A stretch of DNA of 64,000 nt from a virus. Below the pieces are notes generated by a model, which was given only the letters and a program-made list of their open reading frames with translations, was not told where the DNA came from and made no database searches. The stretch is taken from the IMG/VR virus record IMGVR_UViG_3300045988_141753; one strand, given 5' to 3'. How positions within the stretch are numbered: position 1 is the stretch's first letter; every line of letters begins with the position of its first letter. Both the position numbers and the translations under genes were made by a program. This document shows positions 1 to 64,000 of the stretch, piece after piece.

Positions 1-262
1 GCGATAGCAATGGCAATAACATATTTTTTGCGCCTTATTGTTCTTATGGTATTCTAGGCGACTATTTTAATCCCGTATCAAATAGCTTTACAGAAATGAG
101 ATCCAAAACGATTGAAGCGATCGAGTATGAGCTAAATTAATTTCAAGGGGCGTTTATACGCCCTATATATCCCCTAAAGGCGCATGAGCCTAAAGGGATA
201 CCATAACCATTATTTACACGTTATACAACATACAACTTTAAGACTTTGAGGAGGAATTAACC

Positions 263-586
263 ATGGAGAACATAATAAACACTATTGGCATCAGTACAAA
301 GGACATTAAGAAGGTTTTCACGCCAAAGCAATTTGCAATTATCAAGGATAATTTAAGGGCTTATTTCGTCAATATGGGCTATATCCACATTGAAAAGGCT
401 GACTACGGTAAAGGCTGGTATATTTTCAAGTCTGCTGAGGACGCTAAAAACGGCTCTTATGTGCAGTTTTGCGAAAACATAGACTATTTAAACGGCTGGC
501 TATATGGAGTTGTTCAAGCGGTCAATGGCATTATAAAGGCTAATGGAAATAAGGATAATAATAGATCTATTTTCATGGAGTTCTAG
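263..586 (+). CDS. hypothetical early protein
   Basis: ORF preceded by GAGGAGGA RBS; no motif recognised. Confidence 0.5.
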   Translation: MENIINTIGISTKDIKKVFTPKQFAIIKDNLRAYFVNMGYIHIEKADYGKGWYIFKSAEDAKNGSYVQFCENIDYLNGWLYGVVQAVNGIIKANGNKDNNRSIFMEF

Positions 587-609
587 CACACGAGAGGAGG
601 ATATTTTTT

Positions 610-1341
610 ATGAAGAACATGACAAACACAAAAGCCCTTGCAATTAATGATATAGAGTTATTGACATTTGATGAGGCTGCTGAAATAGCTCTTGACTATA
701 TCAACATAAAGGATCATGATATACTTTTTGTTGATTTTGGCGGCTACTTTGGATACTCTGCACTTGTTTTCAAGAACGAAAAACATATTTACTACGCTAA
801 CGAATATGAGCTACACCATAAATATTTAGTTAAGGAGCAAGGAAAATCAGCTTTAAAGGATCACTATTGCAAGGAATTGAGCAAAAAGCTCTTTACTGAA
901 GCCGAGTTGATGAGCGTTGTAAAGTCATATGACGACTACACCGCAAAATCGTACTACTTGCGAAATTATTGGATCATGCAATTTGATTGTTTATCTTGCT
1001 TTGGAATTGGTGAACAGTGGAAAAAGGAATTTGAGGAAAAGAACAAAATATATAAATACTTTTGCCCGGCTTGCTTCTGCTATGTAAAGAACAATGAAAT
1101 TGTGAAGCGTGCAAATAAAATCTTTGAGCATTTACAAACCGAATTTAACAAGATCAAGTCAAATGATGAAGTATTTAGAAAAATGATAAGCTATGAATTA
1201 GCCAATCATGAGGCTTGTATTACTTGTGATTATGAGCCTGCGTTAGCGGCTTTAAATATGAGTATCAAGGATTTAACGGAAAATCAAATAAAGATCATGC
1301 AAGAGGAATTACACAAGCAGATAGAATATTATAACGCTTAA
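610..1341 (+). CDS. hypothetical protein, Cys-rich
   Basis: 243-aa ORF with a GAGGAGGA RBS and several CxxC pairs; family not recognised. Confidence 0.5.
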   Translation: MKNMTNTKALAINDIELLTFDEAAEIALDYINIKDHDILFVDFGGYFGYSALVFKNEKHIYYANEYELHHKYLVKEQGKSALKDHYCKELSKKLFTEAELMSVVKSYDDYTAKSYYLRNYWIMQFDCLSCFGIGEQWKKEFEEKNKIYKYFCPACFCYVKNNEIVKRANKIFEHLQTEFNKIKSNDEVFRKMISYELANHEACITCDYEPALAALNMSIKDLTENQIKIMQEELHKQIEYYNA

Positions 1342-1479
1342 AACCTATATAATCTTATGATCTGAGGGCGGCTTATATAACCGCCCCATATACTTAAAAT
1401 GACCGCATGAAGTCGTTGAGAGTGCCATATACACGCTTGAAAAGCGAATAAAATATCTGTTTTAAGGAGTGAAATAAAT

Positions 1480-1752
1480 ATGAATACAATCACACACAAA
1501 TTCAACGGAGTAACACGCATAAACATGAGTGATCATGCTATAAAGGGCTTGCGGAGTTATTCGCCGCAAGGACGCCTCTTTGTGGGATATACCTTGTATG
1601 ACTTGCTAAAAGATCTTATATTTGCGTATAGTTGGAAGATTGATAGAGGGTATACAATGACTATCACTGACTTTATTAAACTTTTGCAAAAGCAGAAATA
1701 TATCAAGGCTATTGTATATGGCAATAATATAATCAGACTAATTGAGAGATAA
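1480..1752 (+). CDS. hypothetical protein
   Basis: ORF after AAGGAG RBS. Confidence 0.45.
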   Translation: MNTITHKFNGVTRINMSDHAIKGLRSYSPQGRLFVGYTLYDLLKDLIFAYSWKIDRGYTMTITDFIKLLQKQKYIKAIVYGNNIIRLIER

Positions 1753-1769
1753 TCAAGGAGGAATTAACC

Positions 1770-2021
1770 ATGACAAGAGAAGAAATGATTAAGACTATCA
1801 TAAGAATGTACAATGAGACAGCGGAAGCACTTGAGCAAGCAGACAGGGAATATAATAACGATAAAAAGAACACTAAAAAGCGTGAAGTTTATCGTTATGT
1901 AGCTGCTCAAGAAGCGATCTTAAATGACCTATGCTATGAGTTGGAAATAGATGATCTTATTGACGATGGTCTTGACGAAATAGATGATTTTATTGACGAT
2001 GGTTTTGACGATGAGGATTAA
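1770..2021 (+). CDS. hypothetical protein with extremely acidic C-terminus
   Basis: AAGGAGGA RBS; C-terminal DDLIDDGLDEIDDFIDDGFDDED. Confidence 0.55.
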   Translation: MTREEMIKTIIRMYNETAEALEQADREYNNDKKNTKKREVYRYVAAQEAILNDLCYELEIDDLIDDGLDEIDDFIDDGFDDED

Positions 2022-2134
2022 TTAACAGAGGGGACAACTCCCCTCTTATATACTCGAAGCAAGGGAGATACTTGTGAGGAGTACCATGTAAGAATACATA
2101 TGGAAACGGAATTTTTTAAGGAGGTAATTTAACT

Positions 2135-2350
2135 ATGACAGTACAAGAATTTATGGAAATGTTCATTGATCCTGATGCACAACACATTCAGATATGGTCG
2201 GACGCTGAGGAGAAAATTGTTTATGACGGAGATTACGGAGATGTTCCGGAGCATATGAATTGTGCGGAAGTATCGAGCATTGATAACGTTTATGCTGATA
2301 ATAAGGGCGTTATCTGTTTGAATGTTTGGGAGATTTTAAGCCGTATCTGA
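2135..2350 (+). CDS. hypothetical acidic protein
   Basis: AAGGAGG RBS; ORF in the same direction as its neighbours. Confidence 0.5.
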   Translation: MTVQEFMEMFIDPDAQHIQIWSDAEEKIVYDGDYGDVPEHMNCAEVSSIDNVYADNKGVICLNVWEILSRI

Positions 2351-2376
2351 TGACAAGGCAAATGCGGTAAAAATTA

Positions 2377-2688
2377 ATGAAAGGATTTTTATTTATGAAA
2401 CTTACAATTAATGAAGGACTTAAAAGATTTTTTGTAGAAACAAATGCTTATAATTTTGTTGCGTTTGTAGACGATGAAGGAAAAGCTTATCCTGTTTTTA
2501 CTTTTGATGATAAGAATGGTAAGGAATGGGACGAACTTAACATGACACTCATGGCTGCGAAGAATGGCAATTATAGTGGTATTGAGGGCTGTAGAGATGC
2601 TTATGAAGTTTGTGCCGATGTAGATGGAGACACATCTAAAATATTTAATTTTGATGAAGATGAATATGAGAATGTAACTGAGTTCTAA
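2377..2688 (+). CDS. hypothetical acidic protein
   Basis: ORF in the track; the start could instead be the ATG at 2395. Confidence 0.45.
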   Translation: MKGFLFMKLTINEGLKRFFVETNAYNFVAFVDDEGKAYPVFTFDDKNGKEWDELNMTLMAAKNGNYSGIEGCRDAYEVCADVDGDTSKIFNFDEDEYENVTEF

Positions 2689-2733
2689 AAAAACAAAATA
2701 AAATAAAACCATACTTTTAAGGAGGAATTTAAA

Positions 2734-2946
2734 ATGACAGAAAAGCAGAATAACATGGTAGTACAGCACCCTGATAAGCGTCTTATGGAGCGTATTAGAT
2801 CGTTGGAACGGAACGAGCGTATTAGATTACATATCGCACAAATGAAGTGTAACGGCTATACTGATAATGAGTGCAAAACGTGGTTAATAAAAATAGCCAT
2901 ACTGTCCGATTTTATGGACGTTTTCGACAAAATTCTAGTTGACTAA
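2734..2946 (+). CDS. hypothetical protein
   Basis: AAGGAGGA RBS upstream. Confidence 0.5.
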   Translation: MTEKQNNMVVQHPDKRLMERIRSLERNERIRLHIAQMKCNGYTDNECKTWLIKIAILSDFMDVFDKILVD

Positions 2947-2991
2947 TGAGGAATTTTGTGGTATAATTAATTAAACAAAGGAGAAATTTGT

Positions 2992-3519
2992 ATGAAATAT
3001 GGAATTTTCGAGTCAAGAGTAGAGTTAAGGAAGCTCCCTGAGAGATTGTTTGATATAGTTTCTTTGTGTGAAAACATAGGAAACCCTATTAAGATCTATG
3101 ATAGCGAGGTGGAAGCTTTAGCAGAATTGAAGAAATATCATTCAGATATTATAAACATAACTAATTTTACAGTGTTTTCAACAAGGCGTTTTTTTAGATG
3201 TGAAGTCTATTTCGTTGCTGAATGTGAAAAGATAAACGAGGACGAGGGCGAGACTATCGAAAACCTAATTAACGGAGACGGCATTGAAACCGCACCGCTG
3301 GAGCGTGAGATTAGCTTATCTCTTGCTGAGTTCAAAGTTGACGGAAAAACTATCAAAGGCAGTAAGCTTGAGGGCAGTTATGAACCAATCTATATAGCTA
3401 CAACACCCGATGACTTACAGTGTTATTTTAAAGAAGCATATCCCGATGAGGATATTGTATACAATATCAGAAATAATGAAGAAACTTATGACGAGTATGA
3501 GTTGGACGAGGAGGAATAA
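2992..3519 (+). CDS. hypothetical protein, acidic C-terminal tail
   Basis: AAGGAGA RBS; ends YDEYELDEEE. Confidence 0.5.
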   Translation: MKYGIFESRVELRKLPERLFDIVSLCENIGNPIKIYDSEVEALAELKKYHSDIINITNFTVFSTRRFFRCEVYFVAECEKINEDEGETIENLINGDGIETAPLEREISLSLAEFKVDGKTIKGSKLEGSYEPIYIATTPDDLQCYFKEAYPDEDIVYNIRNNEETYDEYELDEEE

Positions 3520-3522
3520 TCA

Positions 3523-3798
3523 ATGTTACTTGCTACAATAATTTTGCTTATTATCTATTTGTGGGTAAACCACAGCGAAAATAAGCGGAGAGAAATTAAC
3601 AGAAAATACAATCCAATTGGAGCTTTTGACAAAGCTCAAAAGATTTATGATGACGCCTTTTATAAGGCTATTGATGAGGGTAGAAGTCTTACGCTTGAGG
3701 AACGAAAAGAACTGGATAAGCAATGGCATAAAACCTATAGCCAAGAGTTGGCTTATCGAGAGAAAATGTGGGCTAAGATACCTGACAATAAGAAGTAA
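3523..3798 (+). CDS. hypothetical membrane-anchored protein
   Basis: N-terminal hydrophobic helix LLATIILLIIYLWV; starts 4 nt after the previous stop. Confidence 0.5.
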   Translation: MLLATIILLIIYLWVNHSENKRREINRKYNPIGAFDKAQKIYDDAFYKAIDEGRSLTLEERKELDKQWHKTYSQELAYREKMWAKIPDNKK

Positions 3799-3821
3799 TA
3801 TAATATAATAGGAGATAAAAC

Positions 3822-4376
3822 ATGAAAGTTGCAGTTGAAAACGAGACAATCAAGGTAAACAGTCCGTATAACAAGAGCTTTGTCGCAGGGGCAAAGCAGA
3901 TACAGGGCAAGTGGAACGCCCCTTGCTGGGTCTTCCCAGAGGAGAACAAGGAAGCTGTCAAGGCGTTACTCATCGAATGCTATGGTGAATGCGGAGAACT
4001 TGGTGCGGTTAGCACTGTCACAGTAGATCTTGACCTCGACACTTATACTGAGGGTTACGAGGACGGAGAAATCAGAGTTGGCTCAATCGTTGTTCTGAAA
4101 AGACTTTATCGTGACAGAGAGGTTATTTTCTCCGACAATGCAATGCTTATAAACGGTGGCTTTGCCACTTCGGGTGGCTCTGCCAAAAGTCCTAGAATAG
4201 CGGCTGATAAGAACACAATCGTTCGTGTAAAAGGTGTTCCTGAAACGATTTATAGCAAAATCAAAGACCACGAGGGCGTTAAACTCGTATCTGATATAGA
4301 CGTGGAAAGCTTAAAAGTGGAGCGTGAAAAGCTTCTTAAAAGACTTGCAGAAATAGACAGTTTACTTGCAATATGA
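3822..4376 (+). CDS. hypothetical protein
   Basis: 184-aa ORF after a GGAGA RBS; coiled-coil C-terminus. Confidence 0.5.
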   Translation: MKVAVENETIKVNSPYNKSFVAGAKQIQGKWNAPCWVFPEENKEAVKALLIECYGECGELGAVSTVTVDLDLDTYTEGYEDGEIRVGSIVVLKRLYRDREVIFSDNAMLINGGFATSGGSAKSPRIAADKNTIVRVKGVPETIYSKIKDHEGVKLVSDIDVESLKVEREKLLKRLAEIDSLLAI

Positions 4377-4413
4377 AAGCGATTGTGTGTATAAAACTAA
4401 TATAATAAATATA

Positions 4414-4455
4414 AATACTCCTATTAATCACATTGATTGATAGGAGTATTTCTTT
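4414..4455 (+). terminator. intrinsic terminator
   Basis: 11-bp stem AATACTCCTAT/ATAGGAGTATT followed by a T-rich tail. Confidence 0.6.
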
Positions 4456-4484
4456 ATGTAGGAATAAATATAGGAGGAATAAAT

Positions 4485-4745
4485 ATGAAAAATGAAAATA
4501 CGAATACATTACTTTTTGTGAAAATGCTAGACAACGATCGTAAAGAAGAGCTACGGAAGATAGAGGAAGAACAAGATTATAATATGCGGAAGGCATATTT
4601 AAAAGCAAAACGCCGTCAAAGGCTCAGAGAAGAACGCCAGAGAAAAGTTAGAATGATAGTGAAGAACGTTGTCTATGGTGGTTTTGGCTTGCTCTTTACA
4701 AGCGTTATGTTGATAGCAGGAATAATATTTACATTGTGTATATGA
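4485..4745 (+). CDS. tail-anchored membrane protein, basic coiled-coil
   Basis: ATG at 4485 after a GGAGGA RBS (the track ORF starts earlier, at 4437); C-terminal TM helix GGFGLLFTSVMLIAGIIFTLCI. Confidence 0.55.
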   Translation: MKNENTNTLLFVKMLDNDRKEELRKIEEEQDYNMRKAYLKAKRRQRLREERQRKVRMIVKNVVYGGFGLLFTSVMLIAGIIFTLCI

Positions 4746-4754
4746 TGGGAGTGA

Positions 4755-5615
4755 ATGAAAATGAATATTAGTACGGCTCAAACTTGCAAAATTTTCGATT
4801 TATCGGATAGACTTCTGACAGGAATACAGATAACAAAACAGCCAAAGCGAAAAAAAGGTCATAGAAATGCTATTACAAAACATACGGCAAGCAGGCAGAA
4901 GTCTGCAAGCTGGTTCAGACCTGATGATCTAAATGTGATTTTGGAAGATTTGTTTCAGAGTAAAAAATATTTTAAGGCAAATATTATAATTTTTGCTTGC
5001 AACTCAGGCTATCGTTACGGAGATATAATGACCTTGAGGGTCAAGGATTTAACCGATAACAACGGCAAAATTGTAGATTACTTGACATTACAAGAGGACA
5101 AGACGGACAAATGGAGAACGGCATGGCTTTGTGATACTGTGAAGAAAATGCTGAGTTTTATAATCAAGTATTATGGACTTGACCCAGAAGATTATATTTT
5201 TCAGAGTGGAGAACGTAAGAGGAAGTATATTGAGGACATTTTCTTGAATGAGGACGGAGAAGAAGAAATTATATATACTAATGAGAAGTATGATTGGAAC
5301 GGCAGACTACTCAGAATAGCTCCTATGGAACTTAATTCCGTTACAACATTTCTAAAGAATATAACCGCCAAACACGGCATAGAAGGTAAATATAGCACTC
5401 ACAGCTTTAGGCAGACACATTCCGTTTATATTAGTTGTATTCAAAAAGGCAGTGAAGATGTTATTAGAGATTTGCGTATTGCCTGTCAGAGCTTAGGACA
5501 TTCTGATTTGAGGATAACTGAGCAACATTATAGTGGCTGCGATAGCAGACTCGTAAAAGAGCAAATGTTAAAAATGGAAGTGGGCAAGGAAGTTGTGGAT
5601 AAGTATGTAAAATAA
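4755..5615 (+). CDS. tyrosine recombinase / integrase family
   Basis: Catalytic-type residues are present: R in SGYRYGD, HSFRQT (HxxR), LGHSD, and Y in TEQHY. Confidence 0.8.
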   Translation: MKMNISTAQTCKIFDLSDRLLTGIQITKQPKRKKGHRNAITKHTASRQKSASWFRPDDLNVILEDLFQSKKYFKANIIIFACNSGYRYGDIMTLRVKDLTDNNGKIVDYLTLQEDKTDKWRTAWLCDTVKKMLSFIIKYYGLDPEDYIFQSGERKRKYIEDIFLNEDGEEEIIYTNEKYDWNGRLLRIAPMELNSVTTFLKNITAKHGIEGKYSTHSFRQTHSVYISCIQKGSEDVIRDLRIACQSLGHSDLRITEQHYSGCDSRLVKEQMLKMEVGKEVVDKYVK

Positions 5616-5639
5616 AAAGGGACTTTTAAAAGTCCCTTT
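5616..5639. terminator. bidirectional hairpin between convergent genes
   Basis: AAAGGGACTT-TTAA-AAGTCCCTTT perfect palindrome. Confidence 0.6.
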
Positions 5640-5970
5640 AGCGTTTCTTGTGGCGTTCTTTACTCCTCTGTACTGCTAGAGCATTTTTAGATTGATTAAC
5701 CTTGTATTGAGGTCTGTTGCGTGGGAGATAGGCTTTCACAACATTAACGTTCATATTCATTAAGTTGGCAATCTCATTAGCCGACTTCCCTTCTTTGTGG
5801 TATTGAGTGATTTTGGCGTGGGTATTATTAACTATAATACCTAAACTAGAAAGACTTTTCATAACTCTTTGCCACGAGATACCGAGTTTAATAGCAACTC
5901 CTCTTACGGATTTAATTGAGTTCCAGTATGATAATATTTCTTGGTCTGTTATTGATTTAATTTCGGACAT
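5638..5970 (-). CDS. small DNA-binding protein with two HTH-like segments
   Basis: VRGVAIKLGISWQRV and SANEIANLMNMNVNVVKAYL look like Hin/resolvase-type HTH segments. The gene lies directly downstream of the toxin gene. Confidence 0.55.
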   Translation of the reverse strand: MSEIKSITDQEILSYWNSIKSVRGVAIKLGISWQRVMKSLSSLGIIVNNTHAKITQYHKEGKSANEIANLMNMNVNVVKAYLPRNRPQYKVNQSKNALAVQRSKERHKKR

Positions 5971-5987
5971 AAGAATACCTCTTTTGT

Positions 5988-6476
5988 TTAATTGTTAATT
6001 TCGTCTAATAGTTTTCTTTTAACATCGGTAATATGCTGACGGAAGAAATTTGGATTAGCATTTTCATAACTTAAAATTCTTTGGAGCTTATATTTCAGAG
6101 CAGACAGAAGATTATTGTTTTCAATGACATATTGTTGTTTATCATAGCCCTCATAAATTCTGTCTATGTAGACATCTGTTACAGGAAAAGCATCACTAAT
6201 AAAGAAAATAGATTTGGTGGTTGTCTTGCCAATGTGATAAAAGCAAGAAGCAATATTTCTTGGATCTTTGTTTATATAGGAATAAATACGATTAATAGCT
6301 TTAGTGTCACGATGATTTACTTTGCCTACAGGTATTGCCCAATACAATTTGGAATTTTCGGTGGACTTAATCAAACAAACAATGGGTCTTTCCTTGCAAT
6401 CATTCCAAGTTCCTCCTACATCTCGAATAAGTTGATAATAGTCGGGTGTAATAAAGTACATACCATGTTCCGTCAT
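5988..6476 (-). CDS. type III toxin-antitoxin toxin (ToxN/AbiQ/CptN-like endoribonuclease)
   Basis: 162-aa ORF placed immediately after a tandem-repeat RNA locus and a terminator. The N-terminus (YFITPDYYQLI ... RPIVCLI ... LYWAIP) resembles ToxN/AbiQ-type toxins, as recalled from memory. Confidence 0.7.
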   Translation of the reverse strand: MTEHGMYFITPDYYQLIRDVGGTWNDCKERPIVCLIKSTENSKLYWAIPVGKVNHRDTKAINRIYSYINKDPRNIASCFYHIGKTTTKSIFFISDAFPVTDVYIDRIYEGYDKQQYVIENNNLLSALKYKLQRILSYENANPNFFRQHITDVKRKLLDEINN

Positions 6477-6503
6477 ATTTTGACACTCCTAATACAAAAA
6501 AAT

Positions 6504-6538
6504 ATGCTGTCACTTCAGATTAACCAAAATGACAGCAT
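6504..6538 (-). terminator. intrinsic terminator between antitoxin repeats and toxin
   Basis: Stem ATGCTGTC/GACAGCAT followed by a U-run on the minus strand (A-run at 6495-6502 on plus). Confidence 0.75.
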
Positions 6539-6540
6539 CA

Positions 6541-6668
6541 CTACAATGTTTCTGTGTCGCACACTGCGAAGCGTAAATTGAATACTACAATGTTACTTTG
6601 CCGTACATTGTGAAACGTAATTGTATCTACAATGTTTCTGTGTCGCACATTGCGAAGCGTAAATTAGA
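6541..6668 (-). ncRNA. type III antitoxin RNA, three tandem repeats of 42-44 nt
   Basis: Repeats start at 6541, 6585 and 6627 (CTACAATGTT...). The first and third differ at 1 of 39 aligned positions; the middle one has diverged. Confidence 0.75.
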
Positions 6669-6697
6669 GATGATAGAGATAATCTTTCATCATTTAT

Positions 6698-6726
6698 AGT
6701 ATAGCATACTATACTCATTTTGTCAA
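6698..6726 (-). promoter_or_regulatory. sigma-70-type promoter of the type III TA locus
   Basis: Minus strand reads TTGACA, 17-nt spacer, TATACT. Confidence 0.65.
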
Positions 6727-6752
6727 TACTATTTTGTGGAACTTTGTAAAAT

Positions 6753-7112
6753 TTATTCGTTAGTTTGTGACAAGTCACCCTGCTCGCCAACATCTTTTTT
6801 TTCTTTAGGTTTCTTTTCTTTGGTTTTAAATGAAAATGCAAAACCAATTATGCCAATGGAGAAAATTAATGAGCCAGTGGATATGAAAATTACTCTCTCA
6901 ATTTTCGCAGCGGCTATTTTACCGCTGACAAGTGAAGCTCCTATGATATAGTTGTAAGCGTCACCGCCAACATATTCGTCAATGGCACTATACTTGTCAC
7001 CTTCCAAAATTGAAAATGTGGTTAAATTTTTGCTTGGAATTTTTGTTGTATAACCTATCACAAATAGTGTTATTCCTATTGCAATCACAAGAATGGAACA
7101 AATTTTCTTCAT
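6753..7112 (-). CDS. small membrane protein
   Basis: N-terminal and C-terminal hydrophobic helices, with a basic/acidic tail. Confidence 0.55.
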   Translation of the reverse strand: MKKICSILVIAIGITLFVIGYTTKIPSKNLTTFSILEGDKYSAIDEYVGGDAYNYIIGASLVSGKIAAAKIERVIFISTGSLIFSIGIIGFAFSFKTKEKKPKEKKDVGEQGDLSQTNE

Positions 7113-7134
7113 GGTGTTACCTCCTGTTTTATGA

Positions 7135-7800
7135 TTATCTACTACGATAATCGTTTATAAGACTATTGTTGTTTTCAATAGAACTTTGATTATTAGATAT
7201 ACAAGTGTTATAATAATCAATATTACTTTGACTTTCTGATATAAGTTCATTGTATACGTCAACAACTCTTTGGCAATCGTCTAAGTGAGATTGAGCCTTT
7301 GAAACTGCTTCGGAGTCAACTTCTGTAGTCCAACCGCCATCACCATAAACTTTAACCATTTTCTTATTGGCGTTTTCAAGCTGTATTTTAGCCTCTTCAA
7401 CATCATCTTCGGCATCCGATTTGTAGATTTCATAGATGGAAATATCAGATTGCTCATTGTTTATTTCGTTCTGATAGGTGGAGATTTCACTCTGTAGGCG
7501 ATTATTTTCTTGCTCTAAAGCACTTATTTCAGAACTATAATCATGCGTGGTAGTTGTAGTTGTAGTTGTCGTTGTGGTTGTAGTCGTTGTGGTAGTAGTT
7601 GATGATTTGGAAGTGGTTGTGGTAGTTGATGGTTTAGTTGTTGTCAAAGTATGAGAAGTTGTTGTGGGAGTGGTGGTTGTTGTACTTGTTGTAGTGGTAG
7701 TGAAATTACTGTCAGATATGGAACTTGTTGTTTTACTATTACATGAGGACAATGCTAATATTGTCATGAGTGAAATAAGAATTAATTTTATTTTGCTCAT
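7135..7800 (-). CDS. lipoprotein with poly-Thr linker and coiled-coil domain
   Basis: Signal peptide with lipobox LSSC, long T-rich tract, then heptad-like repeats. Confidence 0.65.
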   Translation of the reverse strand: MSKIKLILISLMTILALSSCNSKTTSSISDSNFTTTTTSTTTTTPTTTSHTLTTTKPSTTTTTSKSSTTTTTTTTTTTTTTTTTTHDYSSEISALEQENNRLQSEISTYQNEINNEQSDISIYEIYKSDAEDDVEEAKIQLENANKKMVKVYGDGGWTTEVDSEAVSKAQSHLDDCQRVVDVYNELISESQSNIDYYNTCISNNQSSIENNNSLINDYRSR

Positions 7801-7976
7801 TTTTTATTTCCTCCAATTTCTAAGATTAATTAGAATTACTTTTAATAAAAAATTTTTAGCATATTTTAGGCTGAAAATCAAGATTTAGGGTTTAAGTGTA
7901 ATATCTCAGAAACTAAAATTGTGTATTTCAACAAAAAATACGCTAGAATTTTGTGAAAGATTTTTATTTTTAAGTG

Positions 7977-8005
7977 TTGACTTCACCTTGACACTTTGAT
8001 ATAAT
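7977..8005 (+). promoter_or_regulatory. sigma-70-type promoter
   Basis: TTGACT, 17-nt spacer, TATAAT. Confidence 0.65.
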
Positions 8006-8038
8006 GAAATCAAGATAGTAGAAAGAAGGTGTTTTGTT

Positions 8039-8179
8039 ATTAAACAAGTTCCAATTCGTATTGATGACGAGCTTCATAAAAAATTAAAAATCATCACCAT
8101 AAAGAATGATACTACAATCCAAAAATTGGTTGAGGATTTTTTAAAAAAGTATGTAGCCGAACATGAACATCAAGAATAA
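8039..8179 (+). CDS. ribbon-helix-helix (CopG/Arc-like) small protein, probable ATT start
   Basis: Translation IKQVPIRIDDELHKKLKIITIKNDTTIQKLVEDFLKKYVAEHEHQE fits a strand-helix-helix pattern. No ATG/GTG/TTG lies in frame after the stop at 7997. The ATT at 8039 sits 9 nt after GAAAGAAGG. Confidence 0.5.
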   Translation: MKQVPIRIDDELHKKLKIITIKNDTTIQKLVEDFLKKYVAEHEHQE

Positions 8180-8182
8180 AAA

Positions 8183-8227
8183 ATATAGTATATTGCCACA
8201 TCTTGCAGGAGGGACAATATACTATAT
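8183..8227 (+). terminator. 13-bp perfect hairpin after the RHH gene
   Basis: ATATAGTATATTG ... CAATATACTATAT; there is no clear T-run. Confidence 0.4.
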
Positions 8228-8252
8228 CTAGGAACAACCACACAAAAGCGAA

Positions 8253-8281
8253 TTGACAAATGGTGATTGTATAACTATATT
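8253..8281 (+). promoter_or_regulatory. sigma-70-type promoter upstream of antirepressor
   Basis: TTGACA, 17-nt spacer, TATATT. Confidence 0.55.
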
Positions 8282-8400
8282 CTATCACATACTTCTGCCT
8301 TTGTCAAGTATTATCTTTAAAGAGGTGGGAGTATTTTTTATGCTTGCAAGCAGGAAATTTCAAACAACAATGTAAATTAAGAACAGAAAGGACAAAGAAA

Positions 8401-9186
8401 ATGGACGGAATCAAAACATTCACAAACAAGGAATTTGGAACAGTGAGGACAATAGTTAAGGACGGAGAGCCTTGGTTTGTCGGAAAAGATGTGGCTGAGA
8501 TTTTGGAGTACAGAAATACGAAAAAGGCATTATCTGATCACGTTGATGAGGAAGATAAGTATCAGGGCGATGGGGTAACAATTCGTGACCCCATGGGCAG
8601 AGTGCAGCATCCGACAATAATCAATGAAAGCGGACTATACAGCCTAATACTTTCAAGCAAGATGCCAAGGGCAAAAGAGTTTAAGCACTGGGTAACATCA
8701 GAGATACTCCCAACTATCCGCAGAACAGGCGGCTATGTAGCCAATGACGAGATATTCATTAACACTTATCTACCGAATGCCGATGCTCAGACGAGAGAAC
8801 TGTTCAGGCTCAATCTATCAACGATCAGACAGCTTAATAATAAGATAGAGCAGGATAAACCTCTTGTGGACTTTGCAAGTCATATACAAACTTCTGAAGA
8901 TTGTATATCAATGAACGATATGGCGAAGCTGGCAACTAAGAATGGAATAAAGATAGGTAGAACAAGGCTGTTTAATTTCCTAAGAGAGAAGAAAGTGTTA
9001 GGCTGTAAGGACGGTCATAAGAATATGCCTTATCAAAGGTACATAGACACTCAGCCATGGTTTCAGCTTAAAGAAAGCTCATACATACAGAATGGCGAAG
9101 TCAGAATAGGACTCACTCCTATGGTAACGCCAAAGGGTCAGAGCGGTATTATTAGAATGTTGAGAAAGTGTGATGTAACAGGCTAA
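8401..9186 (+). CDS. ant: phage antirepressor (BRO-N domain + KilAC/ANT domain)
   Basis: N-terminus FTNKEFGTVRTIVKDGEPWFVGKDVAEILEY is BRO-N-like. The C-terminus carries a KilAC-like segment (MNDMAKLATKNGIKIGRTRLFNFLREKK). The ATG at 8401 follows a GAAAGGA RBS. Confidence 0.8.
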   Translation: MDGIKTFTNKEFGTVRTIVKDGEPWFVGKDVAEILEYRNTKKALSDHVDEEDKYQGDGVTIRDPMGRVQHPTIINESGLYSLILSSKMPRAKEFKHWVTSEILPTIRRTGGYVANDEIFINTYLPNADAQTRELFRLNLSTIRQLNNKIEQDKPLVDFASHIQTSEDCISMNDMAKLATKNGIKIGRTRLFNFLREKKVLGCKDGHKNMPYQRYIDTQPWFQLKESSYIQNGEVRIGLTPMVTPKGQSGIIRMLRKCDVTG

Positions 9187-9254
9187 AGTAAATAAAATGC
9201 AAGTTTTGTTTTCAAATCTTGCAAAAATTAAAAAAAGAAGGAGCAACAAACAGA

Positions 9255-9437
9255 ATGAACATAAACAAATTTAAAAGGCTACTTGCCGAGCGTGGGTTTT
9301 CATACTCACGCAGAGGTAAGGGGTCGCATGAGATATGGGTAAATGAGAATGGAGAGTCTTTTTCATTCCCATCAACCCGAAAAGAAGTTTATATCGGAAT
9401 TGTATGGAACTTCCGAAGAAACTATTGTCGCTGTTAA
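9255..9437 (+). CDS. hicA: HicA-like mRNA interferase toxin
   Basis: 60 aa with a LLAERGF...GKGSHEIW motif; AAGAAGGAG RBS upstream. Confidence 0.6.
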   Translation: MNINKFKRLLAERGFSYSRRGKGSHEIWVNENGESFSFPSTRKEVYIGIVWNFRRNYCRC

Positions 9438-9581
9438 ATCGTGTATTTATTTTTGGGAATAATTTATCATTGATTTAAGCATTGAATGGTGATAAAATTA
9501 AGGCAATGGGAATTAGTTTCGCCAATATTTACCTTAATCGTGTGGTAAAATGTACTGTACAAAATAATGGACATAAATCAC

Positions 9582-9634
9582 TTGACAGAACATTTGTTTT
9601 ATAGTATAGTATAAGCATATTAGAACAGATGTTC
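9582..9634 (+). promoter_or_regulatory. promoter with two LexA (Cheo-box)-like operators
   Basis: Promoter TTGACA, 17-nt spacer, TATAGT (9582-9610). GAACATTTGTTT (9588-9599) lies in the spacer. GAACAGATGTTC (9623-9634) is a perfect GAAC-N4-GTTC. Confidence 0.55.
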
Positions 9635-9670
9635 TTTTACAAAGATTAAAATTAAAAGGGAGTTGTAAAA

Positions 9671-10531
9671 ATGGTCTTACAAGAATTAATAAAATTAGTA
9701 TGCAATAAATGCTATAACGAGTTTATACTCACTAATAACAAAAACAATGACAAAATATATGGAACAGCTCTGAAGCTAACTGACAATCCAATTATTAAAG
9801 AAGAATATAGGGGTGCTTTTGAGGATTTACAAGATATTTGTGGGATAGATCATGGTTTTCTATGCTTAGAGTTAGACAGAACACAAGATTTAGTTCTGCT
9901 TGACTATTGCATGACGATCGGTCGGCTTGAATATGACTTATCATCAGCCATTATAAGTATTGCAAGAGATACTATTATAATAGGCATAAATGATGTCACT
10001 TTAACTATTTCTTGCCGATACGTTCCTGAACGTTTAGTGGCTTCTATGCCACTCTTTCCGCTAGAGAAAAAGCAGTGGGTTGAAATTACGGAATTACTGA
10101 AAGAAGATTATATTGATGAAACTAGGTCAAGCGTCGAGAATGATAAGATTACATTACTTATCGACACATATGCACTAGGCAATCTTAATAAGAGTCAGAT
10201 CAGTAACTTGCAATATCTATATTTTGAATTGCTAAATATAGATAAGCTATGCGAAATACTCGATTGCGGAACTTTGGCTGTTGACTATAATCGAGCCGCT
10301 ACACCCTATATAATGTATAACAAGCTGCATAAGAAATGTTTTATTGGCTTGTGGAGTTTGCAAGAAAATAGATGCTTGAGCAAATTTAATGCAGATATGT
10401 TTTACAAGAAAAGCTACATAGAGCCGATTATCATTAATTTGTGTAATAACTTTGAGAAAAGAGAAAAGATAGCAACACTGAATATTTCTATGTTTGGAAA
10501 TGATTTAGGCTCAATGGAAATATTAAGATAG
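9671..10531 (+). CDS. hypothetical protein, predicted SOS-controlled
   Basis: 286-aa ORF after a GGGAG RBS; no motif recognised. Confidence 0.55.
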   Translation: MVLQELIKLVCNKCYNEFILTNNKNNDKIYGTALKLTDNPIIKEEYRGAFEDLQDICGIDHGFLCLELDRTQDLVLLDYCMTIGRLEYDLSSAIISIARDTIIIGINDVTLTISCRYVPERLVASMPLFPLEKKQWVEITELLKEDYIDETRSSVENDKITLLIDTYALGNLNKSQISNLQYLYFELLNIDKLCEILDCGTLAVDYNRAATPYIMYNKLHKKCFIGLWSLQENRCLSKFNADMFYKKSYIEPIIINLCNNFEKREKIATLNISMFGNDLGSMEILR

Positions 10532-10658
10532 ATTTAACATTATATTCATCAAAACACAATGAATATTAAAAGTTGTATGGTTATAATATAGAAAAAAGAA
10601 GAAAAATAAACAACGACAACAACAAAACGTTAAATAAAAAGAAAGGAGGGCGTTGTTT

Positions 10659-11084
10659 ATGGAAAAAATTTGTTTTAAAGAAAATAACACAAAAATATGT
10701 AACAAAGAGATCACAAGAGGAGATTTGATTTTGGTGAACTTTCCTGACGTGGGAGGTTCTGTGCAGGCAGGGGTGCGTCCAGCAATAGTTGTGCAAAATA
10801 ACATTGGAAATAAATATTCACCATGTTTAATAGTCGCACCGCTAACATCAAATGTTTCAAAAAATAAAACATACTTCCCTACTCATGTCCTGCTTAACAA
10901 AACGAGTGGAGTGGCTAAAACAAGCGTTGTTCTATGTGAACAACTTGCTACGATTAGCAAGACAAAGATAGTTAATTACTTGGGACACTTAACTCCGAAT
11001 GAAATGAGAAGAGTCTCTCAGGCAATCTGCATTTCTCTTGCATTAACATCATGTGATGTTAGTGCTAATCAAAAACTAGCTTGA
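10659..11084 (+). CDS. mazF: MazF/PemK-family endoribonuclease toxin
   Basis: RGDLILVNFPD...GVRPAIVVQNN...LIVAPLTS... is a characteristic PemK/MazF pattern. The ATG at 10659 follows an AAAGGAGGG RBS. Confidence 0.8.
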   Translation: MEKICFKENNTKICNKEITRGDLILVNFPDVGGSVQAGVRPAIVVQNNIGNKYSPCLIVAPLTSNVSKNKTYFPTHVLLNKTSGVAKTSVVLCEQLATISKTKIVNYLGHLTPNEMRRVSQAICISLALTSCDVSANQKLA

Positions 11085-11109
11085 CTTTTAACCGTTCTTT
11101 TGGTATAAT
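11081..11109 (+). promoter_or_regulatory. sigma-70-type promoter
   Basis: TTGACT, 17-nt spacer, TATAAT; overlaps the mazF stop codon. Confidence 0.55.
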
Positions 11110-11190
11110 ACATATGATAATTAGTACAATATTTTCCTACAATAGATTGCTTTTTGTTATATGTATTATATTCGGAAGGACGGTTTTATT

Positions 11191-12162
11191 ATGACAAAAG
11201 AAGAGTTGGAATTTTCGATACATCAATATATCGAAAAGGAAGCGAATATTACCAGCGATGCAACGTTAAAGAAAAAAGCATCAACTTTGAACAGTTTTTT
11301 GAAAAAATACAATGAAGAAAAGACACTTCATGATAATATTGCTAACTTTTTAAAAGATAATTCGACTCTTGGTAGTTTTAGGATCAGTAAAATGTTGCTA
11401 AAGAGTTGGCTTAGTTTTGCAAATGTAAATTGTGATATTGAAGATATACAATTTTTAGTAAATTTTATCACTGATATTGAAGAACTGAATGACGCTATTG
11501 ACAAGGTAATGAATAACCCTGATATAGACATATGGTCGGTAGAGGTAAGTGCGTATTCCTGTTATGTTAAGTTAATATGTTACTTACTATGGGTCGGAGT
11601 TCCAAAAAGCGCTTTATCCAAAATGAAAAAAGGCGACTATGATATTGATAGGCAAATTCTATGGGTAAAACAGCAGAATGGGAAAAAGCAAAAAATAGAT
11701 TTGTCCTCTGAATATTTTTCGGACGTATCTGATATGCTGCATAAAGAGTTGTGTGATAATATTTATTCATTGCATTTTAAAAAAGAACCGCAAAATATCT
11801 GTGGTAAATTGAGAGATGTAACCACATATAACAACGCCAACATATCAAAAGCATATAACACAAATGATTATTTATTTCGTCCTATATCCAGTGGCACTAG
11901 CACGGTTAATGTTGTTAATGGCATTAGAACAATTATAGTTCCAAGAATCTGTTTGAAATTAAACATTATCAGTAAATCGGGCTTTTTTTATAGAGCACAT
12001 AAATATTTGTTAAACGTGTGCGGAACGGAAGATATTGGGGGCAAGAATGGCAGGAATTTGAGCCAAGCATTAGACTTTCTTGATTATAATTTAACTCGCC
12101 CAGGCATTGTGAAAGAATATAAAATATATTTGGAGCAATGTTCTAAGAGATCAAAAATCTAA
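11191..12162 (+). CDS. hypothetical protein
   Basis: The ATG at 11191 follows a GGAAGGA RBS (the track ORF starts at 11161); no catalytic motif recognised. Confidence 0.5.
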   Translation: MTKEELEFSIHQYIEKEANITSDATLKKKASTLNSFLKKYNEEKTLHDNIANFLKDNSTLGSFRISKMLLKSWLSFANVNCDIEDIQFLVNFITDIEELNDAIDKVMNNPDIDIWSVEVSAYSCYVKLICYLLWVGVPKSALSKMKKGDYDIDRQILWVKQQNGKKQKIDLSSEYFSDVSDMLHKELCDNIYSLHFKKEPQNICGKLRDVTTYNNANISKAYNTNDYLFRPISSGTSTVNVVNGIRTIIVPRICLKLNIISKSGFFYRAHKYLLNVCGTEDIGGKNGRNLSQALDFLDYNLTRPGIVKEYKIYLEQCSKRSKI

Positions 12163-12174
12163 ATTTTAACACAG

Positions 12175-12208
12175 AAACGAGATCGTTAAGGTCTCGTTTT
12201 TTTTTATT
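12175..12208 (+). terminator. intrinsic terminator
   Basis: Stem AAACGAGA/TCTCGTTT followed by a T-run of about 9. Confidence 0.75.
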
Positions 12209-12250
12209 ATCTATAATTATTAATATTTTGTAAACTTTAGCCTATACATG

Positions 12251-12320
12251 TTGACACATCTCAAAAGTAGTAGTATACTATAATCATAATCTCAAATGTA
12301 GCACGGTAGAATTAACATAA
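12251..12320 (+). promoter_or_regulatory. promoter plus conserved leader, copy A
   Basis: TTGACA, 17-nt spacer, TATACT. About 70 nt are near-identical to 32167-32236 and contain CTCAAA(A/T)GTAG twice. Confidence 0.6.
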
Positions 12321-12325
12321 GACGT

Positions 12326-12410
12326 GTCGCTGTGGTGGAATAGGTATACACAAGGAACTTAAAATTCCTCGGAAAAATCCATGCGAGTTCGAGTCTCGTC
12401 AGTGACACCA
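12326..12410 (+). tRNA. tRNA-Leu(UAA), class II with long variable arm, CCA encoded
   Basis: Acceptor GTCGCTG/CAGTGAC, anticodon loop CTTAAAA, T-arm GCGAG-TTCGAGT-CTCGT. Confidence 0.85.
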
Positions 12411-12501
12411 GTACAGTTTGCCAATACTGTACAAAGTAAATTGGCATAGCAGGTACAGAGCTTATCTCACCATAAGGGAATGTAGTGTGATACCTGCACT
12501 T

Positions 12502-12577
12502 GCAACTTTAGCTCAGATGGTAGAGCATTTGACTTTTAATCAAAGGGTCAGGGGTTCAAATCCCCTAAGTTGCACCA
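12502..12577 (+). tRNA. tRNA-Lys(UUU), CCA encoded
   Basis: Acceptor GCAACTT/AAGTTGC, D-arm AGCTCAGATGGTAGAGC, anticodon loop CTTTTAA, T-loop GGTTCAAATCC. Confidence 0.9.
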
Positions 12578-12702
12578 AGTCGGTTACGGTTGCCGACAAC
12601 GATAACGGTTCATCAATTAAAATTACACTGATTACAAATTACAAACTAATCTGTATGTAAAGGTAGGTGAACAAAAAGGTACTGTGAAAGCAGTACCAAC
12701 AT

Positions 12703-12778
12703 TGGACTATAGCCAAGTGGTAAGGCAAGAGACTTTGACTCTCTCATTCCGCTGGTTCGAATCCAGCTAGTCCAACCA
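12703..12778 (+). tRNA. tRNA-Gln(UUG), CCA encoded
   Basis: Acceptor TGGACTA/TAGTCCA, anticodon stem AGAGA/TCTCT with loop CTTTGAC, T-loop GGTTCGAATCC. Confidence 0.85.
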
Positions 12779-12865
12779 AAATATTTTGTAACGTATTTTA
12801 GGGTACAAATATAAAATAACGTAAAAATGAAATAATAGCTTTGTTTAGGAGGACAGAATGAGAAT

Positions 12866-13339
12866 ATGAGATTTGGTGGATATGAAATAGGAGATAAAGT
12901 AGTCTACACAAATTCTTTTACAAAACCTACATTAGGTAAAGTAGTTTATTATATAAATGAAAATTATCTTATAGATTTCACAAACAACACAAGAAAATGG
13001 GCGACAGACAAAGAACTAATTAGATACAGTAAAGAAAATTATCTTAAACGTATAGTAGAAAAATATTTGAAAGGTAAGAAATGTAGATGTACTAAAGATT
13101 ATACTTACAGCACAACAGCATGGGAAATGAAACATGATATAGAAATAATTCCAGTAAATGCGGAATTTACTATTGATGTTATTTATTTTAGTTTACAATC
13201 TTATGGTCATACTGTAATTAATGTAGCTTATGTTACTTTATGTCCTGTTAATTGGAAACCTAAATATGAAACTACAATTATAGGTGGTACAGTAGATATT
13301 ATTTGGGAAGATTTTGCAAAATATTTTGAACTTATTTAA
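12866..13339 (+). CDS. hypothetical protein
   Basis: 157-aa ORF after a GGAGGA RBS. Confidence 0.5.
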   Translation: MRFGGYEIGDKVVYTNSFTKPTLGKVVYYINENYLIDFTNNTRKWATDKELIRYSKENYLKRIVEKYLKGKKCRCTKDYTYSTTAWEMKHDIEIIPVNAEFTIDVIYFSLQSYGHTVINVAYVTLCPVNWKPKYETTIIGGTVDIIWEDFAKYFELI

Positions 13340-13357
13340 TTAGGGGGAAAAATTAAA

Positions 13358-13579
13358 ATGATATCAATGGAAGATATAAAGAAAATAGCAAAATTAAATG
13401 GGATAGAAATAATTGAAAATGCCACACAAGAAGAACTAGAAGAGCAGAGTGAATCTCTTATGCAGTCCATTGCGGATATAACTGACCCTGAACATAACCT
13501 TTGTAAATATTGCCCTTGTAAAGATAGTTGTAAGGGCAATACATTTGAATGTGCTATTTGTAATAGCAGTAACAAATGA
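13358..13579 (+). CDS. small Cys-rich protein, paralog 1
   Basis: Shares MEDI..IA.LNG.E.I.N.T.E.LEEQ with the next ORF; Cys cluster at the C-terminus. Confidence 0.55.
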   Translation: MISMEDIKKIAKLNGIEIIENATQEELEEQSESLMQSIADITDPEHNLCKYCPCKDSCKGNTFECAICNSSNK

Positions 13580-13606
13580 AGAAAAGTAAATAAGGAGGGA
13601 ACTAAA

Positions 13607-13831
13607 ATGAATCTATCTATGGAAGATATAGAAAGAATAGCAGAACTAAATGGACTCGAATTTATAGATAATCCTACTAAAGAACAGTTAGAAGAACAAA
13701 GGGAATGGTTAGCAGAGTACCGAAAGGAAAGAGACAAAATGGATACTGAGCATAACCCCTATTGTATACAATGTGGTAGGTCAGATATTTGTCAAGGTTC
13801 TGTTTCTAAATGTATTATGTGTGACAGATAA
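13607..13831 (+). CDS. small Cys-rich protein, paralog 2
   Basis: Tandem paralog of 13358-13579; AAGGAGGG RBS. Confidence 0.55.
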   Translation: MNLSMEDIERIAELNGLEFIDNPTKEQLEEQREWLAEYRKERDKMDTEHNPYCIQCGRSDICQGSVSKCIMCDR

Positions 13832-13885
13832 TGTTTATGTGAATTATATAGATGAAGATAAATTTACAAGGGAGGTAAAATTAAT

Positions 13886-14041
13886 ATGTGGTTTGAAGGT
13901 ATGGAAGATTTGGATAGGATAGACGAACAGAATGAACAGAAGAAATCTATAAATAAAAAACAACCACTCAAAGGAGTAGTTGCTATATTATGTATTGCGA
14001 AGTTTCTTCTTTACAAACTTAAAAAGTCCGATACTCATTGA
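13886..14041 (+). CDS. small protein with C-terminal hydrophobic segment
   Basis: 51-aa ORF, below the track cutoff; strong GGGAGG RBS 8 nt upstream. Confidence 0.45.
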   Translation: MWFEGMEDLDRIDEQNEQKKSINKKQPLKGVVAILCIAKFLLYKLKKSDTH

Positions 14042-14254
14042 ACCGATCAACATATACCCTAAAACGGGTACTTCGGTTATTAGCATCTTCCCCGTACTAA
14101 TAACGAGCATCAAGAAGTCTAATCCGCTGCCGAATATTTCTGACATAAATTCACCACCTTTCTTCATTATAGGTATTACAATTAAAATCCATTTATTTGC
14201 CAATATTATAACATCGGTAAAAACTTTTGTCAATAGCGACAATGCATTTATCAT
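13988..14254 (-). CDS. possible small membrane protein
   Basis: Translation has two or three TM-like helices. It runs opposite to its neighbours and overlaps 13886-14041, so it is uncertain. Confidence 0.3.
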   Translation of the reverse strand: MINALSLLTKVFTDVIILANKWILIVIPIMKKGGEFMSEIFGSGLDFLMLVISTGKMLITEVPVLGYMLIGSMSIGLFKFVKKKLRNT

Positions 14255-14467
14255 TTGTTATACACAAATTATCATACAAACTACACATTAAAAGGAAGTA
14301 ATATTATGAAAGAATGTCCTAATAACTAATCATTATAATTCTTATAAAAAATACTGGAAAGCAATTAGCAGCCATGCTGTTGACATAGATTTTATTTTTA
14401 ATTCCGCTCTAAAAAGAGCGTTCAAATACACATTTTATCATAGAAAAAATAAAGGAGCTGTAAAACA

Positions 14468-15481
14468 ATGAAAGGTTATAAAGTTTTTAACCACGATTGG
14501 ACGTGTAGGGGCTTTCAATATTCAGTCGGCAAAACATTTGAAGAAGATGTAATACCCTCCTGTTGTGAAAAAGGCTTTCATTTTTGCACAGAACTAAAAG
14601 ATTGCTTTAGTTATTATTGTTTTGACCCGCTTAACAAAATTGCCGAAATCGAAGCCCTTGGCGAAATTGACACAGAAGCAACTGGTAAGAAACACTGCAC
14701 TAACAAAATCAAAATTGTCCGTGAAATTTCATGGGAAGAAGTTTTGAAAATGATTAATGTAGGAAAAGCCAACACGGGATTTGGTAACACTGGCAACTAT
14801 AATAGTGGCAACTATAATAGTGGCAACTATAATAGTGGTCATTGGAATAGTGGCAACTATAATAGTGGCAACTATAATAGTGGTCATTGGAATAGTGGCA
14901 CTCGTAATACTGGTAAGAATAATAGTGGTCATTATAATGAAGGCTGGTACAACAGTGGCAATCATAATACTGGTGGTTACAATGCTGGTGATTACAACAG
15001 TGGTAACTGCAACGGTGGTAGTTATAACAGCGGTCATTGGAATAGTGGTAATTGGAACAGCGGCTACTACAACTGTGGTAACTGTAACACTGGTGATTGT
15101 AACAGTGGAGATTTTAACAAAACTAACTTTTCAAATGGTTGCTTTAATACCAAAGAATCAAAAATTTTAATGTTCAATAAGCCTTCTGATTGGAGTATTG
15201 AAGATTGGCGTTATTCAGAAGCAAAAAGACTACTAGATAACATCATGTACAATGTTCTTAAATGGATTTGTTCTTATGAGATGACTGATGAAGAAAAAGA
15301 ACAGCATCCTGAATATGAGATAACAGGTGGCTATTTGAAAAAATGTGATAAATCTGAATGTAATCAACTTTGGTGGGATAGCTTGTCAGACCCTGAAAAG
15401 AATATCATCAAATCCCTTCCAAATTTTGATGCAGAAATCTTCAAAGAAATTACAGGGATTGATATAAATAAAGGAGTTTAA
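14468..15481 (+). CDS. pentapeptide-repeat-like protein with Cys-rich N-terminal domain
   Basis: About 45 consecutive five-residue units of the form N-(S/T)-G-x-(Y/W/H/N). The N-terminus KGYKVFNHDWTCRGFQY...GFHFC recalls phage proteins I remember being fused to such repeats. Confidence 0.7.
   Translation: MKGYKVFNHDWTCRGFQYSVGKTFEEDVIPSCCEKGFHFCTELKDCFSYYCFDPLNKIAEIEALGEIDTEATGKKHCTNKIKIVREISWEEVLKMINVGKANTGFGNTGNYNSGNYNSGNYNSGHWNSGNYNSGNYNSGHWNSGTRNTGKNNSGHYNEGWYNSGNHNTGGYNAGDYNSGNCNGGSYNSGHWNSGNWNSGYYNCGNCNTGDCNSGDFNKTNFSNGCFNTKESKILMFNKPSDWSIEDWRYSEAKRLLDNIMYNVLKWICSYEMTDEEKEQHPEYEITGGYLKKCDKSECNQLWWDSLSDPEKNIIKSLPNFDAEIFKEITGIDINKGV
14775..15125. repeat. 15-nt periodic coding repeat
   Basis: Several identical copies of TGGCAACTATAATAG followed by diverged copies; these encode the pentapeptide units. 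Confidence 0.85.
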
Positions 15482-16098
15482 TGAGCATGAACAAAAGAAA
15501 ATTTAAAATCGGAGAACTTTATCGAGTTGGTTTAGATAGTTTCGGTGATAGAATGACCGAAACTGGAAACATAATAAGGATTAAAGCAATAGAGTATATA
15601 TACAATAACAAAATGGTTAGGTATCAAACAGTTAAGCCAAATGGTGGCGATAGTATGTTTTATATTTATAGCAGTTTTGCTAACTGTTTAAAGAAAATAT
15701 CGTCCGATATTGACCGTGAAATTCAGATTACTTTCCACGATAAGACAACGGTTGCGAAAATGAAAGAATACGGCAAGGTAGTAAGAGTTGGCACTTCAAA
15801 ATGTTGTTCTGATGATACATATAGTGCATATATTGGTGCTTTGCTTGCCTTGGCTAGAATATATTTTCCTAACGCTAGTTGTGATAATAAAGAGATACGT
15901 TTTTTTAATACTAAAATAAACCCTAAAGAAAAATCTGAGTATAGATGTGATAAGCAGTTCTCGCACTCTGATATAAATAAAGCAATATACAATTTAATTA
16001 GTAGATATGACATTGCTGATACATGGGTAGCAGAGTCACTGAATAATTTCGGCACTGCGTTGCATGAAGAACTTGAAAATATGAAGGAGGGCAAGTAA
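15481..16098 (+). CDS. hypothetical protein
   Basis: TAATG overlap with the upstream stop suggests translational coupling. Confidence 0.5.
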   Translation: MSMNKRKFKIGELYRVGLDSFGDRMTETGNIIRIKAIEYIYNNKMVRYQTVKPNGGDSMFYIYSSFANCLKKISSDIDREIQITFHDKTTVAKMKEYGKVVRVGTSKCCSDDTYSAYIGALLALARIYFPNASCDNKEIRFFNTKINPKEKSEYRCDKQFSHSDINKAIYNLISRYDIADTWVAESLNNFGTALHEELENMKEGK

Positions 16099-16418
16099 TG
16101 GAAACATATAACCCAAAGGACGGCAGAAATTGGCACGAGATTAAATATACATTACAACACGGTAAGTATAAGGGTTGGTTTACTACTGAGGTTGGTGGCA
16201 CTTGTCGAGGAGCTGATCTTCTTGACCCAGATATTTTTGCTACAATGTGTAGTGTTGATATCGTTTCAAGCAACTGCGAATTTGAGGTTGACGAAGATAA
16301 CGAGAGCTTTTCTTGTAGATTGCACGATGATAATGGCAATGACCTTTTCTTTGATTGTTGTGATGAAGAGGATATGAGGGAAATGTTAGTATCAATAGAA
16401 ATCATTAACGTTAGATAA
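16098..16418 (+). CDS. hypothetical acidic protein
   Basis: TAATG overlap with the upstream gene. Confidence 0.5.
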   Translation: METYNPKDGRNWHEIKYTLQHGKYKGWFTTEVGGTCRGADLLDPDIFATMCSVDIVSSNCEFEVDEDNESFSCRLHDDNGNDLFFDCCDEEDMREMLVSIEIINVR

Positions 16419-16535
16419 ACTAAATTTAATGTGCTTTAGAAAGAAGGCATGATAAGATGGTGTGATTTTGAGTTCGCAAAATGATAATTTTATTTGACAA
16501 CAAAATCTGATAAATACATAAAAGGAGAAAATAAA

Positions 16536-17579
16536 ATGGCTGAAAAGAAAAATAATAAGGGTCTTGGACTTCAGGAGACAAAGGGTAGTTTTCAGATAAG
16601 AGGAAAACTGACAGGCTGTGATAAGGACAAGTTCTATACAGAACTGACAACCTCTACAGGCAAGCCAATGAGAATGGTTAATGTAGGAGTTGAAATTGAC
16701 AAGAATAAGTCTGTATATATAAATCTAAACGGTATGGAAAGAGACGTAGTATACTTCTCTAAGACCGAGGGCAAGGGTAAGGATAGAAAGACAACAACAG
16801 AAAAGGTAAAGTGGGCAGATAGGTTTACTTTTAACAAAAAGGATTTTAGACCTATTGGAATTAATCTTGGCTTGACAAAGGTTACTGACTCAACAGGTAA
16901 GGAAGTAAACGACAAGAAGATACTTGTTGAATACGACGCCTGCAAGTACATAGCAGATAATGCAAAGGACGGTATGTCCGTGTTTGTCAGAGGAAAGAAT
17001 GAGTTTTCCACCTATCAGGATAGACACCAGACAAGATTTGTTCCGTCACAAGTGTCGCTTTGTAAGGACGTAGATTTTGACTCAGAAGAATTTAATGTGA
17101 TTGGCAATTTTGAACAGGTCATTGTATTCATGGGCATTGAAAAGAATGATGAGGGTAACTTCACCGTATCTGCAAAGATTGTAACATACGATTCTATAGA
17201 AGATGCCGAATTTATTATTGACAAGTCAAAGTCAAAGTTTGCAAGCACTCTAAGAAAGCTCAAGCCATATACAGCCCTTAAAGTATTCGGAGATATCGTA
17301 ATAGAACATGATATTGAAGAAATTGAGGAAGATGATGATGACGGTTGGGGCGAAAGCAACCCTATGGACAGAGTGAACAATCCGACAAAGAGAATACTTC
17401 TCATTACTGGAGCTGATAAGGATAGCGTAGATACAGAGCTATATTCGGAGGAGATAATTGATAAGGCTATCGCAAAGACAAAGGCTACTGAAAACGCAAA
17501 TAAGGACTTTGGCTCTGATGATAATGATTGGGGTTCTGTTTCAGATAATGATCTGACAGACGAGGATGATGAATGGTAA
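16536..17579 (+). CDS. putative ssDNA-binding protein with acidic C-terminal tail
   Basis: Sits at the head of the replication/recombination module. The long acidic tail ending DLTDEDDEW resembles an SSB protein-interaction tip. The ATG at 16536 follows an AAAGGAGA RBS. The fold was not verified. Confidence 0.45.
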   Translation: MAEKKNNKGLGLQETKGSFQIRGKLTGCDKDKFYTELTTSTGKPMRMVNVGVEIDKNKSVYINLNGMERDVVYFSKTEGKGKDRKTTTEKVKWADRFTFNKKDFRPIGINLGLTKVTDSTGKEVNDKKILVEYDACKYIADNAKDGMSVFVRGKNEFSTYQDRHQTRFVPSQVSLCKDVDFDSEEFNVIGNFEQVIVFMGIEKNDEGNFTVSAKIVTYDSIEDAEFIIDKSKSKFASTLRKLKPYTALKVFGDIVIEHDIEEIEEDDDDGWGESNPMDRVNNPTKRILLITGADKDSVDTELYSEEIIDKAIAKTKATENANKDFGSDDNDWGSVSDNDLTDEDDEW

Positions 17580-17637
17580 ATTGTTGCTACTCACCATTAT
17601 TAATAACGAAACGATAAAATAAAAGGAGATAAAAAAT

Positions 17638-18060
17638 ATGGCTAGAGCAAGAAAAGCGACACAGACACAGAGCAAGCTTCAGATGATACTTTTTGGAGAA
17701 GAAGGTACAGGCAAGTCAACACTTGCCTTGCAGCTTGCTTATTTTAAAAGACCTGACGGCAAGCCATTTAGAGTTCTTTACATAGATAATGAGTGTGGTT
17801 CTATTGATGATTTTATCGGTGGACTCGAAGCTGACAGCATTAACACTGAGAATATTTATATCGTGTACACTCAATCCCTTGGTGAAACAAGAGAATACAT
17901 AAATAAGGTTAAGAACAAGGAAGATTTTCATGTTCTCGATGATGAGGGTAACGAAACAGACGAGGTTGTACTTGACGGAGATGGTGAACCATTCAGAGCT
18001 GATGCTATTGTAGTTGATGGTACAACTATTCTTAACCTGACAACTAAGCAGAAAACTGTG
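17638..18060 (+). CDS. Sak4-like / AAA_24 RecA-superfamily ATPase, exon 1
   Basis: Walker A GEEGTGKST and Walker B-like AIVVDG. The ORF runs into a stop at 18073. The exon end is unresolved within 18057-18063. Confidence 0.65.
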
Positions 18061-19525
18061 TATATTATTCTTTAATATGTGCAGAAAACTGTGCTAATAT
18101 AGCGATATGTTAGTAACCATAATTTTAATTGTTGAGTAGATAAAACATAAAGAAGGATGTGACTTAATGCAAAAGTCAGAAAGGTGGATGTCACAAGAAA
18201 AATATGAAAAAAGAATACTTGAAATAATAGAACGTGAGGCTATTCCTTATGAATATCTTGGAATGGATGAGTATATTGGGAACAAAACAAAAGTTAATTT
18301 CCGATGTAAAATACATAATAATGTGTTTAAAACGGTAATTAATAATTTTTTAACAAGACATTCGGGATGCTGTGAATGTAGCCAAAATAAAAGATGGAAC
18401 TGGCAGGAACGTATTCAACAGTGTGAAGAAAGAATAAGAAAAGAAAATCTTCCATACACTTTCACTATTGATAAAACAAAATATAAAAATCAACGTTCGC
18501 CAATTAATATTCATTGTAATCATTGCGATAAAGATTGGACAACAACTATCGCACAATTTCTTAACAAAAAATGTAAATGTCCCTCATGTACTCCTTATCA
18601 CAGACGATATTCTATTGAAGATAGAAAAAAACAAGTTCTGCAAATAATTGATTTAGAAAAATTGGATTACCGTTTAATAAAAATCGATGATGATTATAAC
18701 ACAAAGTATTCAATGACTAAATTGCACTTGTATTGTAACAAATGCGAATGTGAGTGGACAACAAAAATAAACGATTTCGTAAATTCAGGTCATCGTTGTC
18801 CACATTGTAACAAGTCGACAGGAGAAACAAAAATTTCTACTTTCTTAAAAGAACATAATGTGAATTTTGAAAGAGAATACAGATTTAATGACTGTAAATA
18901 TAAATACCGATTGCCATTTGATTTTTATTTACAGGAATATAATCTTTGTATTGAATATGATGGCATACAGCATTTTAAACCAGTTACATTTGCAGGAAAA
19001 AATGATTTATTTTGTACTGAAAGATTTAGGCAAACAGTAGAAAAAGATAATATTAAAAATCAGTTTTGTTTAGACAGAGGAATTAAATTGCTCAGATTTA
19101 ATTATCTACATTCAGATAGTTATATACAAAACACATTACTCAACGAATTAAAATTAGAAGATGTTAAATGCGAGGAAATCTTAAAGGCTTAATCTACCAC
19201 ACTATATAATTGAAAACGATAAAATAGAATGGTTACGAAAGTAGAAAAAAAGATTAAGTATGCTCTATGGTTAAATCCTAATGAGTAGCTGTTTGTACAG
19301 CAAAGTTGATGTTTCGCAGGGAATTTCCTAAGTTGCATATGCAATATGGAAAACCTTCAACGACTATCTCACTTGGTTGGTGAGAGTAAACCCACAAGCT
19401 AATGGTGGAAGAAAAATATCACTCTTTTAATTTGAAAGAGGAACATATAGTCTGCACTTGTATGAAAATACAAGAAGTTCATAAGAGAACTGCTACAGTT
19501 TTGCGAGCTGTAGTGAACATAATGG
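18061..19525 (+). mobile_element. group I intron carrying a homing endonuclease gene (boundaries approximate)
   Basis: Splits a single ATPase reading frame. The 3' part has GACTA (19362-19366) pairing with TAGTC (19448-19452) as a P7 candidate. It ends ...AACATAATGG, so a terminal G is available. Confidence 0.65.
18167..19192 (+). CDS. intron-encoded homing endonuclease, Vsr / PD-(D/E)XK-like with repeated Zn-ribbon modules
   Basis: Three C/H-rich modules (e.g. CNKCECEW...GHRCPHCNKS). The C-terminal segment LPFDFYLQEYNLCIEYDGIQHF...EKDNIKNQF fits a Vsr-like nuclease core. Confidence 0.65.
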   Translation: MQKSERWMSQEKYEKRILEIIEREAIPYEYLGMDEYIGNKTKVNFRCKIHNNVFKTVINNFLTRHSGCCECSQNKRWNWQERIQQCEERIRKENLPYTFTIDKTKYKNQRSPINIHCNHCDKDWTTTIAQFLNKKCKCPSCTPYHRRYSIEDRKKQVLQIIDLEKLDYRLIKIDDDYNTKYSMTKLHLYCNKCECEWTTKINDFVNSGHRCPHCNKSTGETKISTFLKEHNVNFEREYRFNDCKYKYRLPFDFYLQEYNLCIEYDGIQHFKPVTFAGKNDLFCTERFRQTVEKDNIKNQFCLDRGIKLLRFNYLHSDSYIQNTLLNELKLEDVKCEEILKA

Positions 19526-20281
19526 GCACTTGTGGAGTTCTCTAAGAAGAGAAACACTGTCAAAGCAAAGAAAAAGGAACTAACTGGCATTGAAAAAACT
19601 GTAACTATTGAAGGTGCAGGACTTGAACTTAAAGATTATCAGACAGTTAATTTTAAGGGACAGGATTTGATACTTGATCTCATGTCCTGCGGCGCACACT
19701 TTATTGTGACCGCAAGAGAAACAGACGAAAAGGTTTCCGTAAAGGGTGACGATGGTAAAATTACCAGCGTTGCAACAGGCAGAAAAATTCCTGACGGCTT
19801 TAAGCAGATGAACTATAATGTTAAAACTGTTGTAAGAATGTACATTAATGAGGATAATAATTTCTGTGCGTATATCAGCAAGGACAGGACAGGTGTACAC
19901 GATAAGGAAACAGTTGAAGATTTGTCACTTGTTGATTGGCAGGTCATTATTGATAGAACAAAGGACAAGAAAGAGTTTTCTGTTAAGAATGATCTCACAA
20001 AGGCTGTCGATATTGAGCAGGATATTTATACAAAGGAAGTTATGGGCAAGGTTGGAGAACCAGTTGATAGTATTGAAACAAATGAAAACTCTGCCGAAAA
20101 TCAGACAACAGAACTTCTTGATAAGATTTCAGCCGTTATGAAAAGTCTTAATCCTGTCGGTAAGACAAAGGCAAAGGAGGCTCTTTCTGCCGAAAGTCTG
20201 CCTGTTAAGTCAACAGAAATGAAGAAGATTACAGATATTAAGACTCTTGAAAGGGTTCTTGAAGTTATTTCTAAGATTTAA
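19526..20281 (+). CDS. Sak4-like ATPase, exon 2
   Basis: The frame is open from 19523. ...GAHFIVTARE...DRTG continues the AAA_24-type core. Confidence 0.6.
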   Translation, partial: ALVEFSKKRNTVKAKKKELTGIEKTVTIEGAGLELKDYQTVNFKGQDLILDLMSCGAHFIVTARETDEKVSVKGDDGKITSVATGRKIPDGFKQMNYNVKTVVRMYINEDNNFCAYISKDRTGVHDKETVEDLSLVDWQVIIDRTKDKKEFSVKNDLTKAVDIEQDIYTKEVMGKVGEPVDSIETNENSAENQTTELLDKISAVMKSLNPVGKTKAKEALSAESLPVKSTEMKKITDIKTLERVLEVISKI

Positions 20282-20337
20282 TTTTTTATAAATGAAGCAG
20301 TGAGGGTTATTCCCTCACTTGCCTTTATTTAGTTATT

Positions 20338-20841
20338 TTGATTAAGGCGGTGAAATACTTGGCAAAAAGAAGAACAAAAGAACAGATAGAGAAAGACAAA
20401 CAGGACAAAAAAACAAGAATACAATTTACAGATTGGCTATATAAACAATATGATATTTCATTCTTGCCAAAATATTTTTTTGTAAATCTTGATAAGGTGT
20501 ATAAAGGCACTTATAAGAATTTGAATAAACCTGTTCCTGTCGAAGATTTATGGGATATGTGGCGAAAGAAAATGTCATTTCTTCGTAAAGTACACGAGTT
20601 TAATACTCGTAAAGGTAAAAAAATCGAAGGTGCAGCGTTAGTTACATATGATCTCGCTATTATCCTATCTAAATATGATGGTTATTTGAAATGGAAAGAA
20701 GAACAGGCATTGGCTAAAACAGGTACAAGCGAAGAACAAGTTAATATAGATTATGAAAAAATGGCAACATCAAAGTCTCCCAAAGAACGTGATAAAAATA
20801 ATGACAGCCTTGATATTGACAGTATCATTGATGAAATTTAG
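20338..20841 (+). CDS. hypothetical replication-module protein
   Basis: 167-aa basic ORF directly upstream of the helicase; non-ATG start in the track. Confidence 0.45.
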   Translation: MIKAVKYLAKRRTKEQIEKDKQDKKTRIQFTDWLYKQYDISFLPKYFFVNLDKVYKGTYKNLNKPVPVEDLWDMWRKKMSFLRKVHEFNTRKGKKIEGAALVTYDLAIILSKYDGYLKWKEEQALAKTGTSEEQVNIDYEKMATSKSPKERDKNNDSLDIDSIIDEI

Positions 20842-20845
20842 GTAG

Positions 20846-22378
20846 GTGACAAACATGGATATTATAACAAACGTTCCTACCGAAGTTCTATTTGTGGGTT
20901 GTATTTACAAACAGCCTGATTTGCTGGTAAATTACGGACAATATATCCGTAGTAAATACGATTTTTCAGATGAAGTCACTCGTTTTTTTTACGATTCAGC
21001 TGAAATAATCTATAAAACGAGAACACAAACATTCAATAAAACTACTATTTTAACTTATTTTTCAGAAGAGCCTGAAAGACTTTCTTTGTACAAAAAGTAT
21101 GGCGGTTGGAAAACTCTTGACAGTTGGATGAAAATTGCTATAACCGATGACATTGGCAAGTATCAGGAAATCATTAAAAAGTATTCTTTGTTGAGAGAGT
21201 ATCAAAGAAATGGCTTTGATATTACAAAAATTGTACAACATAAAAAGTTTGAACAATTTACGGCTTCAGACATCTATAGATTAATTAGAGGTAAAGCAGA
21301 TAGAATACATACGGTGATCTTGACAAATCAAGAAGCCGAAATTCTGAATAATCATATTAAGCAATCGCTTATTGCGTGTATGGAAAAGCCTGATTTGGGT
21401 GTATCACTTCCCTTTCCTATCCTAAATGATATATTTAGGGGCTGTAAACTAGGCTCGACAATGGCTATTGGTATGCTTTCCAATGCAGGAAAATCACGAT
21501 TTATGACAAAAATAATTGCTTATTTAACGCTTGTAAAGCATGAAAGAGTCTTTGTAATGCTTAATGAAATGGGTGTGGACGATCTCAGAAAGTGTTTAAT
21601 TACAACGTGTATAAACAATGCTGAGTTTCAAAAGTTACACGGCATAAAGTTGAAAAAGCCTGAAAAGGAACTAACACTTGGTTTGTACAAGGATCAATCA
21701 GGTGAATACATATATCAGAAAACAGACGATTGGGGAGAGTCAACAGAAACTTTACAAGAGTACATTCAAAGGGTCGCTGAAAATTCAGAGGAATATGTAA
21801 AAATAATGAAAATTGCTGAATGGATTGAGGCTGAAACTAATGAGCTTATTCTCGTTAAGGATATGGCTGGCGGTTATGACGATAAAACGCTTGAATTTGA
21901 AATACGGAAAGCTAATCTAACTCATGGTGCAAAATACTTCTTCTACGATACTTGCAAGCAAGACACGCAAGCTACAGGAGATTGGGCGGCTTTAAAAGCA
22001 ACAGTAACAAAGCTCACTGATTTAGCAAAGCAGTTGAATATGTTTGGCTATCTTTCAATTCAGCTTACAGACGATACGGAGTTTTGTAAACCTGACGAGC
22101 TTAATTCTAATAATATTGCTAATGCAAAACAGCTAAAGCATATTATATGGACGATGACACTGTTTAAAGAAATATCTGTTGGAGATTTTCATAAATATCG
22201 CTATGTTCAGCATGATGCTGAATGGGGCAAAGATGTTGAATGTGAACTTAAAGTTGGCAAGAGGTATTATGTGGGCAATGTAGACAAAAATAGATTTGGT
22301 TGTAAAAAGAAAGTTGTATTTGAAGTTGACTTGGATCTAAACACTTGGTATGAAGTCGGAGAATTAAGAAGAAAGTGA
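20846..22378 (+). CDS. dnaB: DnaB-like replicative helicase
   Basis: Walker A-like GMLSNAGKSRF, then a RecA-fold C-terminal domain pattern; sits next to the primase. Confidence 0.7.
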   Translation: MTNMDIITNVPTEVLFVGCIYKQPDLLVNYGQYIRSKYDFSDEVTRFFYDSAEIIYKTRTQTFNKTTILTYFSEEPERLSLYKKYGGWKTLDSWMKIAITDDIGKYQEIIKKYSLLREYQRNGFDITKIVQHKKFEQFTASDIYRLIRGKADRIHTVILTNQEAEILNNHIKQSLIACMEKPDLGVSLPFPILNDIFRGCKLGSTMAIGMLSNAGKSRFMTKIIAYLTLVKHERVFVMLNEMGVDDLRKCLITTCINNAEFQKLHGIKLKKPEKELTLGLYKDQSGEYIYQKTDDWGESTETLQEYIQRVAENSEEYVKIMKIAEWIEAETNELILVKDMAGGYDDKTLEFEIRKANLTHGAKYFFYDTCKQDTQATGDWAALKATVTKLTDLAKQLNMFGYLSIQLTDDTEFCKPDELNSNNIANAKQLKHIIWTMTLFKEISVGDFHKYRYVQHDAEWGKDVECELKVGKRYYVGNVDKNRFGCKKKVVFEVDLDLNTWYEVGELRRK

Positions 22379-22385
22379 GGATAAA

Positions 22386-23435
22386 ATGGATATTTCTGTC
22401 CTCAAAGAAAAGATACTAGAGAACAATTATGTTCCTGTCATACTTGACGAAATAGGTTGTCACCATATTTCCTGCAAAGTAGGTTATGTTCAGTGTGGCA
22501 ATCCTGATGGAGATAATCAAGGGGCGATCACCGTTTATCTCAATGAAGGTCTTTTAACTGTTGACTACACACGAGAAATACATAGTAGTTCAGGCTTGGA
22601 TCAGATAGATATTTTTGACCTTGTGCAATTTTTTTGTAGTTGTACGTTTTATGAAGCTGTTCGCAAAGTTTGTAATTGGTGCGGTATTGACTATTATAAA
22701 GACGAATATAACGATTTGCCCGAAAGTCTAAAGTTCACAAAATTTATATCTGAAATGGCAGATGATGAGTCTAATTACGAAGAAATGCAACCTTTAAAGC
22801 CAATTAAGGAAAATGTTCTATCGTACTACTTCCCTGCCGTTAATGATTATTTCTTGAAAGATAATATCTCATATGATACTCAAATGCTGTTTGAAATAGG
22901 TTATGACGATGTTTCCAATCGAATTACAATTCCTGTAAGAGATGAAATGGGGACATTGGTCGGTGTTAAGGGTAGACTATTTTTAAAGCAAGAAGAAATG
23001 ACAGAAGAAGAACAAAGAGTTAAGTATATATATTTGGAGCGTTGTAACAGAGCTAGACTATTATATGGACTTTATTTATCCGAAAAATATATAGCTCGGA
23101 CAGGCTACGTTTATGTGGTTGAAGCTGAAAAAGGTGTTATGCAACTTTGGAACATGGGAATAAAAAATTGCGTAGCAACTTGCGGTAAGAAAATAAGCCA
23201 ATATCAAATAAATATGCTGACAAGACTGAGTTCTCATATTATATTTTGCTTTGATAAAGATGTAACCATAGACGAGTTAAACGATATAGCGGACAAATTT
23301 CTGGATTGTATTCAAATCAGTGCTATTGTTGATACTGAAAATTTACTGGAAGAAAAAGAAAGCCCAACAGATAATCCCGATAAGTTTAAACAGTTAATTG
23401 CCAAATATACGCAAGTTATAAAGAATGGGAAGTGA
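22386..23435 (+). CDS. dnaG: DNA primase (Toprim domain)
   Basis: VVEAEKGVMQ...VATCGKK...FCFDKD matches Toprim E...DxD spacing; N-terminal Cys/His region. Confidence 0.7.
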   Translation: MDISVLKEKILENNYVPVILDEIGCHHISCKVGYVQCGNPDGDNQGAITVYLNEGLLTVDYTREIHSSSGLDQIDIFDLVQFFCSCTFYEAVRKVCNWCGIDYYKDEYNDLPESLKFTKFISEMADDESNYEEMQPLKPIKENVLSYYFPAVNDYFLKDNISYDTQMLFEIGYDDVSNRITIPVRDEMGTLVGVKGRLFLKQEEMTEEEQRVKYIYLERCNRARLLYGLYLSEKYIARTGYVYVVEAEKGVMQLWNMGIKNCVATCGKKISQYQINMLTRLSSHIIFCFDKDVTIDELNDIADKFLDCIQISAIVDTENLLEEKESPTDNPDKFKQLIAKYTQVIKNGK

Positions 23436-25132
23436 AACAACGAAACATGAATTATAAAATAATAGGCAATAATGATTATTACCATATTCCAATATCTATT
23501 TTTACTAATAGAGGAATAACTAACGTTAGTGAATACACTCATTTAACCGATGATGTATTAATTTCTTATGATAATCTTGACAATATTAATGAAGCGGTTC
23601 AAATGTTAGATAAACACATTAAAAGCAATAGTAAAATAGCGATTATTGTTGATTGCGATGTTGACGGTCAGTGCAGTGCTGCTATGATGTATTCTTATTT
23701 GAAAAGGCTTAACAAAGAAATTGATATTACATATCTGATACATTCTGGAAAGCAACATGGTATTTCTTCTGAGATAGAAATGCCTGAAAGCACAAACTTG
23801 TTGATTATTCCCGATGCAGGAAGTAATGATACTGAACAATGCAAGCAGTTGACAGAACAGGGTGTTGATATACTTGTTCTCGATCACCATGATATTGAAA
23901 GAACAAACCCATATGCGGTTATAGTAAACAATCAGTGTAGTTCAGAATACTCTAATAAAGAATTATGCGGTGCAGGAATTGTATATAAATTTCTACAAGC
24001 ACTCGATGATTGCTACTGGAATGATTATGCCGATGATTACCTTAACCTTGTGGCACTAGCTAATATTTCTGACATTATGGATTTACGTTCTTTTGAAACA
24101 AAAAGGCTGATTGATAAAGGTCTTTATAACGTCACAAATAAATGCTTTGAAGAATTTATTAATGCTCAAAATTATTCCATGAAAGGCAAAATTAATCCTC
24201 ATACTATTGCATTTTGCATTACTTCCCTGATAAACGCAATGTGTAGAGTTGGTGATATGGAAGAAAAGGACTTACTTTTCAGAGCGTTTATTGAACAGGA
24301 CGAAGAATTTGAATATAAAAAACGTGGCGAAACTGAAAATACAAAAGAAAATATTTATCAAAGAGCCGTAAGACTCTGTAAAAACGCTAAATCAAGACAG
24401 GATAATCAAGTGAAAAAGTTACTTCCTGCGTTAAGGAAAAGCGTAACTAATGACAAAAATACAGTTTTATTCTTAAAAGGTAACAATATCCCAAGTGTAT
24501 TTTCTGGATTAATAGCCATGAAAATGGCTAGTTATGCGAAAAAACCTTGCCTAATACTCCGCAAAGACGAAGAAAATAATGTATATAGAGGGTCTGCAAG
24601 AAATTTTGACAACAGTTATGTGCCAGACTTAAAGGCTGAACTACTTAAAACAGGTCTGTTTAATTGGTGTCAGGGTCACGCAAATGCTTTCGGTTTTGAG
24701 ATAAAAGCTGAGAACGTGGCTGAAGCAATTAAAGTTTTAAATAAGAATATTAATTCAGACAATCCTTTGCCAATAGATTTTTGTTTTGATTATGACGAAT
24801 TTAATATTGGAATGATTTCCGATGTTACATCATTGGAGAATTGTTACGGCACAGGAATTAAAGAGCCTTTGTTTGTCATTAATAATATAGTTTTGGAGCA
24901 TAACCAAGGCGTTGTCATGGGTAAAAATGAAGATACATGGAAGTTTATTACTGACGATAACATTGCAATAATTAAGTTCTGTAATCCTAGTGACGATAAA
25001 GTATTAGACTTTTTGAACGGATATGATGATGAAATTTGTATTAACGCTCTATGTCAATTAAATGTTTCTGAATATAAGGGGGTAATTACCCCACAAATAG
25101 TTATTTTGAAATATGAGGAGGTTGAAAGGTAA
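23432..25132 (+). CDS. DHH-family phosphoesterase / RecJ-like ssDNA exonuclease
   Basis: Motifs [21 protein letters not shown], and DHHA1-like GHANAFG. Confidence 0.8.
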
Positions 25133-26286
25133 TGTACAGTTCTTTACATAACCATACAATGTACTCGTTATTGGACGGCTATGGTACACCAAAAGAAATG
25201 CTTGAACAATGCCGAAAAGTCGGTATTAAAGCATATGCAGTTACGGAACATGGCAACCAATATTCATGGATATATTTCGATCAACTATCTAAAGAATATC
25301 CTGATATTAAATTAATATATGGCGTAGAGCTGTATGAATGTTTCGATACGGCTGTAAAAGATAAGAACAATAAGTATTTTCATCTTATCGCTCTCGCAAA
25401 AAATGAGAATGGCAGAAAGGCTTTAAATAAAATTATCACTAAGTCAAATCTTGAAAATTTTTATTTTAAGCCTAGAGTGCAGATTTCAGATATTGCTCCG
25501 TATGCAGAAGATTTAATTATTTGTTCTGCTTGTTTGGCTTCAAAATTAGCTAAAGAAAGTGATTTTAATATTTGTGTTAAATATATCGAAGAATACAAAT
25601 CGTTATTTCCTAATTTCTATTTGGAAATGCAATCTCACAAATCAGAAGAACAAACTAATTACAATAAAAAGATCTTGAAACTATCTGAGGTAACAAACAC
25701 TCCATACATAATTACTACAGATAGCCACGCAGCCACAAAGGAAGATTTATATTATCAGGGTAGGCACGTTCAGATAGCCCACGACACTGAAACAATGTCT
25801 GAAAGCTACGAAGGCTGTTATCTGCAAAGCGAAGAAGAAATTCATACAACTATGGATAAACAAATTGGGGTAAATAATGCTACAAAAGGTTTAAATCAGA
25901 CTAATGCTTTAGCTGATATGATAGAAGAAGTACATATGCCTTTTCAAGACCCACAGTTACCGACATATCCCCTGCCAAGTGGATATAAGTCTAATAATGA
26001 ATTTCTTTTACATCTTATTGACGAGGGGTGGAAAACTAGAAATTTTGACAAGCTTTCTAAAGAAGAACAGAAGATAATGAAAGACCGACTAGACTATGAA
26101 ATGGGAATTATTCATCAAATGAATTTTGACGGTTATTTCATTATTGTATGGGACTTTATAAATTATGCGAAAACTCATGGGGTTAAAATAGGTTCAGGAC
26201 GTGGCTCTGGAGCAGGAAGTCTTGTATGCTATACAATAGGTATAACTGACCTAAACCCTATTAAATATGGATTGATTTTTGAGCGT
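25132..26286 (+). CDS. dnaE: DNA polymerase III alpha-like subunit, exon 1 (PHP domain and start of the polymerase core)
   Basis: N-terminus [12 protein letters not shown] is PHP-like. The exon ends [32 protein letters not shown], the conserved DnaE segment that normally continues as ..PD(I)D(I)D. Confidence 0.8.
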
Positions 26287-27857
26287 AGATAGGTTGCACT
26301 CGTTAAATTCCGTTAATTCGGTATCAGCAAACTAAGACTTCTCATTGAGAGCAAACCGATAATGAGACAAGACCATAGACGAATAAGCTGACTAAGAAAC
26401 CCTAAACCTATAACTAGGTGAGATAAAGGGAATACCGAGCCAAATCTTTTAGTGATAAAAGAAAGTGTGTAACGACTAGGAAATGAGACTTTAGAGCCAA
26501 TAATTTCCCACGAAGACGGAATAAAAACTTTTGTCTTTATCATTAGAAAAGGAATGATGAAGATAGAACAATTAAAAAGAAAAGAGACTTTACAAAACGA
26601 AGAACCCAAATGCCTAAAATGTGGCAGGTGTCTTACATCAAAACAAATTAGTAAAAAAAATAAATTTTGTTGTCATGGCTGTGCTACTTCATATAGACAA
26701 ATGGCACATGATCCAAATATTTTTGAAATAAAAGATAAGGATATTTTATATTATTTACTTGGACTTATTTTCACTGATGGCAATTTAGATGTGCTTGAAA
26801 CAAGAGTTACTTTGTCGCTAACGCAAAAAGAAGTTATAGAATATTTATACCCTTATTTTTGTGATGTGGTGAAACGCAAAATATATGAATATCAGCCAAA
26901 GAATTGTAAAAATGCCCATTGCTCTTATACAATTATAAATACTAATTTGGAAACAATAAATGAATTAAAAAAGATGTCTTTAACACCCAAGAACAGTAGT
27001 AACAAGCAATTTCCGAATATACCCTTGCCATATATTTCGTCATTTTTAAGAGGTGTCTTTGATGGCGATGGGTGTATTTTTAATAATACGAACAAAGCGA
27101 ACAACAAAAAATATCAAAAAATAACAATAACCTGTGCTTCTGAAAAATTTGTTGATGGTTTGGTTAATATTTTAAATTATATTGGGCTGACTCCTACAGT
27201 TGTTCTGGACTCAAGACGCAAAAACAATGAAATAAAAACATACTACGTTTGTATTAACAGACAACGTGACGTCAGATACTTTTTTGATTTTATTTATAAA
27301 GATGCACAAATTTATATAAATTATAAAAAGCAAAAATTCGCATAGATACATATGCGATAAAGACAAAAGTTTGAAAAATATAGTCTAAACTGGGTTGGAA
27401 GTAACCAACAGATGAAAATGAGGGAAACCTCCAGAGCATAGGATAAAGAGCCTATGGTTAATAACAAATTGTTCCTCAATCCTGAGAGAGTTTCAATGCC
27501 AGATTGATTTTCGGTCGAGCATATGGGAAACCATATGTGTTAAGTGTGGTGAACCTATAAAATATAGGGTGTTAATTAAACAATTATTATAATTGTAGCC
27601 GCAGGAAATGGCGGTGTGTTAATTAGCTAACAGGGAATATCTAAGTCGTTCTGTCTGACGATATGACAATCCTGTGCGAAGTTGTATTTTATGATTTAAT
27701 AAAAGGTATAGCACTTTGTCAAATTATAAGTACAAAACGTCAAACGACTAGCTCAATGGAGCGTAGGGTCAAGTGAAATTCTTGACTCGAAGTGCCACAC
27801 GCCTAAACGTATTATTAGAACTGTAATACGCATGGTGAAGATATAGTCTATTCATTG
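26287..27857 (+). mobile_element. group I intron with LAGLIDADG ORF (3' boundary +/- a few nt)
   Basis: The exon end GAGCGT can pair with GCACTC (26296-26301), giving a U-G wobble at the splice site. P7 candidate: GACTA 27746-27750 with TAGTC 27844-27848. G residues at 27857 and 27860 could serve as the intron terminus. Confidence 0.7.
26554..27345 (+). CDS. LAGLIDADG homing endonuclease with N-terminal Zn-ribbon
   Basis: Two dodecapeptide motifs, LLGLIFTDGNL and FLRGVFDGDGCI; CxxC...CxxC at the N-terminus. Confidence 0.8.
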   Translation: MMKIEQLKRKETLQNEEPKCLKCGRCLTSKQISKKNKFCCHGCATSYRQMAHDPNIFEIKDKDILYYLLGLIFTDGNLDVLETRVTLSLTQKEVIEYLYPYFCDVVKRKIYEYQPKNCKNAHCSYTIINTNLETINELKKMSLTPKNSSNKQFPNIPLPYISSFLRGVFDGDGCIFNNTNKANNKKYQKITITCASEKFVDGLVNILNYIGLTPTVVLDSRRKNNEIKTYYVCINRQRDVRYFFDFIYKDAQIYINYKKQKFA

Positions 27858-29930
27858 CAGAAATGTAATGTAGTAAAGTTGGACATCGATGTTTCAGACA
27901 GACCTACAGTAATAAATTACCTGATTGACAAATATGGTGAAAATCGTGTTTGTCAGATTATAAATTTCTCATATATAACACCTGTTGTAGCCATAAAAGA
28001 TGTTGGTAAAATACTAGGTTTTAAATATAATGAAATGGATAAACTGTCCAAAAAGTTTTCGTACAATACATTCCAAGAGTGTATTAACAACAACATAAAC
28101 TACTTATCTGAACACCCTGAGTACAGTGAGTTGCTTGACATAGCAGGCAAGTTGAGTGGTAGAGTTAAAACAGTTAGTTGCCACGCAGGTGGTGTCGGTA
28201 TCGTTGATACTGACATTAGCGACTATATGGCAATGAAACTAGGCTCTGACGGTGAACACGTCATTCAGGTTGATAAAAGGCTTGTCGAACAAATAGGCAT
28301 TATTAAGTTTGATATTCTTGGTGTTCAGACCTTAAAAATGGTACAGGAAATTCAAAATGACTTGCACTTATCTGAATATGATATAAATATCAACAACCCC
28401 AAATTTGAAAATGATAGAAGTCCATTTGAACTGTTAAACAAAGCATTGACGAATGGTGTGTTTCAGGTAGAAAGTGCAGGTATGAAAGACTTGTTGCTCA
28501 GACTACAAGCAACTAATATGGAAGATTTGTCGGCTGTTTTGGCATTGTATAGACCTGATTCAATGGGAGCTTTGGAGGAGTTTATCAAATGTAAGCATGA
28601 TCCTTCACTTGTTACCTATATACACCCCGACATGAAGCCTATTTTGGAAAGCACTTACGGCTGCATGATCTATCAGGAACAACTTTTGGATATTGTAAGA
28701 ACTTTTGGTGGCAGAAGCTATGGTGGAGCTGACTTATTCCGCAAGGCGATAGGCAAAAAGAATATTGAACTTGTTAAGCAAGAGTCAGAAAAGCTGTACC
28801 AAGAAATTATTGACAATGGATATTCTCATGAAATTGCCAAAACGATTAGTGAAGAATTGAAAACTAAAGGTGGTTATCTGTTCAACAAATCACATAGTTA
28901 TAGCTACGCTGTTCTATGCTTTCAAACTGCTTATTTAAAAATAAATTACCCTGTTTATTTTTTCAAAGCACTATTTAATTTGAACAAAGATAAGGCGGGT
29001 ATGGTAAATAAATACATTGTAGACTCTAAACAGTTTGGAGTAACTGTTTTGCCACCTCATATTAATAAATCGCAAGTCGATTTTTCTATTTACGATAATA
29101 ATGTTATGTTTGGTTTTTCTGCGATTACAGGCATTGGTGAACGAATAGCCCAAGAGATTGTTGCTGAGCGTGAGAAGAATGGTAAGTATAAAAACCTTCA
29201 AGATTTGCTGTCAAGAACAACACTGACAAAAACTCAGATTATTAACTTAATGAAGTCAGGTGCAATACCTACGAAAGATAAAAAGAATTGCCTATTGAAA
29301 TATTTGAAGTCATTGTATAAACCATTAGAATATAAAGAATTGTCTAAGTTGCCAACATATAACAAGCTTATTATTGACTATGATATTGATATTGAAAAAT
29401 ATCGTATCGGCAACGGCAAGTATGACTATGACAAAGATCTGTTACTCACTCTTGTAAACCAGAAAAAGAAAGAAAAGTTTGACCTACAGCAAGAAGATAG
29501 GTTGAAACAATTTCTTTTAACCAATAACAAATATCTTGAAAACGCTGATTTTTGGGAGTTTGAAGCATTACAGATATTTATACATAATAACCCATTTGAA
29601 GAAGCACTCCCCTATCTAACAACAACCTTTGAAACCGTTGAGAATGATAATGATTGCGTTGTTGTAGGTGTTATTTCCAGAGTACAAAAGAAAAAGGACA
29701 GAAATAAAAAACCATTTGCTTTTGTGAATATTTACTCCACCTTCGGTATTATAGAGGGAGTTCTTTGGAATAGTCAACTTGTACAGTATGAAGATTTAGT
29801 CAAGAAAGGCTCTCAGGTTGCTATTAAATGCAGAAAAACAGATGAAGATAAAGTTACAATACAGGCTATGCGACCATATGTTGAATGGCTTTCAGAAAGG
29901 AAGAAAAGACATGGCAGAAAAAACATTTAA
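27858..29930 (+). CDS. dnaE: DNA polymerase III alpha-like subunit, exon 2
   Basis: Starts ...VKLDIDVS (the PDIDID-equivalent), then FDILGVQTL, ALYRPD, and an HhH/OB-like C-terminal region. Confidence 0.8.
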   Translation, partial: QKCNVVKLDIDVSDRPTVINYLIDKYGENRVCQIINFSYITPVVAIKDVGKILGFKYNEMDKLSKKFSYNTFQECINNNINYLSEHPEYSELLDIAGKLSGRVKTVSCHAGGVGIVDTDISDYMAMKLGSDGEHVIQVDKRLVEQIGIIKFDILGVQTLKMVQEIQNDLHLSEYDININNPKFENDRSPFELLNKALTNGVFQVESAGMKDLLLRLQATNMEDLSAVLALYRPDSMGALEEFIKCKHDPSLVTYIHPDMKPILESTYGCMIYQEQLLDIVRTFGGRSYGGADLFRKAIGKKNIELVKQESEKLYQEIIDNGYSHEIAKTISEELKTKGGYLFNKSHSYSYAVLCFQTAYLKINYPVYFFKALFNLNKDKAGMVNKYIVDSKQFGVTVLPPHINKSQVDFSIYDNNVMFGFSAITGIGERIAQEIVAEREKNGKYKNLQDLLSRTTLTKTQIINLMKSGAIPTKDKKNCLLKYLKSLYKPLEYKELSKLPTYNKLIIDYDIDIEKYRIGNGKYDYDKDLLLTLVNQKKKEKFDLQQEDRLKQFLLTNNKYLENADFWEFEALQIFIHNNPFEEALPYLTTTFETVENDNDCVVVGVISRVQKKKDRNKKPFAFVNIYSTFGIIEGVLWNSQLVQYEDLVKKGSQVAIKCRKTDEDKVTIQAMRPYVEWLSERKKRHGRKNI

Positions 29931-32133
29931 GTTTAAAATCATTCCTCAACAGGAGCGATTTTATAACGAAAATAGTAATTGGGGAGTGTACACATTCACA
30001 ACAACTTCTAATGACATTCCATATTTTTATGATTGTTATGACGATCCCTTTGGCGACAACCCAAGGCAGTTAAAAGGTAGCACATTGGCAGGTAAAATGC
30101 AACGCTTAACAATCGGTGTCGAGTACAATGCTGAGGTTACTTGCTCTTTTAATAGTAAATATAACTCGTATCAGTATACTCCAATCTCCATTACTGCAAA
30201 TGTGCCTAAGACAGAAGAACAACAAATAGCATATTTGAAAACTCAGGTCACAGAACTGCAAGCAAAAAACATTTTAGCTGTCTACCCAAATGTAATTGAT
30301 GATGTTATTCATAATAGAGAAATTGATTTTACAAAAATCAAGGGTATGGGCGAAAAGAGTTGGAATAGGATAAAAGATAATATATTGAATAACTATGTTA
30401 TTTCAGATATCCTTATTATGCTTCAGCCGTTGGGTGTAACATATGCCATGATAAGTAAATTGATCTCTAATGAACCTAACCCTCAATTATTGAAGGAAAA
30501 GTTACTTGACAATCCTTACATCATGACAGAAATTCGTGGTTTGGGTTTTAAGAGAGTCGATGATTTGGCGTTGAAGTTAAATCTAGATATCAGGATATCA
30601 ACCAAAAGAGTTGTGGCATTTATCAAGTATTATCTTGAGAGTGTTGGAAACAATGACGGTCATTCATATGTGCTAGAGTCAGTATTGGATAATGCGGTCA
30701 GAGATAACATAAACGATTGTTATGAAATGTACGAGAGCTTTAAATCCACACAAAAGCAACATGAGATATTTCTACATTTTGAAGAAAATAAGGTAGGGCT
30801 ATTACGCCAATATAAAACTGAAATATCTATTTTGGATATTCTAAAAAATCTCAATGAACAAGAAACAGACTATAAGATTAACATTGAAAAGGGTATCTCA
30901 GAAGCAGAAAGAGAACAAGGTTTTTGCTATACAGACGAACAAAAACAAGAGATATATAAGGCTTGTGGCAGTTCTGTAGTGCTTATAACAGGTAGAGCAG
31001 GAACAGGTAAAAGCTCAATTTTAAGAGGACTCACAAAGATATATAAAAGCTATTCTATATCAGCTTGTGCTTTATCTGCTAAAGCTGCGATCAGGATAAC
31101 TGAGGCAACAGGTTTGTTCGCAAGTACAATTCATAGGTTGCTTGGTTTTAACAAGACAGGTTTTGTTTATAACTCTAACAACAGATTGTCTAGTGATATT
31201 ATCGTACTTGATGAAGCTTCAATGGTTAATTCATCATTATTTTATAGCTTGGTTTCTGCTATAAAAGAGGGTGCAAAAGTAATTATTGTAGGTGATGACG
31301 GTCAGTTACCACCAATAGGCTGTGGCAATATCTTTCATGATTTGCTTAATTGTAATGCGTTTACTTGTTGTAAACTGACTAAGATTTTAAGACAGGCTCA
31401 AAAGTCAGGTATTATTTCGGACTCAGTTAAAATTAGAAATGGAGAAAACCCATTGCCTGAACCGAAACTGAAAGTTGTTACTGGCGAACTACAAGACATG
31501 ACCTATATGTTTAGAGAGAGCCGTGAAGGTATGCGTGAATTGGCTATTAAATTGTATACAATGGCAGCTAAGAAAGACGGCTATGATGAAACGATTATTT
31601 TGACACCTTGTAAAAAGGACAGGATAAATAGCTCTTTTGAAATCAACTCTATCTTGCAAGATATGATAATTCCACCTGATACTGCACCTGAGATCAGGTA
31701 TGGTAATAAGACATTTCGTCTTGGGTCGAAAGTTATTCAAAGAACGAATGACTATGATAGAAATGTTTTCAATGGTGAAATGGGTTATATTACAAAAATT
31801 GAACAGACAATTAAAGACGGCAAGAAGCAGAATGTTGTTACAATTAAATTTGCCGACAAGGAAATTGATTTCTTACAAAATGATTTAAGTAGTATTGAGT
31901 TGGCTTACTGTCTGACTTGCCATTTAACGCAAGGTAGCGGTTTTAAGAATGTTATCGTACTGATCGACAATACCCATTATAAACTGCTTGACCGCTGTAT
32001 GCTGTATACTGCGATTACCAGAGCCAAAACTAAATGTGCATTGATTGCCGAGCCTAGTGCCTTTCAGAGGTGCTTGAAAATGCAGGCTTCGCAAAGAAAC
32101 ACTTGGTTGAGTTTGTTGTACAATAATATATAG
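29911..32133 (+). CDS. RecD-like SF1 DNA helicase
   Basis: GRAGTGKS (Walker A), IIVLDEASMV, VGDDGQLPPIG, YTAITRAK. The ATG at 29911 follows a GAAAGGAAG RBS and overlaps the polymerase gene by 20 nt. Confidence 0.8.
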   Translation: MAEKTFKFKIIPQQERFYNENSNWGVYTFTTTSNDIPYFYDCYDDPFGDNPRQLKGSTLAGKMQRLTIGVEYNAEVTCSFNSKYNSYQYTPISITANVPKTEEQQIAYLKTQVTELQAKNILAVYPNVIDDVIHNREIDFTKIKGMGEKSWNRIKDNILNNYVISDILIMLQPLGVTYAMISKLISNEPNPQLLKEKLLDNPYIMTEIRGLGFKRVDDLALKLNLDIRISTKRVVAFIKYYLESVGNNDGHSYVLESVLDNAVRDNINDCYEMYESFKSTQKQHEIFLHFEENKVGLLRQYKTEISILDILKNLNEQETDYKINIEKGISEAEREQGFCYTDEQKQEIYKACGSSVVLITGRAGTGKSSILRGLTKIYKSYSISACALSAKAAIRITEATGLFASTIHRLLGFNKTGFVYNSNNRLSSDIIVLDEASMVNSSLFYSLVSAIKEGAKVIIVGDDGQLPPIGCGNIFHDLLNCNAFTCCKLTKILRQAQKSGIISDSVKIRNGENPLPEPKLKVVTGELQDMTYMFRESREGMRELAIKLYTMAAKKDGYDETIILTPCKKDRINSSFEINSILQDMIIPPDTAPEIRYGNKTFRLGSKVIQRTNDYDRNVFNGEMGYITKIEQTIKDGKKQNVVTIKFADKEIDFLQNDLSSIELAYCLTCHLTQGSGFKNVIVLIDNTHYKLLDRCMLYTAITRAKTKCALIAEPSAFQRCLKMQASQRNTWLSLLYNNI

Positions 32134-32166
32134 TTTTTATGGTATAGATTTGTACATTTTGTATAC

Positions 32167-32236
32167 TTGACATATCTCAAAAGTAGTAGTATACTATAAA
32201 TATAGTCTCAAAAGTAGCATAGTAAAATTAATATGT
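32167..32236 (+). promoter_or_regulatory. promoter plus conserved leader, copy B
   Basis: TTGACA, 17-nt spacer, TATACT; near-identical to 12251-12320. Confidence 0.6.
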
Positions 32237-32273
32237 TGAAAGGTGGTTAAAGAGTGCTAAAGGCAATTAAGAA

Positions 32274-32726
32274 ATGGCTTTACAAAATAAAAGACTTTGT
32301 GAAGTACAAGAGATAGGAGGAAATACTATGAAAGAAATGATATATAAAGGTTCTGTAGAGAATGAACAAAAGGTTATTGATATGCTTGATGAAGGCATTT
32401 ACAAGGGTTTTCATTATGTTATAGTTTCTTACGGCACTCACCCTTGTGCATATATAGAAATTCCAGAGGGGCATAAGTTGTATAATGCTAGTAACCAAAA
32501 TGAATTTTATGATATTGCTTGTCATGGTGGAATTAATTTTAACACATATACAGGACTTCCATTTGTTCCTATTAAAAATCCTAATAAGGGTCATTATATT
32601 GGTTGGAGTTTCTCTACTGTTGGTTATGACTATATTTTTGGTATTTGTTACTGTGGCAAGAAATGGACAACCAAAGAAATATTTGAAGATATTAAGAACG
32701 TTATAGAGCAACTTATAAAAAGTTGA
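32274..32726 (+). CDS. hypothetical protein
   Basis: ORF in the track; the start may be the ATG at 32328, after a GGAGGA RBS. Confidence 0.5.
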   Translation: MALQNKRLCEVQEIGGNTMKEMIYKGSVENEQKVIDMLDEGIYKGFHYVIVSYGTHPCAYIEIPEGHKLYNASNQNEFYDIACHGGINFNTYTGLPFVPIKNPNKGHYIGWSFSTVGYDYIFGICYCGKKWTTKEIFEDIKNVIEQLIKS

Positions 32727-32757
32727 TTTTATTTATAAAAGGAGGCAACAATACAGA

Positions 32758-33741
32758 TTGAATAATGATAAATATTCAGATGATAATAAAGTTCATGATA
32801 CTCAACGTTTAAAGGAGTTGCAAGCATTACCTTTAGAAAGAAAAGTTCTAATAACTCAAAGTCGTATTCTTGAATGGTATAATTATTGGAATGGACAAGT
32901 GTATATCTCATTTTCGGGTGGGAAGGACAGTACAGTTCTTTTACATATTGTAAGAAATTTGTTTCCTGATGTTGAAGCTGTGTTTGTTGATACAGGTCTT
33001 GAATATCCTGAACTTAGGGCTTTTGTTAAAACGTTTGATAACGTTACTTGGCTAAAGCCGAATATGAATTTTCGGCAAATAATAGATACATATGGTTATC
33101 CTCTGATTAGTAAAGAGGTAGCAAACATTATTCGTTACGCAAGAAAAGGCTCGTATACACGTTGGTGTAAGATTTATAATTTTGATGCGATTAAAGATAA
33201 ATATACACCGAGATATAATTTATCTAGATATAAAAGGCTGGCAGATAGTGATATTCCTATTTCTGAACAATGTTGCGACATAATGAAGAAGAAGCCTTGT
33301 AAGGACTATGAAAAACAAAGTGGAAAAAAGGCTATTTTAGGAACAATGGCTTACGAAAGTGGTATGCGAAAAAAAGAATGGGTTAGAACTGGTTGCAATG
33401 CTTTTGAAGCACTTAGACCAATATCTAAACCAATATCATTTTGGACTGAAAATGATGTTCTTGAATACATAATTAAGAATAATTTACAAATAGCTTCTGT
33501 ATATGGCAAAGTTGTAAAAACTGATGAGGGGGGGTACACAACAACAGGAGAGAAAAGAACAGGTTGTATGTTTTGTGGATTTGGCTGTCATTTGGAGAAA
33601 AGTCCCAATCGATTTGAGCGTATGAAAATCACTCACCCTCAAATATGGGATTATTGTATTAGACCAAAAGATCAAGGTGGCTTGGGTATGGGAGATGTCT
33701 TTGATTTTATACACGTTCCGTATGGAAAAGAAAAACGTTAA
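32758..33741 (+). CDS. PAPS-reductase-family / PP-loop ATPase protein
   Basis: PP-loop SFSGGKDS; C-terminal Cys cluster CMFCGFGC. Confidence 0.7.
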   Translation: MNNDKYSDDNKVHDTQRLKELQALPLERKVLITQSRILEWYNYWNGQVYISFSGGKDSTVLLHIVRNLFPDVEAVFVDTGLEYPELRAFVKTFDNVTWLKPNMNFRQIIDTYGYPLISKEVANIIRYARKGSYTRWCKIYNFDAIKDKYTPRYNLSRYKRLADSDIPISEQCCDIMKKKPCKDYEKQSGKKAILGTMAYESGMRKKEWVRTGCNAFEALRPISKPISFWTENDVLEYIIKNNLQIASVYGKVVKTDEGGYTTTGEKRTGCMFCGFGCHLEKSPNRFERMKITHPQIWDYCIRPKDQGGLGMGDVFDFIHVPYGKEKR

Positions 33742-33771
33742 TAATAAAGTGACAGAAAGGGAGTACGTTAA

Positions 33772-34350
33772 ATGGCTGAACAAAAATTTAAAGTAGGCGA
33801 CAGAGTAAAAATCACAGATTTTACAGGAACAATTGTTGGCACTAAGCTTGTAGATAATTCTATTAAATATCATGTAAAAATTGACCAAGGTCGAATTTAT
33901 ACTTGGATATTTCAAAATTCACTTGAACACATGGACTCAGATGCTGATAATTTTAAGCAGACAATCACTATTGAAACCGAAAGAAAGACTGGCGAAACTG
34001 TCATAAGGATATCAAACCCAAGATTTACAACCGATGAGCCTACAGTAAAAGGCACAATCGTTGGTGATGTGGTAAATAAACCAAGCAAACCAAAAATAAC
34101 AGATGAACAGAGAACTGTTTTGGAAGGACTTTATTTGTTGGGTTATAGATATTTAGCTTGTGACGATATTCGTAATGCTTTAGTAGCTTACGAAACACGC
34201 CCCTGCAAAGCAGAAGCAATATGGTATGGTGGAATACATTCAATTAGTGTCAACAACATAACAAAGGTATTAAACAATCTTTGTTCTTGGGAAGACAAAA
34301 AGCCGACCTCGATTGAGTGGTTGCTAGGCAAAAAAGATAAGAATGAGTAA
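33772..34350 (+). CDS. hypothetical protein
   Basis: 192-aa ORF after a GGGAG RBS. Confidence 0.5.
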   Translation: MAEQKFKVGDRVKITDFTGTIVGTKLVDNSIKYHVKIDQGRIYTWIFQNSLEHMDSDADNFKQTITIETERKTGETVIRISNPRFTTDEPTVKGTIVGDVVNKPSKPKITDEQRTVLEGLYLLGYRYLACDDIRNALVAYETRPCKAEAIWYGGIHSISVNNITKVLNNLCSWEDKKPTSIEWLLGKKDKNE

Positions 34351-34384
34351 TATAAAAGTTTTCTTTTATTGAGGTAAACATGAA

Positions 34385-34648
34385 ATGCTTATAATATCAC
34401 AAGATAGAACTCAAATAATAAATACAAATACATTGGTGTCAATATGGGTAGAACCTTCTGTAAAACACGAAACGGTTGTTATTCGAGGTATTATAGACTA
34501 TGATGCAAGTTCGTTTGGAATAAATATGGGAGAATATACGAGGGGAAAAGCTGAATTAGTCATGATTGAAATTATGAAAGCTGTTGATGAAGGAAAAAAT
34601 CTATATTTTATGCCAGAGGGAGATGATAATAATACTAGAAATAAATAA
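34385..34648 (+). CDS. small conserved protein, paralog A
   Basis: MLIISQDRTQIIN...LYFMP parallels 35439-35705. Confidence 0.55.
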   Translation: MLIISQDRTQIINTNTLVSIWVEPSVKHETVVIRGIIDYDASSFGINMGEYTRGKAELVMIEIMKAVDEGKNLYFMPEGDDNNTRNK

Positions 34649-35402
34649 TATATACAATATGGATTGTATAGAAGCTTTAAAACAAATGGATAATGATTCT
34701 GTTGATATGTTCTTTGTAGATTTACCTTATGGAGTTACTGCTAAGAATAAATGGGATAATGTTATTCCAATAGAACCTATGTGGGAACAAGTTATAAGAG
34801 TAGCTAAACCTACTACACCAATTTTATTTTTTGGACAAGATAAATTTACAGCTAAAATGATGTTATCTCAACTTAAATTACATAGATACAATATTATATG
34901 GGAGAAAACAACTCCTACCGGACACTTAAATGCAAAGAAAATGCCTTTAAGAATACATGAAGATATAATGGTGTTTTATCAAAAACTTCCTACCTACAAT
35001 CCACAAAAGACAACAGGACATAAACGTAAAGTAAGCACCGCAGAAAATAAAATAAATTGTATTAAAACATCTAATTATGGCTATTTTGGTCTTACAACTT
35101 ATGACAGTACAGAACGTTACCCAACAAGTATTTGGAAATTTGCTACAGATAAACAACAAATATCTCTTCACCCTACACAAAAACCTTTAGACTTATGCAG
35201 GTATGCTATTCGTACTTATTCTAATGCAGGAGATTTAGTGGTTGACTTTTGCTGTGGGTCAGGAACTATCCCTAAAGCTGCTCAACTAGAACATAGAAAC
35301 TACATAGGTATAGATAATGGTGTCTGTGAAAGAAAAGGTAAATTTGAAGGTTGGTATTGGGCAGATATAGCTAAATATAGACTTAAAAACATGAATAAGT
35401 AA
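34623..35402 (+). CDS. DNA methyltransferase, N4/N6 beta-class
   Basis: Motif IV DLPYG comes first and motif I VVDFCCGSGT comes near the C-terminus, which is the beta-class order. The start is uncertain (34584, 34623 or 34659). Confidence 0.8.
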   Translation: MIIILEINNIYNMDCIEALKQMDNDSVDMFFVDLPYGVTAKNKWDNVIPIEPMWEQVIRVAKPTTPILFFGQDKFTAKMMLSQLKLHRYNIIWEKTTPTGHLNAKKMPLRIHEDIMVFYQKLPTYNPQKTTGHKRKVSTAENKINCIKTSNYGYFGLTTYDSTERYPTSIWKFATDKQQISLHPTQKPLDLCRYAIRTYSNAGDLVVDFCCGSGTIPKAAQLEHRNYIGIDNGVCERKGKFEGWYWADIAKYRLKNMNK

Positions 35403-35438
35403 TACATAAAAATGTTATTTTGAAGGAGTGATTATAAA

Positions 35439-35705
35439 ATGCTTATAATGTCACAAAACGGAGAAAATCTTATAAGTGTTTATACATTAACTGAGATTTG
35501 GATAGATATAGATAGTCCTTCTTATGCTGGAAAGGCAATTATTAAAGCTCTTACTAATGATTATATAGCAGCACATACTCTTGTTAAATGTGGAGTGACA
35601 ATAGGTGTGTATAGTTCTAAAGATGAAGCAAAGAAAGTTTTAGTAAAACTTATGAAGGCTGCCGAGGAAGGTGGTAAGGTTTTTTATATGCCAAATACCA
35701 GATAA
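35439..35705 (+). CDS. small conserved protein, paralog B
   Basis: MLIMSQNGENLIS...VFYMP; GGAG RBS. Confidence 0.55.
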   Translation: MLIMSQNGENLISVYTLTEIWIDIDSPSYAGKAIIKALTNDYIAAHTLVKCGVTIGVYSSKDEAKKVLVKLMKAAEEGGKVFYMPNTR

Positions 35706-35757
35706 GTTAGAAAGGCGAATAAAAATTTAGTTTTATTTATGGAAAGAGGAGATAAGT

Positions 35758-36246
35758 ATGGAATTAATGAAAGAACAACTGATAGAAATACTTGAAAACT
35801 GTGTAAAGTACAACTGTAAAGGTTGCCCATTGTTTAACAAGACTTGCACACAGATAACTAAAAAGAACGCATTGTACTACTTGAAGGATAAATTCACACC
35901 TGTAGAAAACATTTATGAAAACGCCAAAATAACTGATGTGTCATTGGGAATAGACGATCACTGTTGTCTTACCTTTTCTATAGTTCTTAAAGGTTCAGGC
36001 TGGGGAACTTGTTTTGGTGGTTATAACCTAGCTTTTTTCAACGGAACATCGTTTAAAGGTTCTGAAAAGGGACTTGAGGCACTTACAAGAATTATGTATG
36101 TTGTAGGCGTTTCAAAATGGGAAGATATAAAAGGTCGTTATGTTAGAGTAAAACAGGAAGATAGATTAGTTGTCGGAATAGGAAATATCATTAAAGATAA
36201 ATGGTTTGAACCGAGAGAGTTCTTTAAGGAGGTTGAAAATGAGTAG
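35758..36246 (+). CDS. hypothetical protein
   Basis: 162-aa ORF after a GGAGA RBS. Confidence 0.5.
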   Translation: MELMKEQLIEILENCVKYNCKGCPLFNKTCTQITKKNALYYLKDKFTPVENIYENAKITDVSLGIDDHCCLTFSIVLKGSGWGTCFGGYNLAFFNGTSFKGSEKGLEALTRIMYVVGVSKWEDIKGRYVRVKQEDRLVVGIGNIIKDKWFEPREFFKEVENE

Positions 36247-36586
36247 AAAATTCACTGATGAGGAAGTCGTAGAGGCGGCACTTTGCTGCACAGCAAAGAG
36301 TTGCGACACCTGCCCGTTTATAGTTTTAGGAGAAGGATTTGAAAAATGTATCATAAAATTTTCAGAATACATAGCAAACAACACAAAAAACGAGCCTGTA
36401 CCTACCGCAGACGTGCAGGAGGTCAAGCATGGAGACTGGCTTAAACCTGGCAATGACCCAATTGACAATAAACAATGGATTTGTTCCGAATGCAAAGGAT
36501 TAACTGAAACGGCATATTATTGTGGGCATTGCTATTATAATTACTGCCCTAATTGTGGCACAAGAATGGACGGTGATAGCTTGTGA
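36239..36586 (+). CDS. hypothetical Zn-ribbon protein
   Basis: The ATG at 36239 follows an AAGGAGG RBS; CSEC...CPNC pairs. Confidence 0.5.
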   Translation: MSRKFTDEEVVEAALCCTAKSCDTCPFIVLGEGFEKCIIKFSEYIANNTKNEPVPTADVQEVKHGDWLKPGNDPIDNKQWICSECKGLTETAYYCGHCYYNYCPNCGTRMDGDSL

Positions 36587-37251
36587 AAATAACAAGGCTG
36601 TCGGAAAATCAGAGGTTTGTTTTCAGATGGTGGACGGCACGGGAGCTTAGTGATTACGACGGGATAATCTGTGACGGTGCGGTCAGATCGGGCAAGACCT
36701 TTTGTTTGTCGGCGTCTTTTATGACATGGGCGATGACTAATTTTGACGAGTGCATTTTTGGGCTATGCTCAAAAACTATCGTGTCGCTGAAAAGGAATAT
36801 CCTGCCTGCACTCAGGGAGTATATGAAAGCCATGGGCATGACGGCTGTGGAGGTCGCGTCAAAGAACTATATGGACGTGAGCTTTTGTGGCAGGAAAAAC
36901 AGGTTTTACTACTTTGGCGGCAGGGACGAAGGCTCACCCTCTCTTATCCAGGGCGTGACCCTTGCGGGGGTGCTTCTTGACGAGGCGGCACTTATGCCCA
37001 GAAGCTTTATAGAGCAGGCTGTGGCAAGGTGTTCAGTGGCGGGGAGCAAGCTGTGGTTCAGCTGCAATCCTGACAATCCTTACCACTGGTTCAAGAAAGA
37101 GTGGATTGACAAGGCTGAGGAAAAACGGCTTATCTATAGACATTTTGTGATGGAGGACAATCCGACCCTTGACCGGGCGGTGATAGAACGCTATCACAGG
37201 ATATATACGGGGACGTTTTACGAGCGTTTTGTGCTTGGAAAATGGCATTGA
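36583..37251 (+). CDS. terminase large subunit, N-terminal ATPase domain only (truncated, displaced copy)
   Basis: Walker A GAVRSGKT and Walker B LLDEAA, with a PBSX-type TerL N-terminal pattern. It stops after 222 aa with no nuclease domain. Its G+C content is visibly higher than that of its neighbours. Confidence 0.65.
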   Translation: MKITRLSENQRFVFRWWTARELSDYDGIICDGAVRSGKTFCLSASFMTWAMTNFDECIFGLCSKTIVSLKRNILPALREYMKAMGMTAVEVASKNYMDVSFCGRKNRFYYFGGRDEGSPSLIQGVTLAGVLLDEAALMPRSFIEQAVARCSVAGSKLWFSCNPDNPYHWFKKEWIDKAEEKRLIYRHFVMEDNPTLDRAVIERYHRIYTGTFYERFVLGKWH

Positions 37252-37277
37252 AAGTTTGGCAACAAGGAGAGACGGCA

Positions 37278-37664
37278 ATGCGTGAAATACTTTTTAGAGG
37301 AAAACGTGTAAATAATGGTGAATGGTTTCAGGGCTATCCCTGCCGCTATGGTTGGATAGGAAAAGAAAAGGACTATATCATTCCCGATTATGCAAGTGCG
37401 TTATATACAGCCGAAATTGACCCTGAAACTGTCGGTCAGTACACAGGTCTTACTGACACGAACGGCAGGAAGATTTTTGAGGGGGATATTGTTTGGGACA
37501 GCTATGACGAAGATTATGGCAAAGTCGAGTGGGATAATGATACCGCTAGATTTATCATAACCTGTTCTACATTCACAGTTGATTTCGACAGTGTTTGTGG
37601 CGAAGAACTAGAAATTGTCGGCAACGTTTATGACAATTCCGAACTAATAAAGGAGAAACAATAA
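37278..37664 (+). CDS. YopX-family protein
   Basis: ILFRGKRVNNGEW..G......TVGQYTGLTDTNGRKIFEGDIV is typical of YopX; AAGGAGAG RBS. Confidence 0.7.
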   Translation: MREILFRGKRVNNGEWFQGYPCRYGWIGKEKDYIIPDYASALYTAEIDPETVGQYTGLTDTNGRKIFEGDIVWDSYDEDYGKVEWDNDTARFIITCSTFTVDFDSVCGEELEIVGNVYDNSELIKEKQ

Positions 37665-37975
37665 TGAATATAAATTTATTGCAAGAAACAGTAGAAACAC
37701 TTGAACAGAATGGTAAATCACTTGCCGATGTAGAATGGGTAGGAATTAAGAACAACAGTTATTACACTTGGGAGGAGTTTGAGGAACAAGCTAAATGCGT
37801 TGAGTATGATGCAGATTATATCTTTGAAGAGATTGATAGACATTTAGTTGTTGTTGGTAAAGATTTCTGGCTTGAACGTTATAAATATGACGGTTCGGAA
37901 TGGTGGGAATTTAAGACATTGCCGACAAAACCAATTTTAAAAGTTGATAAACTACCAATACTTAACGAATGGTAA
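37664..37975 (+). CDS. hypothetical protein
   Basis: TAATG overlap with the YopX gene. Confidence 0.5.
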   Translation: MNINLLQETVETLEQNGKSLADVEWVGIKNNSYYTWEEFEEQAKCVEYDADYIFEEIDRHLVVVGKDFWLERYKYDGSEWWEFKTLPTKPILKVDKLPILNEW

Positions 37976-38056
37976 AAAAATACATTTTCTAAAACAACGT
38001 AAATACACACTTTTAGACACTTAAAATTTGAATAAAAGAGAAATTTTATTAAGGAG

Positions 38057-38893
38057 ATGATACCGATAAAGCAAAAATATATAAAATCCCCACTCAATTA
38101 TGTTGGTGGCAAATACAAGCTCCTACCGCAGATATTGCCGTTGTTTCCAAAAAACATTGATACTTTTATTGACTTATTTGGCGGTGGGTTTAATGTAGGA
38201 ATTAACGCTTCAGCAAAAGAAGTCATTTACAATGATTTGAATTTACCTGTAGTGGAAATACTTGAATACATACATAGAAGTAAGACCGATTGCATCCTTA
38301 GCGAAATAGATAAGATAATTGAACAGTATGACTTGTCGAAAATCAATATAGGGGGGTATTTGAAGCTGCGTGGCTATTATAATAAATCTGTCTTCAAATC
38401 ACCTATTATTTTATATACATTAATTTGTTACGCCTTTAACAATCAGATGCGTTTTAATTCAAAAGATGAATTTAATATGCCATTTGGTGAAAGATACTTT
38501 AATCCTAAATTAAAGGAAAGATTTGTAGAATTTTCGGAAGCGATCAACAATAAAGACTGCAAGTTTACCAATGCTGATTTTCGTGAGTTCATCGGCGTAG
38601 CGTTTGGCAAAAATGATTTTCTGTATTGCGATCCACCATACTTTAATTCCACGGCAACTTATAATGAAAATGGTGGATGGACTAATGCCGATGAGGAAGA
38701 TTTGAGAGATATGCTTGCAATTTCAAATGTGAAATGGGCGTTATCAAATAATTTAAAGACGAACTTAACATTAAAGGATTGGGCAGAGGAACATGGATAT
38801 AAAATCCACTATCTAAATATCACTTATGGAAACTGCAATTATCAGAAAAAAGACAAGACAAAAGATATAGAAGTCTTAATTACGAACTATTGA
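38057..38893 (+). CDS. dam: Dam-like (D12 class) N6-adenine DNA methyltransferase
   Basis: LNYVGGKYKLL, FIDLFGGGFNV (FxGxG), LYCDPPY (motif IV). Confidence 0.85.
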   Translation: MIPIKQKYIKSPLNYVGGKYKLLPQILPLFPKNIDTFIDLFGGGFNVGINASAKEVIYNDLNLPVVEILEYIHRSKTDCILSEIDKIIEQYDLSKINIGGYLKLRGYYNKSVFKSPIILYTLICYAFNNQMRFNSKDEFNMPFGERYFNPKLKERFVEFSEAINNKDCKFTNADFREFIGVAFGKNDFLYCDPPYFNSTATYNENGGWTNADEEDLRDMLAISNVKWALSNNLKTNLTLKDWAEEHGYKIHYLNITYGNCNYQKKDKTKDIEVLITNY

Positions 38894-38908
38894 GGAGGAC
38901 AACATTAA

Positions 38909-39505
38909 ATGAAAACACTTACTGGGACAAGCCTAGCTGGAATGTCTCCTACAAGAGAAAGAGTGACTAATGATTTTTATGCAACACCATTCAATGCAAC
39001 AGAAACCATTTTAAAAAGAGAAAAATTATCTGGTAGTATACTTGAACCTGCTGCTGGGCAAGGGCATATATCAAAAGTCCTCAAAGAATTTTATCCATAT
39101 TCAGAAATTGTATCTACTGATTTGGTTGGTAGAGATAGTCCTTTTGGAATTGATATTACTCCAAACATTGATTTTCTTACATATAATTACAAACGTAAAT
39201 TTGATAATATTATTACCAATCCACCATTCAAATTTGCAAAGGAATTTATTCTTCGATCATTGGACTTAGCAAATGAAAAAGTTATTATATTTGCCAAAAT
39301 CCAACTTCTTGAAGGGCAAGATAGATTGAAAATGTGGAAAAACACTCCTATAAAAACAATTTATGTGTTTTCTAAAAGAGTAAACCCAATGCGTAATGGT
39401 AGTGAGGTAGATGAAAAGGGGAAGCCTTGGGCAAGCACTATGTGTTTTGCATGGTTTGTATGGGAACATAATTATGAAGGCTTGCCAACAATAGAGTGGA
39501 TTTAA
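38909..39505 (+). CDS. N6-adenine DNA methyltransferase (NPPF type)
   Basis: Motif I ILEPAAGQG followed by motif IV ITNPPF. Confidence 0.7.
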   Translation: MKTLTGTSLAGMSPTRERVTNDFYATPFNATETILKREKLSGSILEPAAGQGHISKVLKEFYPYSEIVSTDLVGRDSPFGIDITPNIDFLTYNYKRKFDNIITNPPFKFAKEFILRSLDLANEKVIIFAKIQLLEGQDRLKMWKNTPIKTIYVFSKRVNPMRNGSEVDEKGKPWASTMCFAWFVWEHNYEGLPTIEWI

Positions 39506-39511
39506 TTTTAT

Positions 39512-39667
39512 TTGTATGGGCATATTCACAATGGTAGAGATACAAGACCTTTTAATGAGTATGCCAAACAAATGAGAGAGCGTGGTTTCCCTTATAGGTG
39601 TGCAAATGTAGGTTGTATGCTCCACAACTACACACCTGTAACACTTGATGATTTAGGATTGAGGTAA
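39512..39667 (+). pseudogene. C-terminal remnant of a metallophosphoesterase-like gene
   Basis: The same frame stays open for about 54 codons beyond the methyltransferase stop. It reads YGHIHNGRD...PYRCANVGCMLHNYTPVTLDDL, which resembles a GHxH ... NVG...P.sl.ei C-terminus. No N-terminal half is present. Confidence 0.35.
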
Positions 39668-39672
39668 AATAA

Positions 39673-40008
39673 ATGATTTCAAAGAAAATTCTTAACGCTC
39701 TTACGAAAGAGCAACTATTATTCCTAATAAATCAATATCAGCATATGGAATTTATTATCTCGGAAATCTGTGTCAACGAGAGTAAGCAGCATATTCCGTC
39801 TGAGCAGGCGGTAGAAAAGATAAGAAAAGAACTTCATAACTGTAATTTTCCCTTTTGCAATTCTACAGAAGAATTTATATCACTTTTAGATTATAAAATG
39901 GGCAAAATTACACTTGACAAATACAAAAAAGAATTGGGATTGGTTGAAAGGAGACAGAATGAAACTTCTGGAAAGTATAAAACTTGCAATGCAAGTTTTC
40001 CCAAATAG
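39673..40008 (+). CDS. hypothetical protein
   Basis: 111-aa ORF after a GAGG RBS. Confidence 0.5.
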   Translation: MISKKILNALTKEQLLFLINQYQHMEFIISEICVNESKQHIPSEQAVEKIRKELHNCNFPFCNSTEEFISLLDYKMGKITLDKYKKELGLVERRQNETSGKYKTCNASFPK

Positions 40009-40366
40009 CTTTATTAATCGAAATAACGAGATTATTCTTATTCCAAAATTCAATGTCTATATTCAGCTTGACGATGTGAAAACAAATGAAGATTTCAAGG
40101 TAAAACTTTGTGAGTGGCTAAGTCGAGATTGCTCTTGTGCGTTAAGATATTCACGAGACAAAAGACTTATGAGATATTGGCAAGACAATACTAATGCTTT
40201 CAATAAAATTTGTGGAACTAATTTTACAATGGAGCAAATGAGTTATATCTATACATATTTGGGTAATGGCATAAAACATGATCTTACAAAACAGTTCGTA
40301 AGAAACGGATTTGACCTTTTTGTTATAGAGAAATATGCTCAAAAGGGCAATAAAGAGGTTTATTGA
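39959..40366 (+). CDS. hypothetical protein
   Basis: The ATG at 39959 follows an AAAGGAGA RBS and overlaps the upstream ORF. Confidence 0.5.
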   Translation: MKLLESIKLAMQVFPNSFINRNNEIILIPKFNVYIQLDDVKTNEDFKVKLCEWLSRDCSCALRYSRDKRLMRYWQDNTNAFNKICGTNFTMEQMSYIYTYLGNGIKHDLTKQFVRNGFDLFVIEKYAQKGNKEVY

Positions 40367-40680
40367 TGAAAGAAATTAAAGTAGTGAAATATTCTAAACA
40401 ATGGTGCAAAACACGAATGACAATATATACTATTATTTGTATTATTTCTTTTTGTGCTTTTGTTTTAACAATGCCAATTATGGCACATTTCTATGACGAA
40501 TACGGCTTACATCATACCAAAACTATAGTAAGTGTAATGGTGGTTTTAACCTTTTTTGTGGTATGGTTATATTGCTATGCAAAGGCTATGCAATTCGAGC
40601 ATTATGAGAACTATATATACAACCATACCAAGAAGATTAAGCGTAAGCAAGATAGAAAATATAGAAAATGGCTGATGTAA
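40363..40680 (+). CDS. membrane protein (two TM helices)
   Basis: Hydrophobic segments IYTIICIISFCAFVL and VSVMVVLTFFVVWLY. Confidence 0.55.
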   Translation: MMKEIKVVKYSKQWCKTRMTIYTIICIISFCAFVLTMPIMAHFYDEYGLHHTKTIVSVMVVLTFFVVWLYCYAKAMQFEHYENYIYNHTKKIKRKQDRKYRKWLM

Positions 40681-40699
40681 AAGTTGGGAGATAAACAAA

Positions 40700-41050
40700 A
40701 TGGATTGTAATATTCAAAATATAAAATGTGAAATCTGCGGTCGAGTGTTCCATAAAGTCTGCCATGCAGAGCCTTTTGATAAAGTGTGTGATAATAGTGA
40801 ATGTTTCCATAAAAAGTTCTGGCTTGAAATTATAAAAGAAAAGGATGAACACGTTATTATTAATGGCATTTGTTATTACTTAGACAAAGCTCACCCAATG
40901 AGTGATAGTCCTTTTAGGGGATATGGTGGTAGAGAATTTAAAATTAAATTACATACAGGTGAAATTATCGTAACAAATAATTTATGGCACAATGGTGAAG
41001 TACCTAAAGAATTTCGAGATAGACTACCTGATAATGCAGAGTTTATATAA
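40700..41050 (+). CDS. hypothetical Cys/His-rich protein
   Basis: 116-aa ORF after a GGGAGA RBS. Confidence 0.5.
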   Translation: MDCNIQNIKCEICGRVFHKVCHAEPFDKVCDNSECFHKKFWLEIIKEKDEHVIINGICYYLDKAHPMSDSPFRGYGGREFKIKLHTGEIIVTNNLWHNGEVPKEFRDRLPDNAEFI

Positions 41051-41088
41051 TTGTAATAGGAGTTAATTGATGGAAATGGAGGCAACAA

Positions 41089-41547
41089 ATGTTTGTAACC
41101 AAATTGGGTGAAAATTTTATTGAGGGTATAACACTATTTAAAGGGCAATGTAAAGCTTGCAATTCTGAGTTTTATTTTGAGGAAAAAGAAGCCAAAGAAT
41201 TGTATGAAAAAGGTGAAATCGGTCACTCAGAAGAAGAAATGCTTCGAGTTTCAATGGGCGAGCCTTATTGTAGATATGAGTTTGGCAAATGCCCTCCTTA
41301 TAAAGTGCCAATTCTTATAACACGTTGTCCTTGCTGTGACGAACTTGTGAAACTAGACCAAGTAACGTGTACACACGAAACATATGCTGAATTGAAAAAT
41401 AAGCATAGAATTACATTAGAACATCTTGCGGAATATAACGGGATATATCCTTTGAAATTTAAGTGTTCTAATAGTAGGTTTTCTATTGATATGAAAAATA
41501 GGATTGAAAAATCAAAAGCATTAGTAAAAGCATTAGCTGGATCGTGA
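41089..41547 (+). CDS. hypothetical Zn-ribbon protein
   Basis: CKACN ... CPCCD pairs. Confidence 0.5.
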   Translation: MFVTKLGENFIEGITLFKGQCKACNSEFYFEEKEAKELYEKGEIGHSEEEMLRVSMGEPYCRYEFGKCPPYKVPILITRCPCCDELVKLDQVTCTHETYAELKNKHRITLEHLAEYNGIYPLKFKCSNSRFSIDMKNRIEKSKALVKALAGS

Positions 41548-41678
41548 AAAGTTGAAAACAACTAAAATATAAAACCAACATTTTATTAAGAAAAATAAGA
41601 GATAAAACAAAACGGAACGCTCAGATTAGCTACCTGAGTGAATATGATAATTGCAATTATCTTCCAATAAAGAACAAA

Positions 41679-43049
41679 TTGGAGGATTTACAAATAGTGA
41701 AAACGGAAAAAATAACAGTAAACGAATTATTTAGTGGTATAGGCGCACAAATTTCAGCACTAGAAAGGCTTGGAATACCATTTGAAATAAAACATACATC
41801 TGACATAGACCATAATGCAGTTTTGGCATATGCTTCTATACATTGTGGACTTACAGAAGAACTAATAAATACATACGCTGAATATCCTACAAGAGAAGAA
41901 ATGGCTAGGCAGCTTACAGAAATTAATCTTGGATATGACTTTCAGAAAAATAAGCCTTATAATTGGTACAGATTTGTAAATAGTAAATCAAAAGAGCTTG
42001 AAAAATATTGGCTTGCTAATAAACTTTCAAGGAATTTAGGTGACATTAGTAAACTCGAACATCTTGATTATGCTGATTTTTGGACATATTCATTTCCTTG
42101 CCAGAGCGTATCTGTCAGTGGCAAGCAAGAAGGTATTATAAAAGGTAAAACACGTTCGGGATTACTCTATGAAGTACAAAGACTACTTGAAAAAGCTGAC
42201 AAAATGTTGGCTTTACCAAAATATCTAATGCTTGAAAATGTCAAAAATCTTGTGGGTAAAAAGTTTAAACCACAGTTTGATGAATGGGTGGCTTGGCTTG
42301 ATGAACTTGGCTACAATACATATTGGAAAGTTTTAAATGCTAAAGATTATGGAGTTCCTCAGAATAGAGAAAGAGTCTTTGTAATAAGTGTTCGCAAAGA
42401 TATTGATGATGGCAAATTTGAATTTCCGCAGCCTTTTGATAACGGAGTCAGACTTAAAGATGCACTTGAAGATAAGGTAGATGAAAAGTATTATTTAAGT
42501 GAAGATATACAAAATAGACTTATCATCACCGACAAAACATTAACTAAGAATGTTATTGGAACTACTAAACCTAGCTTTAGAACTATAGGACGACGTGATT
42601 CAGTGTATTCTGAAAATTCTATTATGGGTACTTTAGTTGCAACAGATTATAAACAGCCTAAACAAATTTTAGAAACCAATCGTTGTGTTAAAGTTGGAGA
42701 CTTAAATTATTATCCATATGAAACATCGAACAGAATTTATTCAAAAGAGGGAATAAGTCCAACATTGACTACAATGCAGGGTGGCAATACTGAACCTAAA
42801 ATAGCAGAGCCAATAGCCGCTGTAATTGAATCCGAAGCTAAAAGCTTCAGAGTTCGTAAATTAACTCCTAGAGAATGTTATAGGCTTATGGGATTTACTG
42901 ACGAACAATTCGATAGATCGCAAGCTTTTAGTTCTGACAGCCAACTTTATAAGCAGGCAGGTAACTCTATTGTGGTTGATGTACTTTATTACATATTTGG
43001 AAAACTGTTTGAGGTTGATACTGAAACTAGAAAGGAAATAGAATGTTAA
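41679..43049 (+). CDS. dcm: DNA (cytosine-5) methyltransferase
   Basis: Motif I ELFSGIGA, IV FPCQSVS, VI ENV, VIII QNRERVF, X GNS. Confidence 0.9.
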   Translation: MEDLQIVKTEKITVNELFSGIGAQISALERLGIPFEIKHTSDIDHNAVLAYASIHCGLTEELINTYAEYPTREEMARQLTEINLGYDFQKNKPYNWYRFVNSKSKELEKYWLANKLSRNLGDISKLEHLDYADFWTYSFPCQSVSVSGKQEGIIKGKTRSGLLYEVQRLLEKADKMLALPKYLMLENVKNLVGKKFKPQFDEWVAWLDELGYNTYWKVLNAKDYGVPQNRERVFVISVRKDIDDGKFEFPQPFDNGVRLKDALEDKVDEKYYLSEDIQNRLIITDKTLTKNVIGTTKPSFRTIGRRDSVYSENSIMGTLVATDYKQPKQILETNRCVKVGDLNYYPYETSNRIYSKEGISPTLTTMQGGNTEPKIAEPIAAVIESEAKSFRVRKLTPRECYRLMGFTDEQFDRSQAFSSDSQLYKQAGNSIVVDVLYYIFGKLFEVDTETRKEIEC

Positions 43050-43246
43050 ATAATGCTTGGAATACTCTCTTGAAATGTACATGGGTGGCTTGCTTTGACA
43101 CTCATAACTTTCAGGAAGGAAAAGTATACGAAGTAAAAAATGGTAGACTAATAGACGGTCATGGTAGAAAAAGTTGTAATACATATGATAATGTTTACGA
43201 TATTAATGACAGTTTTTATGCCAGATTTAAAGAAGTGAAGGGGTGA
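43043..43246 (+). CDS. hypothetical protein
   Basis: Short ORF overlapping the flanking genes by a few nt. Confidence 0.4.
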   Translation: MLNNAWNTLLKCTWVACFDTHNFQEGKVYEVKNGRLIDGHGRKSCNTYDNVYDINDSFYARFKEVKG

Positions 43247-43566
43247 ATAAAAACATGGCAAGTGAGATACGAAATGATTGTGTGGGTTGTACTGCTCTCG
43301 GACTTCCCTGTCATCATTGTTACATGGGTCAAGATTATCGTGTTTTAATATGCGACAAGTGTGGAACTGAGGTTGATATGCTTTATATTATTGACAATGA
43401 CTCGGAAGAACTTTGCAGCGAATGTGCCAAAGAAAAGGCTATTGAATATTTGTCAAATCATAATGTGAACGTTGACGATTTGTGCGAATACAACGATATT
43501 CCTTGCGAAAAAATGAACGGAGAAGATTATTATAACAAATATTGCTATTGTGACGATGAGGAATAA
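43243..43566 (+). CDS. hypothetical Cys-rich protein
   Basis: Several CxxC pairs. Confidence 0.45.
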   Translation: MNKNMASEIRNDCVGCTALGLPCHHCYMGQDYRVLICDKCGTEVDMLYIIDNDSEELCSECAKEKAIEYLSNHNVNVDDLCEYNDIPCEKMNGEDYYNKYCYCDDEE

Positions 43567-43572
43567 ATACAT

Positions 43573-44355
43573 ATGAACAAAAAGAAAGACGAGACAACAA
43601 AACAAATAATGCAACTTATAGTTGCTATTTGCGTAATAGTTATTGGTTTTGGAGTTGTAAAAGTTGTTGGTATTAACGAAGATTACAGGTACAATTTTGA
43701 AAGAAACAAAGCCAAAAATTCAACAGTTAATACAATTACTACTACCACAAGCACTATAACTAAAAATACAAAAACTAGATCGGTAGAAAATAAAAAAAAT
43801 ACAGTAAAAACAAATACTAAATCTACTACAACCACCAAAGAAACAAGAGCTACAAAGCCGTATAGCCATAAAGTAACCGAAACTACAACGACAGTTACCA
43901 AGTCTGAAGCAGAGCCAGAAATAGAACTTGTTTCTTACGATATTCCAACAGGTGACACTTCATTTCACGGCTATATGAATTATGCTTGTATTACGGACAT
44001 CAATTCTCTGCAATATCAGTTACAACTGAATTGTTGGACGGACAGTCAGGGAATACGCAGACAAGGTGACGATGTTTGTATTGCTTTAGGAAGTTATTAC
44101 GGTACAGAAATAGGTACACGCTATCTAATTACAACCGACATGGGTAATTCGTTCACCGCTGTTTTAGCCGATTGTAAAGCTGATATTCATACTGACTATA
44201 ATAATCAGTACCGAGATACAGGCAATGGTTTTAAGAACGTGGTTGAATTTATAGTTGATACATATGCACTTGACCCTGATGTTATGAGCAGTGGCAACAT
44301 TGGTACTTATAGCAATTATTCTGGTAATATTGTATCAATTCAAAAAATTAATTAG
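43573..44355 (+). CDS. membrane-anchored Thr-rich protein with globular C-terminal domain
   Basis: N-terminal TM helix and T-rich linker; the C-terminal domain was not identified with confidence. Confidence 0.5.
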   Translation: MNKKKDETTKQIMQLIVAICVIVIGFGVVKVVGINEDYRYNFERNKAKNSTVNTITTTTSTITKNTKTRSVENKKNTVKTNTKSTTTTKETRATKPYSHKVTETTTTVTKSEAEPEIELVSYDIPTGDTSFHGYMNYACITDINSLQYQLQLNCWTDSQGIRRQGDDVCIALGSYYGTEIGTRYLITTDMGNSFTAVLADCKADIHTDYNNQYRDTGNGFKNVVEFIVDTYALDPDVMSSGNIGTYSNYSGNIVSIQKIN

Positions 44356-44375
44356 AAAAGAGGTGAATTTAAAAA

Positions 44376-44591
44376 TTGGCATATGACAAGAAAGCAGGAA
44401 AAAGAAAGCGTTTAGCTAGAGAGGAGGAGAACAGACAGCTAAAACGCTACAAGTCAGAGTGTAGAGAATTAGATACATATTTTATGAGTGAGGACGAACT
44501 CATTCGAGCCAAAGAAAGACAGAAGATAACAAAAGCTAGAAATAAAGCAATTGTACAAAGAGCTTATATGATTGCTATGGCAACAAATTAA
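44376..44591 (+). CDS. small basic coiled-coil protein
   Basis: TTG start after an AGAGGTG RBS. Confidence 0.4.
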   Translation: MAYDKKAGKRKRLAREEENRQLKRYKSECRELDTYFMSEDELIRAKERQKITKARNKAIVQRAYMIAMATN

Positions 44592-44609
44592 ACAAGCAAG
44601 AAAGGACAG

Positions 44610-44858
44610 ATGAAAATGGTAACGGAGTATACAGCATATAAAATTAGATTTACTACAGTAAAAGAGGTACAGCAGTTTATCAGGATTGCGAATATGGTTG
44701 ACTATAGCATAGACCTAAAGCAGAGCCATTATTGCGTAAATGCAAGTAGTATAGTGGGCATATTTGCACTTGACCTTGAAAACGAGGTAATAATGTTTGT
44801 GCCAACAGAACACGAAAAGAACGCAGAAAAAATGTTCGCAGAATTTATTATAAAGTAA
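44610..44858 (+). CDS. HPr/Crh-like small protein lacking the His15 motif
   Basis: VNASSIVGIFALDLENEVIMF resembles the HPr Ser46 region VNAKSIMGVMSLG. There is no GLHARPA-type His motif at the N-terminus. Confidence 0.45.
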   Translation: MKMVTEYTAYKIRFTTVKEVQQFIRIANMVDYSIDLKQSHYCVNASSIVGIFALDLENEVIMFVPTEHEKNAEKMFAEFIIK

Positions 44859-44869
44859 AGGAAAAGACA

Positions 44870-45394
44870 ATGAAAGTAACAATACTTGAATATCCAACTA
44901 ATGAAGATTGGATTGCAGTAAAACAAAGAGCCTTAGTGACAGTAGGACTAAAGGCTAAAACACCACCGACAGACGAGTGGAAATATAAAATATTAAAAGC
45001 AAGACATTCACCGATACGCAGACTAAGATTTTCGGTACTGTTTGAAGATATCCCTAATTGGGTAGCGGTACATCTTGTGAGACACATTCACGCACAACCT
45101 TACGTTAAATCTCAGAGAAACGATAGACAATCTGATTATGATAGGACTAAAGCCCCACAGGACGCTCCTGTAAACATGATATGGGATTTCAATGGCGAAG
45201 AACTAATGAACATTGCCAATAAGAGATTGTGTAATCAGGCTGCTAAAGAAACAAGAGAAGCTATAAAAGAAATGTGCGATAAAATTATTGAACTTGATGA
45301 TATTTGGAAAGATTTTTTAGTTCCTATGTGTAAGTATGTTGGAGAGTGTAAAGAAATGTTCCCATGTTATTTAAAGGAGAATAAAAATGACTAA
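44870..45394 (+). CDS. divergent ThyX-like (flavin-dependent thymidylate synthase fold) protein
   Basis: ARHSPIRRLRFSVLFEDIPNWVAVHLVRHIHAQPYVKSQRN aligns by eye with the ThyX HxSxxE ... RHRxxSxxxxSxR block, but several signature residues are substituted. Only 174 aa long. Confidence 0.5.
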   Translation: MKVTILEYPTNEDWIAVKQRALVTVGLKAKTPPTDEWKYKILKARHSPIRRLRFSVLFEDIPNWVAVHLVRHIHAQPYVKSQRNDRQSDYDRTKAPQDAPVNMIWDFNGEELMNIANKRLCNQAAKETREAIKEMCDKIIELDDIWKDFLVPMCKYVGECKEMFPCYLKENKND

Positions 45395-45986
45395 ACCACT
45401 ATTTTGTATTCTTGGAGCTTCGGCAAGTGGTAAATCAACACTTGTAAAAATGCTTGAAAATGAATTTAAGATGAAACAAATACCCTCTTATACAACACGT
45501 TCTCCTAGGTTTAAAGGAGAAGAAGGACACACATTTGTTTCAGAAAAAGAATTTAAGGCACTTAATGACATTGTGGCTTATAACTACTATCTTGGTAATC
45601 ATTATGGAGTAACGGCAAGTCAGATTGACGATGATACATATAATCTTTACGTTGTAGACCAAACAGGGCTTAATGAACTCCGTAAAAAGTACAGGGGTAA
45701 TAGAAAGATTTATTCTATCTTTATAGATTGCCTACCGATTACTCGGCATGATCGCCTGTTTAGACGTTATTATAAAATGTATAAGAATATTGATAAAGCA
45801 TTTAAAGAAGCTAGAAAACGTTTTGAGCAAGACGAGATAGAATTTAAAAACTGCAAATCATCTGTTGATTACGTTATTAATAATGATGAAAACATAAACA
45901 CAGCTTATGAAAATTTAAAAAATTATGTGAAAAGAATTATAGCCAAGCAGGAGGGAGATAATGATACCGAAACTGAACATAATTAA
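45387..45986 (+). CDS. guanylate-kinase-like nucleoside monophosphate kinase
   Basis: P-loop GASASGKST; SYTTRSPRFKGEEGHTFVSEKEF matches the Gmk signature region. Confidence 0.7.
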   Translation: MTKPLFCILGASASGKSTLVKMLENEFKMKQIPSYTTRSPRFKGEEGHTFVSEKEFKALNDIVAYNYYLGNHYGVTASQIDDDTYNLYVVDQTGLNELRKKYRGNRKIYSIFIDCLPITRHDRLFRRYYKMYKNIDKAFKEARKRFEQDEIEFKNCKSSVDYVINNDENINTAYENLKNYVKRIIAKQEGDNDTETEHN

Positions 45987-46362
45987 CAGAGAACATTATA
46001 ATAGCATTGTTTACTTATCTCACCCATATGGTGGTAAGCAAGAAAATTTAAGTAAAATAAATGAGTGCCAAAGGTTGTTGACTATAATACACCCTGAGAA
46101 TTTGTATCTCAATCCTAGTGCAATGTTTGGCAACCTTTACGATTGTACCACTTATGAGCAAGGGTTGAACATGACCCTGTTGTTACTTGAAGAACTTGCA
46201 GATGAAATGATTATTTGTTCAAAGGATTGGCAATCCTCTAAAGGCTGTCGCACGGAGGTTTTGTATTGTGACAACAGACATATACCGTATAAAATTTGTA
46301 CTTTGGAGCAAATTAGAGATGAATACGAAAAATACAGAAAGGAACATGATAAGAATGGCTAA
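45961..46362 (+). CDS. nucleoside 2-deoxyribosyltransferase-like / DUF4406-like protein
   Basis: VYLSHPYGG ... ADEMIICSKDWQSSKGCRTEV fits the pattern of that superfamily as I remember it. Confidence 0.4.
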   Translation: MIPKLNIINREHYNSIVYLSHPYGGKQENLSKINECQRLLTIIHPENLYLNPSAMFGNLYDCTTYEQGLNMTLLLLEELADEMIICSKDWQSSKGCRTEVLYCDNRHIPYKICTLEQIRDEYEKYRKEHDKNG

Positions 46363-46504
46363 TTTTATTATTGGTGCTTTGGTTGGGCTTGTACTTGGTT
46401 TTCTAATAGCCTATAGAACAGTAACCGAAATGCTTGATGAATTAAACGAGAATGATAAAGAGGAAAATGCCAATGGAACTGAAAGCAAATCTGATAAGAC
46501 CTAG
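46355..46504 (+). CDS. small single-pass membrane protein
   Basis: 49 aa; FIIGALVGLVLGFLIAY followed by an acidic tail. Confidence 0.45.
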   Translation: MANFIIGALVGLVLGFLIAYRTVTEMLDELNENDKEENANGTESKSDKT

Positions 46505-47183
46505 ACCGTGGCGTATTGGTGTGGATTGTGATAATGTCATTAATAATTTAGTAGAGAGCATTATTGATGTTTATAATAAGGACTATAATGACAATTTGTC
46601 CGTTGCCAATATAACTACCTATAATATGAGACAGTTCTTTAAAAATGTATCTCAAGACAAGTTTTATGACTATTTCACGGATAAGAGGGTATGGGACAAC
46701 ATAAAAGTGCTTGAAAATTGTGTTGCCACATTGAAGAAATACCATGATTTAGGTTGTGAAATTTACATAGTAACAGCTACAGCCCCACAGAATATTTCTA
46801 GTAAGGCAGCTTGGTTACAAGAACAACTTCCATTTTTAAATATGTATGATAGCCTCATAGCCATAAAGAACAAGCAAATGCTTAGTGGAGATATTGATAT
46901 TCTAATTGATGATTGCGTAGACAATTTAGTTGGTGGCTATTATCATAAAATTTTATTTGATTATCCATGGAATAGACTTGGGTTTGAGTCATATGAAAAC
47001 AACGCTCATATGCTACACCAAAGATACCGTTGTAGGAATTGGAACGATATTGATAAGGCAATTAACATGATTATGAAAACTGATATGGGTACAGAAATAG
47101 AATTAGACTTAAAGCCAGAAAACATAGAGCGTATAGAAAGCGAACAAAAAATAGATTTTGTTTTAAGTGACAACAAGGAGTGA
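46473..47183 (+). CDS. 5'(3')-deoxyribonucleotidase (HAD family)
   Basis: DxDxV motif GVDCDNVI, with later TA... and DD motifs. The start was chosen after a GAGGA RBS. Confidence 0.65.
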   Translation: MELKANLIRPRPWRIGVDCDNVINNLVESIIDVYNKDYNDNLSVANITTYNMRQFFKNVSQDKFYDYFTDKRVWDNIKVLENCVATLKKYHDLGCEIYIVTATAPQNISSKAAWLQEQLPFLNMYDSLIAIKNKQMLSGDIDILIDDCVDNLVGGYYHKILFDYPWNRLGFESYENNAHMLHQRYRCRNWNDIDKAINMIMKTDMGTEIELDLKPENIERIESEQKIDFVLSDNKE

Positions 47184-47187
47184 TAAA

Positions 47188-49261
47188 ATGTGCAAAATAG
47201 TAATTAAAAGAGATGGAACTAAAGTTAAGTTTGAAAGAGCAAAGATCGGTAAGGCAATTTTGAAAGCGTATAATGAAGTTTATCCTGATACATTGGATAT
47301 AAATGCTGAACTTGCAAGCGACATATGTTGTGATGTGTGCAGAAAGCTTGAAGCCATGGCAGAAATTTCAGTAGAAGATATTCAGGACATAGTTGAAACA
47401 ACGCTTATGGATTATGACAGAAATGTAGCAAAAGCCTATATTACATATAGATATAAACGTAGCCTTGTAAGACAAAGCAATACAACCGATAAAAGTATTC
47501 TTGAATTAATTGATGGTGTAAATGATTATTGGAATAACGAAAATTCAAATAAAAATGCAACACTCGCCACAACACAAAGAGATTACCTTGCAGGAATTAC
47601 AAGTACGGATATTTCACAAAGATTTCTATTGCCATCAGATGTAGTTGAAGCACATAAGCAAGGCATTGTCCATTTCCATGATATGGACTATTTCGCAGAA
47701 CATATAAGTAATTGTTGTCTTGTAAATCTTGAAGATATGTTGCAGAATGGTACAATGATTAATAAAGTCAAGATTGAAAAGCCACATAGACTTATTACGG
47801 CAACTACGATTGCAACGCAAATTATTACTGCTGTAGCAAGTTCTCAATATGGTGGTACAAGTATTACACTTACACATTTAGCCCCTTTCGTTAGAGATAG
47901 CTATATTTATCATCTAAATAAATATAAAGATCGTGGACTAGACTATGATAAATCTGTAGAATTTGCAAGACTTGATACAAAAAAAGAAATTGAAGATAGT
48001 GTTCAAACTTTTAATTATCAAATTAACAGTATGTCAACCACTAATGGGCAAACACCATTTTTAACTGTATTCATGTACCTTGGTGAAACAAATGAATACA
48101 AAGAAGAATTGGCAGCTTTAATTAAGGAATTTATTAAGCAACGTATTCTTGGCTTGAAAAATGAAAATGGTGTTTATGTTACACCTGCTTTTCCTAAACT
48201 TATTTACGTTCTTGAAGAGGACAATATAAGAAAAGGCTCAAAATATTGGGACATTACTATTGAAGCCGCAAAGTGTACTGCTAAAAGATTAGTGCCAGAT
48301 TACATAAGTGAAAAGAAAATGAAGGAACTAAAAGAGGGTAATTGCTTCCCATCAATGGGGTGCAGAAGCTTTTTAGCTCCATACAAAGATGAAAATGATA
48401 ATTACAAATTCTATGGTAGATTTAATCAGGGCGTTGTTACGATAAACCTTGTTGATGTTGCCCTATCATCAAATAGAGATGTAAATAAATTTTGGCAGCT
48501 ATTTGAAGAAAGAACAGAATTGTGTCACAAGGCTTTACGTTGCAGGCATGAAAGACTCAAAGGAACTTTATCAGATGTTGCACCAATTCTGTGGCAAGAT
48601 GGTGCGTTTACTAGACTAAAGAAAGGCGAAAAAATAGATAAATATCTTTATGGTGGTTATTCATCTATTTCACTTGGTTATGCAGGTCTTTATGAATGTG
48701 TAAAATACATGACAGGTCATAGTCATACAGACAACAGTGTGGGTGAAAAATTTGGTCTCGAAGTAATGGAAAGACTTAATAAAAAATGCGAACAATGGAA
48801 AAGTGCAGAAAATATTGGCTATTCATTATATGGCAGCCCAATAGAATCCACAACATACAAATTTGCAAAATGTCTTAAAAAACGTTTTGGTATTATTGAG
48901 GGTATTACAGATAGAGATTATATAACAAATTCTTATCACGTTCCTGTTTTTGAAAAAATCAACCCATTTAAGAAATTGGCTATTGAAAGTAAATTTCAAT
49001 CACTAAGTCTAGGCGGTGCGATCAGTTATGTAGAATGTGCTGATTTGCAAAATAATATTCCTGCTATTCTTGAAGTAATTAAGTTTATTTATGACAACAT
49101 TATGTATGCCGAACTTAATACAAAAAGCGATTATTGTCAAGTATGCGGATATGACGGAGAAATCAAAATCATTGATAACAATAATAAGCTGATTTGGGAG
49201 TGTCCTAATTGTGGCAATAGAGATACAAATAAAATGAATGTTGCTAGGCGTACTTGTGGAT
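47188..49261 (+). CDS. nrdD: anaerobic ribonucleoside-triphosphate reductase, exon 1
   Basis: ATP-cone N-terminus; CQVCG...CPNCG Zn site. The exon ends RRTCG within the glycyl-radical motif. Confidence 0.85.
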
Positions 49262-49610
49262 TGACTTAACAATATAGTCCACGTTAAATAGGTTAAACTG
49301 CGGAGAACTCCCCATAATCCTAATTCACCACAACGGAATTGGAAACGATAAACGTGACGGTGGTGCGAATTTAAAATTCAATAGTCCGACAGGATAGAAA
49401 CCATAAAAAGTAATTAGGGTAGGGACAATCGAGTGTGCAAGTCACTCAAACGCATCGAAGCTCCTTAACACATAATGGTGAAGGAGAACGTTCAACGACT
49501 ATAATACCTATTGATAATATTAAATTGTTTATAATAAAACGAATAATAATATTGTTAAATTGTATAGTCTACTCCCCTCATAAATATCGGGAAACCGAGG
49601 GTAAAAAAGG
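49262..49610 (+). mobile_element. ORF-less group I intron in nrdD
   Basis: P1: exon GTGGAT (49256-49261) pairs perfectly with GTCCAC (49277-49282), with a U-G wobble at the splice site. P7 candidate: GACTA 49497-49501 with TAGTC 49565-49569. The last intron nt is G (49610). Splicing restores RRTCGYIGS. Confidence 0.8.
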
Positions 49611-49699
49611 ATATTGGTAGCAATTTTTGGAATCAAGGCAGAACTCAAGAAATTAAACAGAGGTATGTTCACCTTGATAACCATAATATAGGAGAATAA
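49611..49699 (+). CDS. nrdD: nrdD exon 2
   Basis: Encodes (Y)IGSNFWNQGRTQEIKQRYVHLDNHNIGE and a stop, a typical NrdD C-terminus. It ends 3 nt before nrdG. Confidence 0.8.
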
Positions 49700-49702
49700 A
49701 CA

Positions 49703-50194
49703 ATGAGATATGCTAGTATAAGACAAATGGATATTAGCAATGGAGAAGGCATTGGGGTCGCTTTGTTTGTACAAGGCTGTCATTTTCACTGTTTTAATTG
49801 CTTTAATCCTAGCACTTGGGACTTTAATGGTGGCAAAGAGTTTGACTTATATGAATACGATACTCTCATAAAAGCCGTTAAACAACCTTTCATACAGCGT
49901 GTATCATTTCTTGGTGGAGAACCACTTTGCCCTGAAAATCGTGCATATGTAACAAACATATCTAATATGATAACAGCACTTTGTCCTACAAAAACACAAT
50001 GGTTGTACACAGGATATAAGTGGGAAGAAATTAAAGACTTGCCTATTATGAAATATCTTGATGTAGTCATTGACGGTCAATACGAAGATGACAAACGTGA
50101 CATAACATTAAAATGGCGAGGGTCAAGCAATCAGAGGGTCATTGATGTGCAAGAAAGCCTAAAGCAAAACAAAGTAGTATTGTGGTGCGATTAA
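49703..50194 (+). CDS. nrdG: anaerobic RNR activating enzyme (radical SAM)
   Basis: CHFHCFNC CxxxCxxC cluster; adjacent to nrdD. Confidence 0.85.
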   Translation: MRYASIRQMDISNGEGIGVALFVQGCHFHCFNCFNPSTWDFNGGKEFDLYEYDTLIKAVKQPFIQRVSFLGGEPLCPENRAYVTNISNMITALCPTKTQWLYTGYKWEEIKDLPIMKYLDVVIDGQYEDDKRDITLKWRGSSNQRVIDVQESLKQNKVVLWCD

Positions 50195-50212
50195 CCACAC
50201 AAAACAAAAATA

Positions 50213-50240
50213 AAAGGGTTTACATATAAGCAAACCCTTT
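50213..50240 (+). terminator. hairpin after nrdG
   Basis: AAAGGGTTT ... AAACCCTTT. Confidence 0.5.
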
Positions 50241-50364
50241 GACATCAAATAAGTCATTAGCCACCATAGAAATTATAATGTGTTCAATATTATGTTTCTG
50301 AATGGTGGCGACTAATGACTCTATTAATTATAACATAAAGCAAAAGAAAAGTAAAGGAGATAAA

Positions 50365-50892
50365 ATGATAACAACAGTAAAATTTGCAAAGACAAAACCA
50401 AACGCAATTATACCAACCAAAAGACTAGAAGATGCAGGCTATGACGTTTATCCTTGTTTTGATGAAGATTACATAATAATAAAACCACATACTACGGTTA
50501 TAATACCGACAGGCATAGCTTCAGCTTGTGATACAGATTACTGTTTCGTATTGCACGAGAGAAGTTCAACAGGCACTAAGGGCATGGCACAGAGGTGTGG
50601 AATAATCGACAGTGGCTATCGTGGTGAGTGGGGTGTTCCAATTACTAATACAAATGACGTACCGATAGTTATTTGCAAGAAAGAGTCTATTACTGACTTT
50701 AACGATTTTGCTAGTATTTTGTTATTCTCATATGGAGAAGCTAATTACATTTTATACCCATATGAAAAAGCCATTTGTCAGGCTCTTGTACTTCCTGTTC
50801 CAGAAGTTGAGATAGAAGAATATACATACGAGGAGCTTAAAGCCATTCCGTCAGAAAGGGGTACAGGTCGCCTTGGTAGTAGTGGGAAGTAA
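50365..50892 (+). CDS. dut: dUTPase
   Basis: AGYDVY, RSSTG, IDSGYRGEW and C-terminal RGTGRLGSSG motifs. The ATG at 50365 follows an AAAGGAGA RBS. Confidence 0.85.
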   Translation: MITTVKFAKTKPNAIIPTKRLEDAGYDVYPCFDEDYIIIKPHTTVIIPTGIASACDTDYCFVLHERSSTGTKGMAQRCGIIDSGYRGEWGVPITNTNDVPIVICKKESITDFNDFASILLFSYGEANYILYPYEKAICQALVLPVPEVEIEEYTYEELKAIPSERGTGRLGSSGK

Positions 50893-50896
50893 GATT

Positions 50897-51052
50897 ATGA
50901 ATAAAAAAATGAAAAAAAGCAAAACAGCTTTGGTAACAAAAGGTAAAAAGAAAATACCAATAAATATCATTATACATAATCCAAACAACATGGATAAATT
51001 CAATGATTATTATTCATCTGTTATTATTGATACGATAAAAAAAATAGCATAA
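50897..51052 (+). CDS. small basic protein
   Basis: 51-aa ORF, below the track cutoff, 4 nt after dut. Confidence 0.35.
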   Translation: MNKKMKKSKTALVTKGKKKIPINIIIHNPNNMDKFNDYYSSVIIDTIKKIA

Positions 51053-51056
51053 ATAT

Positions 51057-51095
51057 AAAGGTGTCCGACAATGGCAAATATTGTCGGACACCTTT
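51057..51095. terminator. 16-bp perfect palindrome (terminator, or possible attP)
   Basis: AAAGGTGTCCGACAAT-GGCAAAT-ATTGTCGGACACCTTT, immediately upstream of the integrase promoter. Confidence 0.5.
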
Positions 51096-51102
51096 ATATT
51101 TA

Positions 51103-51131
51103 TTGACTTTTTTCAGAAAATATGCTATAAT
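51103..51131 (+). promoter_or_regulatory. sigma-70-type promoter of the integrase gene
   Basis: TTGACT, 17-nt spacer, TATAAT. Confidence 0.6.
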
Positions 51132-51162
51132 GAAAGACTATCTACAAAAAGGAGACATATAA

Positions 51163-52788
51163 ATGAGAATAGCAATATATTCAAGAAAATCAAAATTTAC
51201 AGGCAAAGGTGAAAGTATTGGAAATCAAGTTGAAATGTGTCGAGATTATATCGCTACAAATTATAATGGCGAAGAACATTCCATACAAGTATTTGAAGAT
51301 GAAGGCTTTAGCGGTAAAAATCTTGACCGACCACAATTTAAAAAAATGATAGAAATAGAAAATGTCATACCATTTGATTTAATAGTTGTGTATAGATTAG
51401 ACAGAATTAGCCGTAATGTAGGCGACTTTGCTTCTTTAATTGAAAAGCTAAATAAAAAGAATACGTCATTTGTATGCGTAAAAGAACATTTTGATACAGG
51501 TAACTCTATGGGACGTGCAATGATGAACATAGCTGCGGTTTTTGCACAGTTAGAAAGAGAAACTATAGCAGAGCGTATTAAAGATAATATGTATCTTTTG
51601 GCAAAAGAAGGTCATTGGCTCGGAGGAACGACACCATTAGGCTATAAATCCATTGAAGTTACAAATGGTAAAAGGACACATTTTGAACTTATCATTGATG
51701 AAAGTCAAATAGATTTGGTAAATATAATTTTCAGTAAATATAAACAGCTTGGTAGCATTAACGGAGTAGAAACATATTTGTTTGTGAATGGTTATAAAAC
51801 TCAAAAAAATAACTATTGGCATAAATCTAATGTAAAACGCATTTTAACCAATCCAATCTACTGCATTGCGGATATTGATAGCCTAAATTATTTCACTGAG
51901 TTAGGCTGTAATGTTTGTTTCACACTTGACGATTGCAATGGCAAGAAAGGCATTTATCCGTATAATAGGTTTTCAGGACAAAAAAGAGAAATGCAATCAT
52001 ATGATCGATGGATTATTACTATATCAGAACACCAAGGAATTTTGGCAGGCAAAGAATGGGTGGCTATTCAGCAACAATTAAAGGCAAATTCAAAAGATGG
52101 TTTCGGTGGGAAAGCAAACGAAAGACGTTCCACTAGCAATACTTCACTTTTATCGGGTGTACTGTTCTGTTCATGCGGAGCTTATATGCGACCAAAAAAA
52201 TATCCATCAGGAAATACCTTTTATATTTGTGAAAACAAAATGGATAAAAAAATAACTGAGTGCAATAATTCTAACATCAATGCAGACGAATTAGATAAAA
52301 TAGTTTTAAACGAGTTATTTTCTTTCGATATAAAAGACGGAGTTGTTGATTCACAAATTCAAAATTTAAAAGAACAAATTATAAATATTGACAATGATTT
52401 GCAGAAACAAATTGGACGTTTAAAAAAGCAAATAGAAGCCAATAAGAACACGGTGAATAAATTTATGAATATCGTGGCTCTATCTATTGAAAATGATACG
52501 CCAGAACAAGTGGTTGAAGTTTACAATCAGAAAATAAATGAGTTATTAAATCAAAATAAAATAACTCAAAAAAGAATTGACGAGTTGCAAGATACCAATA
52601 TTGTTCAAGCAAAGATGAATGATAGGTTAAACAGCTTAACAGATGCTATGGCATATCTTAAAGAAAATTTTGACAAATTAACTATTGTAGAAAAAAGAGG
52701 GTTTGTTAAAAAGATAGTTGATAGGATAGTTTGGGACGGCAATAATATCAATATTTTTATTAAAGGTATTTCAGAATTATCAGAATAA
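51163..52788 (+). CDS. int: large serine recombinase (integrase)
   Basis: N-terminus IYSRKS...VVYRLDRISRN is a resolvase catalytic domain. It is followed by a recombinase domain, a Cys-rich zinc ribbon and a long coiled-coil. Confidence 0.85.
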   Translation: MRIAIYSRKSKFTGKGESIGNQVEMCRDYIATNYNGEEHSIQVFEDEGFSGKNLDRPQFKKMIEIENVIPFDLIVVYRLDRISRNVGDFASLIEKLNKKNTSFVCVKEHFDTGNSMGRAMMNIAAVFAQLERETIAERIKDNMYLLAKEGHWLGGTTPLGYKSIEVTNGKRTHFELIIDESQIDLVNIIFSKYKQLGSINGVETYLFVNGYKTQKNNYWHKSNVKRILTNPIYCIADIDSLNYFTELGCNVCFTLDDCNGKKGIYPYNRFSGQKREMQSYDRWIITISEHQGILAGKEWVAIQQQLKANSKDGFGGKANERRSTSNTSLLSGVLFCSCGAYMRPKKYPSGNTFYICENKMDKKITECNNSNINADELDKIVLNELFSFDIKDGVVDSQIQNLKEQIINIDNDLQKQIGRLKKQIEANKNTVNKFMNIVALSIENDTPEQVVEVYNQKINELLNQNKITQKRIDELQDTNIVQAKMNDRLNSLTDAMAYLKENFDKLTIVEKRGFVKKIVDRIVWDGNNINIFIKGISELSE

Positions 52789-52822
52789 GCCAATTGAAAT
52801 ACCTAAGAAAATCATTTCCGTC

Positions 52823-53236
52823 ATGTGTCAACAGCAGTTGCAGTTGAAGAATCGTGGAAACGATAATCACAGGCTTGTTACCCGCATCGCAAAAGCAAGG
52901 ATAAATAATGGTTTATCTATAACTGAAATATGTAAACTAACAGGATTGAGTTATGATAATTACATCAAGTATGAACGTGACGAAGTAAAGGATCAATATA
53001 AAAACTTTGATACTTTGAAAAAAATATCTGATGTACTAAACATAAATCTTATGAATGATTATTTGTCCTTTAAAACACACTCAAAGGAAAAAGTTTGCTC
53101 CTATATGGAATTGCACAATCTATCTATACGCAAATTGGCTAAGATATGCAATGTTAGTATTACAACAATAAAAAACTGGCGTAATGGAAAGTGTTCTCCC
53201 TCCTATGAGATGTGGCAGAGAATATTTAAACAATAG
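52823..53236 (+). CDS. XRE-like HTH protein (two HTH units)
   Basis: LSITEICKLTGLSYDNYIKYE and LSIRKLAKICNVSITTIKNW; the RBS is weak. Confidence 0.55.
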   Translation: MCQQQLQLKNRGNDNHRLVTRIAKARINNGLSITEICKLTGLSYDNYIKYERDEVKDQYKNFDTLKKISDVLNINLMNDYLSFKTHSKEKVCSYMELHNLSIRKLAKICNVSITTIKNWRNGKCSPSYEMWQRIFKQ

Positions 53237-53260
53237 ACTTTACAATTTGTAAAAAAATGA

Positions 53261-53295
53261 AAGCAGGGTATTATTTTAATGCCCTGCTTTTTGTT
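53261..53295 (+). terminator. intrinsic terminator ending the rightward transcription block
   Basis: AAGCAGGG ... CCCTGCTT followed by a T-run. Confidence 0.75.
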
Positions 53296-53315
53296 TCATT
53301 TTTTCTATTTTTAGC

Positions 53316-53436
53316 AAAAAAATAAGGGTATGCCACAACGGACACACCCTTATTTTCTGCATTTGCAACCAATTATTAGGTCGTACCAAATACAAATATG
53401 TTTCAACTCACTAGCTGTAGCAATACTACAACTGAC
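53316..53436 (-). ncRNA. candidate small RNA, copy 1
   Basis: Has its own promoter, a 5' hairpin GTTGTAG/CTACAGC, a conserved block AGCTAGTGAGTTGAAACATATTTGTATT, and a terminator ATAAGGGT/ACCCTTAT plus U-run. No ORF with an RBS. Confidence 0.6.
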
Positions 53437-53442
53437 ATATAT

Positions 53443-53471
53443 AATATAGCATAAAAAAATCTATTTGTCAA
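53443..53471 (-). promoter_or_regulatory. promoter of sRNA copy 1
   Basis: Minus strand reads TTGACA, 17-nt spacer, TATATT. Confidence 0.6.
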
Positions 53472-53537
53472 GACGTTACAAACTTTTTTTATAATTTTAA
53501 CTAGCTATAAATTTGGCAATCATTTTACTGCAATGTA

Positions 53538-53648
53538 AATAAAAAAGGTGTATTCATAAAGAACACACCTTTTTCTTGCAACTTAATTAGTTACACATAG
53601 AATACAAATATATTTCAACTCACAAGCTATGGCATCGCCATAACTGAC
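53538..53648 (-). ncRNA. candidate small RNA, copy 2
   Basis: Same layout as copy 1: 5' hairpin GTTATGGC/GCCATAGC, block AGCTTGTGAGTTGAAATATATTTGTATT, and terminator AAAGGTGT/ACACCTTT. Confidence 0.6.
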
Positions 53649-53654
53649 ATTTAT

Positions 53655-53683
53655 ACTATATCAGACTTGTAGTGGTTTGTCAA
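53655..53683 (-). promoter_or_regulatory. promoter of sRNA copy 2
   Basis: Minus strand reads TTGACA, 17-nt spacer, TATAGT. Confidence 0.6.
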
Positions 53684-53918
53684 CACGTTTTACTATGTTT
53701 TGTATCATTGCACAAATTTGGCTTGTCATTTTTGCTGTTTTGTACATATAAATTTTATAAGACTTTTATAAGACTTTCATAAAACTCTGTCTTATAATTT
53801 TCTAATAAAATCCTTGTAATTTTTTAATAAAATCTTTATTTCATAGAAACTATTCTTCAACTATCTCGTTAGCCCTTAACAATATTTTCTTTTTAACCTT
53901 TTCGCTTTAGGTAATATT

Positions 53919-53947
53919 ATTATATCTAATTATTTATATTTCGTCAA
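53919..53947 (-). promoter_or_regulatory. third leftward promoter in the convergence zone
   Basis: Minus strand reads TTGACG, 17-nt spacer, TATAAT, immediately after the late terminator. Confidence 0.45.
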
Positions 53948-53951
53948 GCGT

Positions 53952-53988
53952 AAAAAAATAGGGTACTAGAAATTAATCTAGCACCCTA
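53952..53988 (-). terminator. intrinsic terminator of the late (leftward) operon
   Basis: TAGGGTGCTAG ... CTAGTACCCTA on the minus strand, followed by a U-run. Confidence 0.7.
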
Positions 53989-53991
53989 AAA

Positions 53992-54996
53992 TTATTTCTG
54001 AACCAATGTCAGAAGTGGGTAAATGCCAAACTCAGCATTGGCTGGTCTTACGTGAATTGTTCTTTTATCAATATTATAATATCCGTAATAATTCATACCC
54101 GAATATGACGATAGCCACATTCCAGAGGTAGTGTCATAACCCAAACCTGTTAAAGCCGTAGTAATTGGCTTATTAACAAAGTATGGCAACTGTGACTCCA
54201 TGCCTGAATTATCATAGCAACCTGAGGTAACATAATGTCCGAAAATCTCAGGCTCACTCGGTAATCTAAGCGAATAGGAGGTATAGCTATCACTATAGCC
54301 ATAGTTTTCCACACTTCTTCCACCACCATTGACATAAGTGTAACTTGTGGCTGATTTGTTAATCATAAGTGGTAATGGGTCTGAAAACTCAGCAAGATTA
54401 TTTCCAAAAATATTTTTAAAATGCGCAGTATAAACAGGCATAACCTTTTGCTGAATGAATGTTTGAGAGTATGCGTGAATATCATCTAAGCCTGTAGCGT
54501 TATCAATAACATTTGTTCCTATTGGTGAGCCAAAAGGCATAAATGTATATGACCGTTTTTCACTTGAGGCTTTTGTAGTCCTAAGAAAATCCACAGCTAC
54601 ACATACAAAATAAGTATCATACTCTACCGTTTTTGTACTTTCTTCACCATCAACGATACAAGGAACATTTTCAATAGTTCCTTTTATTTTCAGTTCTGTA
54701 CCAAGACCTAATTCGGAAATATTGCCACGATTTATTTGACCGAGAAGCCCATTTATATTATCTGGATCATTGCAATTCCATGTGCCACCTGCGATATGAG
54801 CATTACGATTTAATTTCTCCATGCGAACACAACTTCCACTCAGAATAGATATTTCATCTGTGTTTCTTTTAACCGAGGTAGTCAAATTTTCTATTTGGCT
54901 TGTAATATCTGCCGTACCGTCATTGTTCATAAGCTCCGTTTGGTTTGCTAGTGAACTAAGCTTGTTATCAGTTTTATTATATATACTTACGCTCAT
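53992..54996 (-). CDS. tail-fibre-associated / receptor-binding-like protein
   Basis: Last gene of the late block; N-terminal coiled-coil; ATGA overlap with the XkdX-like gene. No family recognised with confidence. Confidence 0.5.
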   Translation of the reverse strand: MSVSIYNKTDNKLSSLANQTELMNNDGTADITSQIENLTTSVKRNTDEISILSGSCVRMEKLNRNAHIAGGTWNCNDPDNINGLLGQINRGNISELGLGTELKIKGTIENVPCIVDGEESTKTVEYDTYFVCVAVDFLRTTKASSEKRSYTFMPFGSPIGTNVIDNATGLDDIHAYSQTFIQQKVMPVYTAHFKNIFGNNLAEFSDPLPLMINKSATSYTYVNGGGRSVENYGYSDSYTSYSLRLPSEPEIFGHYVTSGCYDNSGMESQLPYFVNKPITTALTGLGYDTTSGMWLSSYSGMNYYGYYNIDKRTIHVRPANAEFGIYPLLTLVQK

Positions 54997-55160
54997 TTGG
55001 TCTTTCCACCATCCTCATTATCCTCGCTTTCATACTTCGTCCCCGTAATTTTCTCATACTCCTCGGCTGTGGTCCACTTGCCGACGGCGGTGTGCACCAT
55101 AGCAACCGACCACAAACGGCTGTCATAGTATCTCTTGACCTTGATGTAGTTCTTACTCAT
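54993..55160 (-). CDS. xkdX: XkdX-family small protein
   Basis: 55 aa, MSKNYIKVKRYYDSRLWSVAMVHTAVGKWTTAEEYEKITG..., matching the XkdX pattern (..YY..LW......V..G.IT.EEY..ITG). Below the track cutoff. Confidence 0.7.
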   Translation of the reverse strand: MSKNYIKVKRYYDSRLWSVAMVHTAVGKWTTAEEYEKITGTKYESEDNEDGGKTK

Positions 55161-55290
55161 CACCGCTCACCTCATTCAGCTCCACACCACTGAGCATAGC
55201 CAGAAAATCAACGTTTGCCTTTATCCTGTCTATCTCGGTGACCTTTGGCTTTCGGAAATTATCTTCCGTCAATCCCAGTTTCTCCACCAT
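55153..55290 (-). CDS. small protein (XkdW-position)
   Basis: 45-aa ORF overlapping the xkdX start (GTGATGAGTAA); same G+C-rich patch; no clear RBS. Confidence 0.4.
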   Translation of the reverse strand: MVEKLGLTEDNFRKPKVTEIDRIKANVDFLAMLSGVELNEVSGDE

Positions 55291-55333
55291 ATTTTTAGAA
55301 TAACATTAGTTTATTATAGCCCTCTTTAGTTAA

Positions 55334-57226
55334 TTAAGAATTCTGCCAGCAGTTAATCTGATTGCATACCTCAAGACCCATTTTCTCATACCCTCCATTT
55401 GTAGGGTGAACGTTATCCCTTATGTCAGTATCTGGATTCAAAATAAGATGGTTATATGAAACTCTAACTCTTGTAGTAGGATACAGTTCTTTCGCTTTTG
55501 TCGTAGCATAATCGCAATATCTAACAACCCTATTTCTGTACAAAGGCTCAAATACAGAGTGCTTCGACTGGTCAGCGTTAGGAGTCGTTGGAAGATTCAA
55601 GATAACTTTCACCGATGGATTAAACGCATGAATGCTATCAATCATAGCTTTGATGTTTTCCCATGTAGGTATGATTTTCGTATCATCAAAATTATACAAA
55701 TCATTGATGCCAAGCTGAATTGCTACAAAATCAACAGACGAATAGTTATGATTTCTCATGTAGTAAGCAAAATCAAACGTCTGTGAAGATGGATTATAAA
55801 ATGGATTAACAACACCGTCATATGTTTTGTTTGTGAAGTAATCAGATGTAGTCCATCCCGCACGACCTTCGTTATTGTTTCCAGTTCCTTTTCCATCCCC
55901 CAGAGTGCCAAGAAGTGTAACGGTTTTGCCATTTTCTGTAAAGAAAGATTTGATTTTTGCGGTCATAACATCATGGCCTACCGTGCTATCTCCAATGCAA
56001 AGAAGCGAGCAATCCTGAAGGTTTAATGATTTGCAATTCCTTGCATATCCAGTTCCTGTGTTCGCTTCATTCTTCACGAGATTCAATAGCATGTCGTACA
56101 GATTCCACAAATATGCGTTGTTACCATAATATGAAGAGATATTAGAAAACGTATATTTTCCGTCATGTCTGTCTGCCTGTGAACCGCTGTACATGTTTAC
56201 AAAAAATCCTTTAGGGGTTGCAAAGCTATCTGTATACCAACTTTCTTCAATTCCAACAGTCATAAAATATTCACTTTTTGGCAATGAACATCCGATGTTG
56301 TCAGTCAGCAATGACATCGTGTATTTTTTACTGTCAACATATTCAATAGTAGCGATTTTGCTACTTTCAATTATTTCATCTGTTAACTTTTTTGATGCAC
56401 TTGAATAAGGTTCGTATATAGTAGGTGCGCCATCATCAGTCAGTTCGACCATCGAATCAACATCTAAAAAATAGGACTTATTAAGTGTAATCCTAACGAA
56501 TGCTACACCGTTTGGAATAGTACAAGTAGTCTTATTGTAGTCTCCACCGCTTTTTACGTTTTTATCTGCATCAAACATGCAAATTGATGTATAACTGCTC
56601 TGTATGAATTTACCAGAAGATATCAAATAACGAGATAAAGTAACAACTTTGCCAGATTCAACTGGAATATAATCTGTGACAAAATTATTTCCATACGTTT
56701 CTGTGTTTCCATTCGGATTGATATAGTTGTATGGAGAAGTTGTAACCTTTGTCTTATCAAGAAGATTTTTTGATTTAACATTAGTCAACAAATCATCTAT
56801 GTCTTCCTTTAGCTGACTAACATTACTATTTGTATTATTAATTTCTGTTTTAGTTGCAAATGTACTGTTGGCTAATTCTTTAGTATAATAGTTAGAGGTT
56901 AAATTATTATATTCAGTATCTAATTTTGTAGCAGTATTAGATATCTCTAATTTCATAGAAACTATATCAGCTTTATCAGCAGCTACACTTGCTTTGTCTG
57001 CGGCGACCTGTGCGGCTATCTTTTCCATTTCCGCTTTATCGTATAAAATCACCGTTTTATCATCAGTGATATATACAATTGTGCCGTCTTTTATAGTGGA
57101 TTTATCAACGGCTTCCCACTCGGCTTTTGTGCCAATCCACTTTTCGCTTTCAACCTTGTTGCCTAATTCAGTGACAGACTTTTTAGCATTAGCCGCCATA
57201 CCTCTAGCAATAATATCTGTAGCCAT
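55334..57226 (-). CDS. tail fibre protein with C-terminal SGNH/GDSL hydrolase domain
   Basis: N-terminal coiled-coil. The C-terminus carries CIGDSTV (block I), QLGINDL, and DNVHPT (DxxH, block V). Confidence 0.7.
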   Translation of the reverse strand: MATDIIARGMAANAKKSVTELGNKVESEKWIGTKAEWEAVDKSTIKDGTIVYITDDKTVILYDKAEMEKIAAQVAADKASVAADKADIVSMKLEISNTATKLDTEYNNLTSNYYTKELANSTFATKTEINNTNSNVSQLKEDIDDLLTNVKSKNLLDKTKVTTSPYNYINPNGNTETYGNNFVTDYIPVESGKVVTLSRYLISSGKFIQSSYTSICMFDADKNVKSGGDYNKTTCTIPNGVAFVRITLNKSYFLDVDSMVELTDDGAPTIYEPYSSASKKLTDEIIESSKIATIEYVDSKKYTMSLLTDNIGCSLPKSEYFMTVGIEESWYTDSFATPKGFFVNMYSGSQADRHDGKYTFSNISSYYGNNAYLWNLYDMLLNLVKNEANTGTGYARNCKSLNLQDCSLLCIGDSTVGHDVMTAKIKSFFTENGKTVTLLGTLGDGKGTGNNNEGRAGWTTSDYFTNKTYDGVVNPFYNPSSQTFDFAYYMRNHNYSSVDFVAIQLGINDLYNFDDTKIIPTWENIKAMIDSIHAFNPSVKVILNLPTTPNADQSKHSVFEPLYRNRVVRYCDYATTKAKELYPTTRVRVSYNHLILNPDTDIRDNVHPTNGGYEKMGLEVCNQINCWQNS

Positions 57227-57238
57227 AAATCCACCTCC

Positions 57239-57538
57239 TTAATATGTTATAGTTCCCCAAATTTTGTTTACACCCTTGACATTTTTAACAGTTACACTAT
57301 AGTAACCACTAACATCTCCTGCATAAACATTTTCTGTTGTAATCGTATCAACTGTTGAGAAGTCGCTCAGATCAACCATCATAAGCACTTCCTCTGCACC
57401 ATTCTGAGTCAGTTTTCCTACAACCTGAAAACTACCAGTTCCCGAAGCCTGTACTTTAAAATCAGCACCAATGCCAACTTTCAGCTCAAAAGCTTTTCCG
57501 TTTTCATACAGGTTTCCGTTTGTAGCACAATACGCCAT
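57239..57538 (-). CDS. hypothetical small beta-rich protein
   Basis: 99-aa ORF between the endolysin and the fibre gene. Confidence 0.5.
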   Translation of the reverse strand: MAYCATNGNLYENGKAFELKVGIGADFKVQASGTGSFQVVGKLTQNGAEEVLMMVDLSDFSTVDTITTENVYAGDVSGYYSVTVKNVKGVNKIWGTITY

Positions 57539-57611
57539 AGTTCATCTTCCTTTCGTATAAATAAAATATAACAAGGGCGAAGCTGTATTACCTCGCCCTT
57601 TAACAACGATA

Positions 57612-58502
57612 TTACTTAATAGCACTTGCAAGCTTCTTGATAAACTTCTCACCTGCAACACTATTCTGCTTATAACCCCACTTTTTCAGCAGAGCATTAA
57701 CAGCCTTTTCAGTACCCTCGCCAAATATACTATTTTCGTCAAGTGTGACGTTGTGAAGTTTTCTTGCCTTGGCTATGATGAGCATTTCTTTTAGAGCAAG
57801 AACACCACTGGTCTTATCACCCTTTTTATAACCAGACTTTTCGAGTATCGAAAGTTCATTGTTTTTTTGCTTTTTAAAACCATTAAGACCCTTTTTCTTT
57901 ATAATTGCGGTAAAATCTTTATAGGCATAATTGCAATCACAGTTTCCATTTACACCTGAAACCGAGCCTTTACTTGTGTACTGCCACATACCATAGCTAC
58001 CACCGTATGAAGGCTTTGACTTGTCAAATTCAGCAAGCCATACACAATATTTGTTTTTACAATCACTAGGAACTTTACTGTTAAGAAAAGCAGCATAGCT
58101 ATAAAGCATTACATAATAATTTTTCTTTTCACAATAACCGCAAAAAGCATTAATTATACTACCTATAGTAGAAGCCGATAAATCGCACTGTGTACTATCT
58201 TCTATATCAAAAGCAATAGGCATTTCAAAAGTTTTACCCTTGATTGCTTCAAGAAACACCTTGGCTTCTAATTCGGCATCTGCTGATGTTAGAGCATATG
58301 AATACCAATAAGCACCAACTTTAAGTCCTGCTGATTTTGCCTTTTTGTAATTGGTTTCAAAACATTCGTCTTTCTGACCGATACATTTGCCGTAGCCTGC
58401 GTTTATCATAACAAAGTCATATCCTGCCCTTTTTACTTTGTTAAAATCTACATTAGTACCCTGCCAATGAGAAACATCTATACCTTTTATTGTTGTTGCC
58501 AT
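57612..58502 (-). CDS. endolysin: GH25 muramidase + peptidoglycan-binding domain
   Basis: N-terminus IKGIDVSHWQG..DFNKVK.AGYDFVMI is GH25-like. The C-terminus carries a PG_binding_1-like repeat (GEGTEKAVNALLKKWGY). Confidence 0.85.
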   Translation of the reverse strand: MATTIKGIDVSHWQGTNVDFNKVKRAGYDFVMINAGYGKCIGQKDECFETNYKKAKSAGLKVGAYWYSYALTSADAELEAKVFLEAIKGKTFEMPIAFDIEDSTQCDLSASTIGSIINAFCGYCEKKNYYVMLYSYAAFLNSKVPSDCKNKYCVWLAEFDKSKPSYGGSYGMWQYTSKGSVSGVNGNCDCNYAYKDFTAIIKKKGLNGFKKQKNNELSILEKSGYKKGDKTSGVLALKEMLIIAKARKLHNVTLDENSIFGEGTEKAVNALLKKWGYKQNSVAGEKFIKKLASAIK

Positions 58503-58522
58503 AAAAATTACTTCCTTTCCAA

Positions 58523-58936
58523 TTAATCTTCCTTTACAGGCAGTTTATTTAATTCGTCTACACAGTTATGTACAAAACTATTGCCACCAATAGATGAATA
58601 GCTTTCGTATAGTCTTGCGAGATTTTCTTTTTCGTACAGTGAAATACTATTTTCTTTCATTCTTGAATTATAAATTGCTAAAATAGAATTTCTCAGCGTG
58701 GCCTGCAAAGCCAAACTTTGTTTTTGTAACTCATTTTCCATGCTTTGATTCTGTTCTACCTGTCTTTCCACTAATACTGTTAATTTATCTATTTTTTTAT
58801 TTAGATTATCTTTGCCACTTGTTTTTGAAATCCACTCTACAAATCTATTCCTGATTGGTTTAACAATAATTGTTATCAGTGCCAAAATGGTTGTAATACT
58901 TCCACAGTAGGTAGCAATTTCCTTAACCGTGCTCAT
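58523..58936 (-). CDS. membrane-anchored coiled-coil protein of the lysis cassette
   Basis: N-terminal TM helix ITTILALITIIV followed by a coiled-coil. Confidence 0.5.
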   Translation of the reverse strand: MSTVKEIATYCGSITTILALITIIVKPIRNRFVEWISKTSGKDNLNKKIDKLTVLVERQVEQNQSMENELQKQSLALQATLRNSILAIYNSRMKENSISLYEKENLARLYESYSSIGGNSFVHNCVDELNKLPVKED

Positions 58937-58938
58937 AA

Positions 58939-59289
58939 TTACTCACCGCCATTCTTAACCTCGTCAATAAAATCTGTGAGTGATTTATAATTCATATCCT
59001 TAACAGCACTTTCAAGCAAGATGACAAGCTCTACATCGGAAATCTTAATACCCTTTTCTTCAAGCAGGGCAAGCATGGTTTCTTTAGCCTTTTCAAGCTT
59101 TTCTGTGCCGTGAACGTCTTTATAAATCTGTTCTATGTACTTAACCGTTGTAGCCGCCACATCTTTCTTAATGCTGTCATTTGCGATTTTTGTATACTTC
59201 GATTTTACAAAACCGACAATAGCCGTCATAACCGCTGTTAAAATTACAGGCAAATACTCTGTAATCATCTGAGTAATAATCTCTTTCAT
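58939..59289 (-). CDS. holin (LL-H-like)
   Basis: N-terminal TM helix LPVILTAVMTAIVGFV and a charged C-terminal domain; lies upstream of the endolysin. Confidence 0.55.
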   Translation of the reverse strand: MKEIITQMITEYLPVILTAVMTAIVGFVKSKYTKIANDSIKKDVAATTVKYIEQIYKDVHGTEKLEKAKETMLALLEEKGIKISDVELVILLESAVKDMNYKSLTDFIDEVKNGGE

Positions 59290-59331
59290 AACTTTTCCTC
59301 CAATAATAAAAGAGGGTTGTTAGCCCTCTTT

Positions 59332-60864
59332 CTATTTAAGTATTATTTTTATATGTGTTTCATCAATACGTTTGATAACCCTATAACCACTATCTGACTT
59401 GGTTGCCACGCCATTCACACTAGCCGTACAATATCCGTTGACCTCGCACGTTCCGTCATCTTGAACTACTAACTGTCCTAACAAGCCAACTTTGCTATAC
59501 TCTTTTCTAGCCCCACGAGGAACATATTCAAGCGTATCGTTATAGTTTTTACTGACTATAGGATTGTGTGACTCATCATAAATCAACCGTCCATAAACAT
59601 CTGTTTTATACTTATCATGCCAATCTAATTCAGCAGAGTTACCAACAATAGACGGATTAGCTGATATGACGCCGAGTATATAATCGTCTTTATTTGCAAG
59701 CTTGATTTTATCACCGTCAAGCGTAACGAATAATCCGATCCTATCTTGATTGTCAACATTTCCGTCAAGCCATTCAAAATATTCGGCATAGTCAGCACCA
59801 ACAGTTTTGTACGCACCGCCAGCATAAACATTGCCTGAAAAGTCCACTTGCATTGCAGAATTTTGAGTTAGAGTACCATCTTCTTCCTGACCGTTTCCTA
59901 TATTAAATAGTATACTTGCATTTTCCGAGCTTTTATAAGTTGATTTTGCATTGATACCTATAACGGTTTGGTTATCTGCCGTGGCGTGATTCCATGTACC
60001 TGCGACAAGACATCTATCATAATTAAGAACATAATTTTGCTCTCCAAACACGGCGTTATATTTTGCCATTTGGTCTTTAGTTTTGTCACCCTTAACAATA
60101 TTGTATAGACCAACTACAATACTATCAGCTACACCCTCTAGTATATTATCTACGCCACTAACATATGTATCACGAGAATTGGAAATAGTATTTTTTGTAC
60201 CGCTACACTCAACCGCCACACTATATTCAGACGTATTCCACGTACCACTGATGTGATTAGAAATACCACCAACGCTAGTATTATTAAAACCTGTTAAGGA
60301 ATTTAAACTGCTATTTTCACGAAGATAGGGTATATTGCGAGTTTTCATTTCTGAAAAATCAATATAATTATTGCTGTCATAACTATATTCGTAGCAGTGG
60401 TTTGCTTGACCTTCAACATGGTTATAATCACCATGAGCAATATTTTCGAGATAAATAGTAATCTTTTTTGTTCCATCAGGGGTTATAGTATACCAATAAG
60501 AATTGCCATAATAATTAAACTTTTCCGAAATGTGATGATGACCATTACTATCAACGTATTCAACAAATCGTCCTACACTAGAATTTTGACTTCCTAGAGG
60601 TATGGGTTTGCCATTCCTAATAGCAATGTAGCCAGCGTTTATACCGCCACCACGGAAATAGATCCACACACTGTCTCCCATGCTTAAAATCTCACCTGAT
60701 TTATTCAGAAAAGATTTTTCAGCACCATTATACTCTAATAGCGAAACAATGGCTGTACAATTTGTAGAGTCGTAGCTTTTAACCGTTCCATAGGTGTAAC
60801 CAAGTGTTTTTTTATTATCTTGACTTTCCTTAATCAGCTTATTCATTTTAGACATTCTGTACAC
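59332..60864 (-). CDS. tail spike / appendage protein with C-terminal intramolecular-chaperone (Peptidase_G2-like) domain
   Basis: Central beta-helix-like N/G/S/T-rich repeats. The C-terminus GADYAEYFEW.DGN...DRIG.FVTLDGDKI resembles the autoproteolytic chaperone domain. Confidence 0.6.
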   Translation of the reverse strand: MYRMSKMNKLIKESQDNKKTLGYTYGTVKSYDSTNCTAIVSLLEYNGAEKSFLNKSGEILSMGDSVWIYFRGGGINAGYIAIRNGKPIPLGSQNSSVGRFVEYVDSNGHHHISEKFNYYGNSYWYTITPDGTKKITIYLENIAHGDYNHVEGQANHCYEYSYDSNNYIDFSEMKTRNIPYLRENSSLNSLTGFNNTSVGGISNHISGTWNTSEYSVAVECSGTKNTISNSRDTYVSGVDNILEGVADSIVVGLYNIVKGDKTKDQMAKYNAVFGEQNYVLNYDRCLVAGTWNHATADNQTVIGINAKSTYKSSENASILFNIGNGQEEDGTLTQNSAMQVDFSGNVYAGGAYKTVGADYAEYFEWLDGNVDNQDRIGLFVTLDGDKIKLANKDDYILGVISANPSIVGNSAELDWHDKYKTDVYGRLIYDESHNPIVSKNYNDTLEYVPRGARKEYSKVGLLGQLVVQDDGTCEVNGYCTASVNGVATKSDSGYRVIKRIDETHIKIILK

Positions 60865-60869
60865 CGCCT

Positions 60870-61580
60870 TTACGAATAATCGGCTAAAACCATTTTGCAG
60901 TTACCTACATATTTAACACCATTCATTGTGAATTTTACAACAGTTCCGTCAGCAGGAAACACACTGTCTTGTCCCATATAAACATAGAATATTCCGTCAG
61001 TTTTAGCAGCGTATTGTCCCTCAACTGTGCTATTCAATGGTATATTAAAATCAACTTGTGGTACAAGGTTCGTACCGCCATTGTGCAAACTTTGACTAAA
61101 CATATTATACAAACTTGCCATTTTACTTCCTTGATGTCCTGAATTTGAAGTAGGGGTAAAGAAACCTGTTATCTCTGTATCATCGGACAGCTTTCTCATC
61201 TTTGCAATAGCCCCACCTAATACATAGTCATTATCTCCACTTTTAAACAAAATCAACATTCCCCGACTTGTAGTATACAACATGACACTATCAAACTTGC
61301 TATAGGTAAAGCTGACATAATCAGCATATGGTGACGTTTGGGAAGAGTCATATTCACCACACCCAGCCCAATAACGTGACTTTGCAGGGTCAAACATTAT
61401 TCTAAAGTACGTTGTACCATCAATCCAAAATGTCAAAGTGTTATAATCGGTGGACTCACTATCAGGATAATTTGTTTCAATTTTACTCCAAGCCCACTTA
61501 TCTTCAAAAAATGTTTTTAAATCTGCAAACACAGTTTCAGAAGAAGTTTGATTTGGAGTACAAGTATAAGTATTTATCAT
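60870..61580 (-). CDS. hypothetical tail/baseplate-associated protein
   Basis: ATGA-type overlap with the upstream fibre gene. Confidence 0.5.
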   Translation of the reverse strand: MINTYTCTPNQTSSETVFADLKTFFEDKWAWSKIETNYPDSESTDYNTLTFWIDGTTYFRIMFDPAKSRYWAGCGEYDSSQTSPYADYVSFTYSKFDSVMLYTTSRGMLILFKSGDNDYVLGGAIAKMRKLSDDTEITGFFTPTSNSGHQGSKMASLYNMFSQSLHNGGTNLVPQVDFNIPLNSTVEGQYAAKTDGIFYVYMGQDSVFPADGTVVKFTMNGVKYVGNCKMVLADYS

Positions 61581-64000
61581 CAGTTATCACCATCCAATTC
61601 TGCATTACCGCTTATTCCAATAGCTCCACGAGCGTTAGTATTTGTTTCGTTCATATCAACATAATTGATATTATGTTCTATACAGTATTTTACAATAGGC
61701 AAACAATTTGCGTTTGTAGTATCTGTTATACCATTTCCATACGTGAAAATAGTTCCGACTTGTACATTATCAAGGGTACTAAAATCGGTCATAGTTAAAT
61801 TATTATATTTCCCAGTTTCTGTGTTAAAAGAAGTATGGAGAATAATTTGACCTACGCTTTGACATTTGATTGAGTCGTTAGCTAAAATGCAACCATTTGG
61901 AATAGAAATGCTGTTTACAAAGGCAATCTGAATAGCATTGCTCATGATTTCCGTTGTACCATTTGTTACCACAATATCTGATTTACTCATTGGAACACGG
62001 CAGAGTTTATTCCCTTGGCAGAGGTTATTATCAACGACTTTAAAAGTAGTATTAGAACTATCCACAGTAAACTTGTTTAATTTAGGACAATTATTAAACC
62101 CTGTAAAGCTAGTCAAAGAAGCCCCAATAACAACCGTTGTTAATGCAGAACAATTGTTCACGCCCGATACAGACAAAGCCATATTTGGAATATAAAATGT
62201 TGTAATAGCATTACTATTTAAACCACCAATTTCTTTTACTTTTCCGTCACTCATGAATGACAAATTTTTCAATTTAGGGCAGTTATTAAATCCATTCACT
62301 ATTTCGCAAGAACTTTCAATTCTTAGAGTTGTCAGGTTAGGCATATCGTTACAACCCTCAACGTCAACCACATAGCCTGTAGTTGCTAAAGTTAATGAAG
62401 CTAAATTATTCATGCAGTTCTCAGGTATAGTTTTTAAACTTGTACTATTTGTCATTGGCAATTTTGTCATATTAGGCATATTGCAAAACGATCCGCTTTC
62501 AAGCGTGATACCATTGCTGTCGGTCACATTACCATAAATTACAACATTAATCGTATTACCACTATAGCCGTTAAAAGCGTTTTTAGGTATTTTAGTAGTA
62601 CAATTACCCGATTGAAAGTCCAAACTCAGATTTATGTTTGCCGATGTATTACTTGCAAAACCATCGGTGTCGTTAATATTAGTAGATCGCCCAATTTGTA
62701 TAGTTTGAAGTCCAGATAAATCTCCATCAATACCTTTGCCCATAAGATAAAATCTTCCCTGCACTGTTGCGGGATAAATAACTAAACTTGTTGTTTCTTT
62801 ATTTACATACACTACACATTTATTTGTAGTTGCCGCTTTGATGTTTAAGTTTCCAACAACATGACTTCCTTTTAATATCTCGTTTTGTTTTATTTCTTCG
62901 ATACCTGTTTGCCCATCAACTGAAACCATTGGTACGAAATTCAAGGTGTAAGGTAGTTCCAAACCATTAACAAATGTGCTATTAGCAAGAAACGATTCAG
63001 GGTGTGAAATATCACAGTATGCTATAGGAAATGTAATCTTGGTAAGCTTTTTACAACCTGACAGCACGCCCTTACTGGTCGAAATGTTTGCAAGATTAGC
63101 AGGGAAAACAAAGTCTGTCATATTCTCAAATCTGTTTCCCATAGGTGAAGTGAGGTAGGTAGCTTTTACTTTGGAACAATCTATCTTTGTAGTTGTTTCT
63201 TTATCAAAAGCATTGTCAAAGTTAGTTAAATCATCACTTTCAGACACAATAGTTGTATCGTGTGTACCCAAAGAATAATTCTTTTTAAATGTTGAAATTG
63301 CGTTTGTATTACGTCTGGCTACTTCGTTATCATCATAACGTATCAAACAACGTGACGGTGACATAGATTGAAATTCTACCGTACTATCTGCCGACAATGT
63401 ATTGGTAACTGTAACTTCATTTCCTGTTATCCATTGAGCTATCAGTGTTGCGTTATTATTTGGTACAATGTACACGTCACCATAATTGTATTTATTGCCT
63501 TGACTATCCGTCCATGCGAACAATTTATTCTCGTTATACATATCCCCACCTTGTAAAACAATTTGTTTATTAGGGGGTTGGCTGATACTCTTATAAGTGA
63601 TAGTATTGCCGTCTTTGTCCTTGCCACCATTCGTATTATAAGATATTGTCACTGTATCACTTAAAGTTTCACAGTAAATCGAAATACAATCTGTATCAAA
63701 TGGCAGCCATTGTAGATTAGTGGCTTCAATACTCATTTCAGTAGCCGATAAAGGCATTGTAATAGAATTTACGATAAATAACTGTTTGTCAAAATTATAA
63801 TAATCATTACTAACCCTAACGGTATTATCAACATTCAGATGTGGAGTGATCGGCAGATTATAACTAATACCTGTACTCATACAAGTATGTTGTAATAACA
63901 TATATTCGGCTTGTTGCCTACACTTTTCCTCTCCGCTTTCTTCATTTGTATCTCCTAGGGGTATATAATAAGTGCCACCATCTAAGCCCTTATAGCCAAT
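61580..64000 (-). CDS. receptor-binding protein with Flg_new-type repeat and BspA-like leucine-rich repeats (5' end outside the window)
   Basis: The frame stays open from 63901 to the window edge with no stop. Contains VTISYNTNGG...LFAWTD... (Listeria-Bacteroides repeat) and repeated F.NC..L.. LRR units. Confidence 0.65.
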   Translation of the reverse strand: MGYKGLDGGTYYIPLGDTNEESGEEKCRQQAEYMLLQHTCMSTGISYNLPITPHLNVDNTVRVSNDYYNFDKQLFIVNSITMPLSATEMSIEATNLQWLPFDTDCISIYCETLSDTVTISYNTNGGKDKDGNTITYKSISQPPNKQIVLQGGDMYNENKLFAWTDSQGNKYNYGDVYIVPNNNATLIAQWITGNEVTVTNTLSADSTVEFQSMSPSRCLIRYDDNEVARRNTNAISTFKKNYSLGTHDTTIVSESDDLTNFDNAFDKETTTKIDCSKVKATYLTSPMGNRFENMTDFVFPANLANISTSKGVLSGCKKLTKITFPIAYCDISHPESFLANSTFVNGLELPYTLNFVPMVSVDGQTGIEEIKQNEILKGSHVVGNLNIKAATTNKCVVYVNKETTSLVIYPATVQGRFYLMGKGIDGDLSGLQTIQIGRSTNINDTDGFASNTSANINLSLDFQSGNCTTKIPKNAFNGYSGNTINVVIYGNVTDSNGITLESGSFCNMPNMTKLPMTNSTSLKTIPENCMNNLASLTLATTGYVVDVEGCNDMPNLTTLRIESSCEIVNGFNNCPKLKNLSFMSDGKVKEIGGLNSNAITTFYIPNMALSVSGVNNCSALTTVVIGASLTSFTGFNNCPKLNKFTVDSSNTTFKVVDNNLCQGNKLCRVPMSKSDIVVTNGTTEIMSNAIQIAFVNSISIPNGCILANDSIKCQSVGQIILHTSFNTETGKYNNLTMTDFSTLDNVQVGTIFTYGNGITDTTNANCLPIVKYCIEHNINYVDMNETNTNARGAIGISGNAELDGDN

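Follow-up and report, generated by a model that had tools for sequence, protein, structure and literature searches.

A predicted type III toxin–antitoxin module with a CptN-like toxin in a temperate phage

The minus strand of the viral DNA analysed here (64 000 nt of IMG/VR record IMGVR_UViG_3300045988_141753, 'the window') carries a promoter, three tandem repeats, an intrinsic terminator and a gene for a homologue of the toxin CptN. We consider it very likely that this locus is a complete type III toxin–antitoxin module, an accessory cassette of a temperate phage that works by attenuation of transcription and neutralisation of a toxin by RNA.

The mechanism that we propose is as follows. The strong promoter would give a transcript of three pseudoknot-forming RNA units; most transcripts would end at the intrinsic terminator, leaving antitoxin RNA in excess over toxin mRNA, and read-through would yield the 162-aa CptN-like endoribonuclease along with the downstream HTH protein. 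On the model of CptIN and ToxIN, the toxin would cleave the precursor RNA in its single-stranded CAA linkers, and the processed pseudoknots would keep it inactive in a closed RNA–protein complex. Should the antitoxin supply drop (a superinfecting phage stopping transcription, or loss of the prophage), free toxin would cut RNA and the cell would be arrested.

Locus layout and the CptN-like toxin

A type III layout had been suggested in a first-pass annotation of the sequence, which listed the promoter, the repeats, a terminator hairpin with a U-run, an RBS and a 162-aa ORF; all of these elements were borne out at the positions given in Table 1. The features by which Blower et al. (2012; PMC3401426) recognise type III loci were all found at sequence level: −35 and −10 boxes just 5′ of the repeats, tandem repeats (2.9 copies of period 42 by TRF, with related loci alike), a palindromic terminator between the repeats and the toxin gene, and a product with ToxN/CptN/TenpN homology or fold, here via CptN.

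Table 1. Features of the locus and its surroundings, in window coordinates
Feature	Position	Strand	Basis or remark
Promoter, sigma-70-type, TTGACA-17 nt-TATACT with TG extension	6698..6726	minus	11/12 consensus matches
Perfect palindrome across the −10 box (candidate operator)	6695..6713		pattern search
Exchangeable cassette: repeats, terminator, toxin ORF	5997..6679	minus	comparison with sister phages
Putative antitoxin RNA array, 3 units	6543..6664	minus	TRF and Rfam RF02920
Unit 1, predicted pseudoknot core	6629..6660	minus	sequence and covariation
Unit 2, predicted pseudoknot core	6587..6618	minus	sequence and covariation
Unit 3, predicted pseudoknot core	6543..6574	minus	sequence and covariation
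Intrinsic terminator (attenuator)	6496..6538	minus	15-pair stem 6538–6504, then U7 run (T7 in DNA)
RBS (AGGAG) of toxin gene	6490–6486	minus	sequence
Toxin ORF, 162 aa, CptN-like endoribonuclease homologue	5988..6476	minus	ORF call and homology
Tandem-HTH ORF, 110 aa, co-transcribed with toxin	5638..5970	minus	ORF call
Bidirectional terminator	5616..5639	both	closes operon and convergent tyrosine-recombinase-like gene
Tyrosine-recombinase-like gene, 286 aa, convergent to operon	4755–5615	plus	neighbour gene

The promoter is the top promoter-like site between positions 5400 and 7900, and promoter plus leader (6768–6680) are 93% identical to those of related phages with other cassettes. The palindrome, TATAGTAT-N3-ATACTATA, has a third half-site at 6726–6732; it matches once in the 64-kb window against a chance expectation of 0.07, and it is kept in three related loci (L137, L161 and L194). 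By its sequence and position it could serve as an operator. Of 83 distinct related loci, 57 have a hairpin with a T-run at the position equivalent to the attenuator. A search for a terminator between the 162-aa and 110-aa ORFs returned none; the toxin and HTH genes thus form a single transcription unit.

The expected similarity of the 162-aa ORF to a type III toxin family was confirmed, for CptN, by sequence, by profile and by fold. The sole match of a sequence search of the PDB was 4RMO (CptN), with E=1e-4 for the single sequence and 3.9e-9 for the family profile. An AF2 model of the toxin (pLDDT 95) had the same entry as its best PDB match in a Foldseek search (E=1.9e-9, TM 0.75/0.78, 161 columns), followed by MazF/Kid-type toxins and AbiQ, and hhalign against canonical CptN (97.8% probability, E=1e-12, 124 columns) indicated homology over the whole domain. 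The NCBIfam CptIN model NF047359 aligned end to end (E=1.2e-15, 57.7 bits), a score under the equivalog cut-off of 90 bits, as were those of all 30 clade members (best E=3.4e-19); the positive controls gave 168 bits (canonical CptN of a sister phage) and 188 bits. CptIN was the only NCBIfam assignment: there was no match to ToxIN (PF13958) or TenpIN (NF047358), nor any to Pfam (E≤1) or PADLOC, and BLASTP against the ToxN of locus L137 gave E=1.6.

Judged from these comparisons, the toxin is a CptN homologue in a distinct sister clade. The guess as to family was therefore right in that CptN is the closest relative, and too narrow in that the protein, with an altered loop and a score under the cut-off, is not a canonical CptN. 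The clade is missed by Pfam and PADLOC and falls under the NCBIfam cut-off; its members form, at 90% identity, at least 665 clusters and, at 50%, at least 329. It is common in gut Firmicutes chromosomes; relatives of the toxin are also found on Clostridium plasmids or phage-plasmids, and clade proteins in RefSeq plasmid records are labelled 'hypothetical'.

About 30 residues are invariant in the family. Across the clade, the P-[IL]-S-S loop of CptN is changed to P-V-G-K/N; canonical CptN and the ToxN of L137 both have the Ser-Ser dyad, which in CptN follows the YW-IP strand, and three independent alignments all place G51-K52 of the window toxin opposite the dyad, so that catalysis by the window toxin may differ from that by CptN. 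S89 and Y108, aligned with Ser85 and Tyr104 of CptN, are both conserved (the assignment of these residues to the active site is our reading of PMC4627078), and R56 or R63 may stand in place of the loop Arg of CptN. H55, R56, H81 and R146-Q147 are invariant in the clade, H148 and T150 nearly so. Over the phage population the ORF is full length and 97–100% conserved; one near-identical variant has an internal stop codon.

The phage slot and the HTH gene

The carrier is best explained as a ~100-kb temperate phage of Hominimerdicola (Oscillospiraceae) in the gut, with the module as an accessory (moron) cassette. The phage was found inside contigs of 146–447 kb, that is, integrated as a prophage. 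A search of GenBank phages with the DNA of the locus gave no match, and a protein search of the same phages gave one, to an unannotated Clostridioides phage.

Considering related phage loci, we saw that 73 of 74 have a common promoter and the HTH gene around one of three type III cassettes: the CptN-like cassette of the window, a canonical CptIN, or a ToxIN (36 nt × 2.2 repeats and a 164-aa ToxN at 119 bits). Whatever the family, the toxin gene in these 73 loci lies directly 5′ of the HTH gene, with spacers of ~17–22 nt in the three loci read; locus L194 holds two cassettes in tandem. The arms of the slot are the common promoter/leader on the left and the RBS of the HTH gene on the right, and the palindrome accompanies each cassette, also in the tandem locus L194. 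Genes for HicA- and PemK-type toxins were seen near the slot. We also considered integron-like capture of cassettes by the adjoining 286-aa tyrosine recombinase and rejected it: adjacency is all that suggests it, a typical core site would need a longer spacer than the 3 nt of the palindrome, and the shared flanks suffice for homologous exchange.

The phage population amounts to a natural isogenic series, with a CptN-like cassette, canonical CptIN, ToxIN, both or none next to the same promoter and neighbours; it makes the role of CptIN-type systems in native gut hosts (defence versus stabilisation) directly testable. The label 'abortive-infection type', attached to the locus in the first-pass annotation, finds no backing in the only CptIN loci that have been tested: two cptIN loci gave no phage resistance in E. 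coli (PMC3401426), and the CptIN of Eubacterium rectale stabilised a plasmid and aborted none of the tested coliphages (PMC4627078 and PMC3401426). These results would suit a module that is mainly an addiction or stabilisation device of the phage, killing cells in which the prophage is lost or silenced, and not a defence against other phages; so would the plasmid-borne relatives of the toxin and the integrated state of the phage. We regard this as possible, if on balance unlikely, since three cassettes of unrelated specificity turn over in one slot, once in tandem and with HicA-/PemK-type toxins near, which looks like the diversification of a defence island; moreover, segregational loss of an integrated prophage is not easy.

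The HTH gene had been described as an extra component of the module, placed in the same transcription unit. Its co-transcription stands; its membership does not. No HTH homologue lies near any of ~105 diverged loci that encode toxins of this clade; we therefore rejected the HTH protein as a conserved toxin–antitoxin partner and, on this genomic comparison, count its gene as part of the backbone of the phage slot, outside the module. The protein is probably a DNA-binding regulator. Its only matches in searches were of HTH type (Cbp1, TnsD, LuxR/sigma region 4), and all of them fell below threshold.

One could still see in the HTH protein a functional third component, a repressor at the palindromic operator, and in the slot a regulated three-part system. 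The constant place of type III toxins directly 5′ of the HTH gene at a short spacing speaks for it, as do the perfect palindrome over the −10 box that moves with each cassette, even in L194, and the two HTH bundles predicted in the AF2 model (pLDDT 73). We find this doubtful: in addition to the ~105 diverged loci that do without the gene, at least 24 contigs have it split or truncated with the toxin intact, the HTH family is small (12 clusters), and the model had no significant match among PDB folds. The HTH protein would not be needed to neutralise the toxin.

A more speculative proposal, and an unlikely one, has two parts. The slot would be a 'socket', whose promoter/operator and HTH protein act as common regulator for type III cassettes that are swapped and stacked; and the clade with the RF02920 RNA (below) would add a fourth family to type III, one with a distinct mechanism: a His/Arg active site for Ser-Ser and three non-identical units in a hetero-oligomeric complex.

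The repeat RNA

TRF reported a single array (6540–6665, period 42, 2.9 copies, score 182), with three units of 42–44 nt. As the first-pass annotation had it, the outer two differ by one base (A6564G, which retains a G-U pair) and the middle one has diverged. The array belongs to the Rfam family RF02920 'Fusobacteriales-1', matching positions 1–113 of the 113 of the model (85.1 bits against a gathering threshold of 52.1, E=3e-12), and the three model hairpins coincide with the three S2 stems of the array. RF02920 was found directly 5′ of the toxin-clade gene in all 11 of the diverse loci tested; run on canonical cptIN loci, the model gave no match. In 70 of 104 loci, TRF places an array of 39–46 nt and 2–3.4 copies 40–70 nt 5′ of the homologous ORF, and a motif search of 116 distinct upstream regions found at least one unit in 110 and exactly three in 77. 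Chance can be dismissed as the origin of the array, because it matches RF02920 and because ~100 other loci have a homologous array in front of the homologous ORF.

Two crossing helices can be drawn in each unit. In unit 1, S1 pairs CGC (6659–6657) with GCG (6646–6644), L1 being UUC, and S2 pairs GCAAUGU (6653–6647) with ACAUUGU (6635–6629), with an A-rich loop at 6643–6636. S1 of unit 2 pairs CGU (6617–6615) with ACG (6604–6602), a compensatory change with respect to units 1 and 3; its S2 pairs ACAAUGU (6611–6605) with ACAUUGU (6593–6587). For unit 3 the pairings are 6573–6571 with 6560–6558 (S1) and GCAGUGU (6567–6561) with ACAUUGU (6549–6543) (S2). The loop consensus is NCAAAGAA.

The pseudoknot fold, a check named in the first-pass annotation, emerged from covariation among 150 units: paired cells made up 92.5% versus 81.9% in shuffled data, there were 200 double-change cells versus 55, and the covariation score was 0.36 versus 0.16 (reached by none of 500 shuffles), with the S2 share of these statistics inflated by the filter of at least 6/7 pairs through which units were chosen and the S1 statistics, like the Rfam matches, unbiased. 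All slid pairing registers were at most 54% paired, and compensatory changes occurred at 8 of the 11 pairs of the two helices. This supports an H-type pseudoknot with an A-rich L2 as the predicted fold of each unit, like that of ToxI and CptI. The compensatory, position-specific divergence of the units shows that each is separately selected for its fold, which bears on the assembly of type III complexes.

The linkers between units are single-stranded, with an invariant CAA. The window array has no CAA linker 3′ of unit 3 and has UAA, not CAA, 5′ of unit 1; with this pattern, only unit 2 would gain two mature ends on release, which counts against the mechanism that we propose. One phage contig has a single repeat unit next to an identical toxin, which fits the report that one CptI repeat suffices for neutralisation of CptN (PMC4627078).

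The Rfam entry for RF02920 has the type Cis-reg and a model of three simple hairpins with no pseudoknot; the motif comes from the survey of Weinberg et al. 2017 (PMC5737381), and in the searchable papers we found no stated function or mention of it. The array, always 5′ of a gene and followed by a terminator, could be nothing but a cis-regulatory leader, such as a set of three hairpins that bind a protein or ligand and control termination before an unrelated gene, with no antitoxin role; this is highly improbable, as the gene 3′ of the array is always a CptN homologue, the predicted H-type pseudoknot is the fold also of ToxI and CptI (PMC4627078), array and ORF are exchanged jointly for bona fide cptIN or toxIN in sister phages, which argues for functional equivalence of the exchanged units, and known type III systems combine attenuation in cis with neutralisation in trans (PMC3401426). 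We propose that RF02920 functions as the antitoxin RNA for this large group of CptN-like toxins.

Phages reportedly encode mimics of ToxI, such as the pseudo-ToxI of phage PhiTE. After this precedent, and with the toxin clade so common in gut Firmicutes chromosomes, the array might be a counter-defence decoy, an antitoxin mimic directed against a CptN-like Abi system of the host, and the ORF incidental; we give this hardly any credence, given the full-length, conserved toxin ORF with its invariant family residues and the exchange of the whole module, not of the RNA alone.

Comparison with known systems

The window locus and the CptIN of E. rectale (4RMO) share the order of promoter, tandem repeats, terminator and ~160-aa toxin (seen also in the canonical locus L142), a toxin homologous by sequence, profile and fold, an origin in gut Firmicutes, and RNA units whose predicted H-type pseudoknot combines a long A-rich loop with a short L1. 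On the other hand, the toxins are 20–26% identical; the array has three 42–44 nt units, often non-identical, and cptI a pair of identical ones of 45 nt; the longer and the shorter stem have changed places (here S1 3–4 bp, S2 7 bp); and the window RNA, with an Rfam family of its own, gives no alignment with the 45-nt cptI of L142 or L161. The resemblance to cptI noted earlier thus holds for repeat length and for the CptN-like toxin next to it, and not for the RNA family. Furthermore, the window locus is phage-borne, whereas none of the 33 cptIN loci surveyed by Blower et al. (PMC3401426) is on a phage; CptIN-type systems are hereby extended to phages. The Fusobacterium 'cptIN' loci of that survey likely belong to the toxin clade of the window, because the strain of locus L093 stands in its Table 1.

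Compared with RF02920 as catalogued, the RNA described here is tied to a CptN-like toxin and has a second helix, S1, backed by covariation. ToxIN of Pectobacterium (pECA1039; PF13958) is alike in genetic layout and, by analogy, in presumed mechanism; it differs in that similarity to ToxN is not detectable in the sequence of the window toxin, and AbiQ matches the predicted fold at TM 0.60. AbiF/RCd22 of a C. difficile prophage (bioRxiv 10.1101/2025.04.15.648962) is likewise a prophage-borne toxin neutralised by an RNA antitoxin, and its conserved 'abiF motifs' were also named before their function was known; its toxin has an Abi_2/HEPN-like fold. The tenpIN loci in viruses (PMC12283969) are similar in having an RNA-neutralised toxin and different in that the toxin is of the TenpN family.

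Carriage by a phage, which had been pointed out as unusual, is uncommon in the literature, with precedents reported for ToxIN (a Clostridium phage), tenpIN (viruses) and AbiF (a prophage of C. difficile); the element itself is, as stated then, a phage, and a temperate one.

Temperate phages and satellites of the P2/P4 type are said to have defence hotspots, in which a fixed slot takes alternative defence cargo. The slot described here is similar to these in lying at a fixed place between conserved genes of near-identical phages; it is different in that its cargo, in 73 of the 74 slots, consists of type III toxin–antitoxin modules.

Locus anatomy and the toxin clade

On the minus strand, each of the elements described in the first-pass annotation (promoter, repeats, terminator, ribosome-binding site and 162-aa ORF) was found. 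Units 1 and 3 of the repeat array, the predicted antitoxin RNA, differ by a single base; unit 2 has diverged. Antisense to the toxin gene runs a TTG-initiated ORF of 166 aa (window 6081-6581, plus strand), which is most likely spurious.

Features of the toxin-antitoxin locus and the adjoining HTH gene
Feature	Position	Strand	Details
Promoter TTGACA-17 nt-TATACT with TG extension	6726-6698	-	11/12 consensus positions matched
Short leader	between promoter and array	-	
Tandem array	6665-6540	-	TRF: period 42, 2.9 copies, score 182
Terminator hairpin	6538-6504	-	15 pairs, then seven U
Ribosome-binding site AGGAG	6490-6486	-	
Toxin ORF	6476-5988	-	162 aa
Spacer	between the two ORFs	-	17 nt, has ribosome-binding site
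HTH ORF	5970-5638	-	110 aa
Terminator	5639-5616		bidirectional

The toxin had no match in Pfam or PADLOC. In the PDB its sequence matched only E. rectale CptN (4RMO): E=1e-4 for the single sequence, E=3.9e-9 for a family profile of 30 members. For the AlphaFold2 model (88 homologues as input, pLDDT 95) the top PDB fold match was again 4RMO (E=1.9e-9, TM 0.75/0.78, 20% identity), and next in rank came MazF/Kid/CcdB toxins and AbiQ; hhalign of the toxin clade against canonical CptN gave 97.8% probability. Among the families named for comparison in the first-pass annotation (ToxN/AbiQ, CptN and TenpN), CptN is thus the closest by sequence, profile and predicted fold. The NCBIfam CptIN model NF047359 aligns with the toxin along its full length (model positions 2-150 of 150) but at 57.7 bits, below the cut-off of 90 bits; all 30 of the sampled relatives behaved likewise, and for canonical CptN the score is 168-188 bits.

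After the conserved YW-IP strand CptN carries a P-L-S-S loop, whereas the toxin clade has P-V-G-K/N in every alignment; the ToxN of a sister phage has P-I-S-S there. Residues H55, R56, H81, R146 and Q147 are invariant within the clade, H148 and T150 nearly so. S89 and Y108 align with Ser85 and Tyr104 of CptN, which touch the scissile adenine (PMC4627078). Because of the sub-cut-off score and the altered loop, and despite the matches in sequence, profile and fold, we place the toxin in a sister clade, as a homologue of CptN rather than an equivalog. At 90% identity this clade numbers at least 665 clusters, none with a functional name or a Pfam domain, the few named ones being 'hypothetical' or 'uncharacterised'; at 50% identity there are 329 representative clusters, and similarity scores across them grade down to canonical CptN.

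The repeat RNA and its predicted pseudoknot

The array scored 85.1 bits against the full model of Rfam family RF02920, 'Fusobacteriales-1 RNA', for which the gathering score is 52.1, and the three hairpins of the model are the three units of the array. Rfam gives the type of this family as Cis-reg; no paper mentioning RF02920 was found in the searchable literature. The RNA lay directly upstream of a toxin homologue in 11/11 diverse loci tested, reaching 127 bits in the Fusobacterium vincentii locus, and in the same test neither canonical cptIN nor toxIN loci had it upstream, nor did two toxin relatives at a greater distance.

We gathered 136 loci encoding toxin relatives. TRF detected arrays in 70/104 loci, with repeats of 39-46 nt in 2-3.4 copies, at 40-70 nt from the ATG on its upstream side; a motif search found exactly three units in 77/116 distinct upstream regions, and a terminator-like hairpin with a T-run followed the last unit in 57/83 distinct loci.

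An alignment of 150 distinct units supported two crossing helices, S1 of 3-4 bp (CGC/GCG) and S2 of 7 bp (ACAAUGU/ACAUUGU). Paired cells amounted to 92.5% (81.9% in shuffles) and double-change cells to 200 (55 in shuffles); the covariation score of 0.36, against 0.16 in shuffles, was reached by 0/500 of them, and slid registers were all at most 54% paired. Unit selection used S2 (a filter of at least 6/7 pairs), while S1 had no role in it; pairing at the three core S1 positions is at least 99%, compensatory changes there number 20, 33 and 67, and S2 is backed independently by Rfam. From the two helices and their covariation each unit is predicted to form an H-type pseudoknot, in which L1 is 3 nt long, no nucleotides lie at the junction and the A-rich loop measures 7-8 nt. 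The topology is identical to that of CptI, with its short L1 and long A-rich L2 (PMC4627078), but the stem lengths are unlike and no sequence is alignable in common.

In many arrays the three units differ position-specifically through compensatory changes; in the window, S1 is CGU/ACG in unit 2 and CGC/GCG in units 1 and 3. An invariant CAA sits in the linkers, five nucleotides ahead of S1, and is by inference a candidate cleavage site. A variant of the window phage (L008, the same as L159) encodes a 100% identical toxin behind an array reduced from three units to one, presumably via recombination of the near-identical outer units. As one CptI repeat suffices (PMC4627078), this contig supports the type III mechanism.

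The HTH gene and exchange of cassettes

The 'extra HTH gene' noted after the toxin is present, but as a toxin-antitoxin component it does not stand, since no homologue was seen near ~105 diverged toxin loci and the gene is split in at least 24 contigs with an intact toxin. Its product has weak HTH-type matches only and homologues in just 12 clusters; the model consists of two three-helix bundles, and a fold search with it gave no significant match. Overlapping the -10 box is a perfect palindrome, TATAGTAT-N3-ATACTATA, with a third half-site upstream; across the 64 kb of the window the pattern has this single occurrence. It is plausibly an operator and, one could conjecture, possibly that of the HTH protein. 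In one metagenomic locus (L215) an apparent deletion fuses toxin residues 1-148 to HTH residues 47-110, and an internal stop interrupts one near-identical toxin sequence; either case may reflect decay of the copy or faulty assembly.

A type III toxin stood immediately upstream of the HTH homologue in 73/74 retrieved loci (from collections not de-duplicated against each other). Three kinds of cassette (repeats, terminator and toxin ORF) occupy this slot. Besides the window type there are canonical CptIN, whose array (45 nt x 2.1) has clear homology to E. rectale cptI and whose 165-aa toxin scores 168 bits, and ToxIN, with a 36 nt x 2.2 array and a toxin that matches Pfam ToxN at 119 bits. Homology on the left spans promoter and leader as far as ...ATGATGAAAG and restarts on the right at AAAAGAGGT, the HTH ribosome-binding site, so that 6679-5997 is the exchanged segment in the window. 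Locus L194 (960-2500) carries a canonical CptIN and then an RF02920/CptN-like (window-type) cassette in tandem, with the -10, palindrome and leader duplicated, one copy per cassette. Locus L201 is without a cassette, with HicA- and PemK-type toxin genes nearby. Such HicA-type and PemK/MazF-type genes around the slot in sister phages (L201 400-2500, L137 1-394) mean that the region from anti-repressor to HTH gene behaves as a toxin-antitoxin/defence island.

Just upstream of the cassette lie two small genes (window 6753-7800, minus strand). One product, of 221 aa, has a lipoprotein-type signal (…LALSSC) and contains long runs of Thr; the other is a 119-aa membrane protein, and neither had a family match. 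The pair is present in some sister phages (L161, L185 and L194) and replaced by an 83-aa gene in L137. This makes it another variable moron segment beside the slot, which may serve superinfection exclusion. A tyrosine-recombinase-family gene (286 aa, 4755-5615, plus strand), convergent with the HTH gene and sharing the bidirectional terminator, is kept beside it in related loci with gene content examined; Xer-like resolution, inversion or cassette capture are candidate roles.

Phage setting and relation to known systems

The window belongs to a temperate phage, and among the products encoded on it are an anti-repressor, a large serine integrase (541 aa, 51163-52788), virion proteins and an endolysin, together with a DnaB-like helicase, RecJ, NrdD and a DNA polymerase whose gene is split. 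The polymerase gene forms two ORFs (25132-29930, plus strand; PHROG 405 positions 44-433 and 447-1066), and the ~1.5 kb between them, probably an intron or mobile insertion, encodes a LAGLIDADG homing endonuclease (26554-27345). The locus recurs on ~30 IMG/VR contigs (45-116 kb). It also occurs on metagenomic scaffolds measuring 146-402 kb and on a Hominimerdicola aceti (Oscillospiraceae) contig of 448 kb; diverged clade members are on ~26 further viral contigs. In deposited genomes the clade was limited to a single phage and five plasmids of Clostridium, where it is unannotated or called 'hypothetical'.

We regard the type III mechanism as very likely: anatomy, homology and covariation are observed, and the rest would follow by analogy from the established behaviour of ToxIN and CptIN. 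Cassette turnover and stacking in a toxin-rich island point to a role in inter-phage defence; in the only CptIN experiments, plasmids were stabilised and abortive infection was not seen (PMC3401426, PMC4627078).

Carriage on a phage had been considered unusual. This holds for cptIN, with 0/33 loci of Blower et al. on phage (PMC3401426); for type III or type III-like systems as a whole it is uncommon yet has precedents, toxIN, tenpIN and AbiF having been reported there (PMC3401426, PMC12283969, bioRxiv 10.1101/2025.04.15.648962). The toxin clade was probably already counted under cptIN by Blower et al., as their loci include Fusobacterium (among them the strain of our locus L093) and Phascolarctobacterium (PMC3401426). 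[quoted passage not shown]
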